The notes under the pieces: model-generated
Database searches by the model: none
Seen by the model: the letters and a program-made list of their open reading frames with translations, nothing else
What the model was told of the DNA's origin: nothing
Shown here: in pieces, positions 1 to 64,000 of the stretch
Position numbering within the stretch: position 1 is the stretch's first letter
How the letters are laid out: the number at the start of each line of letters is the position of its first letter
DNA from: an uncultured Gemmatimonadales bacterium
Lineage (GTDB): Bacteria; Gemmatimonadota; Gemmatimonadetes; Gemmatimonadales; GWC2-71-9
Direction of reading: 5' to 3'
Length of the DNA: 64,000 nt
NCBI GenBank assembly: GCA_963740175.1
Contig: CAVUDL010000006.1
Coordinates: 31,067-95,066 of the forward strand
Position numbers and translations under genes: made by a program

Positions 1-37
1 CTGATCCGGGAATGCCCCATAACCTGTTGTGGTGTCT

Positions 38-61
38 GCTGCCCCGCTGCCCCGCTGCCCC
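38..61. repeat. Tandem octamer array (GCTGCCCC)x3 abutting the ettA stop codon
   Basis: Read directly: gctgcccc three times at 38-61; ettA stop (tta on + strand) at 63-65. On the ettA sense strand this is GGGGCAGC x3. The same unit recurs near 25.3, 35.8, 53.0, 58.2 and 59.8 kb. Confidence 0.9.
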
Positions 62-62
62 C

Positions 63-1741
<1,679 letters not shown>

Positions 1742-1782
1742 AGGGATGGGAAGATAAGGGAGTCATTGCGAGGCGTGCGAAG

Positions 1783-1813
1783 CAAAAAAAGGGCGCTCCA
1801 GCGGGAGCGCCCT
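1783..1813 (-). terminator. Rho-independent terminator downstream of the SWIB gene
   Basis: Perfect 10-bp stem AGGGCGCTCC / GGAGCGCCCT (1790-1799 and 1804-1813) with loop AGCG. The A7 run at 1784-1790 on the + strand becomes a U-tract after the stem on the minus strand. It lies 25 nt after the stop at 1838. Confidence 0.75.
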
Positions 1814-1837
1814 TGCAACTGCCCCGGCGAAGCCGGT

Positions 1838-2206
1838 CTAGCTGAGGTTCTGGTTCGCGATCTTGGCGAGATCGAACATTGTCACCTGGCTCCTGCCATT
1901 GAAGAGCGGGCGGAGCTTCTCGTCGGCGTTGATCGCGCGGCGGTTCTTGGCATCCTGCAGACCGTTCCGCTTGATGTACGCCCAGAGCTTGCTGATGACC
2001 TGGGTGCGCGGCATGGAGTTACTGCCGATGACGGCGGCGAGCTTGGCGCTGGGCTGCAAGGGTCTTCATGAACGCGGGATTCGGCGCGCGCTTCTTCCCG
2101 AGGACTTCTTGGTGGCTCTCTTTGCCGTCTTCTTGCGGGCGGCCGGTCGCTTGGCGGACTTCTTGGCGGATTTCTTCCTGCCGGCAGTCTTCTTTCTGGT
2201 GGCCAT
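1838..2206 (-). CDS. SWIB/MDM2-domain protein with Lys/Ala-rich histone-H1-like N-terminal tail; two apparent frameshifts
   Basis: ORF 1838..2059 is a SWIB-type domain (LAAVIGSNSMPRTQVISKLWAYIKRNGLQD...LRPLF). The tail MATRKKTAGRKKSAKKSAKRPAARKKTAKRATKK lies in ORF 2066..2254, and the linker KKRAPNPAFMKTL is in a third frame. Confidence 0.7.
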
Positions 2207-2441
2207 GCAGTGTCTCCCTGGATGAGTGAGAACTGTGCTGTGCCTCGGAACCAATGAGAACTACCGTGATCAACAGTAAGCAGACTGCGCTCTGATGCAA
2301 TAGGGAAATGGCAATTTCCCCTCTGAGAACCCAGCAGGGCTGCTGGCGAGACACCCCCGGTCCGGGGGTCGGCGGTGGTATTTTGCAGAGGAGGAACCGA
2401 CCCGGAATGCCGCAGGTTTTCGCTCTTTCACCGGTGTCGAT

Positions 2442-3728
2442 ATGAACCTCACACACTTCAATCTCTGGCCCGCCGCACTGGCTGCTGGCGCCGCTCGCTC
2501 TGGTTCTGGGAACGGGCATTTCCCCTCTGAAAAACGCGAAATGCGATGCCGATAACGGTGGCCTCGTGCTGCCCGAAGGCTTCTGCGCCACCCTCGTGGC
2601 GAGCCAGCTCGGGCCGGTGCGCCAGCTGGCTGTCGGCGCCGAACGGTGACCTTTACGCGGCGTTGAGCGGGAAGCCGGGCGACGCCACCGGCGGGATACT
2701 GGCCTTCAGAGACCGCGATGGCGACGGCAAGCCGGACGAGCGCGCCAGCTTCGGCCCCGGCGGGGGCAACGACGTCAAGCTTCATAACGGCTATCTGTAC
2801 TTTGCGCTCAACGACCGGGTGGTACGCTACCAGCTCAGCGGGGGAAAGCTCGAGCCCGGCGGGAAAGAGGAGGTCGTGGTCTCGGAGCTTCCCAGCGACG
2901 GTGGGCACATGGCCAAGAGCATTGCCTTCGGCCCGGACGGAGCGATGTACGTGAACATCGGGTCCAAGACGAACAGTTGCCAGAAGACCGACCGGCTTCC
3001 CAGCCTCGCCGGGACATGACCCCTGCACCGAGCTGGAACAGCGGGCAGGCATCTGGCGCTTCTCGGCGGACCGCCCGGGCCAGCGTTTCGCCGACGGCCG
3101 CCGCTTCGCCACTGGCCTCCGCAACGCGATGGCCCTGGCCTCTCAGCCAGGAACCGGCGCGCTCTTCGCCGCGGTCCACGGCCGGGATCAGCTCAGCAGC
3201 AACTGGGGATTCAGCGACAAGGTGAACGCGAACAACCCGGCCGAGGAGCTGGTGCTGGTCGAGCCCAACGGTGATTACGGGTGGCCGTATTGCTACTACA
3301 GCAATCAGTACCGGAAGAAAGTGCTGGCACCCGAGTACGGCGGAGATGGAGAGAAGGTCGGCCGCTGCAGCACCGCCAAGAATCCGTTGGTTGCCTTTCC
3401 CGGCCACTGGGCGCCAATGGCCTTGGCGTTCTACTCCTCTGACGCCTTCGGGCCGAAGTACCGGGGTGGCATGTTCGCCGCGTTCCACGGGTCTTGGAAT
3501 CGCGACCCGCTGCCACAGGCGGGCTACCGGGTGGTGTTCATCCCCTTTGCCAATGGCCGGCCGGCGGGCGAGTACTCCACCTTCGCGACCGACAAGGGAG
3601 GACCCACGGCGCTCCGGGCGAGCGGAGTCGCGGTTGCGCCGGACGGATCGCTCTACATCTCGGCCGATCAGAATGGGAAGATCTGGAGGGTGACGAAGGG
3701 GGATAGCAGCGTGAGCGGTCAGCGGTGA
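2442..3728 (+). CDS. PQQ-dependent sugar (glucose/sorbosone) dehydrogenase-like beta-propeller; several apparent frameshifts, start uncertain
   Basis: Pieces: putative signal peptide from ATG 2442 (MNLTHFNLWPAALAAGAA); DNGGLVLPEGFCATLVASQLGPVRQLAV in another frame; ORF 2546..3019 (PNGDLYAAL...GGHMAKSIAFGPDGAMYVNIGS); and ORF 3129..3728 (DYGWPYCY...VAPDGSLYISADQNGKIWRV). Confidence 0.65.
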
Positions 3729-3775
3729 GCGGGATCGCTCCGGAGTCCGCTTACCGCTTACCGTTACCGCTTACG
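3708..3775. repeat. Inverted short-repeat arrays (GCGTGAGCGG-type left, CCGCTTAC x3-4 right) between convergent genes
   Basis: Left array agcgtgagcggtcagcggtgagcggg at 3708-3733 and right array ccgcttaccgcttaccgttaccgcttacg at 3747-3775. The arrays overlap the last codons of the dehydrogenase (stop 3726-3728) and of thrC (stop at 3764). Confidence 0.85.
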
Positions 3776-5066
3776 TTTTGCCTTGAGGACCCGCTCCACC
3801 TCTCGAAGATCTGCGTCGATCTCGATTGGACGATTGGCGCCCGGCGGCGGCGGGTCGATCTCCTGGTGGTAGCGCAGCAGCAGTCCGGGGTCCTTGAGGA
3901 TGTGGCCGGTGAGGATGGCAACCACCCGGTCACCGGGCTTCATCGTCCCCGCGCCGACCAACTGTCGAATGCCCGCCAGCGTAACCGCGCTGGCGGGCTC
4001 GCAGCCGATTCCGGACGCATCGATGGCCGCCTTGGCTTCCAGCAGCTCGTCATCGGAGGCGGACAGCACCACGCCATCGGTCTCACGAATCGCTCTCCAC
4101 GGCGCGGTCATAGGACGCGGGATCTCCGATTCTGATCGCGCTCGCCACCGTGTCCGCCTTGACGCGGTGCCGCCGGGCAAAGCCTTCGGCAAAGCTGCGT
4201 GCGAAGGGGGCTGCGCCGGCGGCCTGCACCGCCGCCAGCCGGGGCAGCCGTGAGATCAGCCCCCACTCGCGGGCTTCGTGCAGGACTTTGCCGAAGGCGG
4301 CGGTGTTTCCCAGGTTACCAGCCGGCAGGACGATCCAGTCGGGCGGCGCCCACGAGAGCTGCTGGAGCAGCTCGAGGATGATGGTTTTCTGCCCTTCGAT
4401 CCGGAAGGGATTGATGGAGTTGAGCAGATAGACGCCGAGCTGCTCACTGGCCTGCTCGACCAGCCGAAGGCAATCGTCGAAATCTCCCCGCACCAGCAGC
4501 GTCCTCGCGCCGTACGCAAGCGACTGTGCCAGCTTGCCCGTGGCGACGCCATCGAGGGGTACCAGCACCAGCGCCGGTAATCCCGCCTGCGCCGCATAGG
4601 CGGCGAGTGAGGCGGAGGTGTTTCCGGTTGACGCGCAGGCCACCGCGGTGGCACCGATGCGCCTCGCCTGGGTGACGCCCACGGTCATCCCCCGGTCCTT
4701 GAAGGAGCCGGTGGGGTTGTGACCTTCGTGTTTGAGCAGCAGATGATCCACGCCGGCCCAGCGGTCGAGGGCGACCCGGTGCAGCAGGGGGGTGTTTCCC
4801 TCCGGGTGCGACACGACGGTGTCGGCCGAGGGAAGGACGATCTCGCGGAAACGCCAGACCCCGGAGGCGGTGGCGCCGGGCTGCCCGCCGCGCCGCTCGG
4901 TGAACCGCTGGATCAGCTCCGCCGGACTCATCGCCGGCGGCCGGTGGCGAATCTCCAGCAGCCCCCCACAGCTGGCACAGCGCGGGTGCGGATCGGTCTC
5001 CACCACCTCGTTGCCGCAGGCGATGCAGACTTGCCAGCTGGCGGGCCTCGGCGTTTCGAATCTCAT
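3764..5066 (-). CDS. thrC: Threonine synthase; one apparent frameshift near the C-terminal third
   Basis: ORF 4083..5066 has an N-terminal Cys4 ribbon (CIACGN...CASCGG) and a PLP-enzyme core (GSFKDRGMTV). The C-terminal part continues in ORF 3764..4192. The gene sits directly downstream of thrB. Confidence 0.85.
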
Positions 5067-5084
5067 CGGCTGACCCGCCGCGGC

Positions 5085-6019
5085 CTAGCCGACAACCCGG
5101 GCTCCTTCACGGTCGATGCGCGCCACCCGGACCTCACTCCGGTGACCACAATTACTGTACGCTGCCGACATGGCCGCGGCGACACGCTCCCCGACCTCCT
5201 GGCCTTCGACCAGCGCGAACGCGGTGGGACCGCTGCCCGAGATGGAGCTTCCCAGCGCTCCGGCGTCCAGCGCCGCGCGCTTGGCTTCGAGGAACCCGGG
5301 CAGCAGCGGTGCGCGGACCGGCTCGGCGATCCGGTCATCGATGGCGCGACCCAATAGCGCGTAGTCACCAGACGCCAGCGCTGCGACGATCGCCCCGACC
5401 TGCGCCGCCTGATACACCGCCGCCTCCCGATCGACCTGGGAGGGAAGGACTCTCCGAGCCTCCGCCGTACGCAGCTGCTGGTGGGGACGCACGACGACGA
5501 CGCGTAGCCGCTCCGGCACCGGCAGCTCGATGAGGTCCAAGGGGTCCAGCGATCGGATCAGCACGATGCCGCCGAGGAGAGACGGGAGCGACGTTGTCGG
5601 CGTGACGCCCCGAGACGCCCTCCTCTGCCTCGAGGGCCGCACTCAGCAGCGCCGCGCGGTCGAGCGGATTCCCGAGCAGTGCATTCACGGCCACCGCAGC
5701 GGCAACCGCCGATGCCGCGCTGCCTCCCTGGCCTCCGGAAAGCGGCAGACCCTTCATCACGGTGAGGCCGATACCCTCGGTCCGGGCGCGCTCGTAGGCC
5801 GACCGGTCCAGCACGGCCCGAGCGGCCAATCCAGCTGTGTGACGGGCAGCATCGGCCGGGAAGATCGCGGTGGCCGGGATCAAGAATCTGAATCCCGGGA
5901 TTCGCGGTCCATTCGGCCCGGACCGTGTCACCCGGGCCGTCCAGCGCCAGTCCCAGGATGTCCAGGCCCGGCCCGATGTTGCCCACGCCCCCCGGGGCGA
6001 ATGCGGCAACTGAGCTCAC
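5085..6019 (-). CDS. thrB: Homoserine kinase (GHMP family); two apparent frameshifts
   Basis: Pieces in three frames: VSSVAAFAPGGVGNIGPGLDILG (frame of 5558..6046), GLPLSGGQGGSAASAVAAAVAVN (frame of 5365..6009), and C-terminal ORF 5085..5642 (GSSISGSGPTAFAL). A GTG start is proposed at 6019. Confidence 0.8.
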
Positions 6020-8534
6020 GATCCCCCGCCAGCCGCAGGATGTCATTGAGCACCCCCGCGGCGGTCACCTCTGCTCCCGCCCCCGGCCCGGTGATGACGA
6101 GTGGGTTGGCCTTGTACCGGTCGGTGACGAACACCAGTTGGTTGTCCGAACCCTTGATCGCGGCGAGCGGACTGGTGGTGGGGACCGTCTGCACCCCAAC
6201 GGCGATCTCGCCGGCCGAAACCGATGCGACGTACCTGAGCACCGATCCTTGCGCGGCCGCGGCATCCACCCGCCGCTGCCACATGGGATCGAGCTCTTCG
6301 AGCCGGGCGAGGAAGTCGGCGAGCGGGAGCGATCGGGCCCACTTGGGCACCAGCGACTCCACCGCGCTCTGCTCCAGCTCGCCCTGGTATCCGAGCAAGC
6401 GGGCGAGAATGAGAGCTTTGCGCGCGACATCCATCCCCGAGAGGTCATCCCGTGGGTCGGGCTCGGTGTAGCCCTTGGCCATGGCGCTTCGCACTGCCCG
6501 CGAAAAGGGGACACCCGCGGAGACCTCGCTCAGCACGTAGCCGAGGGTTCCGGAGAGCAGCCCCTCGATTCGGTTCACCCGGTCGCCCGATTCGACCAGC
6601 TTGTGATACGTATCGATGATCGGCAGGCCGGCGCCGACGGTTGCTTCATGGAGAATGCGTCGTCCCCGCGCCCGGGCCGTCTGCCACAGACCATTGCTCA
6701 CCGTCTGCCGGTCGGCCAGGGGACGCTTATTGGCCAGCACCAGATCCATCCCGTGAGTCAGCGCCTGTTCCAGCGCGGCAACCGTGTCATCGGCCGTGAG
6801 GTCCACGAGCACCGGGCGGGTCAGCGCATAGCCGGCGATATGGGAGACGGCGTCTGCCGCCTTCGCCTGCTGACCCTTCGGCAGATCCGCCAGCCGGCGA
6901 CCCTTGCGCTTCTCGGAGGCGAGCGAGCTCAGCCGCCGCGGGCTGATACCTTCGGGATCGAACACGAACCCAGAGCGATCGATTACAGCCGCCACCCGCA
7001 GGGAGAGAGCAGGTCGGCTGACACGGCTCAACAGCGTGGCAAGGGCTTGGCCGATCTGTCCGAAGCCGAGCAGCACGACCTCCATCTGCTCGGGGCGGAT
7101 CACCGAGCCGCCCGCGATGCGTGACAGCCGGAAGGCAGCATGAATCCGTCGCTGCGCTTCCGCGGCGTCGGCGGCTGACACCACCACCGAGATGTTCAGC
7201 TCCGACGAGCCCTGCGCGATCGCCACGACGTTGAGTCCGCCTGCCGCAAGCGCTCCAAACACTCCCGCCGCCACACCGGGCGTGCCGTGCATTCCCAGTC
7301 CCACCACCGCCACGGTCGCCATTCCCGGGCTCACCTCCACCCCGTCGATCTCCCGCCGGGCGATCTCTCCCTGAAACTCCAGAATCAGGCTGTCGCGGGC
7401 ATCGGTGGCGAAGGCCTCGGGAACGCTGAAACAGATCGAGTGCTCGGACGAGGCCTGCGAGATGAGCGAGACCGAGATTCTCCTGCTGTGCAGCGCAGCG
7501 AAGGTGCGGGCCGCGATGCCGGGCACACCCAGCATGCCATTCCCGGTCACCGTGATCAGCGCCTGCCCACCCGCGGCGGTCAGTGCCTTGACCGGCACCC
7601 GCCCGGGCGCCACCTCTTCCGACACTTCCGTTCCCGGTGAGGCCGGGTCCTCGAACGGCCGCACATAGATCGGAATATGCCGTCCAGCGATCGGGATCAA
7701 AGCGCGCGGGTGGAGCACCTTGGCTCCGTAGTAGGCCAGCTCTGCCGCCTCGCGGGCGTGAAGCTGGGGGATCACCCGGGCATCCGGCACGACGCGCGGG
7801 TCGGCGGTGAGGAGTCCGGGAACATCCTTCCAGAGTGAGACCCGCTCCGCGCCCAGGGCTCGGGCCAGAAGCGTTGCGGTCAGATCGGATCCGCCGCGCC
7901 CGAGTGTGGCCACCTCCCCGTTGGTGGCGGCGCCCAGAAATCCGGGGACCACGGGCACGGTGCCGCGCGCCAGGATCGGCTGCAGCGTCCGCTGAGCCGC
8001 GCGGTCGGTGGCGGCAAAGTCCGGCGCGGCCTGGCCGAAGGCATCATCGGTGTGAATGACCTCGAGGGCGTCTACATACTGGGCCTGGACACTGGCGGCC
8101 TGGAGTGCCGCGGCCAGCAGCCGGGCAGTCAGCCGTTCTCCGCGCGATACCATGTTGTCGCTGGTTCTGGGCGTCAGCTCGCGCAGCTTTCGGAGGCCGG
8201 CGGCGAGCGCCTCCAGCTCCTGAAACGCTTCGCCGATATGCGAGAGCATTTCGGATCGGCCCTTGCCCGCAGGCAGCAGGGTCCGGGCTACCTCCTCGTG
8301 GCGGGTGCGCAGCTCTCCGATCAGGGCCGCAAGGGAGCGCTCGTCACCGGCCCCGGCCTGACGCGCGACGGCGAGCAGCGCGTCGGTCACGCCGGCCATC
8401 GCCGAGACGACCACGACCGTGGGCTCCCGGCGGTGAGTGCGGATGATCTCGACGGCATGGCGGACGGCGGCGGGATCGGCCAGCGAAGCCCCGCCGAACT
8501 TGTGCACGTGCGGCGCGCGGCGGTGTCGTGGCAT
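5928..8534 (-). CDS. thrA: Bifunctional aspartokinase / homoserine dehydrogenase
   Basis: 868-aa ORF with an N-terminal aspartokinase (VHKFGGASL), ACT-like middle region and C-terminal homoserine dehydrogenase (LANKRPLA, ITGPGAGAEVTAAGVLNDILRL). The tail below about 6016 overlaps thrB and is probably created by a 1-nt indel in the C5 run at 6023-6027. Confidence 0.9.
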   Translation of the reverse strand: MPRHRRAPHVHKFGGASLADPAAVRHAVEIIRTHRREPTVVVVSAMAGVTDALLAVARQAGAGDERSLAALIGELRTRHEEVARTLLPAGKGRSEMLSHIGEAFQELEALAAGLRKLRELTPRTSDNMVSRGERLTARLLAAALQAASVQAQYVDALEVIHTDDAFGQAAPDFAATDRAAQRTLQPILARGTVPVVPGFLGAATNGEVATLGRGGSDLTATLLARALGAERVSLWKDVPGLLTADPRVVPDARVIPQLHAREAAELAYYGAKVLHPRALIPIAGRHIPIYVRPFEDPASPGTEVSEEVAPGRVPVKALTAAGGQALITVTGNGMLGVPGIAARTFAALHSRRISVSLISQASSEHSICFSVPEAFATDARDSLILEFQGEIARREIDGVEVSPGMATVAVVGLGMHGTPGVAAGVFGALAAGGLNVVAIAQGSSELNISVVVSAADAAEAQRRIHAAFRLSRIAGGSVIRPEQMEVVLLGFGQIGQALATLLSRVSRPALSLRVAAVIDRSGFVFDPEGISPRRLSSLASEKRKGRRLADLPKGQQAKAADAVSHIAGYALTRPVLVDLTADDTVAALEQALTHGMDLVLANKRPLADRQTVSNGLWQTARARGRRILHEATVGAGLPIIDTYHKLVESGDRVNRIEGLLSGTLGYVLSEVSAGVPFSRAVRSAMAKGYTEPDPRDDLSGMDVARKALILARLLGYQGELEQSAVESLVPKWARSLPLADFLARLEELDPMWQRRVDAAAAQGSVLRYVASVSAGEIAVGVQTVPTTSPLAAIKGSDNQLVFVTDRYKANPLVITGPGAGAEVTAAGVLNDILRLAGDRELSCRIRPGGRGQHRAGPGHPGTGAGRPG

Positions 8535-8613
8535 AGAATCGGGGAGGATAATGGAGCTATGGCCGTTGGCAGGCTAGGAGCTCTGACGCTTGATGCTCGG
8601 CGGAACTACAAAC

Positions 8614-8637
8614 CTAGCAATAGCCAATAGCCCTAGC
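8614..8637. repeat. Short CCAATAG-type heptamer repeat in the thrA / 8655 divergent intergenic region
   Basis: ctagcaatagccaatagccctagc read directly. It uses the same heptamer unit as the arrays at 15753-15870. Confidence 0.7.
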
Positions 8638-8654
8638 TCCCATACTTTCCCTAC

Positions 8655-9173
8655 ATGCTGACCCTGCTCAAGCTCATCCAATCAATCATCAAGACGCTGC
8701 ACTCGGATGGCACGCCGGGGCAGGTTGCGGCCGGCATCGCGATCGGCTCGGTGCTGGGGCTCACGCCGCTGCTGAATCTCCACAACCTCTTCATTTTCTC
8801 CCTGGTGGTGCTGCTCAACGTCAGCTTCGGCGGTGCTATGCTCGGGTGGGCACTCTTTGTTCCGGTGGGGTTTCTTCTCGATCCTCTGTTTCATAGTATC
8901 GGACTCGAGCTTCTGCAGGCTCCCTCGCTGCGTCCCCTCTGGACCACGCTGACCAACACCCCGCTGGTCCCCTACACCAACTTCAACAACACGATCGTGC
9001 TGGGGAGCTTCGTCGGATGGCTGGTGCTGGCGGTGCCCATCTTCTTCGCCGCACGCTACGGCGTGGCGCGCTATCGCGCCACGATCGGCGAGCGGGTCCG
9101 GCGCTCCCGGTTCTACAAGGCCATTACCGCCTCACAGGCGTATAACCTGTACCGCATGTTCCGGCCCAACTGA
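8655..9173 (+). CDS. Small polytopic membrane protein, DUF2062-like / TIGR03546-type (assignment from memory)
   Basis: 172 aa with several hydrophobic segments. The opening MLTLLKLIQSIIKTLHSDGTPGQVAAGIAIGSVLGLTP resembles the family as I recall it. Adjacency to a TIGR03545-like gene supports the call. Confidence 0.5.
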   Translation: MLTLLKLIQSIIKTLHSDGTPGQVAAGIAIGSVLGLTPLLNLHNLFIFSLVVLLNVSFGGAMLGWALFVPVGFLLDPLFHSIGLELLQAPSLRPLWTTLTNTPLVPYTNFNNTIVLGSFVGWLVLAVPIFFAARYGVARYRATIGERVRRSRFYKAITASQAYNLYRMFRPN

Positions 9174-9175
9174 CG

Positions 9176-11009
9176 ATGCAGGTGAAGATCTTTCGCTGGA
9201 AGGCGATCGGCCCGCTGCTGCTGCTGCTCGCGATCATCGCGGTGCTGGCGGTGATTTTCGCCGAGCCGATCGCACAGGACACGACCGAGGAGGCCAGCAC
9301 GGAGCTGCTCGGGACCCAGGTGGATGTCGGGAAGCTGGATCTGCATCCACGGGAATCGGCGGTGGATCTCCGGGCCCTGCAGATCGCCAATCCCTTCATT
9401 CTCACCCAGAACCTGCTGGAGGCCGACGAGATCCGGCTGAAGTTGAATCCCGGCCGCCCTGGCCGAGAAGAAGCTGGTCATCGAGCGACTCAACCTCCGG
9501 GGAATGCGGTTCGGCACCACCCGTAAGACACCGGCCCGGCCGGTGAAAGGCGGCGGCTTCGCTCCCAAGATCCTCCAGTCGGTGCAGCAATGGACCAAGC
9601 AGTTCGACGTGCCGCTGCTGTCGCTCACGCCGATCGACACCATCCGGCAGTTGGCCCTGGATCCCACCCAGCTGACCACCATACGCGAAGCGCAGGCGCT
9701 GGCCGGGCGCACCGATTCCGCGAAACAGGCCCTGGACCAGGGCTTTCAGCAGCTGAACATCAAAGAGACGATCGACTCTGCCAGTGCCCTGGCCCAGCGT
9801 CTCGCCGCGACCGATCCCAAGAAGCTCGGGCTGGAGGGCACCAAGCAGGCAATCGAGTCGGTGCGGGAAACGCTCCGCGAGATCGACGCTGCCAAGAAGC
9901 GAGTGGAGCAGCTGGAGCGGAGCACCCGGGCCGAGCGTGCAGCTTCTGGAGCAGGGCACGCGGGTGCTGGATCAGGCGCGGCAGAAGGACTTCGCGTTTG
10001 CCAAATCGCTGCTGAAGCTCCCGAGCTTTGCCGCGCCCGATATCGGCAGCGCCTTCTTCGGCCAGGTGAGCATCGAGCGTTTCAAGCAGGCGCTCTACTG
10101 GGCCGAGCTGGCGCAGGAGTACATGCCGCCGGGACTGGCGCCGCGGCCGACCTCCGGCCCGCCCGGCTGCGGGCCGCGGGCCACACGATCGAGTTTCCCA
10201 GGGAGAAGGAGTTTCCCCGGTTCCTGCTGGAGCAAGGAACGTTGGACTTTACCATTGGCGGCACCAGCCCGCTCCAGGGCGCCTACGCCGCAACGGTCCG
10301 GGGGGTCACCTCCACGCCTTCTCTCTATGGCCGCCCCACCGTGGTGAGCGCCAGCCGTCGCGCCGGCAGCTCGACGCTGGGATACATCGACGTGGATGCG
10401 GTCATCAACCACGTCACCGCCGCACGGTGGACTCCGCCAGGGCCACCTTCGAGGCGTGAAGCTGCCGTCATTCGCAATTCCCGGGGTTCCTTTCCGGGTG
10501 GATCCCGGCACCGGCACCAGCAATCTCGACTTCACGATGAAGGGTGGCGGGGCGCAGCTCTTCGGGCGCTGGGCGATTTCGTCGCAGCAGGTTCGGTGGA
10601 CCGCAGACACGGCGGGCGCTCGCTGAATGAGATCGAACGGCTGGTGTGGCGGGTGGTCTCTGGTCTGTCCAACCTGCAGGTCGTCGCTGAGCTGAGCGGG
10701 AGCGTGGGCTCACCCAAGCTCTCGGTGCGGAGCAACCTGGATCAGGCCATCGCCGACCGGCTCCAGGCCGTAATCGGCGAGGAGGTGGCGAAGGCCGAGC
10801 GGCTGGTGCGAGCCAAGGTGGACAGCCTGGTGGCCGACAAGGTCGAGCCAGTGAAGCGGCAGATTGCCGCGGTACAGGCCGAGGCGACGCAACGAGTGCA
10901 GGCGGAGCGCAAGCGCCTCGACCAGGTGGAACAGCAGCTGCAGGCGGAGCTCAAGCGGCTCACCGCCGGGCTGGTGCCCGGGCTCGAGTTGCCCAAGATC
11001 AAATTGTAG
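9176..11009 (+). CDS. Large membrane-anchored protein, TIGR03545-like; at least five apparent frameshifts
   Basis: Starts MQVKIFRWKAIGPLLLLLAIIAVLAV (N-terminal anchor). It continues through pieces in the frames of ORFs 9176..9526, 9504..11009, 9784..10347 and 10396..10626. It ends in a coiled-coil (KRQIAAVQAEATQRVQAERKRLDQVEQQLQAELKRL). Confidence 0.5.
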
Positions 11010-11019
11010 AGGACCCTCG

Positions 11020-12156
11020 ATGCGCATCGGCGTCCCCAGGGAGACGGCGGCCGGCGAGCGCCGTGTGGCTCTCGTCCCGGAATCAGGCAAGAAGCTGCTC
11101 CAGGCCGGCTACCAGGTATCCGTCGAAACCGGAGCGGGTGCCGCCGCCGGCTTTCCCGATACGGCCTATCAGGAGGCCGGGGTCATAGTCGAACCGAGCT
11201 CCGACGCGGTGCTCGGATCCGACCTGGTGTTGAAAGTCAACGCTCCCTCGGAAGCCGAGGTGGCCGCCATGCGGGCCGGCGGCATCTATCTCGGCTCGCT
11301 GATGCCGCTGCGGAACCTGCCGGTGGTCCGGGCCCTGGCGGCTCGGGGGGTCACCGCCTTCTCTACCGATGCCATCCCCCGGACCACGCGGGCCCAGTCC
11401 ATGGATACCCTGTCCTCGATGGCCAATATCGCCGGGTACAAGGGCGCGTTGCTGGCGGCAGCCGAGCTCAACAAGTACTTCCCCATGCTGATGACGGCCG
11501 CCGGCATGGTGCCGCCGGCCAGGGTTTTCGTCGTGGGGGCCGCGGTGGCCGGGCTTCAGGCGATCGCCACCGCCCGGCGGCTCGGCGCCAACGTCTTCGC
11601 GACCGATGTGCGGCCCGAGGTCAAGGAGCAGATCGAGAGTGTGGGCGCCAAGTATGTCGGCATCGAGCTGAAGGAGGCCGCCTCCGCCGGCGGCGGCTAC
11701 GCCAAGGAGCTGACCGAGGAGGACCGGGCCCGACAGCGCGAGCTGCTGGCAGCGCAATGTGCCCAGTCCGACGTGGTGATCACCACCGCGCTCATCGGCG
11801 GCGTGTTCGCGCCTACCCTCATCACCACGGCCATGGTTCGCGGCATGCGGCCCGGCTCGGTCATCGTGGACCTCGCGGCGGACGGCGGGGGGAACTGCGA
11901 GCTCTCCCGCCCGGGAGAGACGGTGACCGCGCATGGCGTCACCATCCTGGCTCCGCTCAACCTGCCGTCCACCATGCCGCTCCACGCGAGCCTGCTCTTC
12001 TCTCGCAACCTCACCGCCTTCATCCAGGCCTTTACCAGGGAGAAGGTGTTTCAGCTGGACTTCACCGATGACATCCAGCAGGGCGCCGCCATCACCCACG
12101 ACGGTGAGGTGAAGCACGCCCGCACCCGGGATGCACTTCAGAAGGCGGGCACATGA
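11020..12156 (+). CDS. pntAA: NAD(P) transhydrogenase subunit alpha, part 1
   Basis: MRIGVPRETAAGERRVALVPESGKKL with the dinucleotide site VFVVGAAVAGLQAIATARRLGA. The ATG at 11020 lies inside the longer ORF 10864..12156. Confidence 0.9.
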   Translation: MRIGVPRETAAGERRVALVPESGKKLLQAGYQVSVETGAGAAAGFPDTAYQEAGVIVEPSSDAVLGSDLVLKVNAPSEAEVAAMRAGGIYLGSLMPLRNLPVVRALAARGVTAFSTDAIPRTTRAQSMDTLSSMANIAGYKGALLAAAELNKYFPMLMTAAGMVPPARVFVVGAAVAGLQAIATARRLGANVFATDVRPEVKEQIESVGAKYVGIELKEAASAGGGYAKELTEEDRARQRELLAAQCAQSDVVITTALIGGVFAPTLITTAMVRGMRPGSVIVDLAADGGGNCELSRPGETVTAHGVTILAPLNLPSTMPLHASLLFSRNLTAFIQAFTREKVFQLDFTDDIQQGAAITHDGEVKHARTRDALQKAGT

Positions 12157-12467
12157 GCGAGTCCATCGACTACTGGTCGTTGCTGTACGTATTCGTGCTG
12201 GCCGCATTCATCGGGCTGGGCGTGATCCGCCGGGTCTCACGGCTGCTCCACACCCCGCTGATGTCGATCACGAATGCCATCTCCGGCATCGCGGTGATCG
12301 GCTCGATCATCGTCACCGGCGGCGACTATCCGACCGGGATCCGCATCATGGGCGCGATCGCCCTGTTCGCCTCGATGACGAACATCGTCAGCGGCTTTCT
12401 GATCACCGACCGCATGCTGAAGATGTTCAAGGCCGATCGGCAGCCGAAGCGGAACGATCCCTCATGA
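12153..12467 (+). CDS. pntAB: NAD(P) transhydrogenase subunit alpha, part 2 (membrane)
   Basis: 104 aa with three hydrophobic helices. Its start overlaps the pntAA stop and it lies between pntAA and pntB. Confidence 0.85.
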   Translation: MSESIDYWSLLYVFVLAAFIGLGVIRRVSRLLHTPLMSITNAISGIAVIGSIIVTGGDYPTGIRIMGAIALFASMTNIVSGFLITDRMLKMFKADRQPKRNDPS

Positions 12468-13867
12468 ACGCAGTGGTGCAGCTGTCCTACCTGGTCGCGA
12501 CCGTTCTGTTCATCTTCGCGCTCCATTGGATGAACGCCCCGGTCACCGCCCGCAAGGGCGTGTACGCCGGCGTGGCCGCCATGGTCATCGCCATCGGGGC
12601 AACCTGGGCCCAGCCGGAGGTGGTGCACCACGGCTGGATCATCCTGGCGATCGTCGCCGGCGTTCTCGTGGGGGTTCCGCTCTCGATGGTGCCGCTCACC
12701 GCCGTTCCCCAGCGGACCGCCTTGTCGCACGCGTTCGGAGGGCTGGCCGCGGGGCTGGTCGGCACGGCCAAATACTACCTCTGGTATTCGGAGGGTCCGC
12801 AGCACCTCACGACGTTTCGGATGGCGGCGATCATCGTCGAGATCATCCTCGGCTACCTGACGTTCACCGGAAGCCTCCTGGCGGCCGGCAAGCTGCAGGA
12901 AGTGAAGTGGATCCCCCAGCGGCCGGTCACCTATCCCCTTCAGAACGTCACCAACATCGGTCTGCTGGTAGTCGCGCTGGTGGTCGGCGTGGCGCTGATG
13001 CTCAACCCTGCCGCACCGTGGGCGCCGGCGCTCTTCCCGGTGGTGATCCTGCTGGCGCTTGCCTTCGGCGTCCTGCTGATCATCCCGATCGGCGGAGCCG
13101 ACATGCCGACGGTCATCGCCATCCTGAACTCCTACGCCGGCCTGGCGGCCGTGGCGATGGGATTCGTCCTGGACAACAAGCTCCTGATCACGGCCGGAGC
13201 GCTCGATGGCGCCAGCGGGCTGATCCTGGCCATCATCATGTGCAAGGCGATGAACCGCTCGTTTCTCAACGTGCTGTTCGGCGCCTTCGGACAGGCCCAG
13301 CCGGCCAAGGCCGGCGGAGAACAGAAGATCTACAAGGAGGAAACGATCGAAGGCGGTGCCCAGGTGCTGGAGCAGGCCAATCTGGTGGTGATCATACCGG
13401 GGTACGGGATGGCGGTGGCCCAGGCGCAGCACAAGGTCCGCGAGCTCTACGATCAGCTGAAGAAGCGGGGAGTGACGGTGAAGTTTGCCATCCATCCGGT
13501 CGCCGGCCGAATGCCGGGGCACATGAACGTGCTGCTGGCTGAAGCGGACATACCGTACACCGATCTGGTCGAGATGGACGAGATCAACCCGGACATGCCC
13601 CAGTGCGATGTCGCGCTGGTGGTGGGGGCCAATGACGTCGTGAACCCGGCGGCTCGCAGCGAGAAGACCAGCCCAATTTACGGCATGCCCATCATTGACG
13701 CCGACAAGGCCCGGACCGTCTTTGCGATCAAGCGCAGCAAGAACCCCGGTTTCGCCGGAATCGACAACGACCTTTACTTTTCAGAGCGCACCTGGATGCT
13801 GTTCGGCGACGCGAAGCACGTCGTAGGGGAGCTGGTGAAGCAGCTCTCCGGCGGCAGCGGGCATTAG
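12464..13867 (+). CDS. pntB: NAD(P) transhydrogenase subunit beta
   Basis: The ATG at 12464 overlaps the previous stop (ATGA). Multi-TM N-terminal part and a C-terminal NADP(H) domain (IIPGYGMAVAQAQH, VVGANDVVNPAA). Confidence 0.9.
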   Translation: MNAVVQLSYLVATVLFIFALHWMNAPVTARKGVYAGVAAMVIAIGATWAQPEVVHHGWIILAIVAGVLVGVPLSMVPLTAVPQRTALSHAFGGLAAGLVGTAKYYLWYSEGPQHLTTFRMAAIIVEIILGYLTFTGSLLAAGKLQEVKWIPQRPVTYPLQNVTNIGLLVVALVVGVALMLNPAAPWAPALFPVVILLALAFGVLLIIPIGGADMPTVIAILNSYAGLAAVAMGFVLDNKLLITAGALDGASGLILAIIMCKAMNRSFLNVLFGAFGQAQPAKAGGEQKIYKEETIEGGAQVLEQANLVVIIPGYGMAVAQAQHKVRELYDQLKKRGVTVKFAIHPVAGRMPGHMNVLLAEADIPYTDLVEMDEINPDMPQCDVALVVGANDVVNPAARSEKTSPIYGMPIIDADKARTVFAIKRSKNPGFAGIDNDLYFSERTWMLFGDAKHVVGELVKQLSGGSGH

Positions 13868-13902
13868 CCTGGTTCGACCTCTCACACGGATCGAGGCATG
13901 TC

Positions 13903-14544
13903 ATGAGAATGCAGCTGTTGACGCTGGCGGTGCTGGGCGGTGCCGCCCCGCCAGCCGGGGCGCAGGAGACCTGCATCGAACAGATGAAGTTTCCGCAGGT
14001 GGGCCGGTGGGCCGAGTACAATGCGGTCTTCAAACAGAAGGAGCCGTACACCATGCGGTACGCCGTGATCGGTGAGGAATCGAGGGAAGGCAAGGCGCTG
14101 AAGTGGCTGGAACTTCGCACCACCGGCAACAAGAAGGACGGAGACATCGTGTACCAGATGCTGGTGCCCGGCTCAGTGACCCAGCTGGGTGACGTGCACG
14201 AGATCGTAATGAAGCACGGCGACAAGCCGGCGATGAAGATGGACGGGATGATGCTCGACATGATTAAGGGCCAGATGCAGAAGCAGTCGTTCCTCAGCGA
14301 CATGTGCCGGGACGTGACCCTGGTCGGATCGGAAAAGGTCTCGGTGCCTGCCGGGGAGTTCCAGGCCGGGCACTTCCGAAGCGACAAATACTCGTCCGAC
14401 ACCTGGGTAACGGCTGAGGTACCGTTTTCCATGGTGAAGTCGACCGGAAAGGACTTCGAGCTGACCCTGCTCCGGCACGGAGAAGGGGCGAAGTCTTCCA
14501 TCACGGAGAAGCCCACAGCCATGGGCGCGCCCCAGCCCAAATAG
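13903..14544 (+). CDS. Hypothetical secreted protein with a Met-rich segment
   Basis: Signal-like N-terminus MRMQLLTLAVLGGAAPPAGAQE and the segment MKHGDKPAMKMDGMMLDMIKGQMQKQ. I recognise no family. Confidence 0.55.
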   Translation: MRMQLLTLAVLGGAAPPAGAQETCIEQMKFPQVGRWAEYNAVFKQKEPYTMRYAVIGEESREGKALKWLELRTTGNKKDGDIVYQMLVPGSVTQLGDVHEIVMKHGDKPAMKMDGMMLDMIKGQMQKQSFLSDMCRDVTLVGSEKVSVPAGEFQAGHFRSDKYSSDTWVTAEVPFSMVKSTGKDFELTLLRHGEGAKSSITEKPTAMGAPQPK

Positions 14545-14746
14545 CAGAAAGGAAGCAAATTCGCTGAAAATCGCCGGAAATGACTCTTTTTGGTGGTATT
14601 TAGCGGTTTTCCGACGTTTTCTCGCGACACTCTGGCATCGTATTGAGCTCCTGCCAAACTTGCAGTCCTTCCGGATCCTCTGGTCGCGGGGGAATCCCTG
14701 CCGGACGAGCCGCAACTGACCATCCCCATGGGGTTTATCTAAGGTG

Positions 14747-14775
14747 TTGATTTCTCGCATCTTAGGCGTTATATT
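14747..14775 (+). promoter_or_regulatory. Sigma-70-type promoter candidate for the sigma factor gene
   Basis: TTGATT (14747-14752), a 17-nt spacer, then TATATT (14770-14775). It lies in a locally AT-rich 310-nt intergenic island about 80 nt upstream of the GTG start. Confidence 0.5.
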
Positions 14776-14854
14776 GGCCGACTTCAAATTTGGCTCGGCC
14801 TCAGTCGTGGCTGTTCACCGAGCAGGGGACAATGTCCCGTAGGAGGCTAAAGGC

Positions 14855-15748
14855 GTGACAATCAAGGCACGTGGCAAGCGTCGCCCGGTACGGCCGGCGC
14901 AGATCGCTCGGGCAATCGATGAAGGTCGCGAAAGTCTGGACCTTTATCTGGACGAGATCAGCCGGGTTCCGCTCCTCAATCGTGAGGAGGAGATGGAGCT
15001 CGCCCGGAAGGCGTTCAAGGGGAATGTGACTGCCCAGGAACGTCTGGCGCGCCACAATGTCCGGTTTGTCGTCTCGGTGGCCAAGAAGTTCCAGAACCGG
15101 GGGGTCCCGCTGGTCGACCTGATCGGCGAGGGCAATCTCGGACTCATGACCGCGGCCCGGAAGTTCGATCCGGACCGGGGGGTAAAATTCATCTCGTACG
15201 CGGTTTGGTGGATCCGCCAGGCGGTCCAGGCGGCCATCGCCCGGCACGGCCGTCCGGTCCGGGTTCCGCTCAACCGCACCGCCGACCTAAGTCGGCTCGG
15301 GCGCACCACCACGCTGTTGAAGGACCGGCTGGGCCGTATGCCCACCACCGAGGAGCTTGCCCGCGCTACCGGTCTCACGGTCGAGGCCGTGCGGTCCCTG
15401 AGCGCGCTGAACTCCGAGGCGGTGCGGCTCGATCATCCCACCCGCGACGGTGAAGGCAACGAGCGTATCGAGCGCTTCACCAGCGGGGAGCAGGAAAGCA
15501 CGGACATGTCGACCATGGCCAACAGCCAGACGCGCGACATCGAGGCTGCGCTGGCGGCGCTGCCGCCGCGGGATGCCAAGGTGCTCCGGCTCTACTTCGG
15601 TCTGGACGATGGCAACAGCCGAACCCTGGAAGAGATCGGTCGCATGATGGGTGTAACCCGCGAGCGTATTCGGCAGCTTCGCGATCGGGCCCTGCTGCGC
15701 CTGCGGGAAGGTGAGACCGGCGAACGGCTGAAGGATCTGGTGGCGTAA
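14855..15748 (+). CDS. RNA polymerase sigma factor, RpoD/sigma-70 family (non-primary, no region 1.1)
   Basis: Regions 1.2/2 (LYLDEISRVPLLNREEEMELARK, FVVSVAKKFQNRGVPLVDLIGEGNLGLMTAARKFDPDRGVKFISYAVWWIRQA), 3 and 4 (TLEEIGRMMGVTRERIRQLRDRAL) are present. GTG start with AGGAGG at 14841-14846. Confidence 0.85.
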   Translation: MTIKARGKRRPVRPAQIARAIDEGRESLDLYLDEISRVPLLNREEEMELARKAFKGNVTAQERLARHNVRFVVSVAKKFQNRGVPLVDLIGEGNLGLMTAARKFDPDRGVKFISYAVWWIRQAVQAAIARHGRPVRVPLNRTADLSRLGRTTTLLKDRLGRMPTTEELARATGLTVEAVRSLSALNSEAVRLDHPTRDGEGNERIERFTSGEQESTDMSTMANSQTRDIEAALAALPPRDAKVLRLYFGLDDGNSRTLEEIGRMMGVTRERIRQLRDRALLRLREGETGERLKDLVA

Positions 15749-15752
15749 GGGT

Positions 15753-15870
15753 CATTGGCTATTGGCTATTGGCCGATGCGGTGTTCGAGAAACCCTCCAA
15801 GACTGGGAGGGTTTCTTATTTTCCAGCCGATAGCCAATAGCCAATAGCCAATAGCCCATAGCCAATAGCC
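15753..15870. repeat. Inverted heptamer arrays (ATTGGCT)n ... (CCAATAG)n flanking a canonical terminator
   Basis: Left array cattggctattggctattggcc at 15753-15774. Right array ccgatagccaatagccaatagccaatagcccatagccaatagcc at 15827-15870. The arrays are reverse complements of each other. Confidence 0.9.
15788..15822 (+). terminator. Rho-independent terminator of the sigma factor gene
   Basis: Perfect 11-bp stem AGAAACCCTCC / GGAGGGTTTCT with loop AAGACTG, followed by TATTTT. Confidence 0.8.
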
Positions 15871-15874
15871 ATCC

Positions 15875-16252
15875 ATGAACCCCATCCCCCACGCCATCAA
15901 CCGCCAGGACGACGGCCTTCGCATCGAATGGGACCAGAGTGGCCACGAAGGGTTTTTCCCGGCGCGCGAGCTACGCCTGGCCTGTCCTTGCGCTGCCTGC
16001 GTGGAGGAGATGAGTGGGCGGCCGATCCTGGATCCGAGCACCGTTCCAGCGGATATCCGGCCGGTCTCCCTGGCCCTGGTGGGCGCGTATGGCCTCAAGA
16101 TCCAGTGGAGTGACGGCCACTCAACCGGCATCTATACCTTTGAGCGTCTGCTAAGCTGCTGTCCCTGCCGGCAGTGCCTGAGCCTCGGTGACCGGCGACA
16201 CATCCCCCTCGCGCATTTTCGAGACAATCTGTACACTCAGCGTAGTTTCTAG
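15875..16252 (+). CDS. DUF971-family protein (gamma-butyrobetaine hydroxylase-like N-terminal domain)
   Basis: LRIEWDQSGHEGFFPARELRLACPCAACVEE...LKIQWSDGHSTGIYTFERL is the typical DUF971 pattern as I recall it. Confidence 0.65.
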   Translation: MNPIPHAINRQDDGLRIEWDQSGHEGFFPARELRLACPCAACVEEMSGRPILDPSTVPADIRPVSLALVGAYGLKIQWSDGHSTGIYTFERLLSCCPCRQCLSLGDRRHIPLAHFRDNLYTQRSF

Positions 16253-16276
16253 GCGAGTCCTCCTCTGGAGCCACTG

Positions 16277-16807
16277 ATGCCGCATCAGCACCATTCGAAC
16301 GTTCGCGAAGGACTACTCGCCGGTCTGATTGGAGGGCTGCTGGTCGCCGGATGGTACTTTGCCGTGGACCTGGGACGGGGTGAGATGTTCTATACCCCGA
16401 ACGTCCTGGGCCAGGTCTTCGCGCAGGGTGACACCATTCCCAGCACCAGAACGGTTACCTCTCCGGCGGTGGTGCAGTATTCCCTGCTGCATTTCGGATG
16501 GTTCGTCCTGTTCGGGATCGCCCTTGCGGCACTGACGCATCTGGCGTTGCGAAATCCACAGCTCCGCATGGGTGTCTGGCTGTTTCTGGTGATCGGATTC
16601 GTCTTCTGGCTGGGCATCTCCTACACCCTGTACCGGCTGACAGACCAGCGGTTACCGTGGTGGACATTGTTCGTCGGGAGCGCACTGGGCATTGGTTCGA
16701 TGGGATTCTACCTCTGGCGGCGGCATCCAGGTCTGCGAGGAAGCATGCAGCATCGGCCGTTGGGGGCCGAGGTGAAGTCACCGCCACATCCGCCTGGGGG
16801 TCCTTGA
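16277..16807 (+). CDS. Hypothetical 4-TM membrane protein, paralog A
   Basis: Four hydrophobic segments. It shares GLIGG..VA.W, F.TP..LGQV and a C-terminal YLW.RHP....S.Q..PLG with the next gene. Confidence 0.6.
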   Translation: MPHQHHSNVREGLLAGLIGGLLVAGWYFAVDLGRGEMFYTPNVLGQVFAQGDTIPSTRTVTSPAVVQYSLLHFGWFVLFGIALAALTHLALRNPQLRMGVWLFLVIGFVFWLGISYTLYRLTDQRLPWWTLFVGSALGIGSMGFYLWRRHPGLRGSMQHRPLGAEVKSPPHPPGGP

Positions 16808-16913
16808 GTCAAACCGCCGCCGAGTGGCGTCTTGCGTTCTGGACGGATGAGCCCCAATGTGATGGCAAGCGCGTAAGAGCCACTGACTGAAGGCCTCGCT
16901 TCGGAGGGGATTC

Positions 16914-17417
16914 ATGCTGGACAACTCCCACTCGACCATGGCCGAAGGCACCGACGTTGGAATCATCGGAGGCATGGCCGTCGCCATCTGGTTTCTGATT
17001 CTCGACACCATCGCCGGCCACCCCTTTCAAACACCCAGCCTGCTGGGCCAGGTGGTTCTCTTCGGGGATGCCCGTCCCGATACCAACCAGCTGGTCTTCG
17101 GCGCCATTCTGGTCTACACCGCTTTTCACTTCGCCGTCTTTGCGCTTCTGGGAATGGGACTCGTGGTCCTGGTGCACTGGGCGGTGCGTGACTCGGTGGT
17201 GCGGTATGCGCTCCTGCCGGTGTTTCTGGTCTTCGAGGTGATGTTCTACGGGCTACTGGAAGTGCTGTCCGAGCGGACCAACACGCTCTTTCCCTTCTGG
17301 GCGGTGGTCACTGCCAACACCTTGGCCGCGTTCTGTATGGGTCTCTATCTCTGGATCCGCCACCCGGATTTCCGCCGTTCCATCCAGGACACGCCGCTCG
17401 GCGACGCCCCCCGTTAG
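16914..17417 (+). CDS. Hypothetical 4-TM membrane protein, paralog B
   Basis: Co-linear similarity to 16277..16807 ([41 protein letters not shown]). Confidence 0.6.
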
Positions 17418-17420
17418 CCT

Positions 17421-17442
17421 CGGGCGCACGTTCGTGCGCCCG
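17421..17442 (+). terminator. GC hairpin after paralog B (no U-tract)
   Basis: CGGGCGCAC, loop GTTC, GTGCGCCCG, starting 4 nt after the stop. It lacks a T-run, so the terminator function is uncertain. Confidence 0.35.
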
Positions 17443-17551
17443 GCCCCGCTTAAATTACCTTCCAGCCTCACCTTACAACGGGCTGGTCTGTGCGCCACCG
17501 GTTCTTCTCGTTGGTTCTTGTCTCGCCATTTCTCTCCTCGTCACATCAGGC

Positions 17552-20171
17552 TTGCTGGCTCAGCTCGAGCCACCCTCCACCGGTGGGGTCGTGGCCCTGG
17601 ACCAGGAGCTCCGGATGCTGGGACACTACAAGCGCGTGCTGATGATCGGTGCTCATCCTGATGACGAGGACACCGAGCTTCTCACCGTGCTGGTGCGCGG
17701 TATCGGGGCCGAGGCGGCGTATCTCTCGCTGAACCGGGGTGAAGGGGGCCAGAATCTGATCGGTCCCGAGCTGGGCGAGGCGCCTGGGCCTGATCCGGAC
17801 CGAGGAGCTGCTCGCCGCCCGGCGGCTGGATGGCGCCCGACAGTACTTCACCCGCGCTTACGACTTCGGCTACTCCAAGACCATCGACGAGACCTGGCAG
17901 CACTGGCCGCGGGACACGGTCCTCAAGGACGTCGTGAGGATCGTCCGGCGGTTTCGTCCCCAGATCATCGTGACGGTCTTCAGCGGAACACCGCGGGACG
18001 GCCACGGGCAGCATCAGGCAGCTGGCTGGTCGGCGCATGGAGGCGTTCCGGATCGCGGGCGACTCCAGCCGGTTTCCGGAGTTGTTCCGCGAGGAGGGGC
18101 TGGTTCCCTGGGCGCCCATGAAGCTCTACCGCAGCGCCCGATTCGATACGGCCGCCACGACCCTCACGCTGAACGGCGGGATCCTCGATCCGGCGGTCGG
18201 GAAATCGTTTCACCAGATCGCCATGGCGGGCCGCAGCCTGCATCGGTCTCAGGACATGGGACAGCTCCAGGGCATCGGGCCGTCGCAGGTTCGATTGGCG
18301 CTGGTCGAGGACCGTACCGGCGGTGGGCCGGGTCTGTTTGGGGGGATCGACACCACGCTTGCTGCCATGCCGCTGGGCGAGCGGCGGAGCGCCGGAATCG
18401 GCTGAACTGGTCCGTGCTTCCGAGGCGGAGCCGGGGCTTCGGCGCTACGTGCGCACGCGTCGATTCCCTGCGCGCCGCCCGCGGCAATTCGGCTCGGCGG
18501 AGGGTCCTGCTGGCCCGTGCCGCCGCCGATCTGGACGCGGCCGTAGCGCAGCCGCCGCGCGCCTCCTCCGCCGAGCGCGGGGTCTACTACACCCGGGGCA
18601 TCGAGCTGGAGGATCAGCTGGCCCATCTGAATGCCGCCGCGTGGCACCTGGGCGGCGTGGTGTTCGATGCCATCATGGATGACGACAGGGTCGTACCGGG
18701 ACAGATGCTGCGCTGGATGCTGTCCTCCTGGAATGCCTCCGAGGAGTCCCGCATGGCGGCCATGCGCGCCGCCGAGTGCATACCCCTGGCCGAGTGTCGC
18801 GCGCCCGACCGGGAACCGGTGGCCCATACGGTGCCTCCGGGGCAGGTGAGTACCGACACCATCGACTATCAGGTGTCCGAGATCAGCCGCCGACTACGCC
18901 TTACTTTCTCCGGTTGCCCCGGAACGGCGATCTGTACCAGTGGCCGGAGGAACGCGCAGACCAGGCGCGGATCACCGGCGGGCTTCCCTACGGAGAGCCG
19001 TTCGAGTCGCCCACGTTCCTCGGATCGGTCGAAGTCAATGCCGGAGAATCGGACAGCCTGGGAGCGGCTCGGTCGACGGAGGCGGTCTTTCGCTTCAACG
19101 ACCAGGCTCGGGGAGAGGTGCGCCGGCCGGTGACCGTCATGCCTCGCGTCGACGTGAAGATAGATCCCGCCGTCGAGCTGTGGTCCACGAATTCAGGGGC
19201 ACCCCACAAGTTCACCGTCACGCTGACCCATGGCGCCCGGGACACGACTTCCGGCACCGTGAGTCTGCAGCTGCCTCGGGGTTGGCCGGCGGTGGCGCCG
19301 CAGCGTTTCCAGTTCACCCGGGAAGACGAACGCGCCACGCTGGATTTTCATGGTCAAGGCGCCTCTCAAGGTGGGGACGGACTCGGGAGAGATCCGGGTG
19401 GTGGCGCGCGATGCCGAGGGTGCGGTGTACGGCGTCGGCGTCTTCACGGTGGACTATCCCCACATCCGCCCCCGCGCATACGTGAAGCCTGCAGTGGCCA
19501 CGCTCCGGATGGCGCCGCTGGCGTTGCCGCGGCTTGGTCAGAGTCGGGTACGTCCGCGGCGCGGCCGACCAGGTTCCCGAAGCGCTCGCGAGTGTCGGGG
19601 TGCCGGTGGTGCTGCTGAGTCCGGAAACGCTGGAGCGAGGAAATCTCTCCCGGTTCGACGCCATCGTGGTGGGCCCTCGCGCCTATGAAACTGATTCCGC
19701 CCTCGTGGCCAATAACCGGCGCCTGCTGGATTACGCCCGGCGGGGTGGGCTGGTGATCGTGCAGTACCAGCAGCATCGCTTCTTCACCAGTGGCTTTGCG
19801 CCGTATCCCATGACGCTGGGGGGACCGGGGGTGAGTCATGACCGCGTCACCGATGAGAAGGCGCCGGTCCGAATCCTGGCCAAGGCGCACCCGGGGTGCG
19901 AGTGCCGAACCGTCTTACCGGTGCCGACTGGGCGGGATGGGTGCAGGAGCGCGGGCTCTACTTCCCGCGCAGCTGGGATGGCCGCTATCAGCCGGTCCTC
20001 GAAACCCACGATCCCGGCGAGACTCCGCAGAAAGGAGGGCTGCTCATCGCGCCGGTGGGGAAGGGGACCTACGTCTACACCGGGCTGAGCTTCTTCCGGC
20101 AGCTGCCGGCGGGGGTCCCGGGTGCATTCCGGCTGTTCGCGAATCTGCTGGCGCTCCCGCATGGGCGGTAG
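17552..20171 (+). CDS. Large PIG-L (LmbE-like) family deacetylase with a C-terminal ThuA/amidotransferase-like domain; at least seven apparent frameshifts
   Basis: N-terminus [16 protein letters not shown]. The protein continues co-linearly through ORFs 17552.., 17934.., 18037.., 18776.., 19350.., 19534.. and 19896..20171 ([12 protein letters not shown]...[41 protein letters not shown]). A signal-like peptide from a GTG near 17490 is possible. Confidence 0.65.
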
Positions 20172-20287
20172 CGGGAAGGGCGGGAGAGGCGGGAAGGGCG
20201 GGAGGGGACGCGTCCGCGTGGCGGCGCTTGCTGCGTTCCTGCCTTGCTTTCCTTCCTGTCCTTCCCGTCCTTACCGCCTTTTCCGCC
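20171..20287. repeat. Inverted 9-mer arrays (GCGGGAAGG)x4 ... (CCTTCCCGT-like)x5
   Basis: Left array gcgggaagggcgggagaggcgggaagggcgggagggg at 20171-20207 starts on the last base of the PIG-L stop codon. The right array at 20237-20287 lies inside the signal-peptide coding part of the next gene. Confidence 0.85.
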
Positions 20288-21262
20288 TGTTCAAACGACA
20301 ACCGCACCCCGATCGTCCTCTACTCCCCCCACGGCCGCGATCAGCTCACACTGCTGGAGCACGCCTTCGAGCGGCGCCGGCCCGACATCGACGTTCGCTG
20401 GCTGGATATGGGGTCGCAGGAGATTCTGGATCGGCTGCGGTTCGAGCGGGTGAATCCCCAGGCGGATGTGTGGTTCGGCGGTCCCAGCCCACTCTTCGAG
20501 CGGGGCACTCGGGATTCGCTCCTGGCGCCGTACCGTCCCACCTGGGCCGGCCGGGTGAATCCCAAACAAGTCGGGCCTGACGACCTGTACTTTCCGGTCT
20601 ACCGGACGCCGGCAGTCATTGCCTTCAACAGCCGGGCTGTCTCACGGGCAGAAGCCCCCCGGGACTGGGATGAGGTGCTGGAGCCGCGCTGGAAGAACAA
20701 GGTGATCATCCGCGACCCGATGGCCAGCGGTACCATGCGCGCCATCTGGGGGCTGATCATCACTCGCAGCCTGCGGGCAACCGGCGACACCGCCAAGGCA
20801 ATGGCGTGGCTCCGGCGGCTGGACGGCCAGACCAAGACGTATACCATCAATCCCGCCCTGCTCTACGAAAAGCTCGCCCGGCAGGAGGGGCTGGTGAGCC
20901 TCTGGGACCTTCAGGACATCCTTATCAGCGCGGCCAAGGGCATGCCGTTGGGCTATGTCTTTCCCCGCAGCGGGACCGTCGTCATCGACGACGCCATCGG
21001 TCTGGTGCGAGGGAGTCGACACCCGGACGCGGCGCGCGCCTTCATCGATTTCGTCGGTGAGCAGGAGGCGCAGCTGCTCACCGCACGCGAAGTCTTTCGG
21101 CTGCCGGCCCGTGACGACCTGCCTCCGGATTCGGTGCCCTACTGGGTCAGCGAGGTGGAGCGCGAGATGATCGTCAGTGACGTAGACTGGGGCCTCCTGT
21201 CGGCCCAGGGCGCGGAGTGGATGCGGTACTGGGATCAGCACGTGCGCGGAACGGGGAAGTAG
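20228..21262 (+). CDS. ABC transporter substrate-binding lipoprotein, iron(III)/FbpA-like
   Basis: Proposed TTG start gives MLRSCLAFLPVLPVLTAFSAC (lipobox FSAC). The mature part (IVLYSPHGRDQLTLLEHAFERRRPDIDVRWLDMGSQEILDRL) is typical of type-II extracellular solute-binding proteins. Confidence 0.75.
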   Translation: MLRSCLAFLPVLPVLTAFSACSNDNRTPIVLYSPHGRDQLTLLEHAFERRRPDIDVRWLDMGSQEILDRLRFERVNPQADVWFGGPSPLFERGTRDSLLAPYRPTWAGRVNPKQVGPDDLYFPVYRTPAVIAFNSRAVSRAEAPRDWDEVLEPRWKNKVIIRDPMASGTMRAIWGLIITRSLRATGDTAKAMAWLRRLDGQTKTYTINPALLYEKLARQEGLVSLWDLQDILISAAKGMPLGYVFPRSGTVVIDDAIGLVRGSRHPDAARAFIDFVGEQEAQLLTAREVFRLPARDDLPPDSVPYWVSEVEREMIVSDVDWGLLSAQGAEWMRYWDQHVRGTGK

Positions 21263-22325
21263 TGACCTTCCTCCAGCTGGACTCCCTCACCAAGCGCTTC
21301 GACGGCACGCTTGCCGTCGACCACCTCTCGCTGTCCATCGAGCGGGGAGAGATGCTTGCGTTGCTCGGTCCCAGCGGGAGCGGCAAGACCACGACCCTCA
21401 GGCTCCTCGCGGGGTTCGAGGCGCCGGACCAGGGACGCGTGATGGTGGAAGGCGAAGACGTGACCCGGCTGGAACCGGTCGCGCGCCGCTTCGGGATGGT
21501 GTTCCAGCACTATGCGCTCTTTCCCCACCTCGATGTGGGGGAGAACCTCGCGTTCGGCCTCGAGTCGCTCGGCGTCAGAGGTGAGGAGCTGGACCGGCGG
21601 GTGAGCCGGGCCCTGGCCCTGGTGGATCTGGGCGGGTTCGAGCGTCGCCGGATCGGGCAGCTGTCCGGGGGGCAGCAGCAGCGGGTGGCACTGGCTCGCG
21701 CCCTGGCGCCCGAGCCCCGGGTGCTTCTGCTCGATGAGCCGCTGTCGAACCTCGACCCCTCCCTGCGGGAGCGTACCCGGCGTGAGATCCGGGCGCTGAT
21801 TCGCAGAGTCGGCATCACCACCGTGCTGGTGACCCACGAACAGGACGAAGCCTTCGACCTGGGCGATCGGGTTGCCGTGCTTCGGGGCGGGCGACTGGAG
21901 CAGGTCGGGACGCCGGAAGACCTCTACGCTGCTCCGGCCAATGTCTTCGTCGCGGAGTTTGTGGGTCGGTCGAGCGGTATCGGCGTCGTGGTGCTTGGTC
22001 CTGGCGACCGGGGGGTGCGGGTGGCCGTCGAAGGCGCCGAATGGGAGCTGACGGACACGGCGAGTGCTCCTCGGGCCCGGCCCTGATGGTGGCTCGTCCC
22101 GAGGCCCTGCGTCTGATGCCGGCGGCGCCGGGTGCCCTGAACGGTACGGTCACGGAGCGCCGGTTTACCGGCGCCTCCAGTCTCTTCACGATCGTGACCG
22201 ACGGTGGCTCGACGGTGGAAGTCACCGGGCCGCCGCGCTCCGTGAGCGCCGGCGAACGGGTCGGGATCATGCCCAGCCGACGGGCCGGCGGCGGCATACA
22301 CCTGTTTCCTCCGGCGGCCCAGTGA
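21262..22325 (+). CDS. ABC transporter ATP-binding protein (FbpC/PotA-like); one apparent frameshift near the C-terminus
   Basis: GTG start overlapping the previous stop. Walker A GPSGSGKTT, signature LSGGQQQRVALARAL and Walker B LLLDEPLS are present. The C-terminal TOBE-like part continues in ORF 22041..22325. Confidence 0.85.
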
Positions 22326-23983
22326 ATCGCCCCCGGCGCATCGATCTGCACCGGCGGGTTGTTACTCCTCCTGCTCGCCTGGCTCATCGTCTATCCGCTG
22401 CTACTGGTGCTGGTCGAAGGGTTTCTTGGGCCGCGTGGCTGGACCCTGGACTTCGTTCGCCTGTTCCTGAGCCAGCGCAACGAGTTTCAGGCCCTCTGGG
22501 GAAGCCTGTGGATCTCGGTCGCGAGCGTGGTGCTGGCCGCTGCTGATCGGGATCCCGCTGGCGTTCCTCTTCGCTCGCTATGACTTCCCGGGACGAGGCG
22601 TACTGGGCTGGCTGGTGGCGCTGCCGGCGGTGCTTCCGCCGCTGGTGGGCGTTATTGCCTTCCTTTTTCTCTACGGCGAAAGCGGTTTTGTCTCGCTGAT
22701 GATTCAGTGCCTCCTCCGCCTGGAAGAGGCGCCGTGGAGCCTGCAGGGCGCGGGGGCAATTCTGCTGGTTCACGCCTATTCCATGTACGTGTACTTCTAC
22801 CTGTTCACCCGGGCGGGGCTGGCGTCACTGGACGCGGCGGTACTGGAGGCGGCGGCCAGCCTGGGCGCGGGACGCTGGCGGACGCTGCGTCGGGTGGTTC
22901 TGCCGCTCCTGTATCCCGCGCTGGGCGGTGCGGCGCTGCTGACCTTCATGACCTCGCTCGCCTCTTTCAGCGCGCCCTACATCTTCGGAGGCGGGTTCCG
23001 GGTCATGACCACCCAGATCGTTGCCACCCGGTTGAATGGTGACGACGAGCTCGCCATGATCGAAACCGTCTCGCTCACGCTGGTGGCGTTGATCGCGCTG
23101 TGGCTGCTGCGGGGCCCGCGCGCGCTCGACCACGCCGGCAGTGGTCGAAAGGGTACGGCGCCGGTCAGAGTGCGGGTTCGCAGGCCGCGGAGTCCGTCTG
23201 GCTCTCGGCCTGCTGGGCTGGGCCCTGGCGGTGCTGCTGTTGCTGCCGCACCTGACGCTGCTGCTGGTGTCGTTCGTGCCGCTCGGCACCTGGACCACGG
23301 AGCCGCTGCCACCGGCGTACACCTGGCGCAACTACCTGACGCTGGTGGAAGACCCGGTGCGCGCGCGGCCGCTGTTCAACAGCCTGTGGCTCGCCTTCGT
23401 ATCTACCGCGGCCGCCGTGGGTCTCGCCCTCGCGGCCGGGGTCCTCGCCGTCCGGCGCCGGGTTCGGGGCCGGGGTTTGATCGAGGGGCTGCTCGCGCTC
23501 CCCTGGGCCGTGCCGGGGACCGTGTTCGCCATTGCGCTCGCCACCGCCTTCAGCGTGCGCGCTCCATGGGCCGGTCGGTTCGTCCTGGTCGGGACCCTCT
23601 GGATCCTTCCGCTGGCATATCTCGTCAGGAACTTACCCATCACCAGCCGGGCGATTCTCGCCGGATTCCGGGCGTTGGATCCTTCGCTTGACGAGGCGGC
23701 TGCCACCCTGGGCGCCGGACGCTGGCGCACGCTGCGCCGGGTGACGCTGCCGCTGCTCCGGCCTGCCTTGCTCGCGGGAGCCAGCCTGGCGTTCGTCACC
23801 GCCTTCGGAGACTTCGTGACATCCATCATGCTGTACACCTATGACACCCGTCCCATCTCGCTCGAGATCCTGTCGAGCCTCCGCCAGTCGGATGTCGGCG
23901 TGGCCGCGGCCTACGGTGTAGTGCTGATGGCGGTGAGCGCCGCCGTCTTCGCCCTGGGTGCCGACCAGGGAAGCGGGGGATGA
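22322..23983 (+). CDS. ABC transporter permease with two tandem permease domains (FbpB-like); about three apparent frameshifts
   Basis: The GTG at 22322 overlaps the ATPase TGA (GTGA). Pieces lie in the frames of ORFs 22359.., 22615.. and 23141..23983. The EAA-type loop appears twice (LEAAASLGAGRWRTLRRVVLPLL and DEAAATLGAGRWRTLRRVTLPLL). Confidence 0.8.
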
Positions 23984-25209
23984 CCGAGCCCCTCTGGCGT
24001 CCCCCAGTCAATTTCGCCGACTCGCGGTGCTTATCGGCGTGAACTTCGTGGACATGATCGGGTTCATGATCGTGCTCCCGCTGCTGCCATTCTATGCCCT
24101 CAAGCTGAACGCATCGCCTGAGATCGTAGGCCAGCTGATCGCATCGTACTCGATCGCCCAGCTGGTGGCGGCGCCGCTCTGGGGCAGGGTGTCGGACCGT
24201 TACGGCCGGAGGCCGGCCTTGCTGATCGGCCTCAGCGCGTCCGCGCTCGCGTACATCGTGTTCGGATTCGCCGACAGCGTGTGGCTGCTCTACCTCTCGC
24301 GCGTGGTGCAGGGTGCCGGCGGCGGGACCACGGGCGTGGCGCAGGCTTACGTGGCGGATACCGTGGCGCCGGGCGACCGGGCGCGCGCGCTAGGCTGGCT
24401 CTCGGCCGCCACCTCGGCCGGGGTGATGGTGGGTCCCGCCATCGGCTCCTCCGCCGCCCACTTCGGTCAGGCGGCCCCCGGCCTGATCGCCGCGGTGCTC
24501 TGCATCATCAACGTGATCTTCGCCTGGAGGTGGCTGCCGGAGTCGCGCAAGCAGACCCAGCGCCGCCACCGTCAAGCGTCGCGGCCGGTCTGGTATCCTG
24601 CGTGGATGGCGCTCCGCCATCCGGGCTCCCCCATCGGCCGGCTGCTCTGGATCTACGGGGTGGGTATGATCGCCTTCTCCTCAATGACCTCGATCATGGC
24701 CCTGTATCTCGGCGCCGAGTTTGCGATCGATGAGAAGACGATCGGATATATCTTCCTGTACGTCGGGGTCCTCTCGTTCGTCATGAGGAGTCTCCTGCTG
24801 GGGCCGATCGTCGACCGGATCGGCGAGACCTGGGCCATGCGGATCGGTACCGGACTTCTGGTACTTGGCCTTGCGCTGTACCCGCTTCCTCGGGATCTCT
24901 GGACACTCGCGCTCGTCATTCCCGGCGTGCCTATCGGCACGGCGCTGCTGTTTCCCGGCCACGACCTCGCTCATGTCGCGTTACTCCGATCCCGGTGAGC
25001 TGGGAACCACCATGGGAGTCGCGCAGACCTTCGCGGGACTGGCGCGCGTCGTGGCGCCGCTCCTCGCGACCACACTGTTTCAGCGGCTGGGCCACGCCTG
25101 GCCGTTCTATGCGGCGGCGACTTTCGTCGCACTGGTCGGCATCATGGCGTTCCAGGTTGAGGTTCACCCCAGATCCGCCAAGCCGGTGGCGGAAGGAGCG
25201 GGAGCCTGA
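23958..25209 (+). CDS. MFS transporter; at least one apparent frameshift near 24960, start uncertain
   Basis: GVNFVDMIGFMIVLPLLPFYA and GRVSDRYGRRPALLIG (the MFS D-R-x-G-R-R motif). The C-terminal helices continue in ORF 24865..25209. Confidence 0.75.
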
Positions 25210-27143
25210 TGAGCGAGGAAGACCGGATGGTGCGGCTCGAGGCGCGGGTGGCGCGGCTTGAGGGTTTGCTGGAGACGTGCGGCGGGGCAGCGGGGCAGCG
25301 GGGAAGTCGGACAGCGGGGCAGCGGGGCGAGCGGGCAGCACGACATGAGCCCGAGCATCCTGGCGGTTCCCCTACACCAACACCACCTGCTGCCCCGCTG
25401 CCCCGCCGCCCCGCTGCCGCGCCGCCCCGCCGCCCCGCTGCCCTTCTGTCCTCCGAGCAATGGATCGGCCAGCGGGTGCTCCTGGCGGTCGGTGTGGTCG
25501 CGCTCATCCTGGCAGCGGGTTACCTGCTACGCCTCTCCTTCGATCGCGGCTGGATCTCTCCGCTGATGCGCTGCATTGGAGGAGCCCTCGGGCGGCATCG
25601 TGGTCGGCGCGGTCGGCTGGCGGCTCCAATCCCGCTACCGCACCTATGGGGCGGCACTGATCGGCTGCGGCGCGGCGATCATATACCTGAGTGTGTGGGC
25701 GGCGGCCCGGCTCTACGGCGTGCTCCCCCCTACCACCGGCATCGTCGGCCTGGCGCTGGTGTCGATCGCCCTGGCGATGATCGCGTATGCCATCGACGTA
25801 GAAGCGCTGGGAACTACCGCTGCACTCGGCGCCTTCTTCGCGCCGATCCTGCTAGGTCAGGATCAGGCCAACCCCGGCATGCTGCTCCTGTACCTCGCCT
25901 GCATGGCGGCGGGGCTCGGCCTGGTGGCCGCGCGGCGGCGCTGGCGGCTCACCATGTTCGTCGTTGCGCTCAGCTACTTCGGGGTGGCCTTTAGCGGCGC
26001 GGCCGAACGAGGGCCACCGTGGGGGCTCCTGTTCTACGGTGTCCTCGGCGGAGCGGCCGGGATCTACGTCGGGCTGAAGGAACGCTGGTGGGAAACCCGG
26101 TTTCTCAGCTTCGGCGGTGGCTGGGCCTTCGTCTTCGCGGCCAGCCGGCACCTGGATGAACCCTGGGCCATCCTTGCAGCTGCGTATCCTGTTGGCCGCG
26201 CCGGTGTGGTGGTACGCCCTGCGGACCACGCAGATCCTGCCTTTGAATCTCTTTCCCATCGCCGGTGTGGCCGGATGGTCGCTGGGCGAGGCATTCTACT
26301 TCTTTCTGACGCCGGTGCTGCTTGCCTGGGCTGTCTACGGTGTCGCTCCCGGCTTCTTCGACAACATACCGGGGTTGGTCGCGCTGATCGTCGCAATACC
26401 GTATCTGGTTGCCGGCTACTATCGGGTGCGTCCGGTCTTCGCAGTGGTCGGTGCCGCGGCGCTCGGCGTGGCCGCATGGCAACACTGGGGCGGCGTCGAA
26501 CGAGTATGGGTCCTGCTGGCTCTGGCCCTGCTGTGGGCGGCGCTCGACCATGCAGCTCAAACGCGATGATGGCCGCTGGTTTGCCCTGGCCACATTGTGG
26601 GCCGCACTCGACCAGCTGTTTACCGGTGCGCTGCTGGAGCGTCCACCGGCAGAGTCCGCCTTTGTGGGCACCTGGTCTCTGGCGCTTTGGGGCACGGTGG
26701 CGGCCACGGTCGTTCTGGCCCGGGGACTCTGGAGATCGGTGGCACCGACCAGCGTTGCCCCGCTGATACGGGGCGGGCTCTGGGCACTCGCCGGAGCCAT
26801 GGTGCTGTTCGGGGTGACGGGTGAGATCGGACGGTACTTCGACCTGAAGCCGCTGTCCTCGACGGACGCGGAGCTGGCGGCGGGGCTTGCCGTGAGCGCC
26901 TGGTGGCTGGTGTTCGCGGCCGCGCTGGTTGGACTGGGCTTTCGGCGCAATCTCAAGCCGGCGCGCCTCGCCGGTTTGGCGGTGGCGGGACTCGCGGTGG
27001 TCAAGGTGCTCCTGTTCGATCTCGCGTCGCTCGACGCACTGTATCGGGTCGGCTCGGTCTTCATTCTGGGTCTGGTGTTTCTGCTTCTGGCGTATCTATA
27101 CCACCGGCAAGGCCGCAGTGAATCGCGCCCCACCGCCGTGTAA
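25209..27143 (+). CDS. DUF2339-type polytopic membrane protein; about three apparent frameshifts
   Basis: N-terminal coiled coil MSEEDRMVRLEARVARLEGLLE, a low-complexity linker, then many hydrophobic helices spread over ORFs 25209.., 25576.., 26117.. and 26409..27143. The ATG overlaps the MFS stop (TGATG). Confidence 0.6.
25283..25443. repeat. Inverted octamer arrays (GGGGCAGC)n ... (GCTGCCCC)n inside the DUF2339 coding sequence
   Basis: Left array at 25283-25339 and right array at 25388-25443. They are translated as GGAAGQRGSRTAGQRGERAA and PPAAPLPRRPAAAPPRRPAA. Confidence 0.9.
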
Positions 27144-27200
27144 CCGCCGCTGGGCGTGGCAAGGCTATCTTTCCCGATTCTGCGATCCAACCAGGAGTGA

Positions 27201-28961
27201 GTGGTGTCAGCTTTAGTTCTTCCCGATTCCCCGTCGGCATTCGCCAAGGCAAACTGGGCCGACGTCGCCCCGTATTTTGATGAGCTCGCCGCCCACCCGC
27301 TGGATGCCGGGAACATGGACGCATGGCTGCGCGCCTGGTCCACCCTGGAAGAGTTGGTGACCGAAGCGGCTGCGCGCGCCATGATCGCCTACACCATCGA
27401 TACCGGCGACGCCGAGAAGGAGGCGGATCATCTCCGGTTCTCGACCGAGGTGCTTCCACGGATGGAGGAGCGCAGCGTGGAGCTGGCCCGGCGGCTACTG
27501 GAGTCCGGCTACTCGACACCGACGCTGGAGACCACCCTGGCACGCTTTCGGACCCAGATCGAGATTTTCCGCGACGAGAACGTCCCCATCTTCGCCGAGC
27601 TGGAGGAGCACAGTGCCCGGTATCAGCGGATCACCGGCGCCATCACAGTCGAGTGGGATGGTGTCGAGCGCCCCCTGCCGCAGCTGCAGCCGTTTCTCAA
27701 GAGCTCGGACCGGAACGTCCGGGAGCGGGCATTTCGCGCGTCCAGCCAGCCCTATATCGAACGCCGGAGCGAGCTGAGCCGCCTCTTCGACCAGATGTAC
27801 GAGTTACGGCAGCGCGCTGCCCAGAATGCAGGATTCGACAACTTCCGGGACTACATCTTCCCGGCCAAGTTCCGCTTCGACTATACCCCGGCCGACTGCG
27901 AGCGCTTTCACGACGCGGTCGAGCGTACCGTAGCGCCCGCGGTCGAGCGGATACTGGAGTCCAGGCGCGAGCGCCTCGGCCTCGACGTGCTTCGACCCTG
28001 GGATCTTGCGGTGGATCCGTACCGTCCCAAGGCGCTGCGGCCGTTTGCCACTGCCGCCGAGCTGGTGAGCACCGCCCGACGCGTGTTCGATGGAGTTGAT
28101 CCGGTGCTGGGAAGCGAGTTCCAGACGATGATCGACGAGGGCCTGCTCGATCTGGAAAGCCGGAAAGGCAAGGCCCCGGGCGGATACTGCGAGACGCTAC
28201 ACTTCCGTGGCCGGCCCTTCATCTTCATGAACGCGGTGGGCCTGGTGGACGACGTGAACACGTTGCTGCACGAGGCCGGTCACGCATTCCACGCCTTCGC
28301 CGCGCACCAGCAGCCGTTGATCTGGCAGCGGCACCCCGGATCGGAGGCGGCGGAGCTGGCGTCCATGTCCATGGAGCTGCTGGCGGCTCCGCATCTCACC
28401 CAACCGGTCGGCTACTTCACTCCCGAAGACGCACTCAGCGCCCGGCTGGAGCATCTCGAGGACGTCCTGCTCAGCCTGGTTCATATCGCCTCGGTGGATG
28501 CGTTCCAGACCTGGATCTACACCAGCGGAGCGGGCGGCGATGCGGCGGCGCGGGATGCCGAATGGCTCCGCCTCAGGGCCCGCTTCGAGCGAGGCGTGGA
28601 TTGGACCGGACTTGAGCAGGAGCGCGTGGCGCGGTGGTACCGCCAGCTGCACATCTTTCTCTACCCGTTCTATTACATCGAATACGGCATCGCGCAGATC
28701 GGCGCCCTTCAGGTCTGGCGCAACAGTTTGGACAATCCCGGCGCCGCCGTCGCGCGCTACCGGGATGCTCTGGCACTCGGGGCGGTGCACAGCCTGCCCG
28801 AGATTTACCGGACCGCCGGGGCCAGGCTGACCTTCGATCCGCGGGCAATCGGAGAACTGGTTCAGTTGGTCGAGCGCGAGATCGGCAAGATCCGAGGGAA
28901 GCTCCCCTCACCCGCCGGCACCCAATCGCCGAACAAGGCCCGGGCAGCCAACCGCACCTAG
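27201..28961 (+). CDS. pepF: M3-family oligoendopeptidase F
   Basis: Intact 586-aa ORF with the zinc motif HEAGHAFH and a typical M3B C-terminal region (YPFYYIEYGIAQIGALQVW). Confidence 0.85.
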   Translation: MVSALVLPDSPSAFAKANWADVAPYFDELAAHPLDAGNMDAWLRAWSTLEELVTEAAARAMIAYTIDTGDAEKEADHLRFSTEVLPRMEERSVELARRLLESGYSTPTLETTLARFRTQIEIFRDENVPIFAELEEHSARYQRITGAITVEWDGVERPLPQLQPFLKSSDRNVRERAFRASSQPYIERRSELSRLFDQMYELRQRAAQNAGFDNFRDYIFPAKFRFDYTPADCERFHDAVERTVAPAVERILESRRERLGLDVLRPWDLAVDPYRPKALRPFATAAELVSTARRVFDGVDPVLGSEFQTMIDEGLLDLESRKGKAPGGYCETLHFRGRPFIFMNAVGLVDDVNTLLHEAGHAFHAFAAHQQPLIWQRHPGSEAAELASMSMELLAAPHLTQPVGYFTPEDALSARLEHLEDVLLSLVHIASVDAFQTWIYTSGAGGDAAARDAEWLRLRARFERGVDWTGLEQERVARWYRQLHIFLYPFYYIEYGIAQIGALQVWRNSLDNPGAAVARYRDALALGAVHSLPEIYRTAGARLTFDPRAIGELVQLVEREIGKIRGKLPSPAGTQSPNKARAANRT

Positions 28962-29047
28962 GTTGCGCCCCGGCAACCGAGCCGCAAGATTCCACCGCCT
29001 GCGAGACCGAGGGCGGTGGCTGATGAAACTCTGTGGGGAGGGCCTGG

Positions 29048-29275
29048 ATGGCCAAAGAAGAAGGCATCGAGATGGAAGGCGTGGTCACCGAGGTTCTGCC
29101 GGACCGGAACTATCGCGTACTACTGGAGAACGGCCACGAAATCCTCGCCTATGCGGCCGGGAAGATGAGCAAGTTCAAGATTCGGGTGCTCGAGGGCGAC
29201 CGGGTGAGCGTGGTGCTGTCGCCGTATGATCTTACCCGGGGCCGGGTGATTTACGGCACAAGTGAAGTGGTCTAG
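29048..29275 (+). CDS. infA: Translation initiation factor IF-1
   Basis: [69 protein letters not shown]. Confidence 0.9.
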
Positions 29276-29345
29276 GGTCAAGGATCTAGGGTCTATTTCG
29301 CCTGGTCTAGGGTCTATTTCCCTTTCTTGACCCTCGACCCTAGAC
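29271..29345. repeat. CTAGGGTC-type direct repeats followed by an inverted GACCCTCGACCCTAGAC arm
   Basis: Direct copies: tctagggtc (29271-29279, containing the infA stop), atctagggtctatttc (29284-29299) and ggtctagggtctatttc (29304-29320). The inverted arm gaccctcgaccctagac is at 29329-29345. Confidence 0.85.
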
Positions 29346-29346
29346 A

Positions 29347-29381
29347 ACAAAAAGGGCCGCCCGATTGGGCGGCCCTTTTTG
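29347..29381. terminator. Bidirectional Rho-independent terminator between infA and cspA
   Basis: A-run, GGGCCGCCC, loop GATT, GGGCGGCCC, T-run. The symmetry lets it serve both convergent genes. Confidence 0.8.
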
Positions 29382-29393
29382 TTCTAGACCGTG

Positions 29394-29606
29394 CTACTTC
29401 ACCTTCGTGACGTTCTCGGCGGCGGGGCCTTTCGCACCCTGCACGATGTCGAACTCAACCCGGTCGCCCTCGGCGAGGCTGCGGAAGCCCTCGGCCTTGA
29501 TGGCGGTGTGGTGGACAAAGCAATCCTTGTCCCCGTTTTCCGGAGTGATGAAACCAAAACCCTTTGCGTCGTTGAACCACTTCACCGTGCCGATGGTGCG
29601 AGCCAT
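29394..29606 (-). CDS. cspA: Cold-shock protein, CspA family
   Basis: [36 protein letters not shown] (RNP1/RNP2 motifs). The start is taken at the internal Met of ORF 29394..29648. Confidence 0.9.
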
Positions 29607-29689
29607 TGCGCCTACTCCATGTTGATTTGACTGCGTCGGCTCCGGCATAATCCGGAGACCGAGTTCTTATGAGCGCAGGCCTGTCCCGC

Positions 29690-29733
29690 GTCATAAAAAA
29701 TGAAAGACCCGCTGGGCGAGCTACCCCGGGTCT
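29690..29733 (-). terminator. Terminator candidate downstream of the kinase gene
   Basis: On the minus strand: AGACCCG (29733-29727), loop, CGGGTCT (29711-29705), followed by TTTCATTTTTTA. It lies about 80 nt after the stop at 29813. Confidence 0.5.
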
Positions 29734-29812
29734 CTGATTGCCACTAAGACTGGTCGATCAGACTGCGAAGTTGGGGCCCTATCCGGGGGACAAATCTGTA
29801 AGGCCACGGCGT

Positions 29813-31630
29813 TTAGTCAAGGGGGGAGCCGCGGAACCAGCGCGCCGCCGCCCGGGCCCAGTCGGTGACGGGTTCCCGTCCGGGGGCGCCCACCGCGTGG
29901 TTCACCGCTTGGAGGAACTCGGCCGCGGATGGGTACCGCTGGGATACGTCCGCGCTCAGTGCCCGGTCCAGCACCTGCTCCAGGGCCTCGCTGACGTCAT
30001 CCCGCCGGCCGCGGGAGGTGGGAAACTGGTTGGTCGTCTGCTTGGCGAGCACCTGCTCCACCGTGAGCCCGGGAAAGGGAGGGGTGCCGAGGAGGGCGTA
30101 ATAGGCCACCGCGGCAAGGCTGTACAGGTCCGAGCGCTGATCCACCCGTTCTCCCAGCAGCTGCTCGGGGCTGGCAAACTGGGGAGTGCCGCTCTGGCTG
30201 GTCGCACCGCCGTACTTGCCGCGCAGCGCCAGGGCCAGACCGAAGTCGGTAATCTGGACGCTGCCGGTCCGGTCAATCAGCATGTTCTCGGGCTTGATGT
30301 CGCGGTGCACCAGTCCCGAGCCGTGGGCGTGGGCCAGGGCGGAGAGCGCCTCGCGCAACAGCCGGAGCGTCCGGTCCAGCGGCAGCGGGCCGTCGCGCTC
30401 CACCAGCTGTGCCAGGCTGGGCCCGTCGATCAGCTCCATGGTGTACCAGAGCAGTCCTGACCGCCCGCCGATGTCGTAGATATTCACGATGTTCGGGTGT
30501 CTGAGGCCGGCTGCCAGCTGGGCCTCCCGGCGGAAACGCTCGACCACTTCCGGATCTCGCGTAAGGAGTGGCTGCAGTACCTTGAGCGCCACCTCGCGCT
30601 CCAGGTGGAGATCGCGCACCCGGTACACCCGGCCGAACCCGCCGGTCCCCAGCAGCGACAGCAGCTCGTAGTCATCACCCAATGCCCGCCGCAGCCGCTT
30701 CTCCCACCTCGCCTTGTCCTCGGCCTCGGCCAGGGCACCCTGTCCCACGGCCACCGCGGGGGTCTCGAAGGTGCCCGCGTCGCTGGCAAAATCCTCCAGC
30801 ATCTCCACCGCTGTGAGATAGCGGTCATCCTGCGCCGGCTGGAGCGCCCGCATGACGATGCGCTCGACCGCTCGGGGGCAGGCGGGCCGGAGCTCGGTGG
30901 GGCGCCGGATCTTGCTGGGGTCCAGAGGTGGCTCCTGCCCGGTGATGGCGAGGTAGAGCAGGGCGCCGGCGGTGTACACGTCGCTGGTGGGATCTCCCGG
31001 GGCCCCGTCACGCAGCTCCGGCGCCATGAATGCCAAGCCGAGCGGAACCGTGCCGGGCGGGATGGCGGGAAGCATGTAGCTGCAGTATCGCACGTCGGAG
31101 ACAATTCCACGGCCCGACGAACTCAACAACACCGAGGCTGGAACGATGCGTCGAAGGATGATGCCCTGGGTGTGGGCATGCTCGAGCGCACTAAGGAGAT
31201 CGCGGGCCAGAGTGTGCACCATGGGGATTGGGCGGGGCCCCCGCTGGAGAGCGCCCTGAAGTCCCTCCCCGTCGATCCAGTTTCCCACCCGGTACGCGAT
31301 CTCGCCGATCACGCCCGCATCGTAGACGTGGCGGATGGCCGGGTGATCCAGGCGGCCGAGCGCCTCCGCCTCGCGAACGAACCAGGCCCGGGTCGGCTCG
31401 TCGGTGTAGAAGTTCACCCGCAAGCTCACGCGGCGGCGAAGGATCAGATCCTGCGCCTCGAAGAGCACCCGTTCCGGCGACGCCGCCACGGTCCGCTCCA
31501 GGCGGTAGCGCGTGCCGAGCGCGGCGTTGGTGCGCTCGTAGTAGCGGGGCGGCTCCTCGACCGTGCTCAGCGCAGCAACCCGCGCCGTCGCTCGACCGTT
31601 ACTTGCCGGCCACACACGGCCGCGCTGCAC
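29813..31630 (-). CDS. Cytoplasmic Ser/Thr protein kinase with an N-terminal degenerate (pseudo)kinase domain and a C-terminal active kinase domain
   Basis: The C-terminal domain has GTGGFGRVY, VALKV, HRDIKPENM, DFG and SPEQ. The N-terminal domain keeps the fold landmarks (EAEALGRLDHPAI, FMAPE, SDVYTAGALLY) but reads VSLRV for VAxK, ILRRIVPASV for HRDxKPxN and SDVR for DFG. Confidence 0.8.
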   Translation of the reverse strand: MQRGRVWPASNGRATARVAALSTVEEPPRYYERTNAALGTRYRLERTVAASPERVLFEAQDLILRRRVSLRVNFYTDEPTRAWFVREAEALGRLDHPAIRHVYDAGVIGEIAYRVGNWIDGEGLQGALQRGPRPIPMVHTLARDLLSALEHAHTQGIILRRIVPASVLLSSSGRGIVSDVRYCSYMLPAIPPGTVPLGLAFMAPELRDGAPGDPTSDVYTAGALLYLAITGQEPPLDPSKIRRPTELRPACPRAVERIVMRALQPAQDDRYLTAVEMLEDFASDAGTFETPAVAVGQGALAEAEDKARWEKRLRRALGDDYELLSLLGTGGFGRVYRVRDLHLEREVALKVLQPLLTRDPEVVERFRREAQLAAGLRHPNIVNIYDIGGRSGLLWYTMELIDGPSLAQLVERDGPLPLDRTLRLLREALSALAHAHGSGLVHRDIKPENMLIDRTGSVQITDFGLALALRGKYGGATSQSGTPQFASPEQLLGERVDQRSDLYSLAAVAYYALLGTPPFPGLTVEQVLAKQTTNQFPTSRGRRDDVSEALEQVLDRALSADVSQRYPSAAEFLQAVNHAVGAPGREPVTDWARAAARWFRGSPLD

Positions 31631-32115
31631 CAGCGGCGGCCCTGGTTGGGGGTGTCATCGGTGAAGAAGAGGGAGCAACTGAGGCCGGCGCACTGGCGAA
31701 CGACCAGCAGTGGATGGGCCAGGCCCGTGGCTGCGGAGCCGGCGATCGCCTGAAGCAGGGTGGGACGCCGGACCGGTGCGAACCGCAACTGCCATTCACC
31801 GCTGACGCGGGTGAGCTGATGGTGCCCACCGTTCCGCGCCAGTTGCTCGTTGATGGCGGTGATTGCTCCAGCTGGTGGCTGCAGCTGCGCATGGAGCGCC
31901 TCAGCCAGCGCGGTCAGACGTTCGCGAAAGAGCAGCGCCTCATCCAGGCAGGGCTCGTCTTCCGGAAACCAGTCCATGCACTGCGTCCGGGCCCAGCGCT
32001 CCAGCGCAGCCGGGTTCGGGAGCCGGTCCGCAGGCTCAGGCTCTCGGCCCCGGGCCGTATTGACGAAGTCCAGCCAGACCGCGTCGCCCAGCAGGGTGAA
32101 TTCAGATTGCAGCAT
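31567..32115 (-). CDS. CGNR zinc-finger / ABATE-domain protein
   Basis: LDFVNT near the N-terminus and the C-terminal CAGLSCSLFFTDDTPNQGRRWCSAAVCGRQ (CGNR-type zinc finger). It overlaps the annotated kinase start by about 64 nt. Confidence 0.7.
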   Translation of the reverse strand: MLQSEFTLLGDAVWLDFVNTARGREPEPADRLPNPAALERWARTQCMDWFPEDEPCLDEALLFRERLTALAEALHAQLQPPAGAITAINEQLARNGGHHQLTRVSGEWQLRFAPVRRPTLLQAIAGSAATGLAHPLLVVRQCAGLSCSLFFTDDTPNQGRRWCSAAVCGRQVTVERRRGLLR

Positions 32116-32121
32116 CGCTCC

Positions 32122-33457
32122 CTAGTTCTCCGCCACTTCGACCGTGTTCCGTCCCCCGCGCTTGGCCCGGTACAAGGCGTTGTCTGCCGCGGCAAGGACG
32201 CTGCTGACGGTGGTCCCGTGCTGGGGTGATTCGGCGATTCCCATGCTCAGAGTGCACGCGCCGAACTCGGGATTGGTCTTCTCGATCTCACGCAGGCTGG
32301 ATTGAACCCGGGCCACGAACACCCGGGCCTCGACCGGCCTGGTCATCGGGAGGATCACAAGGAACTCGTCGCCGCCCAGACGCCCGACCACGTCGAGGGC
32401 CCGACACTGCCTCCGCAGCACACTGCCCACCTGGACCAGCAGGCGGTCGCCGGCGGCGTGTCCCATGGTGTCGTTGACGATCTTGAAGCGATCGAGATCC
32501 AGCAGCAGGACGCTGGTGTGAAGCTGATGCCGGAGGCTTCGGGAGATCTCCGCCGCGAGCCGTTCCTCCAGCGCTCGGCGGTTGAGCAGCCCGGTCAGCT
32601 CGTCAGTGGTAGCCGCGCTGTGCAGCTGTTCCACCAGCTCGGAGTTCTTGAGCGCGATAGCGGCCGCGAACGAGAGCGTGCCCGCCAGCTCGGACTCGGC
32701 CCGGCCATAGAGCTTATCGCTGATGCGGGAGCCGAGCACCAGCACGGCCATCCGCTCCGCGCCCGCATCCAGCGGCACCACCAACTCGGCGCCGGGGCCC
32801 ACCAGGTGCGCGAGGCGGCTGTCGTCGGCGCCAGCCGCCGCGGCTTCCCGGCGGCAGCGCTTCGTTCAGGGCAGCGCGATCGATCGGCGCGGGGCGAAGC
32901 CGGTCATTCAAGGATCGAAATACGCTGGGCGTGTAGCTGTTCCCTTCCGGCCGGTACAGGCAGGCCCACCAGGCAAAGAACACCTCGGCCATGAAGTCCA
33001 GGATCAGCTGCTCGGTTTCCTCGGTGGAATGAACCGAGGAGAGAAGGCGGGCGACCTGGCGAAGTGCCCGAAGCTGGAACACCGCGTCGTCGAGCGCCGC
33101 CTGCCGCTCCAGGAGGATGCTGCGAAGTTCGAGGACGACACTGAGCCCGAGCGCCAGCGACATCGCCACCGGACGCATCTCCCCGGCCACGGCCGGGTCC
33201 GCGCTGATCACGATCTCGGTCTCGCCACTGGCGAGTCGCGCTATCTCCACGGCGCCTTCGATGCCGGAAGCCGGGCCGACCCGGGGCAGGGCTTCGGCCG
33301 GGGAGACCAGGTCCAACCATATCCGCTCGCTCTGGAAGCGCCGAACCAGCGCTACCCGGCAGCGCTCGAACAGCTCTCCATCGGTACGGGAGAGCCGGCA
33401 CGCGGCGGCGAAGGCACTTGGTAGGGTGGCTAAAGATGGGTAAGGGGTTAAACCCAT
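32122..33457 (-). CDS. GAF-GGDEF diguanylate cyclase; one or two apparent frameshifts near 32800-32870
   Basis: The C-terminal ORF 32122..32802 has DELTGLLNRRAL and RLGGDEFLVIL. The N-terminal ORF 32714..33457 continues as GAF-like (...ELVVPLDAGAERMAVLVLGSR). Confidence 0.8.
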
Positions 33458-33614
33458 GGCCTATAATACCAGCACGACCGGCCGGTTGGGAGCCGGGGAA
33501 CATTGCGCGGACGCGCCGGTTGCGTTATCTTCAGGTCAGCTAAAGATAAGGACATAGCCCTTTGGGGCCCCAGGGATTTCGGCTTTGCAGCCTGGGTGAC
33601 AAAAACTGCTAAGG

Positions 33615-35156
33615 CTACCTGGTCCCGGCGAGCATATAGCTCAGCCGGGATTTTGCGTTTCCCACCCGGACCACCCGGGAGCTCTTGGGGGCCTCAATCC
33701 GGCCCTGCAATGATACGGTGATGTACCGGATGAGCAGATCCGCGGCCCGTGGCGCCGATTCTCGTCCGGCGCACGCGGCCGCTGCCTCCGGCAGGTCGTA
33801 GCCGTCTCCCTTGTCACAGGCGGAGTAGGCACCCATAGCCACCTGCACCGTGTCGTCGGGGCCCACCACCCCACCCCCGACCCGGCGGATATCACCCTGC
33901 AGCTTTCTTCCCCTCGGCTTGGACGCATCGTACTTGAGCTCGACGCCGGAGACCTGGAGGAAACCTCCGGTTCCCAGCACCCCACTCGAGACACTGTGCT
34001 CCAGGACCTGTCGAAGCCTGGAGCCGGTGATGGGGAACGTGACGATCCGGCTCTGGTCCGGAAATGTGAAGATGGCCTCGATGTGATGATTGGTTACCGG
34101 CCCCGCAGGGATCACCTGGTCGAGGCGAAGGGTTCCAGAGTTGAGCAGCGCAACGTCCGCACCGGTCCCGATGCGCATGGCATCGCTCACCAGGTCGCCC
34201 AGCATCGACTCCCGCCGACGGGAGAGGCTGGTCGCCGGGTCAATGGGGACATCCGTCTTACCCACGGTCTGCACCGGTCCCAGCCGCTGCGTGAGACTGT
34301 CGTTCCATGCCTTCACCACCCGAGCCACAGCCGTGTCGGCTGGTAGCCCGGCATCGATGGGGACCAGCCCCACGGCCTGACGCCAACTTCCCTTTCCTCC
34401 CCAGAGCGTCACGAACTGCGCGGTCGCCGCATTCGCGTCGGCCTTCACCACATGCCGGCCGGAGACGGTGGAGTCGAGGGCCTCGTGCTCGTGGCCGCCC
34501 AATATCAGGTCGATGCGCGGCTCCCGGACCAGCAGGTCTCGGTCAGCCTGCACGGTCTGGTGGGTCAGGCCGACAATGAGGTCGGCGCCCTCCGCGGTGA
34601 GGGCCTGCACCGCGCGCTCGGCCGCGCTGTCGGGGTCACCACAGCGGACCTCGGGCCGATAGCGACCCTCAAGGGTGAGGCCGAAGAGACCGACCTTGTG
34701 GCCCGAGACCCGAAGGGTATCCCACGACAGCACCTTCGGGATGGGTGACCCGTTGGCTAGAGTGCAGTTACTCGATACCCAGGTGAACTGCGAGGCGGCG
34801 ATGCGCGCGGCCAGGGTATCGATATCGACGTCGAAATCGTGATTGCCGAAGGTAGCGTAGTCAAGCTCGGCTGCGTTGAATGCGTCGACCATCTGGCGCC
34901 CGCTGTAAAACTTGCTCAGCACGCTCGGACTGAGGAAATCGCCCGCCAGGACGAACACGGTGGGGCCCTGGTCTGCCAGCCGCTTGCGAACCGTGGCAAC
35001 CCGTGCCAGACCGCCTCCTGCTCCCCCCGCGGTGTCGGCCACGTAGACATCGTTGACGAGGAGGAACCGGACCGGCCGCAGCGGAACCGGCGGCGGCGCG
35101 CTCCCCATGCAGGCGGCGATACCGGACAGCAGCACCAGGGCCAGCAGGCGCATCAC
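33615..35156 (-). CDS. Bifunctional metallophosphatase / 5'-nucleotidase (UshA-like), secreted
   Basis: Signal peptide MMRLLALVLLSGIAAC. Metallophosphoesterase motifs are present (NDVY, GDFLSPS, GNHDFD, GGHEHE), followed by a C-terminal 5'-nucleotidase domain. Confidence 0.8.
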   Translation of the reverse strand: MMRLLALVLLSGIAACMGSAPPPVPLRPVRFLLVNDVYVADTAGGAGGGLARVATVRKRLADQGPTVFVLAGDFLSPSVLSKFYSGRQMVDAFNAAELDYATFGNHDFDVDIDTLAARIAASQFTWVSSNCTLANGSPIPKVLSWDTLRVSGHKVGLFGLTLEGRYRPEVRCGDPDSAAERAVQALTAEGADLIVGLTHQTVQADRDLLVREPRIDLILGGHEHEALDSTVSGRHVVKADANAATAQFVTLWGGKGSWRQAVGLVPIDAGLPADTAVARVVKAWNDSLTQRLGPVQTVGKTDVPIDPATSLSRRRESMLGDLVSDAMRIGTGADVALLNSGTLRLDQVIPAGPVTNHHIEAIFTFPDQSRIVTFPITGSRLRQVLEHSVSSGVLGTGGFLQVSGVELKYDASKPRGRKLQGDIRRVGGGVVGPDDTVQVAMGAYSACDKGDGYDLPEAAAACAGRESAPRAADLLIRYITVSLQGRIEAPKSSRVVRVGNAKSRLSYMLAGTR

Positions 35157-35770
35157 AGGTCCTCTTCTCTCTGGCGCAGGCTCCGCACCAGGTCGGCGCT
35201 CAGCAGCCGCAGCTCCGTCAGCATATCCCGCTGGGGCCAGTCAGATCGGGTCGCCAGGATCTCCAGCATCGAGCGGTACCACCAGATGGTCTGGGCCGAC
35301 CCTGCGCGGGACACGGCCCGCAGATACTCCACGCCGAGCCGCCGCAAGGCGGTCATGGTGGATCCGCAGGAGTGAATTTCGTCCGCGACGCAGATGTCGA
35401 GCGCGCGTGGCTCGGCGATGGCCAGTTGGGTCAGATACTCCTGCTTTCGTGCCTGCCAGGCCCGCTCGCTGCCACGCCGGTCGAACTTGGGTTCCAGCGC
35501 ATCCTTGGCGATGGCCAGGGCCACCGGTCCAAACTTGTCCCCGATTTTGCGCTCCAGAACTGGATGTTTGTCGGGGGTGGCTTCCTCCAGCACGTGGTGG
35601 AGAATCCCCCCCACGATCGTGATCTGATCGCAGCCATAGCGGGACAGGATCACGGCGACGTTGGCGGGATGCGCCATGTAGTCCATCCCGGATCCAGCCG
35701 GGGCGACCGCGCCGTAGTACTTGGCGGCGAAGGCGAACGCGTGGTTTATGCGGTCGGAGTAGCCGTGCAT
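35153..35770 (-). CDS. HD-superfamily protein (RelA/SpoT-type HD_4-like), variant metal motif
   Basis: AHPANVAVILSRYGCDQITIVGGILHHVLEE aligns to the H...HD...ED pattern, but with HH and EE at the dyads. Its stop overlaps the nucleotidase start by 4 nt. Confidence 0.55.
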   Translation of the reverse strand: MHGYSDRINHAFAFAAKYYGAVAPAGSGMDYMAHPANVAVILSRYGCDQITIVGGILHHVLEEATPDKHPVLERKIGDKFGPVALAIAKDALEPKFDRRGSERAWQARKQEYLTQLAIAEPRALDICVADEIHSCGSTMTALRRLGVEYLRAVSRAGSAQTIWWYRSMLEILATRSDWPQRDMLTELRLLSADLVRSLRQREEDL

Positions 35771-35791
35771 GCTCAGGGGGCAGAATGGTCT

Positions 35792-35887
35792 GCGGGGCAG
35801 CGGGGCAGTAGGACGAATCGGGTTGGCGCCACGGAACGTACCGGTGTGCTGTGGCTGCCGCGCCGCCCCGCGGCCCCGCTGCCCCGC
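35792..35887. repeat. Inverted octamer arrays (GGGGCAGC / GCTGCCCC type) between queE and the HD gene
   Basis: gcggggcagcggggcag at 35792-35808 and gctgccgcgccgccccgcggccccgctgccccgc at 35854-35887. The latter ends on the base before the queE stop (35888-35890). Confidence 0.9.
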
Positions 35888-36523
35888 TTACGGAATGCCG
35901 AGAAGCTTATGCGTCTGAAGGCTCAGCCGCCAGCGCGGATGCGCCAGGCAGTAGCGCAGGGCGGCATCGGTATTGGCCTGCCGCTCCGCTCCATCCATCG
36001 GCTGAAGGAAGAAGTTTCGAAACGGCAGGCGCTCGAAGAGCTCCGGCTCGGCGCCGGCCTGGGGAAATACCAGCTTGATCTCGTCTCCGGTTCGGACCAC
36101 CAGCTCCGAGCCGGCCTTTGGACTCACGCAGAGCCAGTCGATGCCGGGCGGGACCGGAAGGGTTCCGTTGGTCTCGACCGCGACCTCGAACCCCGCCCCG
36201 TGCAGGTCCCTCAGAAGCGGGGCATCCAGCTGGAGGAGCGGCTCGCCGCCGGTGCACACCACGAAGCGCTTTCCCTGATCCTCGGCCGGCCAGGTCGACG
36301 CGACCGCGGCCGCGAGCGCTTCGGGGCTGGTGAAGCTTCCCCCGCCGGGGCCGTTGGTGCCGACGAAGTCGGTGTCGCAGAACTGGCAAATGGCGTTGGC
36401 CCGGCTGTGCTCCCGACCGTTCCACAGGTTACAGCCGGCGAAACGGCAGAACACCGCGGCCCGGCCGGTATTTGCGCCTTCTCCCTGGAGGGTGTAGAAG
36501 ATCTCCTTGATGGCGTATGTCAT
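35888..36523 (-). CDS. queE: 7-carboxy-7-deazaguanine synthase (radical SAM)
   Basis: MTYAIKEIFYTLQGEGANTGRAAVFCRFAGCNLWNG...CQFCDTDF. The start is taken at the internal Met (36523) of ORF 35888..36625. Confidence 0.85.
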   Translation of the reverse strand: MTYAIKEIFYTLQGEGANTGRAAVFCRFAGCNLWNGREHSRANAICQFCDTDFVGTNGPGGGSFTSPEALAAAVASTWPAEDQGKRFVVCTGGEPLLQLDAPLLRDLHGAGFEVAVETNGTLPVPPGIDWLCVSPKAGSELVVRTGDEIKLVFPQAGAEPELFERLPFRNFFLQPMDGAERQANTDAALRYCLAHPRWRLSLQTHKLLGIP

Positions 36524-36540
36524 GAGAGGCGTTCCCTCCC

Positions 36541-37242
36541 TCACCGGCTCACTGTCTGATACCGCGCGGGGTCGTTCATGCCCAGCTCCTGAAATCCCTT
36601 CAGCCGCAGCAGACAGGCCTCGCACCGGCCGCAGGCCAACCCCTCTGGAGATGGGTCATAGCAGGTGAGCGTCATCCCATAGTCCACGCCGAGCGCCAGC
36701 CCCCGCTCGATGATCTCACGTTTGGAAAGCGAGATCAGCGGGGTGTGAATGGTGAGCCGGCGGCCTTGCTCCACCCCGGCGCGGGTGGCCAGGTTGGCCA
36801 TCGCCTGGAAGGCCGCGATGTATTCCGGCCTGCAGTCGGGATATCCGCTGTAGTCGAGCGCGTTGGCGCCCAGAAAGATGTCGGACGCGGAGAGTACTTC
36901 GGCCCAGGCCAGGGCGAACGACAGAAAGATGGTGTTGCGGGCGGGCACATAGGTTACCGGAATCCGGGCGCCAATCTGGTCCATTGGCGTGTCCTTCGGC
37001 ACCGCGATGTCGCTGGTGAGCGCGGAGCCGCCGAACGATTTCAGGTCAATATCGAGCACGATGTGGCGGCTGATGGCGAGCCGGCCTGCGACCCTGCGGG
37101 CGGCATCGAGCTCAGACTGATGCCGCTGCCCATACCGGAAGGTGAGGGCGTGGGCGTCGAAACCCTGCTCCACTACGATGGCCGCCGTGGTGGTCGAGTC
37201 TATGCCGCCGCTCAGCAGGACGACGGCCTTGGGTGCGCTCAT
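36541..37242 (-). CDS. queC: 7-cyano-7-deazaguanine synthase
   Basis: [14 protein letters not shown] (PP-loop) and a C-terminal Cys cluster [20 protein letters not shown]. Confidence 0.9.
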
Positions 37243-37257
37243 GCGGGGAAAGCTAGC

Positions 37258-38187
37258 TCAGCGCTTCTCCTGGAGCACGTGACGCAACGCCGATTCCAGA
37301 TCGGGGTGGGCGAAGCGGAATCCGCTGGCAACGAGCCGCTGTGGCGCCACCCGTGTGCTGGCGAGCAGGGTGCCGTCCGCCATCTGTCCGAAGGCCAGGC
37401 GGAGTGCCGCGGCTGGAACCGGGAACAGCGTGGGGCGAGAGAGTGTCTCGCCCAGGATGCGGGTGAAATCACGGTTGCGAACCGGGGTTGGAGCCGTGAC
37501 GTTCACCGGCCCGTCCAGGGTCTCCCTCGTGAGCAGGTGGGTGATGGCACTGACCGCGTCATCGAGCGCGATCCAGCTCATCCATTGCGTTCCGTTTCCC
37601 AGCCGTCCACCCAGCCCCAGCCGGAAAGGCAACAGCATCTTTTTCAGGGCGCCACCCTCCCGGCTCAGGACCAGGCCGAAACGCGGGTGCACCACCCGGA
37701 TTCCGGCCGCCCGGGCCGGCTCGGCGGCAGCTTCCCATTCCTGTCCCACGGAGGCGAGGAAGTCCCCCTTCGGATCGCCGAGGGAGCTGTTCTCGTTGAG
37801 CACCTCGTCGCCCCGATCGCCGTAGATGCCGCTCGCGGAGGCCGACACCAGCACGGCTGGGCGGGCGCGCAAACGGCCCAGCGCGGTGCTGAGCAGGCCC
37901 GTGCCCCGAACCCGGCTGTTCCGGATGCGTGCCTTCCTCGCTGCCGTCCAGCGCACACCTACGGTCTCGCCGGCGAGATGTACCACCGCGTCCACGCCTT
38001 CCAGGTCAGCCGGATCGAGGGTGCCGGATTCCGGATCCCACCGGATCTCCCCGGCCCGGGCCGTCCGCCTTACCAGAGCGCTGACCCGGTGTCCCTCGCC
38101 GTTCAGGCGCCGCGTCAGTGCGGAGCCAATCAGGCCGCTGGCGCCGCTCAGTACAATGTGTAGCCTGTCAGACTCTGAGCTCGGCAC
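37258..38187 (-). CDS. TIGR01777/YfcH-type epimerase-family protein (SDR fold plus DUF1731)
   Basis: IVLSGASGLIGSALTRRL Rossmann motif, about 300 aa, with a typical C-terminal FRFAHPDLESAL. Confidence 0.75.
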   Translation of the reverse strand: MPSSESDRLHIVLSGASGLIGSALTRRLNGEGHRVSALVRRTARAGEIRWDPESGTLDPADLEGVDAVVHLAGETVGVRWTAARKARIRNSRVRGTGLLSTALGRLRARPAVLVSASASGIYGDRGDEVLNENSSLGDPKGDFLASVGQEWEAAAEPARAAGIRVVHPRFGLVLSREGGALKKMLLPFRLGLGGRLGNGTQWMSWIALDDAVSAITHLLTRETLDGPVNVTAPTPVRNRDFTRILGETLSRPTLFPVPAAALRLAFGQMADGTLLASTRVAPQRLVASGFRFAHPDLESALRHVLQEKR

Positions 38188-38230
38188 GCAACCTCACGAC
38201 GATGAAAAAGCAACAGCAATACTTTTCAGC

Positions 38231-38731
38231 ATGCATGCTTGCTTCACGACTCTGATTCTCACGTTTTCCGTTCAGGCTTGTGCGGCCTCCCAGCAGCCGA
38301 TGGCGGACTGCCAGGTTCAACGGGTCTCGGACGGCGACAGCTTCCGGTGCCTGGATGGGTCGAGAGTGCGCCTGATCGGCGTGGACAGTCCCGAGCGGCA
38401 GCAGCACCCTTTCGGCCAGCAGGCCCAGCAGGCGCTCCTTGAAATAATGCCGGCAGGAGCCGCGGTGAGACTGGAGCCCGACGTCGCGCCGACCGATCGC
38501 TACGGCCGAGTGTTGGCTCATGTATGGGTAGGCTCCACCCTGGTCAACGAAGCGATGGTACAGGGAGGCTGGGCCGTGTTGTATACCGTTCCGCCCAACG
38601 TCAAGTATGCCGACCGCCTGGAGCGGGCGCAAAAAGAGGCCCGCGCGCGGGGCGCGGGCCTCTGGGCGGGCCGGGCGTTCGCCTGCTTGCCGGCGGAATT
38701 CCGCCGCGGGAAATGCGTCAGCTTACCTTGA
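38231..38731 (+). CDS. Thermonuclease (SNase-like) family protein, secreted
   Basis: Signal peptide MHACFTTLILTFSVQACAA, then VSDGDSFRC...VRLIGVDSPE...DRYGRVLAHVW...EARARGAGLW. The ATG at 38231 lies inside ORF 37826..38731. Confidence 0.75.
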   Translation: MHACFTTLILTFSVQACAASQQPMADCQVQRVSDGDSFRCLDGSRVRLIGVDSPERQQHPFGQQAQQALLEIMPAGAAVRLEPDVAPTDRYGRVLAHVWVGSTLVNEAMVQGGWAVLYTVPPNVKYADRLERAQKEARARGAGLWAGRAFACLPAEFRRGKCVSLP

Positions 38732-39626
38732 GGTTCTTCATCATCCCATGCGCCAGATGCATCTTGCCGTCCTTGGCGTCGGGAACGAAACAGATCAGCC
38801 CGTAGTCTCCCGCGGTCAGATCGGCGGTGAAGCTCGCCCGCATGCCTTTCTCCAGCGCTCCGACGCCTGCCACAGGCATGGCGGGTGGCGGTCCTTTCAT
38901 GGTCTCTGTCCAGGTAGCAAAGTCCTGAACCGTCTTACCAGGGGCGAGCTTGACCATGACTATCTCGTGGACCTGCGGACCGGCGTTCTCGACCATGATT
39001 CTCTGCTTGCCCGCGGCGAGCGGTTGGGAGGATTCAAAGTCATAGTCCTTCAGCGTGATAGTCACGTCAGTCTCCGGCAGGTTCTTGGCGGCTCCTGAAG
39101 CAGCGCTAGTAACCTCGAAGGTCTGAACCATCCCCTTGGCCAGATGCGGGACGCCGTCGGGGCTGGGAATGAGGCACAGGTAGGCGTACTGGCCCGGCTC
39201 GAGAATCGATGTCGCATTCACCTGGCCACCCGGCGCAGCGGCGTTGGGCCCGCCTACCCACTTCATCCAGCTCGGCGGCGGCCCGTGCTGTTTCATGGCC
39301 GCGACGACATCCTTGCCGGTCTTCCCTTGTTCCAGCTTGACCAGCATTGCCTGGTGAACCTCTGTGCCCTGATTCTTGAGCTCCAGTGTCACGGCTCCGG
39401 CGGGGATCTGCGCCGGGGCATCGAACGCGAAGTCCTTCGCTGTGACCGTCACTGTTGCCGGAGCGGCGGACGCGGCCTCGCCAGCGGGGGTCGAGGCGGC
39501 GCCGCGCTGTGAGGAGGGACGTTCAGAGCTGCAGCCGGCCAACGCGAGCATGATCGCGAGCCGGGCACCGAGTCGTGCACCGTGAAGCATGAATCCTCCT
39601 GAAGGGTGGAAGGCGAGCGCCGCCAA
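38718..39626 (-). CDS. Lipoprotein with two tandem cupredoxin-like domains (putative blue-copper sites)
   Basis: Lipobox LALAGCSS; the start is possibly at 39590. There are two co-linear repeats, each with an upstream His (EVHQAML / QVHEIVM) and C-x9/10-H-x4-M (CLIPSPDGVPHLAKGM / CFVPDAKDGKMHLAHGM). Confidence 0.6.
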   Translation of the reverse strand: MAALAFHPSGGFMLHGARLGARLAIMLALAGCSSERPSSQRGAASTPAGEAASAAPATVTVTAKDFAFDAPAQIPAGAVTLELKNQGTEVHQAMLVKLEQGKTGKDVVAAMKQHGPPPSWMKWVGGPNAAAPGGQVNATSILEPGQYAYLCLIPSPDGVPHLAKGMVQTFEVTSAASGAAKNLPETDVTITLKDYDFESSQPLAAGKQRIMVENAGPQVHEIVMVKLAPGKTVQDFATWTETMKGPPPAMPVAGVGALEKGMRASFTADLTAGDYGLICFVPDAKDGKMHLAHGMMKNLKVS

Positions 39627-39668
39627 AATGTGGCCTGCAGGGAAATTCCGCCAGCCCCCCAGCCGCCC

Positions 39669-40775
39669 CTAGCTCCTGGGGCGGGCTCCCGCTTTCCCGT
39701 CGGAGCGGGCTCGCTGGACCAGGAGCAGATCGGTGATGTTATCCGAGGTCAGCAGGCCGACCAGCCCACCCGCGGGGTCCACCACCGGCAGGGCGGGGAG
39801 CCGGCTCGAGCGGAGGCGCTCCAGTGCATCCTGGAAACCCAGGTTCGGGGTGACCACCGGAACGTCGTGGGTCATCGCCTCGGTCACCGGCGCCGTTGGA
39901 CCACTACGCGATAAGCCGCGGATCAGGTTGTCGCGGGTGAGGATTCCCTCGATCCTTCCGTTGTTGTCCAGCACCGGAAACTCCCGCTGCTCCCCGCTGA
40001 GCAGGAGCTCGACCGCATCAGCCAGCGTCGCATACACCGGAATGGTGCGGAAGTCCGTCACCATCATCTGTGAAACTCGCAGCCCCTCACCCGCGACCCG
40101 CGTCTCTACCGCCTCAGCTTCCGCGCTCGCGCCGAGGAAGACGAAGAACGCCACCAGCACCGCCAGGTGACGTCCGGTCGAGATGGCGTAGAGGCCGCCG
40201 AGGACCGCCAGCATCTGGCCCAGGGTGGCAGCCACTCGCGTACCGCGCACCAATCCCATCCGGCTGGCGAGCAACGCCCGCAGGACCCGGCCCCCGTCCA
40301 TCGGAAACGCGGGAATCAGATTGAAGAGCAGGAGGTAGACGTTGACGTTCATCAGGAGCGACAGGAACGGCCGACTGGGGCTCAGGTCTCCGAGGCCGGC
40401 GTCATTTCCGCTGAGGCGGATTGTTGCGTAGAGGATCAGGGCGATGGCGGCGGTGACAGCCGGGCCGGCCAGCGCGATCAGCAGCTCCTGGCGGGGCTCT
40501 TCGGGAATGCGCTCCAGGCGGGCCACGCCGCCAATAGGTAGCAGAATGACATCCGGCGTGCGCACGCCGAACCGGCGCGCCATGAAAATGTGGCCGAACT
40601 CGTGAAGGAGAATGCAGCCGAAGACGGCGAGGAGCCACACCGCGGCGCCGATGGCGCCGGCGGTTCCCGCTTCCTGATACCCACCCACTGCCCACCACAC
40701 CAGAAACAGCACGAACGTCAGGTGCACCTTGATCTCGGTGCCCTTGATGCGCCCGATGGTGTAGACCCATTTCAT
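39669..40775 (-). CDS. Site-2 protease (M50) family metalloprotease with a C-terminal CBS pair
   Basis: HEFGH zinc motif within TM helices, NLIPAFPMDGGRV, then two CBS-like repeats. The start is taken at MKWVYTIGRIKG. Confidence 0.8.
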   Translation of the reverse strand: MKWVYTIGRIKGTEIKVHLTFVLFLVWWAVGGYQEAGTAGAIGAAVWLLAVFGCILLHEFGHIFMARRFGVRTPDVILLPIGGVARLERIPEEPRQELLIALAGPAVTAAIALILYATIRLSGNDAGLGDLSPSRPFLSLLMNVNVYLLLFNLIPAFPMDGGRVLRALLASRMGLVRGTRVAATLGQMLAVLGGLYAISTGRHLAVLVAFFVFLGASAEAEAVETRVAGEGLRVSQMMVTDFRTIPVYATLADAVELLLSGEQREFPVLDNNGRIEGILTRDNLIRGLSRSGPTAPVTEAMTHDVPVVTPNLGFQDALERLRSSRLPALPVVDPAGGLVGLLTSDNITDLLLVQRARSDGKAGARPRS

Positions 40776-40853
40776 CGCGCCACCGCCTCTCACGCAAAGC
40801 CCCACCCGGGAAGATATACCCGGGTGGGGCGCTGGGCGGCCTGCTCGAATGGA

Positions 40854-41522
40854 CTACACGATCACACGCAGGCCGAACTCGGTGCGCGATCGGAGCTCCA
40901 ACGACGGCTGGACGGTCGGCCGCGCCAGCGTGGCTCGCGCCTCGTCCGGCAGCGGGTGAAGCTGGGCCCACTGCGCCATGGCGCTCCGGAAGATCACCTG
41001 GGCGTCAATAGAGGTCAGGTTGAAGGTGCGGACGTAATGCATGATTGCTTCATCGGGTGTGACCTCGTCGGCCAGAATCTCGGCGGTCTCCAGCGCCATC
41101 CGCACGTGAGTCGTGGCGACCGCTTCGTCCGACATGGAACCGGCCAGCCGGCACTCGAGATTGGTGTGCTCGATGTGCTGTACCCGCTTCCGCAGTGCGT
41201 CGAGCATCTGGTCCGGCCGCAGCACCGTCCAGCCCGGAGCCCGCGATTCGAGCTGGGGCGCGCTCTCGATCAGCCCGGCCAGAGAGATGAGGGCGCGGGC
41301 CCGCACCGTCTCTTCGAGTGCAGCCGGAACTCCGACTTCGTGGAAGTACCGCTGGAGCGCTTCGTCCACCGGCAACCGCGACTTTAGCCGACGGACGAAC
41401 TCCGCGGCCTGGGCCTGATATGTTTCGGCGAGCGCTTCACAGGCCCGCGCGAACACCAGCTGAAGCCGCAGCTTCGTGGTTGTGGGAAACCTGCGACTGC
41501 CCACCAGGTTCGGACTGGTCAT
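40854..41522 (-). CDS. Hypothetical all-helical cytoplasmic protein
   Basis: 222-aa ORF directly upstream of, and co-oriented with, the S2P-CBS protease gene. No motif recognised. Confidence 0.5.
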   Translation of the reverse strand: MTSPNLVGSRRFPTTTKLRLQLVFARACEALAETYQAQAAEFVRRLKSRLPVDEALQRYFHEVGVPAALEETVRARALISLAGLIESAPQLESRAPGWTVLRPDQMLDALRKRVQHIEHTNLECRLAGSMSDEAVATTHVRMALETAEILADEVTPDEAIMHYVRTFNLTSIDAQVIFRSAMAQWAQLHPLPDEARATLARPTVQPSLELRSRTEFGLRVIV

Positions 41523-41686
41523 GACGCCTCACAAGAATTGCGGACGAACACTGCTCTGGGTGCCGGGAGTGCCGAGGACTGCACTGTCTGGAACGCGAAC
41601 TTTGTGCCGATCATCGGCACTTGGGGCCCGGTGCGGCGGACCTGCCGGTCCGGATGTAAACCGCTCAGGAACCAATGAGTTAGCGG

Positions 41687-43774
41687 GTGTGTTTTGGTCA
41701 GGAGTCGGGCGGCGGCCCTCTGCGCTGTAGCGCCGTCGCCACTCCCGGTGGGCCCCCCCACCACATTACAATTGCCCTTCTTCTCCACCACTGGAGCCAC
41801 GCCATCACCACCACCGTCGCCCCTCCGGCCTGGACCACCAAAGACGCCGAGAAGCTCTACAACATGAATGGCTGGGGATTGGGCTACTTCCGCATCAACG
41901 CGGAGGGGCACGTCATGGTGCACCCTGACGCCAACCGGAAGCGGGGACTCGACCTCTACCGGCTCGCCCTGGATCTCAATGCTCAGGGCGTCGGCCTGCC
42001 GCTGCTGCTGCGCTTCTCGAACATTCTGCAGTCTCGTATTCAGACCCTGGCCACCGAGTTCGGGAACGCCATCCGCGAATCTGGCTACCAGAGCAGCTAC
42101 ACCACCGTGTATCCGGTCAAGGTCAACCAGCAGCGGCACGTCATCCAGGAGATCGTGGAGTTCGGCGCTCCCCACGGCGTGGGGCTCGAGGTAGGCAGCA
42201 AGCCGGAGCTCCAGGCGGTGCTCGGCCTGAGCGAGAGCAGCAATCACCTGATCGTCTGCAACGGCTACAAGGACGAGGAGTTCATGCGTCTGGCCCTGAT
42301 GGGTCAGAAGCTGGGTCACCAGGTGATGATCGTGCTGGAGCAGCTCAACGAGCTGGAAGTGCTGCTCAAGGTCGCCGATGAGATGGCGGTGCAGCCCACG
42401 GCTGGTGTGCGGATCAAGCTGGCGACCGAGGGGTCCGGCCGCTGGGCCAAGAGCGGTGGTGAGCGTTCCAAGTTCGGGCTCGGCGCGGTTGAGCTGATGA
42501 AGCTGCTGGACCGGCTGGATCGGCTGGAGCGCAAGGACGTTCTGAAGCTGGTGCACTTCCACCTGGGCAGCCAGATCACCGACATCCGCCACGTGAAGGC
42601 GGGGCTGGAGGAGATCGGCCGGTATTATGTCGAGCTCCGGAACATGGGCTTCGACATCACTCACGTGGACGTCGGCGGAGGACTCGGGGTGGACTATGAG
42701 GGCTCCCGCTCCACCCGTCCTGCCAGCGTCAACTACTCCATGCGGGAATACGCCAGCGACATCGTCTACACCTTGGGCTCCGTCTGCCGGACCGAGAACC
42801 TGCCGATGCCGCACATCATCTCAGAATCGGGCCGGGCGATCACCGCTCACCACGCCCTCCTGCTCATCAATGTGATTGACGTGGAATCGCAGATCGAGCC
42901 GCTGGCGCCCAAGCTGCGGGAAGAACCGCATGCCCTGCTGGTCGAGATGGCGGAGAATCTGGAGGGACTGACGGCGGATCGGATCGAGGAGGTGTTCCAC
43001 GACGCGCTCTTCGCCAAGGAGCGGGCCCAGGAGTATTTCGCCAGCGGCGTGTTCTCGCTGCGCGACAAGGCTGACGCGGACCAGCTCTACCTGGTGACGC
43101 TGAACGCGCTTACCAACGCCATCAAGGAAGACAAGGCGTCGTTTCCCGAGATCGTCAGCCACATCGAGGCCGAGCTGGTGGACCGCTATTTCTGCAACTT
43201 TTCGGTCTTCCAGAGCCTCCCGGACCACTGGGCCATCGATCAGCTCTTCCCGATCATGCCGATTCACCGGCTCAACGAGCAGCCGATCCGCCGGGGAACC
43301 CTGCAGGATGTCACCTGCGACTCGGACGGCGTGATAGACCGGTTCACCGGAGGCCGGAAGGGGAAGCCCTCACTGGAGCTTCACCCCTTCGTGGAGGACG
43401 AGCCCTACATCCTCGGCATCTTCCTGACGGGTGCCTACCAGGAGATTCTGGGCGACCTGCACAACCTCTTCGGCGATACCAACGCGGTGCATGTCCGGCT
43501 CACCGAGCAGGGCTACGAGATCACCGACCTGGTTCATGGGGACACGGTCACGGAGGTGCTCAACTACGTCCAGTTCCACGCCACCGATCTTCTGGCCGCG
43601 TTTCGGCGGAAGGTGAGCAACGCGAAGGGACTCAGCCGGCAGGAGGCGAACAGCTTCATCGCGGACTTCGTGGCGGGGCTGGAGGGGTATACCTATCTGG
43701 AAGGCGACGTGCCGGTTGAAGTAGAAGACGTGAGCAGGAAAAGCGTGAGCAAGGGGAAGGCCGCACGGAAGTGA
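41687..43774 (+). CDS. speA: Biosynthetic arginine decarboxylase; true start uncertain
   Basis: The conserved core begins at WTTKDAEKLYNMNGWG (about 41831), with LLLRFSNILQSRI, YPVKVNQQ and HFHLGSQI. No ATG/GTG/TTG lies in frame between 41687 and 41831. Confidence 0.85.
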   Translation: MCFGQESGGGPLRCSAVATPGGPPHHITIALLLHHWSHAITTTVAPPAWTTKDAEKLYNMNGWGLGYFRINAEGHVMVHPDANRKRGLDLYRLALDLNAQGVGLPLLLRFSNILQSRIQTLATEFGNAIRESGYQSSYTTVYPVKVNQQRHVIQEIVEFGAPHGVGLEVGSKPELQAVLGLSESSNHLIVCNGYKDEEFMRLALMGQKLGHQVMIVLEQLNELEVLLKVADEMAVQPTAGVRIKLATEGSGRWAKSGGERSKFGLGAVELMKLLDRLDRLERKDVLKLVHFHLGSQITDIRHVKAGLEEIGRYYVELRNMGFDITHVDVGGGLGVDYEGSRSTRPASVNYSMREYASDIVYTLGSVCRTENLPMPHIISESGRAITAHHALLLINVIDVESQIEPLAPKLREEPHALLVEMAENLEGLTADRIEEVFHDALFAKERAQEYFASGVFSLRDKADADQLYLVTLNALTNAIKEDKASFPEIVSHIEAELVDRYFCNFSVFQSLPDHWAIDQLFPIMPIHRLNEQPIRRGTLQDVTCDSDGVIDRFTGGRKGKPSLELHPFVEDEPYILGIFLTGAYQEILGDLHNLFGDTNAVHVRLTEQGYEITDLVHGDTVTEVLNYVQFHATDLLAAFRRKVSNAKGLSRQEANSFIADFVAGLEGYTYLEGDVPVEVEDVSRKSVSKGKAARK

Positions 43775-43845
43775 GCAGTAGGACGCTTCGTTCGGGATGA
43801 CTAGTCTCCTCGCCTCTCACGCTCTCCCGTCTGCACGTCTCCCTC

Positions 43846-43851
<6 letters not shown>
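43729..43851. repeat. GTGAGCRG-type direct repeats and inverted CTCACGC / CTCTTACCG copies at the speA / gltA convergent junction
   Basis: Direct copies cgtgagcagg (43729-43738), gcgtgagcaagg (43743-43754) and gtgagcagtagg (43771-43782, containing the speA stop). Inverted copies cctctcacgctc (43813-43824) and ccctcttaccg (43841-43851). Confidence 0.7.
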
Positions 43852-45171
<1,320 letters not shown>

Positions 45172-45233
45172 GCTGATCCTCGGCGAGATGGAAGTCCTGT
45201 AGAGCTGGCTCCATGGCTGAACATAGGGGGGTT

Positions 45234-45339
45234 GAGGGTCTATGGTCTAGAGTCTAAGGTCTATCCGTATACGGCGGACCCATAGTAGACTCTCGATGCT
45301 CGCTGGCGACTCTCGACCCTCGACCCTAGACTCTCACCA
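45234..45339. repeat. GGTCTA/TAGACC-type short repeats around the palindrome CCGTATACGG in the gltA / peptidase divergent region
   Basis: gagggtctatggtctagagtctaaggtctatcc at 45234-45266, ccgtatacgg at 45265-45274, and gactctcgaccctcgaccctagactctcacc up to 45339. This unit is related to the 29271-29345 locus. Confidence 0.8.
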
Positions 45340-45341
45340 TC

Positions 45342-46883
45342 ATGAAGTCATTCATCTCCCTGCTGGCCCTCGCCACCGCCGCTCCCCTCTCGGCCCAATC
45401 CTCGGTGGACACGGCCGGCGCCGGCGTCCTCATCGACCAGGCCCTGAATCGCTCCGAGGTCATGCGGAATCTTCAGCACCTGAGCGATGTGATCGGCCCC
45501 CGGCTGTCGGGCTCCTCCGCCATGCGCCGGGCCAACGAGTGGACCGCAGGACGGTTCAAGGCCTACGGGCTGACCGCGACGCTGGAGCCCTACCTGTTTG
45601 GAGTGACCTGGGAGCGCGGACCGGTTACGCTGCGGTTGGTATCGCCGTTCTCTCGCGCCATCACGGCCCACAGCTGGGCCTGGACCGAGGGAACCGGCGG
45701 TAAGACCGCCGCCGGTCCGGTCGTGCTCGCGGATCTCTCGACGCCCGAGAGCCTCGCCGTCAATCGTCACAAGGTGAAGGGTGCCTGGGTGCTTCCCCGC
45801 GCTCCCTACCCGGTGTGGAACCCGGACGGTCCGGACCAGACCCCAGCCGATTCTCTCCGGCTCGCCGAGCAGCTGCGGCTGCGTGGGCTGGCGACGGCGG
45901 ACACCACGCCTGCCGCCGTGCTGGCCCGGCGACAATTCGCCGTTGACCTTCCGTATGTGCTCAAGGCAGCGGGAGCGCTCGGGACCCTGATCGATGGGGG
46001 AAAGGAGCATGCGCTGATGACCATGAGCGGCTCGCCCACGAGGGTCTCGCCGCTACCCAGTCTGGTCATCTCCAACGAAGACTACGGCATGTTGGCTCGG
46101 CAGATCGCGGCCGGCGCGAAGCCACGGGTCGAGGCCCGCATCGATAACCGGGTGGGTAAGGACACGGTGCGGCAGTGGAACACCGTCGCGGAGATCCGGG
46201 GATCCGAGCGGCCTGGCCAGGTGGTGATCCTCGGCGCCCACCTCGACAGCTGGGACCTCGGCACCGGCGTGACCGACAACGGCACCGGCTCGATGGTAGT
46301 GTTGGAGGCCGCCCGTGCCATCGCTCGCTCCGGACTCAAGCCGAAGCGAACTATCCGGTTCATCCTGTTCAGCGGGGAAGAGCAGGGGTTAATCGGCTCA
46401 CGCGCGTACGCCGAGGCCCATGCGGCAACAGCGGACAGCATCCAGGCGGTACTGGTGCTCGACAACGGTACCGGCGCCATCACCGGGCAGGCGCTACAGG
46501 GCCGCACTGATCTGGAGGGACTCTGGAAGGAGCTACTGGCGCCCGTCGCATCGCTCGACGCCGACAGCGTGCGCGCGGCCAGCAAGAGCGGGACGGACCA
46601 TCTCTCGTTTCTGCCATATGGTGTGCCGGGATTCAACTTCGATCAGCTGCGGAGGGGGTACAATCACACCCACCACTCCGAGAGCGACACCTACGACAAG
46701 GCGGTGGCGGGAGACCTGAAGCAGGCGACGGCGGTTATGGCGGTGACGGCGTATGAGCTGGCGAACCTGCCGGAGCTGCTGCCGAGGGGACCGAAGAGCC
46801 CAGTGGCGCCGGTGCCGTCGAGGCCATCGCCGGGAGTAGCAGCGGGGGGACAGGCGGACGGGCGGACAGGCGGGCAGCGATAG
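45342..46883 (+). CDS. M28-family aminopeptidase with PA domain, secreted
   Basis: Signal peptide MKSFISLLALATAAPLSAQ, plus HLDSWDLGTGVTDNGTGS and FSGEEQGLIGSRAY. Confidence 0.8.
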   Translation: MKSFISLLALATAAPLSAQSSVDTAGAGVLIDQALNRSEVMRNLQHLSDVIGPRLSGSSAMRRANEWTAGRFKAYGLTATLEPYLFGVTWERGPVTLRLVSPFSRAITAHSWAWTEGTGGKTAAGPVVLADLSTPESLAVNRHKVKGAWVLPRAPYPVWNPDGPDQTPADSLRLAEQLRLRGLATADTTPAAVLARRQFAVDLPYVLKAAGALGTLIDGGKEHALMTMSGSPTRVSPLPSLVISNEDYGMLARQIAAGAKPRVEARIDNRVGKDTVRQWNTVAEIRGSERPGQVVILGAHLDSWDLGTGVTDNGTGSMVVLEAARAIARSGLKPKRTIRFILFSGEEQGLIGSRAYAEAHAATADSIQAVLVLDNGTGAITGQALQGRTDLEGLWKELLAPVASLDADSVRAASKSGTDHLSFLPYGVPGFNFDQLRRGYNHTHHSESDTYDKAVAGDLKQATAVMAVTAYELANLPELLPRGPKSPVAPVPSRPSPGVAAGGQADGRTGGQR

Positions 46884-46898
46884 AACCGGGAAGTGCAA

Positions 46899-47087
46899 CA
46901 GCGTGAGTGGGACAAGGACAAGCGTGAGCGGGACGCGAGGGGTCGAGTAACGATGAGCGCTACCCTGTCATCCTGATCGTAGCGAAGGATCTGGTCGTCA
47001 GGCGCATTAGAGTCATCCATGGGCCGACTCGGATGACACATGGTGCTGTTCCCCTCACGGCTTACGCTTGTCCTTGTCCCGCCCACG
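46899..47087. repeat. Imperfect inverted repeats of about 37 bp enclosing about 110 bp (MITE-like palindromic element)
   Basis: Left arm cagcgtgagtgggacaaggacaagcgtgagcgggacgcgagggg at 46899-46941. Right arm cccctcacggcttacgcttgtccttgtcccgcccacg at 47051-47087. The core gggacaaggacaagcgt(g/a)ag is shared. The interior carries a gtcatcctgatcgtagcgaaggatc motif. Confidence 0.8.
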
Positions 47088-47102
47088 TTTTTTGTCCCCG
47101 CT

Positions 47103-47810
47103 TTACCGCGCTACCACCATCTTCTGCACCTTCTTCCGCTCGCGCCCCTTGCTGTCAGTGACGATGAGCTCGAGGGTGTACGTACCCGGTTTGGTTGAGC
47201 CGAGCTTGAGCTCCTGCTCCCGTCGGGAAGCCGGCCCGTCCACTCGATCCTTGAAGCTGACGACCAGTGATGTGGGCTTGGCCGTCTTCTTTTTCTTTCC
47301 CGCAGTCCGCTGCTGCTGCTGGATGAGTCGAACCCGTCCGCTATAAGTACTACCGGAAGCCAAACCACACACATCGTAGTTGATCTCCACTTCCGATCCA
47401 GCAGTAGCCTGAGGTACCGCGTCCATGAGCACATGAAACTTGGGCGTCTTCCCCTTGCTCACCGGCGGGCACAGTGATCGTCCGGATGCATTGAGCGCGT
47501 ACGCGCCAACCAGCGTCAAGGCTACCGCTGCCGCGATGGCGCCGACGATGCGAGGCTTGCGCTGACCCTGGCGCCACAGATCCCGGCCGTGCTGCTGCGC
47601 TCTCTGGAATCCTTTCATCGCCAGTCTCTGGGTTCGCCGGAACCCTTCCATGGCCGACCGCGCTGCGCGCCGAAGCGCCGCCTGGGCTTTCGACGCCGCA
47701 GGCCTGAGGGTGTCCTTCAGTGCCCGAAGACCTTCCTGAACCAGGCCGGGCTCGAAGCGCCTCCGGGTAGGGCGGGGCATCCCGGGCATCTCCGAAAATG
47801 GATCGCTCAT
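47103..47810 (-). CDS. Hypothetical single-pass membrane protein
   Basis: Start at MSDPFSEM. Basic N-terminal region with an internal repeat (AMEGFRRTQRLAMKGFQRAQ), a TM segment IVGAIAAAVALTLVGAYAL, and a beta-rich C-terminal domain. Confidence 0.5.
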   Translation of the reverse strand: MSDPFSEMPGMPRPTRRRFEPGLVQEGLRALKDTLRPAASKAQAALRRAARSAMEGFRRTQRLAMKGFQRAQQHGRDLWRQGQRKPRIVGAIAAAVALTLVGAYALNASGRSLCPPVSKGKTPKFHVLMDAVPQATAGSEVEINYDVCGLASGSTYSGRVRLIQQQQRTAGKKKKTAKPTSLVVSFKDRVDGPASRREQELKLGSTKPGTYTLELIVTDSKGRERKKVQKMVVAR

Positions 47811-48083
47811 ATTCCTCAGACCTCCACAAGAAATTCTGGTCGCAGCTCGCTGGCGGGCGGAGAAAACCGAGCAAGGATCGTGTAATTGGATCGCCCGGCG
47901 GCAAAGCCTGGGACGGCCTCGGCCCAATCCATTAACCCTCAATCACATGGCGTCTCGAGACAGAATCTGCATCTCTTCCCTCGAGGATACGGGATATGGA
48001 GAAGGCGCCTGCGGTTCGGGCAATGTGCAAGGAGAACGGGACTGGGTAGCTTCCTCGGCCGAGCAATTCTTTGCGAGGACTGG

Positions 48084-49274
48084 ATGACCGACACCGCGCT
48101 TGGTGGGACCCCCAAATCCGCCGGTTCCAAACCCGATGCGGGGCGCCAGGGGCTGCTCCCCCTTTTCATGGCCCTTGGGTTCGTGGTTGGGTGTCGGCTC
48201 CTGCTTTACGCCTGGATGCCTGACCGGGCGACCGACTTCGATTTCCTCTACGATGCGGCCGCCCGGTTGGTCCGGGGCGAGAACCCTTACCCGGTAGCAG
48301 CGCAGCGGTTCCCCTATCCACTGCCGGCCGTGCTGCTCGCCGTCCCGTTCACGACGATTGCGCTGGAGCTTGCGCGTCCGATCTTCGACATCCTGGTCGG
48401 ATGCGCGTTCGTGTATGCGCTCTGGCGATACCGCGGGACCACCGCGGTTCTGGCGGTCGTGTCAGGCGCCTACCTCTCCGCCATGGCAAGGGGCCAGACC
48501 ACGCCACTCATGCTGGCCGCAACGCTAGTCCCGGCGCTCGGATTTCTGCTCGCTGTCAGACCCAACACCTCGGCGGCCCTCTGGATTGGATGGCCTTCGG
48601 TCCGAACTCTTCTGGGGGCGAGTCTCTTTGTGGGCCTGAGCTTCGTGGTCCTGCCTACGTGGCCCTGGGAATGGTGGCTGGCTTTGCCGCTGGATCACGC
48701 AACGCTGTTACCCCCAGTCATGCGTCCCTTTGGGTTCGTCCTGCTGCTGGCGGCGCTCCGGTGGCGCCTTCCGGAAGGACGACTCCTCCTGGCCATCGCC
48801 CTGATTCCCCAGAGCACGCTGCCGTACGAGCTGGTCCCACTGGCGCTCATCCCCGCCAATCGGCTGGAGATGGGGCTCTATGTGGGGGGGACGTGGATCG
48901 CAGTGGCGGCAGCGGAGGGCTTGCACCTCGGCGATACCATGGCCGAGTGGACGGCGACCGGATGGCCGGTGACGCTCTGTTTCGTCTATCTACCGATGAT
49001 GTATCTGGTGCTTCGGCGGCCGATGGGCAGGACTCGGAGTGGACCCAAGGTGGAGAAGGATCGAAGGAGGCCCCATCGCCTGGACGATGACGAGCTCAAG
49101 GTCGACGTCACGACGGACGCCGCGGGCGGGGTCGTGGTGAGGGTGACCCACCTCCCGACTCGAGAGTTTGCCAGCGAGACCGGAAAGACCCGCGAGATCG
49201 CGGAGCGGAAGGCGCACGACAAGCTGGCCGGGATGCTGGCGGAGAGGCGTCGTTCTCCTGAGATACTTCCTTAA
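48084..49274 (+). CDS. Polytopic membrane protein (possibly DUF2029/GT-C-like) with a charged cytoplasmic tail
   Basis: Start at MTDTALGG, about 9-10 hydrophobic segments, and a C-terminal 80-aa hydrophilic tail. The family call is weak. Confidence 0.45.
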   Translation: MTDTALGGTPKSAGSKPDAGRQGLLPLFMALGFVVGCRLLLYAWMPDRATDFDFLYDAAARLVRGENPYPVAAQRFPYPLPAVLLAVPFTTIALELARPIFDILVGCAFVYALWRYRGTTAVLAVVSGAYLSAMARGQTTPLMLAATLVPALGFLLAVRPNTSAALWIGWPSVRTLLGASLFVGLSFVVLPTWPWEWWLALPLDHATLLPPVMRPFGFVLLLAALRWRLPEGRLLLAIALIPQSTLPYELVPLALIPANRLEMGLYVGGTWIAVAAAEGLHLGDTMAEWTATGWPVTLCFVYLPMMYLVLRRPMGRTRSGPKVEKDRRRPHRLDDDELKVDVTTDAAGGVVVRVTHLPTREFASETGKTREIAERKAHDKLAGMLAERRRSPEILP

Positions 49275-49292
49275 CTTCGGAATTGTACCAGC

Positions 49293-50291
49293 CTAGCGGC
49301 ACCCCACCGGCATCTTCAAGACCAGCACGGGCGCGAGCGAGCCGCCGTCCTTCCGCGGATCGAACGGCCCGATCTGCGCATTGGCGACGTAGAAGAGCGT
49401 GTCTCCCACGATCGCGCCGGTGGTCGGGCCGCGAAAATCAGCGCGGCCGCGCTCCAGCTCGCGCACCCCCTCGGCGGATCCGCCTGCCACCCTGAATTCG
49501 ATCACCCTGGAAGGGTTCGCCATGTTCTGGATGCCGACGTATCCGGAACAGTTCGCATACAGGCCGTCGATCCGGCTCACTGCCGAATCGTTGGCCGCCC
49601 GCACGTCGGCTACCCGGCCGGAGGGGAGCGCGATCGTGAGCAGGCCCTGCCAGTAAGCCACCAGCAGCCCGCGCTCCTCCGGGAGGAAGGCGATGCCGTT
49701 GGGATAGGCGAACCGCTGGGGCGGGGCGCGGTGCAGCAACCGCAACTCCGACGCCTCGGGCGCGAGCGCCCATACCGCGCCTCCCTCGCTGTCGGTGAAG
49801 TACACGGTGCCATCCCGTCCCACCACGAGATCATTGAACAGGTGCGAGGCTCCGTCCTGGGGCGAAGACACTCGGCGCACCAGGCGGCCACTGGGGAGCT
49901 CCAGTGCGAAGACGATGCTGCGGTGGGTTTGGATTGTGTCGTCGGCGGGGGCGGGAACACGGGAGAAGGCGGTGCCCCAGAGCAGGTTGCGCCGGCTGTC
50001 GATCTTGAGCCCCAGCACCCGCGCGTCTATACCCGCCGCTTCCGCGAACGGCCGGATCGATCCGTCACGCCGCAGCTCGATCATGCCGTCCCGCTCCAGG
50101 TCACCGCCGAGGAAACGATGGCGCGGGGCATCGTACACGATGTTTTCCGGGATGACGCCTGCGCGGGTCAGCACGAACGCGGTGTCGCTGCGGCCCGCGG
50201 GGATGCCGTGTGAGCTCTGCCCCGTGGCCAGAGAAGGGTCGAGCCCGCACGCCAGGGCGAACAGGACGTAGCGGTGAACGCGATGCGGCAT
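49293..50291 (-). CDS. SMP-30/gluconolactonase/LRE-like beta-propeller protein, secreted
   Basis: Start at MPHRVHRYVLFALACG (50291). Contains FNDLVVGRDGTVYFTDS and YPNGIAF. The Arg/Pro-rich 160-aa upstream extension of ORF 49293..50771 is discarded. Confidence 0.6.
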   Translation of the reverse strand: MPHRVHRYVLFALACGLDPSLATGQSSHGIPAGRSDTAFVLTRAGVIPENIVYDAPRHRFLGGDLERDGMIELRRDGSIRPFAEAAGIDARVLGLKIDSRRNLLWGTAFSRVPAPADDTIQTHRSIVFALELPSGRLVRRVSSPQDGASHLFNDLVVGRDGTVYFTDSEGGAVWALAPEASELRLLHRAPPQRFAYPNGIAFLPEERGLLVAYWQGLLTIALPSGRVADVRAANDSAVSRIDGLYANCSGYVGIQNMANPSRVIEFRVAGGSAEGVRELERGRADFRGPTTGAIVGDTLFYVANAQIGPFDPRKDGGSLAPVLVLKMPVGCR

Positions 50292-50392
50292 CCGGCCAAG
50301 CTCCCTGTGAAGTGATTTCCGCTCTACGCGACGCCCAGCGGGGCGGTTTCGCGTAACTGTTCGCCCCTCCATTCCGTATATAGCTTGACGAG

Positions 50393-51076
50393 ATGACAAC
50401 GTCCGTGAGCGTCTATCTGGAGGAGGGGGCCAAGCGCACGTTTGCCGGCGCGCTCGACTGGCCGGGCTGGTGCCGCGCGGGGCGCAACGACACCGAGGCG
50501 GTGGCGGCATTGCTCGACTATGGCTCCAGGTATGCCTCTGTCCTGGCGAGCTCCGGGCTCGGCTTCGTCGCACCGAGGCACGTTGAACAGCTGGTCGTCG
50601 TCGAGCGTCTTCCCGGCACCGCATCGACCGACTTCGGTGTACCGGGCAAGGCGCCGGCGGCGGACCAGGAGCGATCGTGTGACTCTGCCACTGTTCGGCG
50701 TTTGGAGAAGATCCTGCGCGCGGGTTGGCAGGCATTCGACGCGGGAGTGGAGTCCGCCCGCGGCAAGACACTCTCGACCGGGCCCCGCGGCGGCGGGCGC
50801 ACAGTGGACGCGATCGTCAGACACGTCGTTGAAGCGGATCGGAGCTATCTCGGCGCCGTGGGCTGGAAAGGGATCAAGGCTGCGGCCCCGATCGAGGGGC
50901 TTAGCACGACCCGCGAAGCCATCCTCGCCGCCCTGAAGGCCTCCGCGGCCGGCAAGATTCCGCCCAAAGGTCCCCGGGGTGGCGCCCGGTGGACGGCGCG
51001 GTACTTCGTTCGGCGAGTCGCATGGCATGTAATCGCGCACCTATGGGAGATCCAGCGACGTACCGGAGTCACCTGA
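50393..51076 (+). CDS. Hypothetical protein, possible DinB-like helical-bundle C-terminal half
   Basis: 227-aa ORF. IVRHVVEADRSY and VAWHVIAHLWEI are reminiscent of the DinB/YfiT His pattern. This is a weak call. Confidence 0.4.
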   Translation: MTTSVSVYLEEGAKRTFAGALDWPGWCRAGRNDTEAVAALLDYGSRYASVLASSGLGFVAPRHVEQLVVVERLPGTASTDFGVPGKAPAADQERSCDSATVRRLEKILRAGWQAFDAGVESARGKTLSTGPRGGGRTVDAIVRHVVEADRSYLGAVGWKGIKAAAPIEGLSTTREAILAALKASAAGKIPPKGPRGGARWTARYFVRRVAWHVIAHLWEIQRRTGVT

Positions 51077-51078
51077 CC

Positions 51079-51573
51079 ATGTGCCGCATCCTCTCGGTCG
51101 TTCTCGCATCAGCCCTCGCGTGTGCCGACCCCTCGGCGCAGCAATCGTCATCCGCCGCAGACCGCCTCGAACTGCTTCGCCTGCACGAGCGCGCCCGGGC
51201 GGCGCATCTGCAACGCCGAGCCGATTGGCTGGTGGGTGAGTGGGCCGACACCATCTTCAGCGTCTCGCGAGGGGGCGTATCGATCGGAACCATGGAAAAT
51301 CGGGAGCGAGGTCGAGCCGGTTTTCAGGAGTACTTCGATGCCTCGACGTTTCAGGCCTGGGACGATATCGCGCCGCCCACGATCCACGTTTCCCCGGACG
51401 GGGAGATGGCGTACGTCATCGTCCAGAAGCGGGTCCACCTGACGGCACCCGACAGCACCGGCGCGACCGTTGCAGAGAAGACCCGGTACGCCTGGCTATC
51501 GGTTTACGAGAAGCAGAACGGCGAGTGGCGTCTCTCGGCGATCGCCTCGACCGACCGCCCGGATTCGCTGTAG
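51079..51573 (+). CDS. NTF2-like (SnoaL/DUF4440-type) protein, secreted
   Basis: Start at MCRILSVVLASALACA. WLSVYEKQNGEWRLSAIAST is the typical C-terminal strand pattern. Confidence 0.6.
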   Translation: MCRILSVVLASALACADPSAQQSSSAADRLELLRLHERARAAHLQRRADWLVGEWADTIFSVSRGGVSIGTMENRERGRAGFQEYFDASTFQAWDDIAPPTIHVSPDGEMAYVIVQKRVHLTAPDSTGATVAEKTRYAWLSVYEKQNGEWRLSAIASTDRPDSL

Positions 51574-51600
51574 GCGCGGGACGCCCTCATCGTCGGCAGG

Positions 51601-51885
51601 TCACTTCGAGACCACTCGCTTGAGGTGGTCACCTAGCCGGAGGGCCAATGCGACGATCGTCAACGTCGGGTTCGCGTACCCCCCACTGGGGAAGACCGAG
51701 CTGCCGGCGATAAACAGGTTCGATGTGCCATGGACCTGGCTGTTTTCATCTACCACCCCCTGCCGAGGATCCACGTGCATGCGGGTGGTTCCCATGTGAT
51801 GCAGGCCCGCTTCTCCTCCGCGAATTCGCCCGTCGTCGAGACTGGCTTTGCTCCTGATGAGGAGTTTCTTTTTCGCTTCCATCAA
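51601..51885 (-). pseudogene. C-terminal remnant of a GMC-family oxidoreductase
   Basis: Only the last 70 aa or so of the family are present (HHMGTTRMHVDPRQGVVDENSQVHGTSNLFIAGSSVFPSGGYANPTLTIVALALRLGDHL). The FAD-binding N-terminal 450 aa or so are absent. Confidence 0.7.
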
Positions 51886-51947
51886 CCATCAGAGGAAATG
51901 AGTGCCTGCCGATCTCATGCGCGCTGACCGAGCCGAGCTCGAGAAGA

Positions 51948-52187
51948 TTGTCCGGGCACAAGGCGCTGTTCAAGGGCATCTATGCGGGAAGCAGGAACCA
52001 GCTCACGCTCGAGGACGCCCGACTGCTGCGGCCCGAGGTCGCCCTGGTCCGGGTCCGCTCAGTATTGGATAACCCTCAGGGTCCGCTGGTAGGGCGGCAT
52101 AGCTCGCGGTTCTCGCTGGTGCTGACCAAGAAGGCTAACGGGTGGGAGATCGCGGCATTACACAACACGTTGGAGGCTGGCCGGTAG
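51948..52187 (+). pseudogene. C-terminal remnant of an SgcJ/EcaC-type NTF2-like protein
   Basis: ALFKGIYAGS...FSLVLTKKANGWEIAALHNT is the C-terminal half of the fold. A further piece (RAELEKIVRAQG) lies in another frame from about 51925, and no N-terminal part is present. Confidence 0.55.
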
Positions 52188-52190
52188 GGC

Positions 52191-52283
52191 GCACACCTCA
52201 TCCCGAATGCAACGAGCGATCTACTTAGCCGGCTACCGGAGCCAGTTAGGTAGATCCCTCGCTTCGCTCGGGATGAGGTGCTG
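52191..52283. repeat. 93-nt near-perfect palindromic element (TCATCCCGAGCGAAGCGAGGGATC family)
   Basis: Left arm gcacacctcatcccgaatgcaacgagcgatctac at 52191-52224, a 25-nt loop containing ccggctaccgg, and right arm gtagatccctcgcttcgctcgggatgaggtgctg at 52250-52283. About 27 of the 31 core positions pair. Confidence 0.85.
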
Positions 52284-52330
52284 TCTTCACCCCGCCTTAC
52301 CGCCCCCTCGCTCGATCGCTCGGGGCATGC

Positions 52331-52726
52331 TTACGGCCTTACCGCGGGCAACGTCACCGTACACCTGGTCTCGAATCCGCCCCGCACGTTGTACAGCGTG
52401 CTCACCTCCAGCATCTGCGGCTCCAGCAGCCTGAACAAGTCCTCCGCAATCCTGGCGGTAGCGTGCTCCTGGAAGATCCCCACGTTGCGATAGCTGGTGA
52501 CATAGTACTTGAGACTCTTGAGCTCCACGCAGCGATCCGACGGCGTGTAGCGAATGGTGAGCGTGGCGAAGTCGGGCAGGCCGCTGTAGGGGCAGACCGC
52601 GCTGAATTCCCGGGTCTCGGTGACGATCTCCTGGTCGGGCCCGGCGTATTCGAACGTCTCCAGCACCGCGGCGTCGATCGCCTCGGGGCCGACGAACGGG
52701 ATGGTCCTGCCTTCTGCGGTGGCCAT
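52331..52726 (-). CDS. queF: NADPH-dependent 7-cyano-7-deazaguanine reductase (type I)
   Basis: 131 aa with EFSAVCPYSGLPDFATLTIRY (catalytic Cys motif) and the E(S/L)KS-type motif VELKSLKYY. Confidence 0.85.
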   Translation of the reverse strand: MATAEGRTIPFVGPEAIDAAVLETFEYAGPDQEIVTETREFSAVCPYSGLPDFATLTIRYTPSDRCVELKSLKYYVTSYRNVGIFQEHATARIAEDLFRLLEPQMLEVSTLYNVRGGFETRCTVTLPAVRP

Positions 52727-52792
52727 GCGGGTTCCGGGTTTGGAGGTCGAATTAAAGATAAGCGGGACTAGGGCCTGCCCTGAGCCCGCGAA

Positions 52793-52855
52793 GGGACAAG
52801 CGTGAGCGGGAGCTGCAAACAGCTTACGCTTGTTCTAGTCCCGCTCACGCTTCTC
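52793..52855. repeat. Inverted GACAAGCGTGAGCGGGA repeats abutting the acyl-CoA dehydrogenase stop
   Basis: gggacaagcgtgagcggga at 52793-52811 and tcccgctcacgcttctc at 52839-52855 share a 14-bp perfect core aagcgtgagcggga. The inner mini-hairpin is agctg-caaa-cagct. The stop is at 52856. Confidence 0.85.
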
Positions 52856-54742
52856 TTACCTCTTCCCCGCCTCCCCCACCATTCCCGTCTCCAGCCACGT
52901 GTGCTCGTTCTTGATCACCTGCTGCGCCACCTCGTACGTCCGCACGTCGTCATTCTCGAACACAGCCGCGAACTTCTCTTCCACCCGGCGCCGGGCGTGA
53001 CGGCTGAATAGGTCAGCCAGCTTCACCGCCCCAATTTCTTCCTGCCCCGCTGCCCCGCTGCCCTTCTTTCGGCACATCGCAACCGCCCGCGCGCACGCCG
53101 CGGTGATCGCGAGCAGCTCGGCGCCGATCTCCACCAGCCGGCCCAACACCACCTGGCGCTTCTCCAGCTTGGGCCCGAACCGCACCATGCAATGGAACAG
53201 CGTCCGAGCCAGGCGCCGGCAGGAGCGGCTTACGAACCGCATATGCGTCGCCAGCGGCCCGAATTCGCCGTACCGCGGCGTCACCAATCCGGCCAGCCAG
53301 AGCTTGGGGTACCAGAAGGCATAGTAGGCACCCGAGCGCAGCAGCGCCTGGATCTTCTTCGAGGTCGGCGCCTTGGGATCGATCAGGTCGCCCGCCAGCT
53401 TGAGGTGGGTGTCCACCGCCTCGCGGGCGATGAACAGGCGCATGATCTCGCTCGATCCCTCGAAGATCAGGTTGATCCGGTAGTCGCGCATCATCCGCTC
53501 GACCGCATCCGGCCGCTCGCCTCGACTCCTGAGGCTGTCCGCGGTCTCGTAGCCGCGGCCGCCCTTGATCTGAAGCGTGTCGTCCACGATGCGCCAGCCG
53601 ATCTCGGTGTTCCACATCTTGGCCATGGCAGCCTCGAGCCGGATGTCGGCATCACCCCGGTCGGCCATCAGCGAAGCCAGGTCCGACACCGCCTCCATGG
53701 CGAAGATGTCGGCCGCCATCCGTCCCACCTTCTGGGCGATGGCGTCGTGCTTGCCGATCGGCTGGCCCCATTGCACCCGCTTGGCGGCCCACAGCCGCAC
53801 GATCTCCAGACAGCGCTTGGCGCCGGCCACCGCCGAGGCGGGGAGGGTCAGCCGCCCGGTGTTGAGGGTGATGAGGGCGAGCTTGAGTCCCTTGCCCTCG
53901 CCCCAGATGACGTTCTCCACCGGCACTTTCACGTTGGTGAAGCGGATGATGCCGTTCTCCAGCGCCTTCAGCCCCATGAAGTGGAGCCGCTGCACCACCT
54001 CGACGCCGGGCCAGTCGGCCTCGACGATGAACGCCGTGATCTTCTTCGTACCGGTGCGGGCCATCACCACCATCAGCTCGGCGATGGTGCCGTTGGTGCA
54101 CCAGAGCTTCTCGCCGTTGAGGATGTAGTGCTTGCCGTCGGGCGACAGGGTGGCCGTGGTGCTGAGCGCCGCAGGATCGGAGCCCACCTGGTTTTCGGTG
54201 AGCGCAAACGCCGACACCGCGCCCTTCGCCAGTCGGGGCAGATACTTCTTCTTCTGGGCCGGGGTGCCGAACAGCTTGAGCGGAGTGGGGACGCCGATCG
54301 ACTGGGCCGCGGAGAGCAGGGCGGTCAGGTTGCCGTCCTGGCTGGTCACCAGGCCGATGGCGTGGGTGTAGCTGTACTGGCTCAGCCCCAGGCCGCCGTA
54401 CTCGGTCGGGATTTTGATGCCGAACGCACCGATGTCACCCAGCTCTTTCACGATCTCGGGCGGGATCTTCCCGTCCCGGTCGATCTTGTCGCTGTCCACC
54501 CGCTGCTGCATGAACTTCTCGAGCCGCTCCATGAACGGCCTGGCCCGGGCGAGATCGGCCGGGTCGGGTTGGGGGAAAGGATGCACCAGGTCGAGCCGGA
54601 ACGAGCCCTCGAACAGCTCGCGCACGAAACTGGGCGATTCCCACTCCTTCTCGCGCGCCGCTTCGGCGACTTCGCGGGCCTCCTGCTCGGTGGCCAGAGG
54701 AGTATGCGCCGTCCGCTGGGGACCGCTGAGAACGTCAGTCAT
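52856..54742 (-). CDS. Long-form acyl-CoA dehydrogenase (VLCAD/FadE-like, about 628 aa)
   Basis: Start at MTDVLSGPQ. Contains ALTENQVGSDPAA, WCTNG and RGYETA, with a long C-terminal helical extension. TetR is the upstream neighbour, overlapping by 8 nt. Confidence 0.8.
   Translation of the reverse strand: MTDVLSGPQRTAHTPLATEQEAREVAEAAREKEWESPSFVRELFEGSFRLDLVHPFPQPDPADLARARPFMERLEKFMQQRVDSDKIDRDGKIPPEIVKELGDIGAFGIKIPTEYGGLGLSQYSYTHAIGLVTSQDGNLTALLSAAQSIGVPTPLKLFGTPAQKKKYLPRLAKGAVSAFALTENQVGSDPAALSTTATLSPDGKHYILNGEKLWCTNGTIAELMVVMARTGTKKITAFIVEADWPGVEVVQRLHFMGLKALENGIIRFTNVKVPVENVIWGEGKGLKLALITLNTGRLTLPASAVAGAKRCLEIVRLWAAKRVQWGQPIGKHDAIAQKVGRMAADIFAMEAVSDLASLMADRGDADIRLEAAMAKMWNTEIGWRIVDDTLQIKGGRGYETADSLRSRGERPDAVERMMRDYRINLIFEGSSEIMRLFIAREAVDTHLKLAGDLIDPKAPTSKKIQALLRSGAYYAFWYPKLWLAGLVTPRYGEFGPLATHMRFVSRSCRRLARTLFHCMVRFGPKLEKRQVVLGRLVEIGAELLAITAACARAVAMCRKKGSGAAGQEEIGAVKLADLFSRHARRRVEEKFAAVFENDDVRTYEVAQQVIKNEHTWLETGMVGEAGKR
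53042..53063. repeat. GCTGCCCC-type octamer repeat (2.5 copies) in frame inside the acyl-CoA dehydrogenase gene
   Basis: ctgccccgctgccccgctgccc, translated on the minus strand as KKGSGAAGQEE. Confidence 0.85.
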
Positions 54743-55421
54743 GGCTCGAATGCTCGGTTGAGGTTGTGGTGAGTGATGAACTACCGCGGAGTCCGTGCAA
54801 CACCAGTCCGATGACATGGCGCTTCCGCCGCTCCAGATCGCCCGGCTCTTCCACCCGGACGCCCACCGCGGGTGCAACCGTCCGCGAGTGAATCATGGGG
54901 AACCAGCAGAGCGAGATGATGCTGAGCAGGAGCTGTGCCGCCTCGCCTGACGGGGAGTCGTCAAGACCCAGCTCCGCGCTGATCGCCGCCAGTGCTTCCT
55001 GGCCGGCGGACAGATGACTCACGCCGTGGGGAAGCCGGCTCCCGCTGAGGGCCTCGCGCTCGATCAGCCGGACGAAGTTGGGACGGGCGGCGAGAAAGTC
55101 GAAGTAATCGGAGACGGCGCCGGCCAGGATGGTCTCGTGGCCCTCGTTGCTCGCCAGCGCCCGGGCTCGCCCGGCCCGCACCGCATCGCGCACCTCGGCG
55201 AAGCTGCGGTCCAGCACGGCCTGGTAGAGCTCGGATTTAGATCGGAAGAAATAGCCGGGGGTGCCGCGGGAGACGCCGGCCGCCGCACCCACCTGGGTCA
55301 GGCTGGTCGCGTCATACCCCTGCTCGGCAAATAGCCGCTCGGCGGCGTCGAGGATCGCCGCCCGGCTCCGCTCTGCATCGCGCACTTTCTCGGGATTGCT
55401 GGCCAATGGGGCCTCGCGCAA
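54735..55421 (-). CDS. TetR/AcrR-family transcriptional regulator
   Basis: N-terminal HTH ILDAAERLFAEQGYDATSLTQVGAAAGVSRGTPGYFFRSKSELY. Confidence 0.85.
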   Translation of the reverse strand: MREAPLASNPEKVRDAERSRAAILDAAERLFAEQGYDATSLTQVGAAAGVSRGTPGYFFRSKSELYQAVLDRSFAEVRDAVRAGRARALASNEGHETILAGAVSDYFDFLAARPNFVRLIEREALSGSRLPHGVSHLSAGQEALAAISAELGLDDSPSGEAAQLLLSIISLCWFPMIHSRTVAPAVGVRVEEPGDLERRKRHVIGLVLHGLRGSSSLTTTSTEHSSHD

Positions 55422-55521
55422 GGAGTTGCAGCTTGCTTGCTGTTCAGCAAGTTACGTAGGGCAACAAGGCCTGTCAATCCGGACCCGAGCGAGTCGGCGG
55501 GCATCGTAGTGGGTTCGACGG

Positions 55522-57195
55522 CTACACCGAAACCGGCTGCCTGGCGGCCTTATCCAGCCGGACCGTCAGCCGCTTTCCCTTGATTTTCGCGCTCCGAAGC
55601 GTGGCGATTACGCGGTCCGCCACCCGCTCGCTGACTTCGACCAGGGAGAAGCGGTCGGCGATCTCGATGGCGCCGATCTCCGTCGGCTCGATGCCGCCCT
55701 CGTTCACGATAGCCCCGACGAGGTCGGCAGGCCGCATATTGGACTTCCGTCCCCCACCTACATAGATCCGCACGAATCCGGCGCCGCCGGCGCGCTTCAC
55801 CTTCGTCTTCTTGCCGTCGGTCTTCGGGCCCTTCTCTTTCTCGCGGGGAGGCCGGACCTGGATCGTCGGGACCTCCGTTTCCTTCTCCGCGGGTCCAGCC
55901 GTAGCTGTGTGCGCCAGCTTCACCGCCGCGGCCGCCACATCCATGATCTCGAACTCATCCCCCAGCGACTCGATGACCACCCGATAGCCGTCGAGGTCGC
56001 CCGCCAATACCAGGTCCTGCAGCGATGCCCGGGTCAGATCCAGCTTGCGGGCATGCACATCGGTGACGGTCGGCACGGTGCCGATCTCGATCCGCTGCTT
56101 GGTCAGCTGCTCGATGTTGCGCAGAAGGCGATGCTCACGTGGCTCCACGAGCGTGATGGCGACGCCCTCCCGCCCCGCGCGCCCGGTCCGGCCGATCCGG
56201 TGCACGTACGCACCAGGCGAGGACGGGACGTCGAAGTTAACGACGTGGGAGAGCTGATCGATGTCGAGCCCCCGGGCGGCGACGTCTGTGGCGACCAGCA
56301 AGTCCACCGCGCCTCCCCGGGTGCGCTTCATGACCCGGTCCCGCTGGTCCTGCGTCATCCCACCATGAAGCGCTTCCGCCCGGTACCCGCGACCGGCTAG
56401 CGTCTCGGTCAGGGTGTCGACTTCGGTCCGAGTCCGGCAGAACACGACCGCAAGGGAGGGCGACTCCACGTCGAGCACGCGGCCCAGGGCAGTCACCTTC
56501 TGCGCGCGGGGCACGAGGTACGCCGTCTGCCGTACCTTGGGCCGCGCACCTGCCGGCCCCTTTTCCCGGGCGATCGACACTCGCACCGGCTGCCGCAGCT
56601 GGCGCTCGGCGATGCGCCCGATCCGCTGCGGCATAGTGGCGGAAAAGAGCGCGGTCTGCCGCTCGGCGGGCATCGCCTCGAGGATCAGGTCGATCTCCTC
56701 GGCGAACCCCATGTCGAGCATCTCGTCCGCCTCATCCAACACCACGGCCTTGAGGTCGGAGAGGACCAGGGTCCCACGCCGGAGGTGGTCGAGCGCTCGG
56801 CCGGGTGTGGCGACTACCACCTGCGTTCCGCGCCGGAGACCACGGATTTGCTGGTCGAAGGCCGCGCCGCCGTAGATCGGAAGCACCGTGGTCCCGAGCG
56901 GGCGGCCGTAGCGGTGAAAGGCCTCCGCCACTTGCATTGCAAGCTCCCGCGTGGGGACGAGCACGAGGATGGCTGGACGGGAAGGCTGGCTGGCTTCTGA
57001 TCCGTAGCGCTGGAGCAGAGGCAGAGCGAAGGCGGCGGTCTTCCCGGTCCCGGTGGCCGCCTGGCCGAGGAGATCCCGGCCGGAGAGCAGCGGCGGAATC
57101 GCCTCCTGCTGGATCGGCGTGGGCTCCTCGTATCCGAGCGCCGTGAGCGCCTCGACCAGCGCGGGACTCAGGCCCAGCTCGGCGAAGGTTGTCAT
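55522..57195 (-). CDS. deaD: DEAD-box ATP-dependent RNA helicase (DeaD/CsdA-like with DbpA-type C-terminal RNA-binding domain)
   Basis: F-x-ELGLS Q-motif region, AATGTGKT, DEADEML, SAT and HRIGRTGRAG. The C-terminal part reads FVRIYVGGGRKSNMRPADLVGAI. Confidence 0.85.
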   Translation of the reverse strand: MTTFAELGLSPALVEALTALGYEEPTPIQQEAIPPLLSGRDLLGQAATGTGKTAAFALPLLQRYGSEASQPSRPAILVLVPTRELAMQVAEAFHRYGRPLGTTVLPIYGGAAFDQQIRGLRRGTQVVVATPGRALDHLRRGTLVLSDLKAVVLDEADEMLDMGFAEEIDLILEAMPAERQTALFSATMPQRIGRIAERQLRQPVRVSIAREKGPAGARPKVRQTAYLVPRAQKVTALGRVLDVESPSLAVVFCRTRTEVDTLTETLAGRGYRAEALHGGMTQDQRDRVMKRTRGGAVDLLVATDVAARGLDIDQLSHVVNFDVPSSPGAYVHRIGRTGRAGREGVAITLVEPREHRLLRNIEQLTKQRIEIGTVPTVTDVHARKLDLTRASLQDLVLAGDLDGYRVVIESLGDEFEIMDVAAAAVKLAHTATAGPAEKETEVPTIQVRPPREKEKGPKTDGKKTKVKRAGGAGFVRIYVGGGRKSNMRPADLVGAIVNEGGIEPTEIGAIEIADRFSLVEVSERVADRVIATLRSAKIKGKRLTVRLDKAARQPVSV

Positions 57196-57228
57196 AGGGG
57201 GAATGTAGCAATGGACTCGGAGGCGCGT

Positions 57229-57286
57229 GACGGGAAGGATGCAGACGGTCCTTCCCGTCCTTCCCGTCCTTTTTCCCGCCTTCCCG

Positions 57287-57287
<1 letters not shown>
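57229..57287. repeat. Hairpin plus CCTTCCCGT-type 9-mer repeats abutting the gltB stop
   Basis: Perfect 11-bp stem gacgggaagga (57229-57239) / tccttcccgtc (57249-57259), followed by cttcccgtcctttttcccgccttcccgc up to the gltB stop at 57287-57289. Confidence 0.85.
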
Positions 57288-62011
<4,724 letters not shown>

Positions 62012-62252
62012 GGTGTCTCCTGAGTTGTCGTGGCCCAGCAGCCGGAGAGGCTGCATTCGAGGCCATAAAAAAGCCCGCTCCACATTGGGAGCAGGCCGGG
62101 GTTAACGCAGAGCACGCTAACTCACCCGGGCGCTCCCTTGGAGCGGACGAGATTGAGATTGCTGTTGAGATTGACGTTAGTGAGCGACGTGATCATGATG
62201 CATTATTATGCATCGCGGTGCATTCGTCAAGCGGGTGGGGACAGGGGGACAG

Positions 62253-62345
62253 AACTACATACCTGATCCCGAGCGAGCGAAGCGAGAGAGGGACCTTGAC
62301 ACTGTCACCAGAACCCCGTAGCCTCCTGATCCGGAGCGAGGCATA
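62253..62345. repeat. Two direct copies of the GATCCSGAGCGAG-type motif (same family as 52191-52283) in the gltB / leuA intergenic region
   Basis: cctgatcccgagcgagcgaagcgagagagggacc followed by cctcctgatccggagcgaggcataacc. Confidence 0.6.
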
Positions 62346-62383
62346 ACCTTACGCCCGGTCAACTTCCACAGAACGAAACACTC

Positions 62384-62473
62384 ATGCAGCTCGTTCTTCT
62401 CGTCGTCGTCCTCCTCAGCGTCCTGCTTACCGTCCTTATTGGTGAGCAAGAGGTCCACGGCGTGCCTGCATGA
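62384..62473 (+). promoter_or_regulatory. Leu/Val-rich 29-codon leader ORF of a putative leuA transcription attenuator
   Basis: atg cag ctc gtt ctt ctc gtc gtc gtc ctc ctc agc gtc ctg ctt acc gtc ctt att ggt gag caa gag gtc cac ggc gtg cct gca tga, giving MQLVLLVVVLLSVLLTVLIGEQEVHGVPA. Residues 3-19 contain 8 Leu, 6 Val and 1 Ile. The ORF is below the size cut-off of the ORF track. Confidence 0.6.
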
Positions 62474-62501
62474 GACAGTAAGTCTCGACCGATTCCCACT
62501 G

Positions 62502-62538
62502 GCGCCGCGGACCACACAGTCCGCGGCGCTTTTCTTTT
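62502..62538 (+). terminator. Rho-independent terminator (attenuator) 28 nt upstream of the leuA start
   Basis: Perfect 11-bp stem GCGCCGCGGAC (62502-62512) / GTCCGCGGCGC (62519-62529) with loop CACACA, followed by TTTTCTTTT (62530-62538). Confidence 0.8.
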
Positions 62539-62565
62539 GTCCCCTTCGAGGCCTGAAAGCGACGT

Positions 62566-64000
62566 ATGGCAATTCCGGAAGTCCTGATCTTCGACACCAC
62601 GCTGCGTGACGGTGAACAAGCGCCCGGCAACAGCCTCTCACCGGAGGAGAAGCTCCGCCTGGCGCGCCAGATCGACGCACTTGGGGTCGACATCATCGAG
62701 GCCGGCTTTCCGGCCGCATCCGAGGGCGACTACCGGAGCGTGCGCGAGATCGCGGTGGAGATCCGGAGCCCGGTTGTGGCGGCACTGGCTCGCTGCCTGG
62801 ATCGGGATATCGAGCTTGCAGGCGAGGCGTTGAGCGAGGCCGAACGGGCCCGGCTGCACGTGTTCGTCTCCACCTCGGACCTGCATATACGGGAGAAGCT
62901 GCGCAGCACCCGGGAGGGGGTGCTGGAGCTGACCCGGCGCGCGGTCCGCCTCGCACGGGCGTACACCGACGACGTTGAATTCTCGGCCGAGGACGCCAGC
63001 CGCACCGATGCCGACTTCCTCTGTCGCGTGGTCGAAGCCGCCATCCAGGAGGGGGCGACCACGATCAATCTGCCCGACACTGTGGGCTACGCCATGCCCG
63101 ACGAGTACGCCGCAATGTTTCGCGACATCCGGGCCCGGGTACCCGGCAGTGACTCGGTGGTGCTGAGCGCCCACTGCCATGACGATCTGGGCCTGGCGAC
63201 AGCCAACACGCTCGCGGCGATTGCTGCCGGCGCAGCCCAGGTCGAATGCACCATCAACGGCATCGGCGAGCGGGCCGGGAACGCGGCATTGGAGGAGATC
63301 GTCATGGCGAGCCGGGTACGGGGAGCCGCCGTCGCGTTCCATTGTGGTGTGGACTCGCGCGAGATCTACCGTACCAGTCAGCTGCTGTCCTACCTGACCG
63401 GAGCGTTCCCCCAGCCGAACAAGGCCATCGTGGGCCGGAATGCGTTCGCGCACGAAGCCGGGATCCACCAGCACGGCATGCTGCAGAACGGCCTCACCTA
63501 CGAGATCATCCGCCCCGATATGGTGGGGATACCCCGCTCTACTCTCGTCCTGGGAAAGCACTCGGGCCGGCATGCGCTGGAACGCCGCTGCCAGGAGCTG
63601 GGTTATGCGCTGAGTGAAGACGAGCTGGAGGCTATGTACCAGCGGTTTACGGCGCTGGCGGACCGCAAGCGCGAGATTCTGGACGAGGATCTCCTCGCCT
63701 TGCTGCACGAGAGCTTCCATGATGCGCCCGAGGAGTACCAGCTCAGTCACCTTCGCGTCGTCTGCGGCAGTGTCACCGCTACGGCAGAGGTCAGGATGAC
63801 GGGCCCGTGGACCGGAGAGCGGTCGGCTCGCGGAACTGGGGACGGACCGATTGCTGCGGCCTTCGTCGCCGTCAGCGAGATCCTCGACCGCCAGGTGGAG
63901 GTACTCAGCCTCTCGCTGCGATCAGTCACCCCCGGGCGGGACAGCGTGGGCCAGGTGTTTCTCCAGGCCAAGATCGACGGCAAATCGCTGACCGGCCACA
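62566..64000 (+). CDS. leuA: 2-isopropylmalate synthase, 3'-truncated by the window end
   Basis: My own translation from ATG 62566: [52 protein letters not shown]...[45 protein letters not shown]...[11 protein letters not shown]. It is open to position 64000. It is absent from the ORF track, presumably because it has no stop in the window. Confidence 0.9.

Follow-up and report, generated by a model that had tools for sequence, protein, structure and literature searches.

What do heptamer arrays contribute to a gene boundary when they are wrapped around a hairpin that would by itself end transcription? We addressed this question at the spacer between a sigma-factor gene and a DUF971 gene of an uncultured Gemmatimonadales bacterium, within a 64-kb stretch of DNA (the window) and against related and more distant genomes. 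The sigma-70-family gene (14855..15748, plus strand) encodes a protein of 297 residues with Pfam regions 1.2, 2, 3 and 4 and ends with a TAA stop codon at 15746–15748. The gene that follows on the same strand (15875..16252) encodes a 125-residue DUF971/GBBH-like_N protein by Pfam, for which an exact-protein look-up found no identical record; orthologs lie after the sigma gene in the relatives L123 and L125, and the L125 ortholog supports the ATG at 15875 as the start.

Each array is an inverted copy of the other. The 5′ arm, delimited by Tandem Repeats Finder and an inverted-repeat search, is the G-richer one, (ATTGGCT)×2.9 with 100% matches (15754..15773, plus strand), and lies ahead of the terminator within the sigma 3′ UTR. 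The 3′ arm, delimited by Tandem Repeats Finder and the fold, is C-richer, (AGCCAAT)×6.7 or (CCAATAG)n, with 92% matches (15825..15871, plus strand). In the inverted-repeat search, arms of 20 nt are 95–100% complementary. As the first-pass annotation had stated, the arrays fill the spacer, running from 5 nt past the sigma stop codon to 3 nt short of the DUF971 ATG; its coordinates and nested arrangement were also correct, with the Tandem Repeats Finder arrays and the fold enclosing the inner hairpin. The 3 nt left between the 3′ array and the ATG hold no Shine–Dalgarno (SD) motif. The arrays have the head-to-tail units of 5–11 nt and the above-chance length of long simple sequence repeats (SSRs), and CCAATAGCCAATAG with up to two mismatches occurs eight times in the 64-kb window against 0.03 expected. 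Read from the sequence, the CCAATAG-type unit is free of ATG, GTG and TTG and puts a TAG in each of the three frames. A consensus promoter scan of 14500–16500 found no promoter in the 3′ arm, its sole call there lying upstream of the sigma gene, and comparison of the heptamer by eye with TTGACA/TATAAT and the Bacteroidetes-type TAnnTTTG, consensuses that may not be those of Gemmatimonadales, gave no convincing match. Rfam returned no match at gathering thresholds across the whole window.

The inner element is a predicted intrinsic terminator of the sigma gene (15787..15823, plus strand), an assignment based on RNA folds and stem conservation. Its stem (15787–15798 paired with 15806–15817) comprises 12 bp, of which 11 are Watson–Crick pairs and one is a closing G-U, and it carries a 7-nt loop (15799–15805) and a TTATTTT tail. 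The element begins 39 nt from the sigma stop codon, and the core alone folds as RNA at −20.6 kcal/mol (z = −3.9). It thus combines a stable GC-containing stem, a loop within 3–8 nt and a U-tract on the gene's own strand downstream of its stop codon; on the minus strand, the tail of the hairpin is not U-rich. A simple consensus terminator scan with a strict T-run rule missed the hairpin; the likeliest reason is a T-run one T below the rule. The earlier description of this element as 'canonical' is thus slightly generous for a short UUAUUUU tract that the scan passed over.

Folding the entire spacer as RNA (15745–15880) yields an outer helix of 20 bp that encloses the 12-bp inner hairpin, with a predicted energy of −68 kcal/mol (z = −8.9) that none of 200 shuffles equaled. 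The minus strand gives the same nested fold, and single-stranded DNA folds alike (−37 kcal/mol, z = −8.4). About 20 nt of the 3′ arm pair with the 5′ arm in the RNA fold, leaving roughly three units single-stranded just upstream of the DUF971 ATG. Such a structure could be selected as a REP-like RNA element that uncouples the sigma and DUF971 genes, serving as an RNase III site, an exonuclease barrier or a back-up terminator. RNase III needs a duplex of about 20 bp, which the perfect 20-bp duplex between these co-directional genes approximates, and the predicted stability is exceptional against shuffles. We nevertheless consider this explanation unlikely, beginning with the order of transcription: RNA polymerase reaches the 3′ arm only beyond the release site, so the outer helix has no part in termination. 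This order also bears out the earlier premise that the inner terminator is sufficient on its own. For the sigma transcript as terminated, the predicted fold has the 5′ arm pairing internally by G-U pairs and the terminator intact, and on these grounds we rejected an anti-terminator role of the 5′ arm.

The orthologous site in relatives separates the two elements by their rate of change. Sigma homologs number in the hundreds at 88–98% identity, all named ones coming from Gemmatimonadales or Gemmatimonadota metagenome-assembled genomes (MAGs), and they are labeled primary sigma or RpoD/SigA in their sources. Four metagenome contigs, L205–L208, encode an identical sigma protein; L205–L207 share ~91% DNA identity with the window, and L208 shares 94.5% and ends 6 nt past the sigma stop codon. 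L205, L206 and L207 all keep the terminator stem, GAGAAACCCTCC/GGAGGGTTTCT, unchanged and, within the hairpin, differ only in the loop. The arrays in the same three contigs have diverged. L205 carries at least six copies of a homogenized variant unit, CCACTAG, opposite a degenerate 5′ arm with which pairing is lost; L206 has a mixture of CCAATAG and CCAACAG facing a degenerate 5′ arm; and L207 has (CTATTGG)3. All three contigs stop inside or just short of the 3′ array, as is typical of assemblies that break on repeats. Further out, L125 and L121 (~84% DNA identity) and L123 (whose sigma locus is 91% identical) lack arrays and carry another terminator hairpin, with the DUF971 gene retained behind the sigma gene in L125 and L123. 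Equivalent but different hairpins with T-runs are present in L123, L124, L125 and L127. The terminator is thus conserved and the arrays are evolutionarily labile. Copy number and unit vary among close relatives at one orthologous site, as slippage of long SSRs entails, which upholds the earlier suggestion of a slippage-prone spacer: relatives at ~91% DNA identity have other copy numbers and, in one case, another homogenized unit at the same site. The same comparison counts against a selected outer helix, which is lost in L205 and L206 despite an identical sigma protein and is absent from L125 and L123.

One relative, L122, repeats the architecture with another heptamer. There the sigma stop codon is followed by (GCTATCC)8, a strong core hairpin and (GGATAGC)3–4, and the next gene is a convergent aconitase gene. 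The L122 unit differs from that of the window at the same two positions in both arms, a shared change that could reflect information exchange between the arms or selection for their pairing.

We found no sign of selection on the outer helix across array pairs, given uncorrelated arm lengths, no G-U bias and mostly unstructured cores. The number of units in one arm does not correlate with that in the other (r = 0.10, p = 0.53). Mismatches between arms comprise 29 G-U and 29 A-C overall, and 12 G-U versus 18 A-C in the sense RNA of co-directional pairs, so this comparison shows no wobble signature of RNA pairing. With both tests negative, we set aside compensatory evolution and selection for pairing at the RNA level. 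Cores compared with their shuffles have a mean z of −0.39; z falls below −2 in only 4 of 37, and two of those four are loci downstream of a sigma gene with its terminator. The same low count of structured cores led us to reject the notion that arrays wrap terminators as a general rule and leaves extension of a palindrome nucleated by a core hairpin unsupported. Array ends were also inspected for polarity of degeneracy, and two analyses, one with an anchoring bias, gave opposite signs. A G-quadruplex was rejected, as the unit has GG only. Chi-like sequences, DNA-uptake sequences, integron attC sites and telomere-like addition were set aside on paper, since these models are at odds with unit diversity, housekeeping contexts and the presence of a conserved terminator between the arms.

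The arrays could instead have a structural role in DNA. Cruciform or hairpin extrusion could absorb supercoils, organize the nucleoid or pause replication, and the single-stranded DNA fold is indeed stable, with the inverted geometry recurring in every gene context including divergent ones. A structural role in DNA has been suggested before for long SSRs in general. Inter-arm spacers of 15–100 nt disfavor cruciform extrusion, however; arm lengths are uncorrelated; and a strand-symmetric structure cannot explain why even single arrays are oriented to the adjacent gene (see below). We regard a DNA-level role as very unlikely.

The arrays at the sigma locus are one instance of a class spread over the genome and the order, governed by a strict orientation rule relative to genes, neither of which the first-pass annotation had mentioned. 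It had noted a fragment of the heptamer at 8614–8637; that second locus is real, yet rather than a mere fragment it represents the 3′ arm of an inverted CCAATAG-family pair that has decayed. This pair (8542..8651) has arms at 8542–8570 and 8623–8651 that are 72% complementary (fold z = −4.1), with (CAATAGC)2.1 at 8618–8632 in its 3′ arm, and it lies in the divergent spacer between an aspartokinase–homoserine dehydrogenase gene on the minus strand and a DUF2062 gene on the plus strand. Upstream of a DUF2339-like gene, (GCGGGGCA)7.2 and (GCTGCCCC)6.9 flank a 49-nt core (25282..25443). Tandem Repeats Finder and the inverted-repeat search further identified (AGCGGTG)/(CCGCTTA) at 3714–3774, (GCGGGAAGG)/(TTCCTGTCC) at 20171–20272, (GGTCTAG)/(GACCCTA) at 29269–29345, the octamer pair again at 35792–35888, a degenerate GGTCTAT pair at 45237–45335 and a weak hexamer pair at 46910–47079. 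In all, the 64-kb window contains at least eight inverted pairs built from at least six different units of 6–9 nt, and shows no excess of dispersed single-unit seeds.

In a scan of one genome per species, (CCAATAG)3 occurs at at least 120 genome loci. Among the matches listed, ~35 come from at least 16 species-level genomes of Gemmatimonadales, Gemmatimonadaceae or Gemmatimonadota, several of them with multiple loci. The layout of the Gemmatimonadales loci is always (CTATTGG)n, an unrelated core of 13–140 nt and (CCAATAG)m. An inverted partner within 200 nt accompanies 32 of 52 long arrays at these loci, and in all 32 pairs the G-richer arm comes first; in other phyla, 2 of 81 arrays have such a partner, both of them from Chloroflexia. 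Runs of variant units such as CTGTTGG, CTATTAG and CTATGGG, among others, occur in the arrays and indicate slippage. Beyond this family, 338 kb of Gemmatimonadales DNA holds ~85 unit families, and neighboring arrays of the same unit are inverted in 36 cases and direct in 1, in a set of comparison loci mostly ascertained through CCAATAG. These counts are not independent events, because a small number of MAGs supply many of the loci. Short-read contigs terminate within arrays, and one array pair lies on a high-GC viral contig. The heptamer is therefore far from unique to the two loci of the window. Uniqueness to them was one of the grounds on which the earlier idea was to be dismissed; the other, lack of conservation in relatives, does apply to the array at the orthologous site, which is not conserved beyond close relatives.

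Dispersal of this kind could reflect a non-autonomous MITE- or REPIN-like mobile element with heptamer arrays as its terminal inverted repeats, inserted here at a terminator. The copies are indeed scattered, intergenic, inverted at their termini and variably present among relatives, and one occurs on a viral contig. Copies of the array pair share no conserved core, flank or target duplication, however, and the arrays abut genes on both sides so that no original spacer is left outside them. The great diversity of unit families, the lack of single-unit seed excess in the window and the lack of the GTAG or CGTC tag that defines REP superfamilies (PMC3733652) further render a mobile origin extremely unlikely.

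Where an array sits relative to a gene predicts which of its strands is sense. Usually a pair starts 0–8 nt past a stop codon or reaches to within ~20 nt of a start codon. In the CCAATAG family, 26 of 27 start-proximal arrays have a C-type sense strand and 21 of 22 stop-proximal arrays a G-type one; other units near stops favor a G-type sense strand by 18 to 6. Single, unpaired arrays obey the same rule (~15 of 16). In two pairs with opposite G/C skew (L122 and L075 at 4850), the GCTAT...ATAGC motif is nonetheless oriented as in the family. Flanks without arrays are balanced in G and C, which rules out local base composition as the cause of the rule. Once arrays occupy both sides of a spacer, the rule forces them into an inverted arrangement; it leaves unexplained why both arms share one unit. 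By crude gene calls (a GC3-based ORF picker with longest-ORF starts), on which the orientation counts above rest as well, pairs lie between co-directional, divergent and convergent genes in 27, 10 and 8 cases against a background of 66, 30 and 25, which is roughly proportional. Orientation tied to gene direction implies a constraint on RNA and thereby lends the outer helix some support, yet pairs are equally common between divergent genes, where the two arms mostly reside in separate transcripts. SD-like motifs precede ~33% of ATG genes, compared with 10% in a control window, and with so few of them a start that directly abuts an array, as that of DUF971 does, is not unusual in Gemmatimonadales genomes.

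Strict orientation and the occurrence of an identical heptamer in at least 16 species-level genomes might instead point to a protein that binds the repeat sequence-specifically in DNA or RNA and for which the arrays would be multivalent sites; nucleoid proteins, translational regulators and S1- or Csp-like factors are candidates. C-type arrays lie 0–20 nt upstream of start codons in genomes in which an SD-like motif precedes about one-third of genes, a setting suited to such a factor, and a binding-protein role has been proposed for the TAACTGA repeats of Beggiatoaceae (PMC4679880). This possibility, which we judge rather unlikely, has to contend with the ~85 unit families that share one layout in 338 kb, with replacement of the unit at the sigma site by CCACTAG in L205 and GCTATCC in L122 and with near relatives that dispense with the arrays altogether. 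The earlier suggestions of a protein-binding array or an insulator likewise find no support: some 85 unit families behave alike, the outer helix is lost in sister lineages and relatives at ~84% DNA identity have no arrays.

Differences in copy number and unit between close relatives are also what a phase-variation (contingency) locus would display, with copy number setting the spacing or 5′-UTR length and thereby switching DUF971 expression. In Haemophilus, an intergenic heptanucleotide SSR is reported to control expression (PMC12721329). We give this reading hardly any credence, as the neighbors of the arrays are genes of every kind, those for a near-universal sigma factor, glutamate synthase and transporters among them, and arrays occur on both 5′ and 3′ sides; the same argument has been made against phase variation in Xanthomonas (PMC4692102).

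We suggest, with moderate confidence, that the locus is explained by slippage-driven intergenic repeats, filtered by orientation and superimposed on the terminator of the sigma gene, and that the nesting is incidental. The inner hairpin and U-tract would be the sigma gene's own terminator, probably maintained by purifying selection. The outer arrays would be one copy of a lineage-wide class of repeats with units of 6–9 nt, mostly heptamers, of the kind termed 'long simple sequence repeats', which in Gemmatimonadales may occupy spacer DNA that is needed for neither promoters nor terminators. Replication slippage is the likely engine by which arrays grow, shrink and homogenize. The shared unit suggests that paired arms are related by descent or copying, after which they would evolve independently. 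Only one orientation appears to be tolerated, with the G-richer strand sense after a stop codon and the C-richer strand sense before a start codon. This filter most likely acts on RNA, given that it follows gene direction even for single arrays. For the CCAATAG-family unit, a G/U-rich array placed before a start would present SD-like purine runs and UUG starts in every frame without stops; a C-rich, G-poor untranslated array right after a stop would resemble a Rho-loading site. The outer helix would matter only in read-through RNA, where it could form a 20-bp clamp around the terminator, and such RNA would provide a G-poor leader, with no start codons and with UAG in every frame, ahead of the SD-less DUF971 start. 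The arrays would then have no function specific to this locus.

Pure neutral slippage does not predict that a single heptamer is kept across species despite turnover of individual loci, a pattern that hints at a sequence-specific factor or a copying mechanism. Either could underlie a more active role, writing or reading arrays that act as gene-boundary 'punctuation' common to Gemmatimonadales, Xanthomonas and some cyanobacteria. The C-rich strand would enter each gene and the G-rich strand would leave it, with arrays serving as pads that let ribosomes or Rho in where a gene begins and keep them out where it ends, or as complementary tags of 5′ and 3′ UTRs. Neutral slippage does not account for conservation of the heptamer across the order despite turnover, the 32-to-0 chirality of pairs, flush contact with coding sequences or the use of one unit in both arms. 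We still hold such an active role to be fairly improbable. The slippage account with an orientation filter remains our preferred explanation.

Whatever the mechanism, the arrays make up a sizeable share of Gemmatimonadales intergenic spacers and break short-read assemblies, and they offer hypervariable markers for strain typing in a poorly cultured phylum. Their hairpin predictions are strong but probably meaningless, and finders of terminators, small RNAs and MITEs could therefore mis-annotate them.

Among known systems, intrinsic terminators share the stem, loop and U-rich tail of the inner element, which differs from them in its short U-tract (UUAUUUU) and in the outer arrays, which stand apart from that model. 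REP, BIME and REPIN elements, for which roles in mRNA stabilization, termination and supercoiling have been proposed, resemble the array pairs as dispersed, hairpin-forming intergenic repeats that often lie at gene ends and sometimes form inverted dimers. REPs, however, are conserved palindromes of 20–40 nt with a GTAG or CGTC tag and a link to RAYT transposases (PMC3733652), whereas copies of the array pair have only a 7-nt unit in common, their arms are tandem arrays, their cores and flanks are unrelated and the tagged palindrome is lacking. MITEs differ for similar reasons, as the cores here are unrelated, there is no target duplication and the arrays lie flush with genes on both sides.

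Long SSRs and the cyanobacterial STRR heptamers, the latter reportedly described by Mazel et al. in 1990, are closer. The survey of Mrazek et al. (2007), as summarized in two later papers (PMC4679880, PMC4692102), identified heptamers as the commonest long-SSR period and proposed polymerase slippage as their cause. As far as these summaries describe them, long SSRs and STRRs share with our arrays the heptamer period, the non-coding location, the occurrence in scattered lineages and slippage as the proposed engine, but consist of single direct arrays, unlike the systematic inverted pairing and orientation rule found here. The TAACTGA repeats of marine Beggiatoaceae (MacGregor 2015), with 169 direct sets and one indirect set (PMC4679880), are similar in that one unit spans distant genomes and arrays abut SD-less starts (PMC4679880); they differ in being almost never inverted and in not being reported after stop codons, whereas the Gemmatimonadales arrays are inverted and also follow stops. 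Our search of the literature on Gemmatimonadetes and Gemmatimonas repeats found no relevant paper on such arrays in Gemmatimonadota.

The closest precedent is the GGGAATC heptamer pairs of Xanthomonas, and the window arrays are of the same kind in a different phylum. Rehm et al. (2015) described intergenic, genome-dispersed heptamer arrays of 2–26 units, GGGAATC in Xanthomonas and GGGGA(C/T)T in Nostoc (PMC4692102), with 70–75 convergent (inverted) pairs per Xanthomonas genome (PMC4692102). Up to 50 bp past a stop codon, their G-rich strand falls on the coding strand, and up to 50 bp ahead of a start codon it falls on the non-coding strand (PMC4692102); the arrays vary in length and sequence among close relatives, have no tie to a gene class or to mobile elements and have no explained function (PMC4692102). 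Our arrays likewise are convergent, share one unit, occupy intergenic DNA and carry the G-rich strand in sense after stops and in antisense before starts. They differ in three respects. The longest G-run in ATTGGCT is GG and the 5′ arm consists of three units, short of the four G-tracts that a quadruplex takes, so the resemblance to Xanthomonas lies in layout and not in the proposed G4 chemistry. Many unit families coexist in Gemmatimonadales, in place of the one dominant family of Xanthomonas. Finally, Gemmatimonadales pairs are not depleted between divergent genes, where those of Xanthomonas are under-represented (PMC4692102). The paired arrays of Xanthomonas and cyanobacteria have been rationalized by G-quadruplex formation and have gone unexplained for years. 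What is new here is the phylum, a unit without G-tracts, the many unit families in one layout and turnover seen at one orthologous site. A unit free of G-tracts weakens the quadruplex rationale for paired heptamer arrays, and the recurrence of the Xanthomonas layout and rule in another phylum, with diverse and non-quadruplex units, indicates that it is the orientation rule, rather than the quadruplex, that needs explaining.

Arrays of the CCAATAG heptamer that flanks the terminator of the central locus are not confined to Gemmatimonadales, as they also occur in Chloroflexia, both in Chloroflexia MAGs (L004 and L112) and in Herpetosiphon (L034, L042 and L109). Two of the Chloroflexia arrays are paired, in the same orientation as the Gemmatimonadales pairs, and they are the only paired cases outside Gemmatimonadales (n = 81 arrays among the matches listed). 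We also identified a G-first pair, CTATTGG...(CCAATAG)5, around positions 940–1080 of a contig classed as viral (L210; IMGVR_UViG_3300045996_002144; GC 0.69). Either resident mobile DNA gains arrays as well, or this contig is host DNA.

Short-read contigs repeatedly end or start within arrays (L205, L206, L207 and L208, which encode the identical sigma protein, and L063, L072, L082 and L111). The arrays are therefore likely to be a systematic source of fragmentation in Gemmatimonadales MAGs.

Tandem units also occur within coding sequence. The gene for the glutamate synthase large subunit (window 57287–62083, minus strand; domains GATase_2, Glu_syn_central, Glu_synthase and GXGXG) contains in-frame short tandem arrays at 58180–58261, 59405–59451 and 59824–59863. 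In this subunit, (CTCCGTCCT)5 encodes the interdomain stretch 'RTERAERTERTERTE', and copies of the octamer GCTGCCCC, a unit shared with intergenic pairs of the window, encode linker segments rich in Gly, Gln and Arg. A further copy of GCTGCCCC lies at 53042–53063, within the ORF at 52856–54877.

A perfect 17-bp palindrome of the window (AACAAAAAGGGCCGCCC/GGGCGGCCCTTTTTGTT, 29346–29383), flanked on both sides by A- and T-runs, directly adjoins a GGTCTAG array pair; located between convergent genes, it looks like a bidirectional terminator. A long imperfect hairpin at 52194–52280, with 41-nt arms that are 80% complementary and a 5-nt loop, occupies the spacer separating two small ORFs and contains no tandem units.

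A counterpart to the central locus in layout is found in L122, a contig of a Gemmatimonadales MAG (JBOHSY010000312), where a strong hairpin (core fold z = −5.3) separates the arrays (GCTATCC)8 and (GGATAGC)3–4, in that order, at 3395–3542. This pair lies 3′ of a sigma gene 93% identical to that of the window, and the neighboring gene beyond the arrays is a convergent aconitase gene. The nested architecture is the same at the two sigma loci, but the heptamer differs. The sigma factor of the window (14855–15748) is only 297 amino acids long, shows no match to region 1.1 and is 88–98% identical throughout very many Gemmatimonadales genomes. Sources name this protein the primary sigma factor, and a primary sigma factor this short recalls that of Bacteroidetes.

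Follow-up and report, generated by a model that had tools for sequence, protein, structure and literature searches.

A putative leader-peptide attenuator upstream of the leuA-ilvBNC operon in Gemmatimonadales

The window analysed here, a 64,000-nucleotide stretch of DNA from an uncultured Gemmatimonadales bacterium, closes within leuA, which encodes 2-isopropylmalate synthase (Table 1). The LeuA fragment is 71–91% identical to the proteins of the best 80 loci listed, all of which are from Gemmatimonadales metagenome-assembled genomes. The genes downstream of leuA in one relative encode both acetolactate synthase subunits and ketol-acid reductoisomerase, and the order leuA-ilvB-ilvN-ilvC recurs in 55 of the 57 loci with enough downstream DNA. 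As judged from this gene order, the regulated unit is a leuA-ilvB-ilvN-ilvC operon, which comprises the common branched-chain pathway together with the first leucine-specific step. The upstream neighbour, gltB, which encodes glutamate synthase, is transcribed divergently, an arrangement found in 54 of 63 loci. Each of the two genes is preceded by a short open reading frame and an intrinsic terminator. Comparisons of the leuA leader draw on 76 loci with enough upstream sequence, the window copy being counted among them.

Table 1. Positions of the predicted leader elements and of leuA in the window
Feature	Position	Strand	Remarks
Promoter of leuA leader	62296..62324	+	Predicted, conserved motif; -35 TTGACA at 62296-62301, 17-nt spacer, -10 TAGCCT at 62319-62324
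5'-UTR hairpin	62331..62358	+	CAUAA in loop; predicted fold -12.4 kcal/mol
Leader ORF	62384..62473	+	29 codons + TGA; ATG start; encodes MQLVLLVVVLLSVLLTVLIGEQEVHGVPA
Region 1, Val/Leu codon run CGTCGTCGTCCTC	62401..62413	+	Possible anti-antiterminator, pairs with region 2
Hairpin H2	62424..62448	+	Inside ORF; 9 pairs; loop UCCUUAU with rare CUU-AUU codons
Region 2, antiterminator 5' strand GGTCCACGGCG	62452..62462	+	Near copy of terminator 3' arm
Hairpin H3, GAGAC-AGUAA-GUCUC	62472..62486	+	Overlaps stop codon, within antiterminator loop
Intrinsic terminator	62501..62538	+	Region 3 (5' arm, 62501-62512), loop, region 4 (3' arm, 62519-62530), U-tract 62530-62538
leuA (2-isopropylmalate synthase)	62566..64000, runs off window	+	First gene of operon; NCBIfam NF002086, E = 1e-202
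Promoter of gltB leader, sigma-70-like	62230..62202	-	Predicted
gltB leader mini-ORF	62196..62122	-	24 codons; ATG 5 nt past promoter
gltB leader terminator	62097..62072	-	Followed by TTTTTT

The leader ORF in front of leuA is rich in Leu, Val and Ile. Residues 3–19 of the window copy (62390-62440) comprise eight Leu, six Val, and one Ile, or 15 of 17 positions, exactly as the earlier note had counted for this 29-codon frame, and their codons are the candidate regulatory Leu/Val/Ile codons. An in-frame leader ORF of 27–39 codons (median 32) occupies the same place in 75 of the 76 loci, the exception being locus L032, which carries a 1-nt frameshift. The start codon is ATG in 73 loci and GTG in three. 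All 75 ORFs are distinct in both nucleotide and peptide sequence. Over the 76 leaders, Leu makes up 28% of residues, Val 15%, and Ile 4.6%, and the 75 in-frame leaders have a median of 13 Leu/Val/Ile among residues 2–20, with Val present in every one of them and Ile in 72. That Val and Ile accompany Leu is accounted for by the operon itself, which is leuA-ilvB-ilvN-ilvC. The hydrophobic stretch keeps its composition and not its sequence, while the remaining peptide varies freely. Scans of four representative leader peptides against NCBIfam and Pfam, with E up to 10, returned no meaningful match.

Several features of these ORFs are indirect evidence of translation. Within leader codons 2–19, T occurs at 73% of second codon positions, compared with 4% and 22% of first and third positions. 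Gaps within the ORF are multiples of three in the close-clade alignment, and the stop codon always lies between regions 2 and 3. Together, the T periodicity, the in-frame conservation and the indels in threes form a coding signature that is not expected from RNA structure alone. That the leader is translated, that ribosomes stall on it, and that read-through responds to branched-chain amino acids are inferences. It had been proposed that a hairpin retained in relatives that have lost the mini-ORF would speak against attenuation; instead, the ORF, the antiterminator and the terminator are found together in 75 of the 76 loci.

Codon choice in the leaders also departs from that of the genes they precede. 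The Leu/Val/Ile run of the window copy contains three CTT, one GTT and one ATT. These codons can be called rare on the basis of the 76 leuA genes of the clade, in which CTT accounts for 4% of Leu codons, GTT for 4% of Val codons, and ATT for 9% of Ile codons, in keeping with the earlier expectation that CTT and GTT should be scarce. In the leaders, by comparison, CTT rises to 32% of Leu codons and ATT to 48% of Ile codons, so that the rare CTT and ATT are enriched 5–8 fold, and GTC supplies 71% of Val codons as against 41% in leuA. This usage fits the employment of rare codons seen in classical attenuators. A bias towards pyrimidine-ending codons could, however, be explained equally well by RNA pairing or by a pyrimidine-rich strand.

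Transcription of the leader is predicted to begin near 62329-62331, as judged from the position of the promoter. A TTGAC(A)-17/18-TAnnnT motif lies at the equivalent place in 75 of the 76 related loci. It was missed by a consensus promoter scan because its -10 box in the window, TAGCCT, agrees with TATAAT at only three of six positions. The window copy thus has a predicted 5' UTR of about 55 nt, which contains a hairpin. No Shine-Dalgarno sequence precedes its leader ATG (acagaacgaaacactcATG), a caveat that had already been raised in terms of the lack of a strong one. This absence is made less worrying by ten relatives with the geometry of leaderless mRNAs: in 10 of 75 loci, the leader ATG is found 1–10 nt past the -10 box, at the predicted transcription start. 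Such spacing suggests that in these ten loci the leader is translated from a leaderless mRNA, and it lends weight to the assigned promoter as well as to that ATG as the start codon.

The leader ends in an intrinsic terminator of considerable predicted strength. Its stem, GCGCCGCGGAC/GTCCGCGGCGC, consists of 11 Watson-Crick pairs and a closing G-U, or 12 pairs in all, with a loop of 6 nt, and is followed by the T-tract TTTTCTTTT. The hairpin has a folding energy of -26.3 kcal/mol (z = -6.2), and none of 200 shuffled sequences was as stable. The G+C-rich 11-bp stem starts 28 nt past the leader stop, as previously described; the distance from the end of the T-tract to the leuA ATG at 62566 had also been given as 28 nt but is in fact 27 nt. 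The terminator cannot belong to an upstream gene, a possibility that was considered and rejected, because gltB is divergent; there is no co-directional gene upstream. Across 73 aligned leaders, 93.2% of cells in the terminator stem are paired. No further copies of the terminator core occur in the window. In related loci, there are scattered extra pattern matches to this core.

Region 2, which extends from the last base of codon 23 to the first base of codon 27, provides a competing partner for the terminator 5' arm. It pairs at 10 of 11 positions with CGCCGCGGACC (62503-62513), the single mismatch being A62457/C62508, which reproduces the pairing that the earlier note had put forward as a plausible antiterminator. 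In the window copy alone, the duplex has an energy of -23.3 kcal/mol, matched or bettered by 11 of 200 shuffles. Over the 76 loci, the duplex averages -28.4 kcal/mol and its shuffled counterparts -19.6 kcal/mol (mean z -3.3), and 91.6% of cells are paired among 73 sequences, whereas slid controls for the terminator and antiterminator pairings give 36–46%. The plausibility of the antiterminator is thereby borne out. Region 2 begins 57–72 nt into the leader ORF. Since it is the best partner of the terminator 5' arm within the ORF in nearly all 76 loci, and the ORF is in frame in 75 of 76, the arrangement of ORF, antiterminator and terminator is, on this comparative evidence, not due to chance. 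The terminator and the antiterminator are mutually exclusive, given that both use the terminator 5' arm.

The core CGCCGCGG of regions 2, 3 and 4 is invariant, and most pairs therefore cannot show covariation. Such invariance is expected of a segment that has two pairing partners to match, one of them coding as well. In locus L060, the nucleotides of region 2 are kept even though they are read in another frame. Members of a distant clade have region 2 lengthened by CGGGG, whose partner, CCCCG, lies partly within the terminator loop. There, the pairs GTCGGGG/CCCCGAC in L043 and TCACGGGG/CCCCGTGA in L047 exhibit compensatory changes at bases outside the terminator stem. When region-2 extensions were paired with cognate and non-cognate terminator loops, the energies were -5.8 vs -5.3 kcal/mol (permutation p = 0.015), a weak difference for which the anchoring is unreliable in several loci.

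Two further hairpins flank region 2. H2, just upstream of it, was predicted unsupervised by RNAalifold and has both-sided changes at all eight tested pairs among 73 sequences, for example, GTC...ATC to ATC...ATT; it is a possible pause or scaffold hairpin. H3 has both-sided changes at all five of its pairs, with 67% of cells paired in the MAFFT alignment. The pairing of regions 1 and 2 is present in the minimum-energy fold of the window copy. In the 73 sequences, 74% of its cells can pair, and compensatory changes are few or absent; set against shuffles of matched composition, the pairing shows no advantage across loci (mean z 0.07). A helix joining the start and stop codons, CTCATGCAG/CTGCATGAG, also appears in the window-copy fold, but only 58% of its cells are paired in relatives, and it was dropped as a general feature.

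Folding calculations indicate how these structures might compete. When the full leader is folded to equilibrium, the terminator is the best fold under every ribosome mask. The choice between states must therefore be made during transcription, that is, kinetically, as in classical systems. Equilibrium folding being unable to tell the states apart, transcripts ending just before region 4 were used instead, each folded with ribosome masks. In these nascent transcripts of the window copy, regions 1 and 2 pair with each other when no ribosome is present, and region 2 does not hold region 3. With a ribosome at the stop codon, region 2 is covered and no antiterminator forms. With a ribosome stalled at codons 3–15 or 19, the antiterminator forms along with H2 and H3, and this stretch folds at -38.9 kcal/mol (z = -3.35). 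The earlier proposal that a stalled ribosome would leave region 2 free is thus consistent with the modelled folds. Its suggestion that alternative folds be compared was followed: the three predicted states are recovered in the nascent folds of the window copy, and at equilibrium the terminator wins under all masks.

The relatives complicate this picture in one respect. Over 72 loci, stalls at codons 3–20 give the antiterminator in 78–99% of cases. The antiterminator is also the best truncated fold in 64% of these loci when no ribosome is modelled, and in 74% when one sits at the stop. Its persistence in the latter state is attributable to the leader stop, which lies 9 nt further downstream, and hence further from region 2, in most relatives than in the window copy. 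The notion that a ribosome at the stop covers region 2 and so permits termination consequently holds in the model for the window copy but not for most relatives, and 'covering' is not a general explanation for termination. Termination after full translation probably hinges on passage of the ribosome over region 2, and may also depend on disruption of H3 and rapid re-pairing of RNA behind the ribosome. The modelled attenuator is in this sense dependent on transcription kinetics, which lie beyond equilibrium computation.

The reading that best accommodates these observations is a ribosome-mediated leader-peptide transcription attenuator of the leuA-ilvB-ilvN-ilvC operon in Gemmatimonadales, to which we assign a probability of roughly 77% on the basis of comparative sequence and folding evidence. 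Under such a mechanism, transcription would start about 55 nt upstream of the 29-codon leader ORF. With an ample supply of charged Leu, Val and Ile tRNAs, the ribosome would cross the ORF and region 2 and reach the stop, leaving region 2 either covered or re-captured by upstream RNA. Region 3 would then pair with region 4 to form the terminator, and RNA polymerase would stop at 62538. When one of the Leu, Val or Ile tRNAs is short, the ribosome would stall in the Leu/Val/Ile run. Region 2 would then be free to pair with region 3 once the latter has been made, helped by the flanking H2 and H3; the antiterminator thus formed would preclude the terminator, and leuA-ilvBNC would be transcribed.

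The same RNA could in principle operate with no ribosome involved, as a conditional terminator in which a protein or small ligand stabilises the antiterminator or the terminator, the ORF being a by-product of the RNA sequence. Regions 2, 3 and 4 are indeed conserved as nucleotides more strictly than the peptide is, the reading frame across region 2 differs in L060, the hairpins H2 and H3 are conserved and show covariation, and the window copy has no Shine-Dalgarno sequence, all of which would suit such an element. An RNA-only element would not be expected, however, to produce 73% T at the second codon position, to preserve start and stop in frame in 75 of 76 loci, to show indels in threes, or to place an ATG at the predicted transcription start in ten loci. 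The match between leader composition and operon products likewise argues against it, as does the lack of any riboswitch, T-box or other Rfam match, and we regard this explanation as quite improbable. Lower still is the likelihood that the ORF, equipped with a terminator of its own, specifies a small, functional hydrophobic membrane peptide, with leuA expressed by partial constitutive read-through. The product does resemble a single transmembrane helix with a polar tail, and its length is conserved. But Leu/Val/Ile composition is kept rather than sequence, with 75 of 75 peptides differing, and the residues conserved at the C terminus are those encoded by the RNA pairing segment, which in L060 is read in a different frame. 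There is no Pfam or NCBIfam family match, and the ORF always sits between the promoter and leuA with the antiterminator overlapping it; such a peptide therefore seems a very remote prospect.

A further alternative is an attenuator coupled to translation that would respond to general translation capacity, or to the coupling of transcription and translation, as in general starvation, and not Leu, Val and Ile specifically. Two observations lean this way: the gltB leader described below is of like build, has no single enriched amino acid and is rich in rare U-ending codons, and in most relatives the truncated transcript without a ribosome is already in the antiterminator state, so that translation itself would cause termination. 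The Leu/Val/Ile richness is nevertheless specific and consistent in all 75 distinct leaders, where the remaining peptide is free to vary, and richness of this kind is the signature of amino-acid-specific attenuators preceding operons that make those amino acids. A general sensor is accordingly rated as unlikely, and a leader responsive to Leu, Val and Ile supply is the preferred reading.

Well-known counterparts of such a leader exist in enterobacteria, where branched-chain operons are attenuated via the ilvGMEDA leader (IlvL), the ilvBN leader (IvbL) and the leu operon leader (LeuL). In these systems, a single leader can sense several amino acids and makes use of rare Leu codons. The Gemmatimonadales leader resembles IlvL, IvbL and LeuL in its Leu/Val/Ile-rich short ORF, its intrinsic terminator, and its antiterminator that uses the terminator 5' arm. 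It differs from them in having no sequence or covariance-model similarity (no Rfam match with E up to 10), in the placement of region 2 inside the ORF and upstream of the stop, and in the operon order leuA-ilvBNC. Further differences are that the window copy has no Shine-Dalgarno sequence and some relatives are leaderless, and that H2 and H3 flank region 2 while a specific 1:2 helix is weakly supported. T-box riboswitches, which often control ilv and leu genes in Firmicutes, also choose between terminator and antiterminator, according to tRNA charging. They bind uncharged tRNA directly and need no ORF. The present element shares the terminator versus antiterminator decision but has a leader ORF and no match to RF00230. 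A permissive Rfam scan of 61900-62700 (E up to 10) returned generic terminator look-alikes only, with no leader family and no T-box (RF00230). In ten relatives scanned at gathering thresholds, the sole match was a tRNA-Sec elsewhere, and again there was no leader family or T-box.

Closer parallels in genome composition come from Actinobacteria. In Corynebacterium, Mycobacterium and Streptomyces, short ORFs with runs of Ile/Val/Leu codons and terminators precede ilvBNC (PMC1262725), and for C. glutamicum, mutational support for attenuation of ilvBNC is reported (PMC11857589). Actinobacterial leuA has a separate 'LEU element' pseudoknot (PMC1262725). The Gemmatimonadales leaders are like the actinobacterial ones in combining a GC-rich genome with an Ile/Val/Leu leader ORF and a terminator. 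They are unlike them in belonging to another phylum and having no detectable homology, and in that one leader serves both leuA and ilvBNC, as opposed to leuA having a LEU element of its own. In Streptomyces coelicolor, ilvB and leuA possess similar leader ORFs and alternative structures that behave non-classically when mutated (PMC1262725), and this precedent is one reason for placing the functional claim for the leuA attenuator below certainty. Deinococcus deserti offers a parallel of another kind: leaderless leader peptides with predicted attenuation of amino-acid biosynthesis or tRNA synthetase genes (PMC4007540). The ten Gemmatimonadales loci with a start codon at the predicted transcription start share this geometry, whereas the window copy has a 5' UTR of about 55 nt, and the Gemmatimonadales start is predicted from the promoter.

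In a 2010 survey, leader-peptide systems were confined to Proteobacteria and Actinobacteria, with Firmicutes as a new addition (PMC2965389), and Deinococcus leader peptides were added later (PMC4007540). A full-text literature search for leader peptides, attenuation and leuA found no published description in Gemmatimonadota. The suggestion that such an attenuator would be new to a GC-rich lineage of this kind thus holds for Gemmatimonadota, but not for GC-rich lineages in general, given the precedents in Actinobacteria (PMC1262725) and Deinococcus (PMC4007540). As far as sequence comparison can tell, the mechanism itself is well known and what is new is the lineage, with a lineage-specific family that has no Rfam entry. 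Understanding of attenuation itself is unchanged. What the 76 independent loci support is an extension of leader-peptide attenuation to the Gemmatimonadota. The phylum is common in soil, has few cultivated representatives and, to our knowledge, almost no described gene regulation. The leader provides a testable model of how branched-chain amino-acid synthesis is regulated in the phylum, and gives annotators an unannotated element made up of a promoter, a small ORF and a conditional terminator. The leaderless and leadered versions, occurring side by side, would also constitute a natural system for studying the translation of leader peptides without Shine-Dalgarno sequences.

A putative second attenuator, of the same build as the leuA leader and with leaderless geometry, precedes the divergent gltB. 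The element is conserved in 53 loci as four segments: GUCCGCUCC; GGGAGCG(A/C)CCGGG followed by the stop; CCCGGCC(C/U)GCUCCC; and GGAGCGGGC. These can pair 1:2, 2:3 and 3:4. No single amino acid is enriched in the gltB leaders overall. The window copy of the mini-ORF looks Asn-rich, but this richness is not conserved, Asn making up 5% of residues overall, and the label 'Asn leader' was rejected. In the seven codons just upstream of segment 1, rare AAT, CTT and ATT are enriched 16–38 fold and are conserved there. The leuA and gltB leaders may form a back-to-back attenuator pair in which AAU, CUU and AUU, rare codons for Asn, Leu and Ile that end in U, are the candidate regulatory codons of the gltB leader, a tentative proposal that we hold with little confidence. 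Should both leaders answer to a shared set of tRNA pools, ribosome stalling would couple nitrogen assimilation to branched-chain synthesis in this lineage. In enterobacteria, this coupling is achieved by a protein such as Lrp. We know of no description of gltB attenuation by a leader peptide. A CUU-AUU patch is common to the gltB and leuA leaders.

The 5' UTR of the leuA leader carries a recurrent motif of its own. The sequence [C/T/A]ATAA[A/C/G]N is found in this position in 34 of 75 loci, usually in a hairpin loop as GCAUAAAGUU. It is absent from the leaderless loci, and in a few others it occurs in reverse orientation.

In ten of the related Gemmatimonadales loci (L005, L012, L020, L035, L040, L060, L068, L076, L078 and L079), the ATG of the Leu/Val/Ile-rich leader upstream of leuA lies 1–10 nt past the conserved promoter's -10 box. 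This geometry indicates that two predicted forms of the putative leuA attenuator, one leaderless and one leadered (34–89 nt UTR), coexist within a single order. Only one locus, L032 (about 3790–3830), lacks an in-frame ATG opening the Leu/Val/Ile frame. Its sequence carries a 1-nt insertion relative to L034, another related locus, which shifts the frame directly past the ATG; the insertion may stem from misassembly or be a genuine mutation.

The predicted 5' end of the leuA leader transcript in the window carries a predicted hairpin. Its conserved loop is GCAUAAAGUU, represented by CAUAA in the window, and is also present in L003, L007, L055 and others. The loop motif occurs in 34 of 75 loci, none of them leaderless. 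In a few loci, namely L049, L052, L064, L073 and L075, its orientation is reversed (TTTATGC). Such reversal would be compatible with a site at the DNA level or a short inverted insertion as well as with an RNA element. A further pairing in the leuA leader involves the start-codon and stop-codon regions, which are perfectly complementary and form a helix in the minimum-energy fold of the window. Across relatives just 58% of cells are paired, and so this helix is probably either incidental or confined to the close clade.

The divergent gltB is also preceded by an attenuator-like leader, the second in the window. This one has a leaderless geometry and comprises four segments capable of pairing with one another. 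This leader is kept in 53 relatives. The rare codons AAT, CTT and ATT are enriched 16–38 fold directly upstream of segment 1; overall enrichment of any one amino acid was not found in the leader ORF, and the leader had no match in Rfam.

Features of the leuA and gltB leaders and of relatives' loci
Feature	Position	Strand	Detail
leuA-leader 5' UTR hairpin	62331–62358	+	
Start-codon region	62381–62389	+	CTCATGCAG
Stop-codon region	62466–62474	+	CTGCATGAG
gltB leader	62066–62230	−	
gltB leader promoter	within 62066–62230	−	TTGACG-17-AATAAT
gltB leader ATG		−	5 nt past promoter
gltB leader ORF	within 62066–62230	−	24 codons, MITSLTNVNLNSNLNLVRSKGAPG
gltB leader segments		−	pairings 1:2, 2:3 and 3:4 possible
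gltB leader terminator	within 62066–62230	−	with TTTTTT
Split ilvB, L003	5601–7365		overlapping ORFs 5601–6524 and 6103–7368
Selenocysteine tRNA gene, L076	1375–1464	+	Rfam RF01852, 80.9 bits

Two further observations concern individual relatives. The two ilvB ORFs of L003 match the N-terminal and the C-terminal portion of the acetolactate synthase large subunit, and the split is probably a frameshift error of that assembly. In L076, one distant relative, the selenocysteine tRNA gene is located approximately 2.5 kb upstream of leuA.
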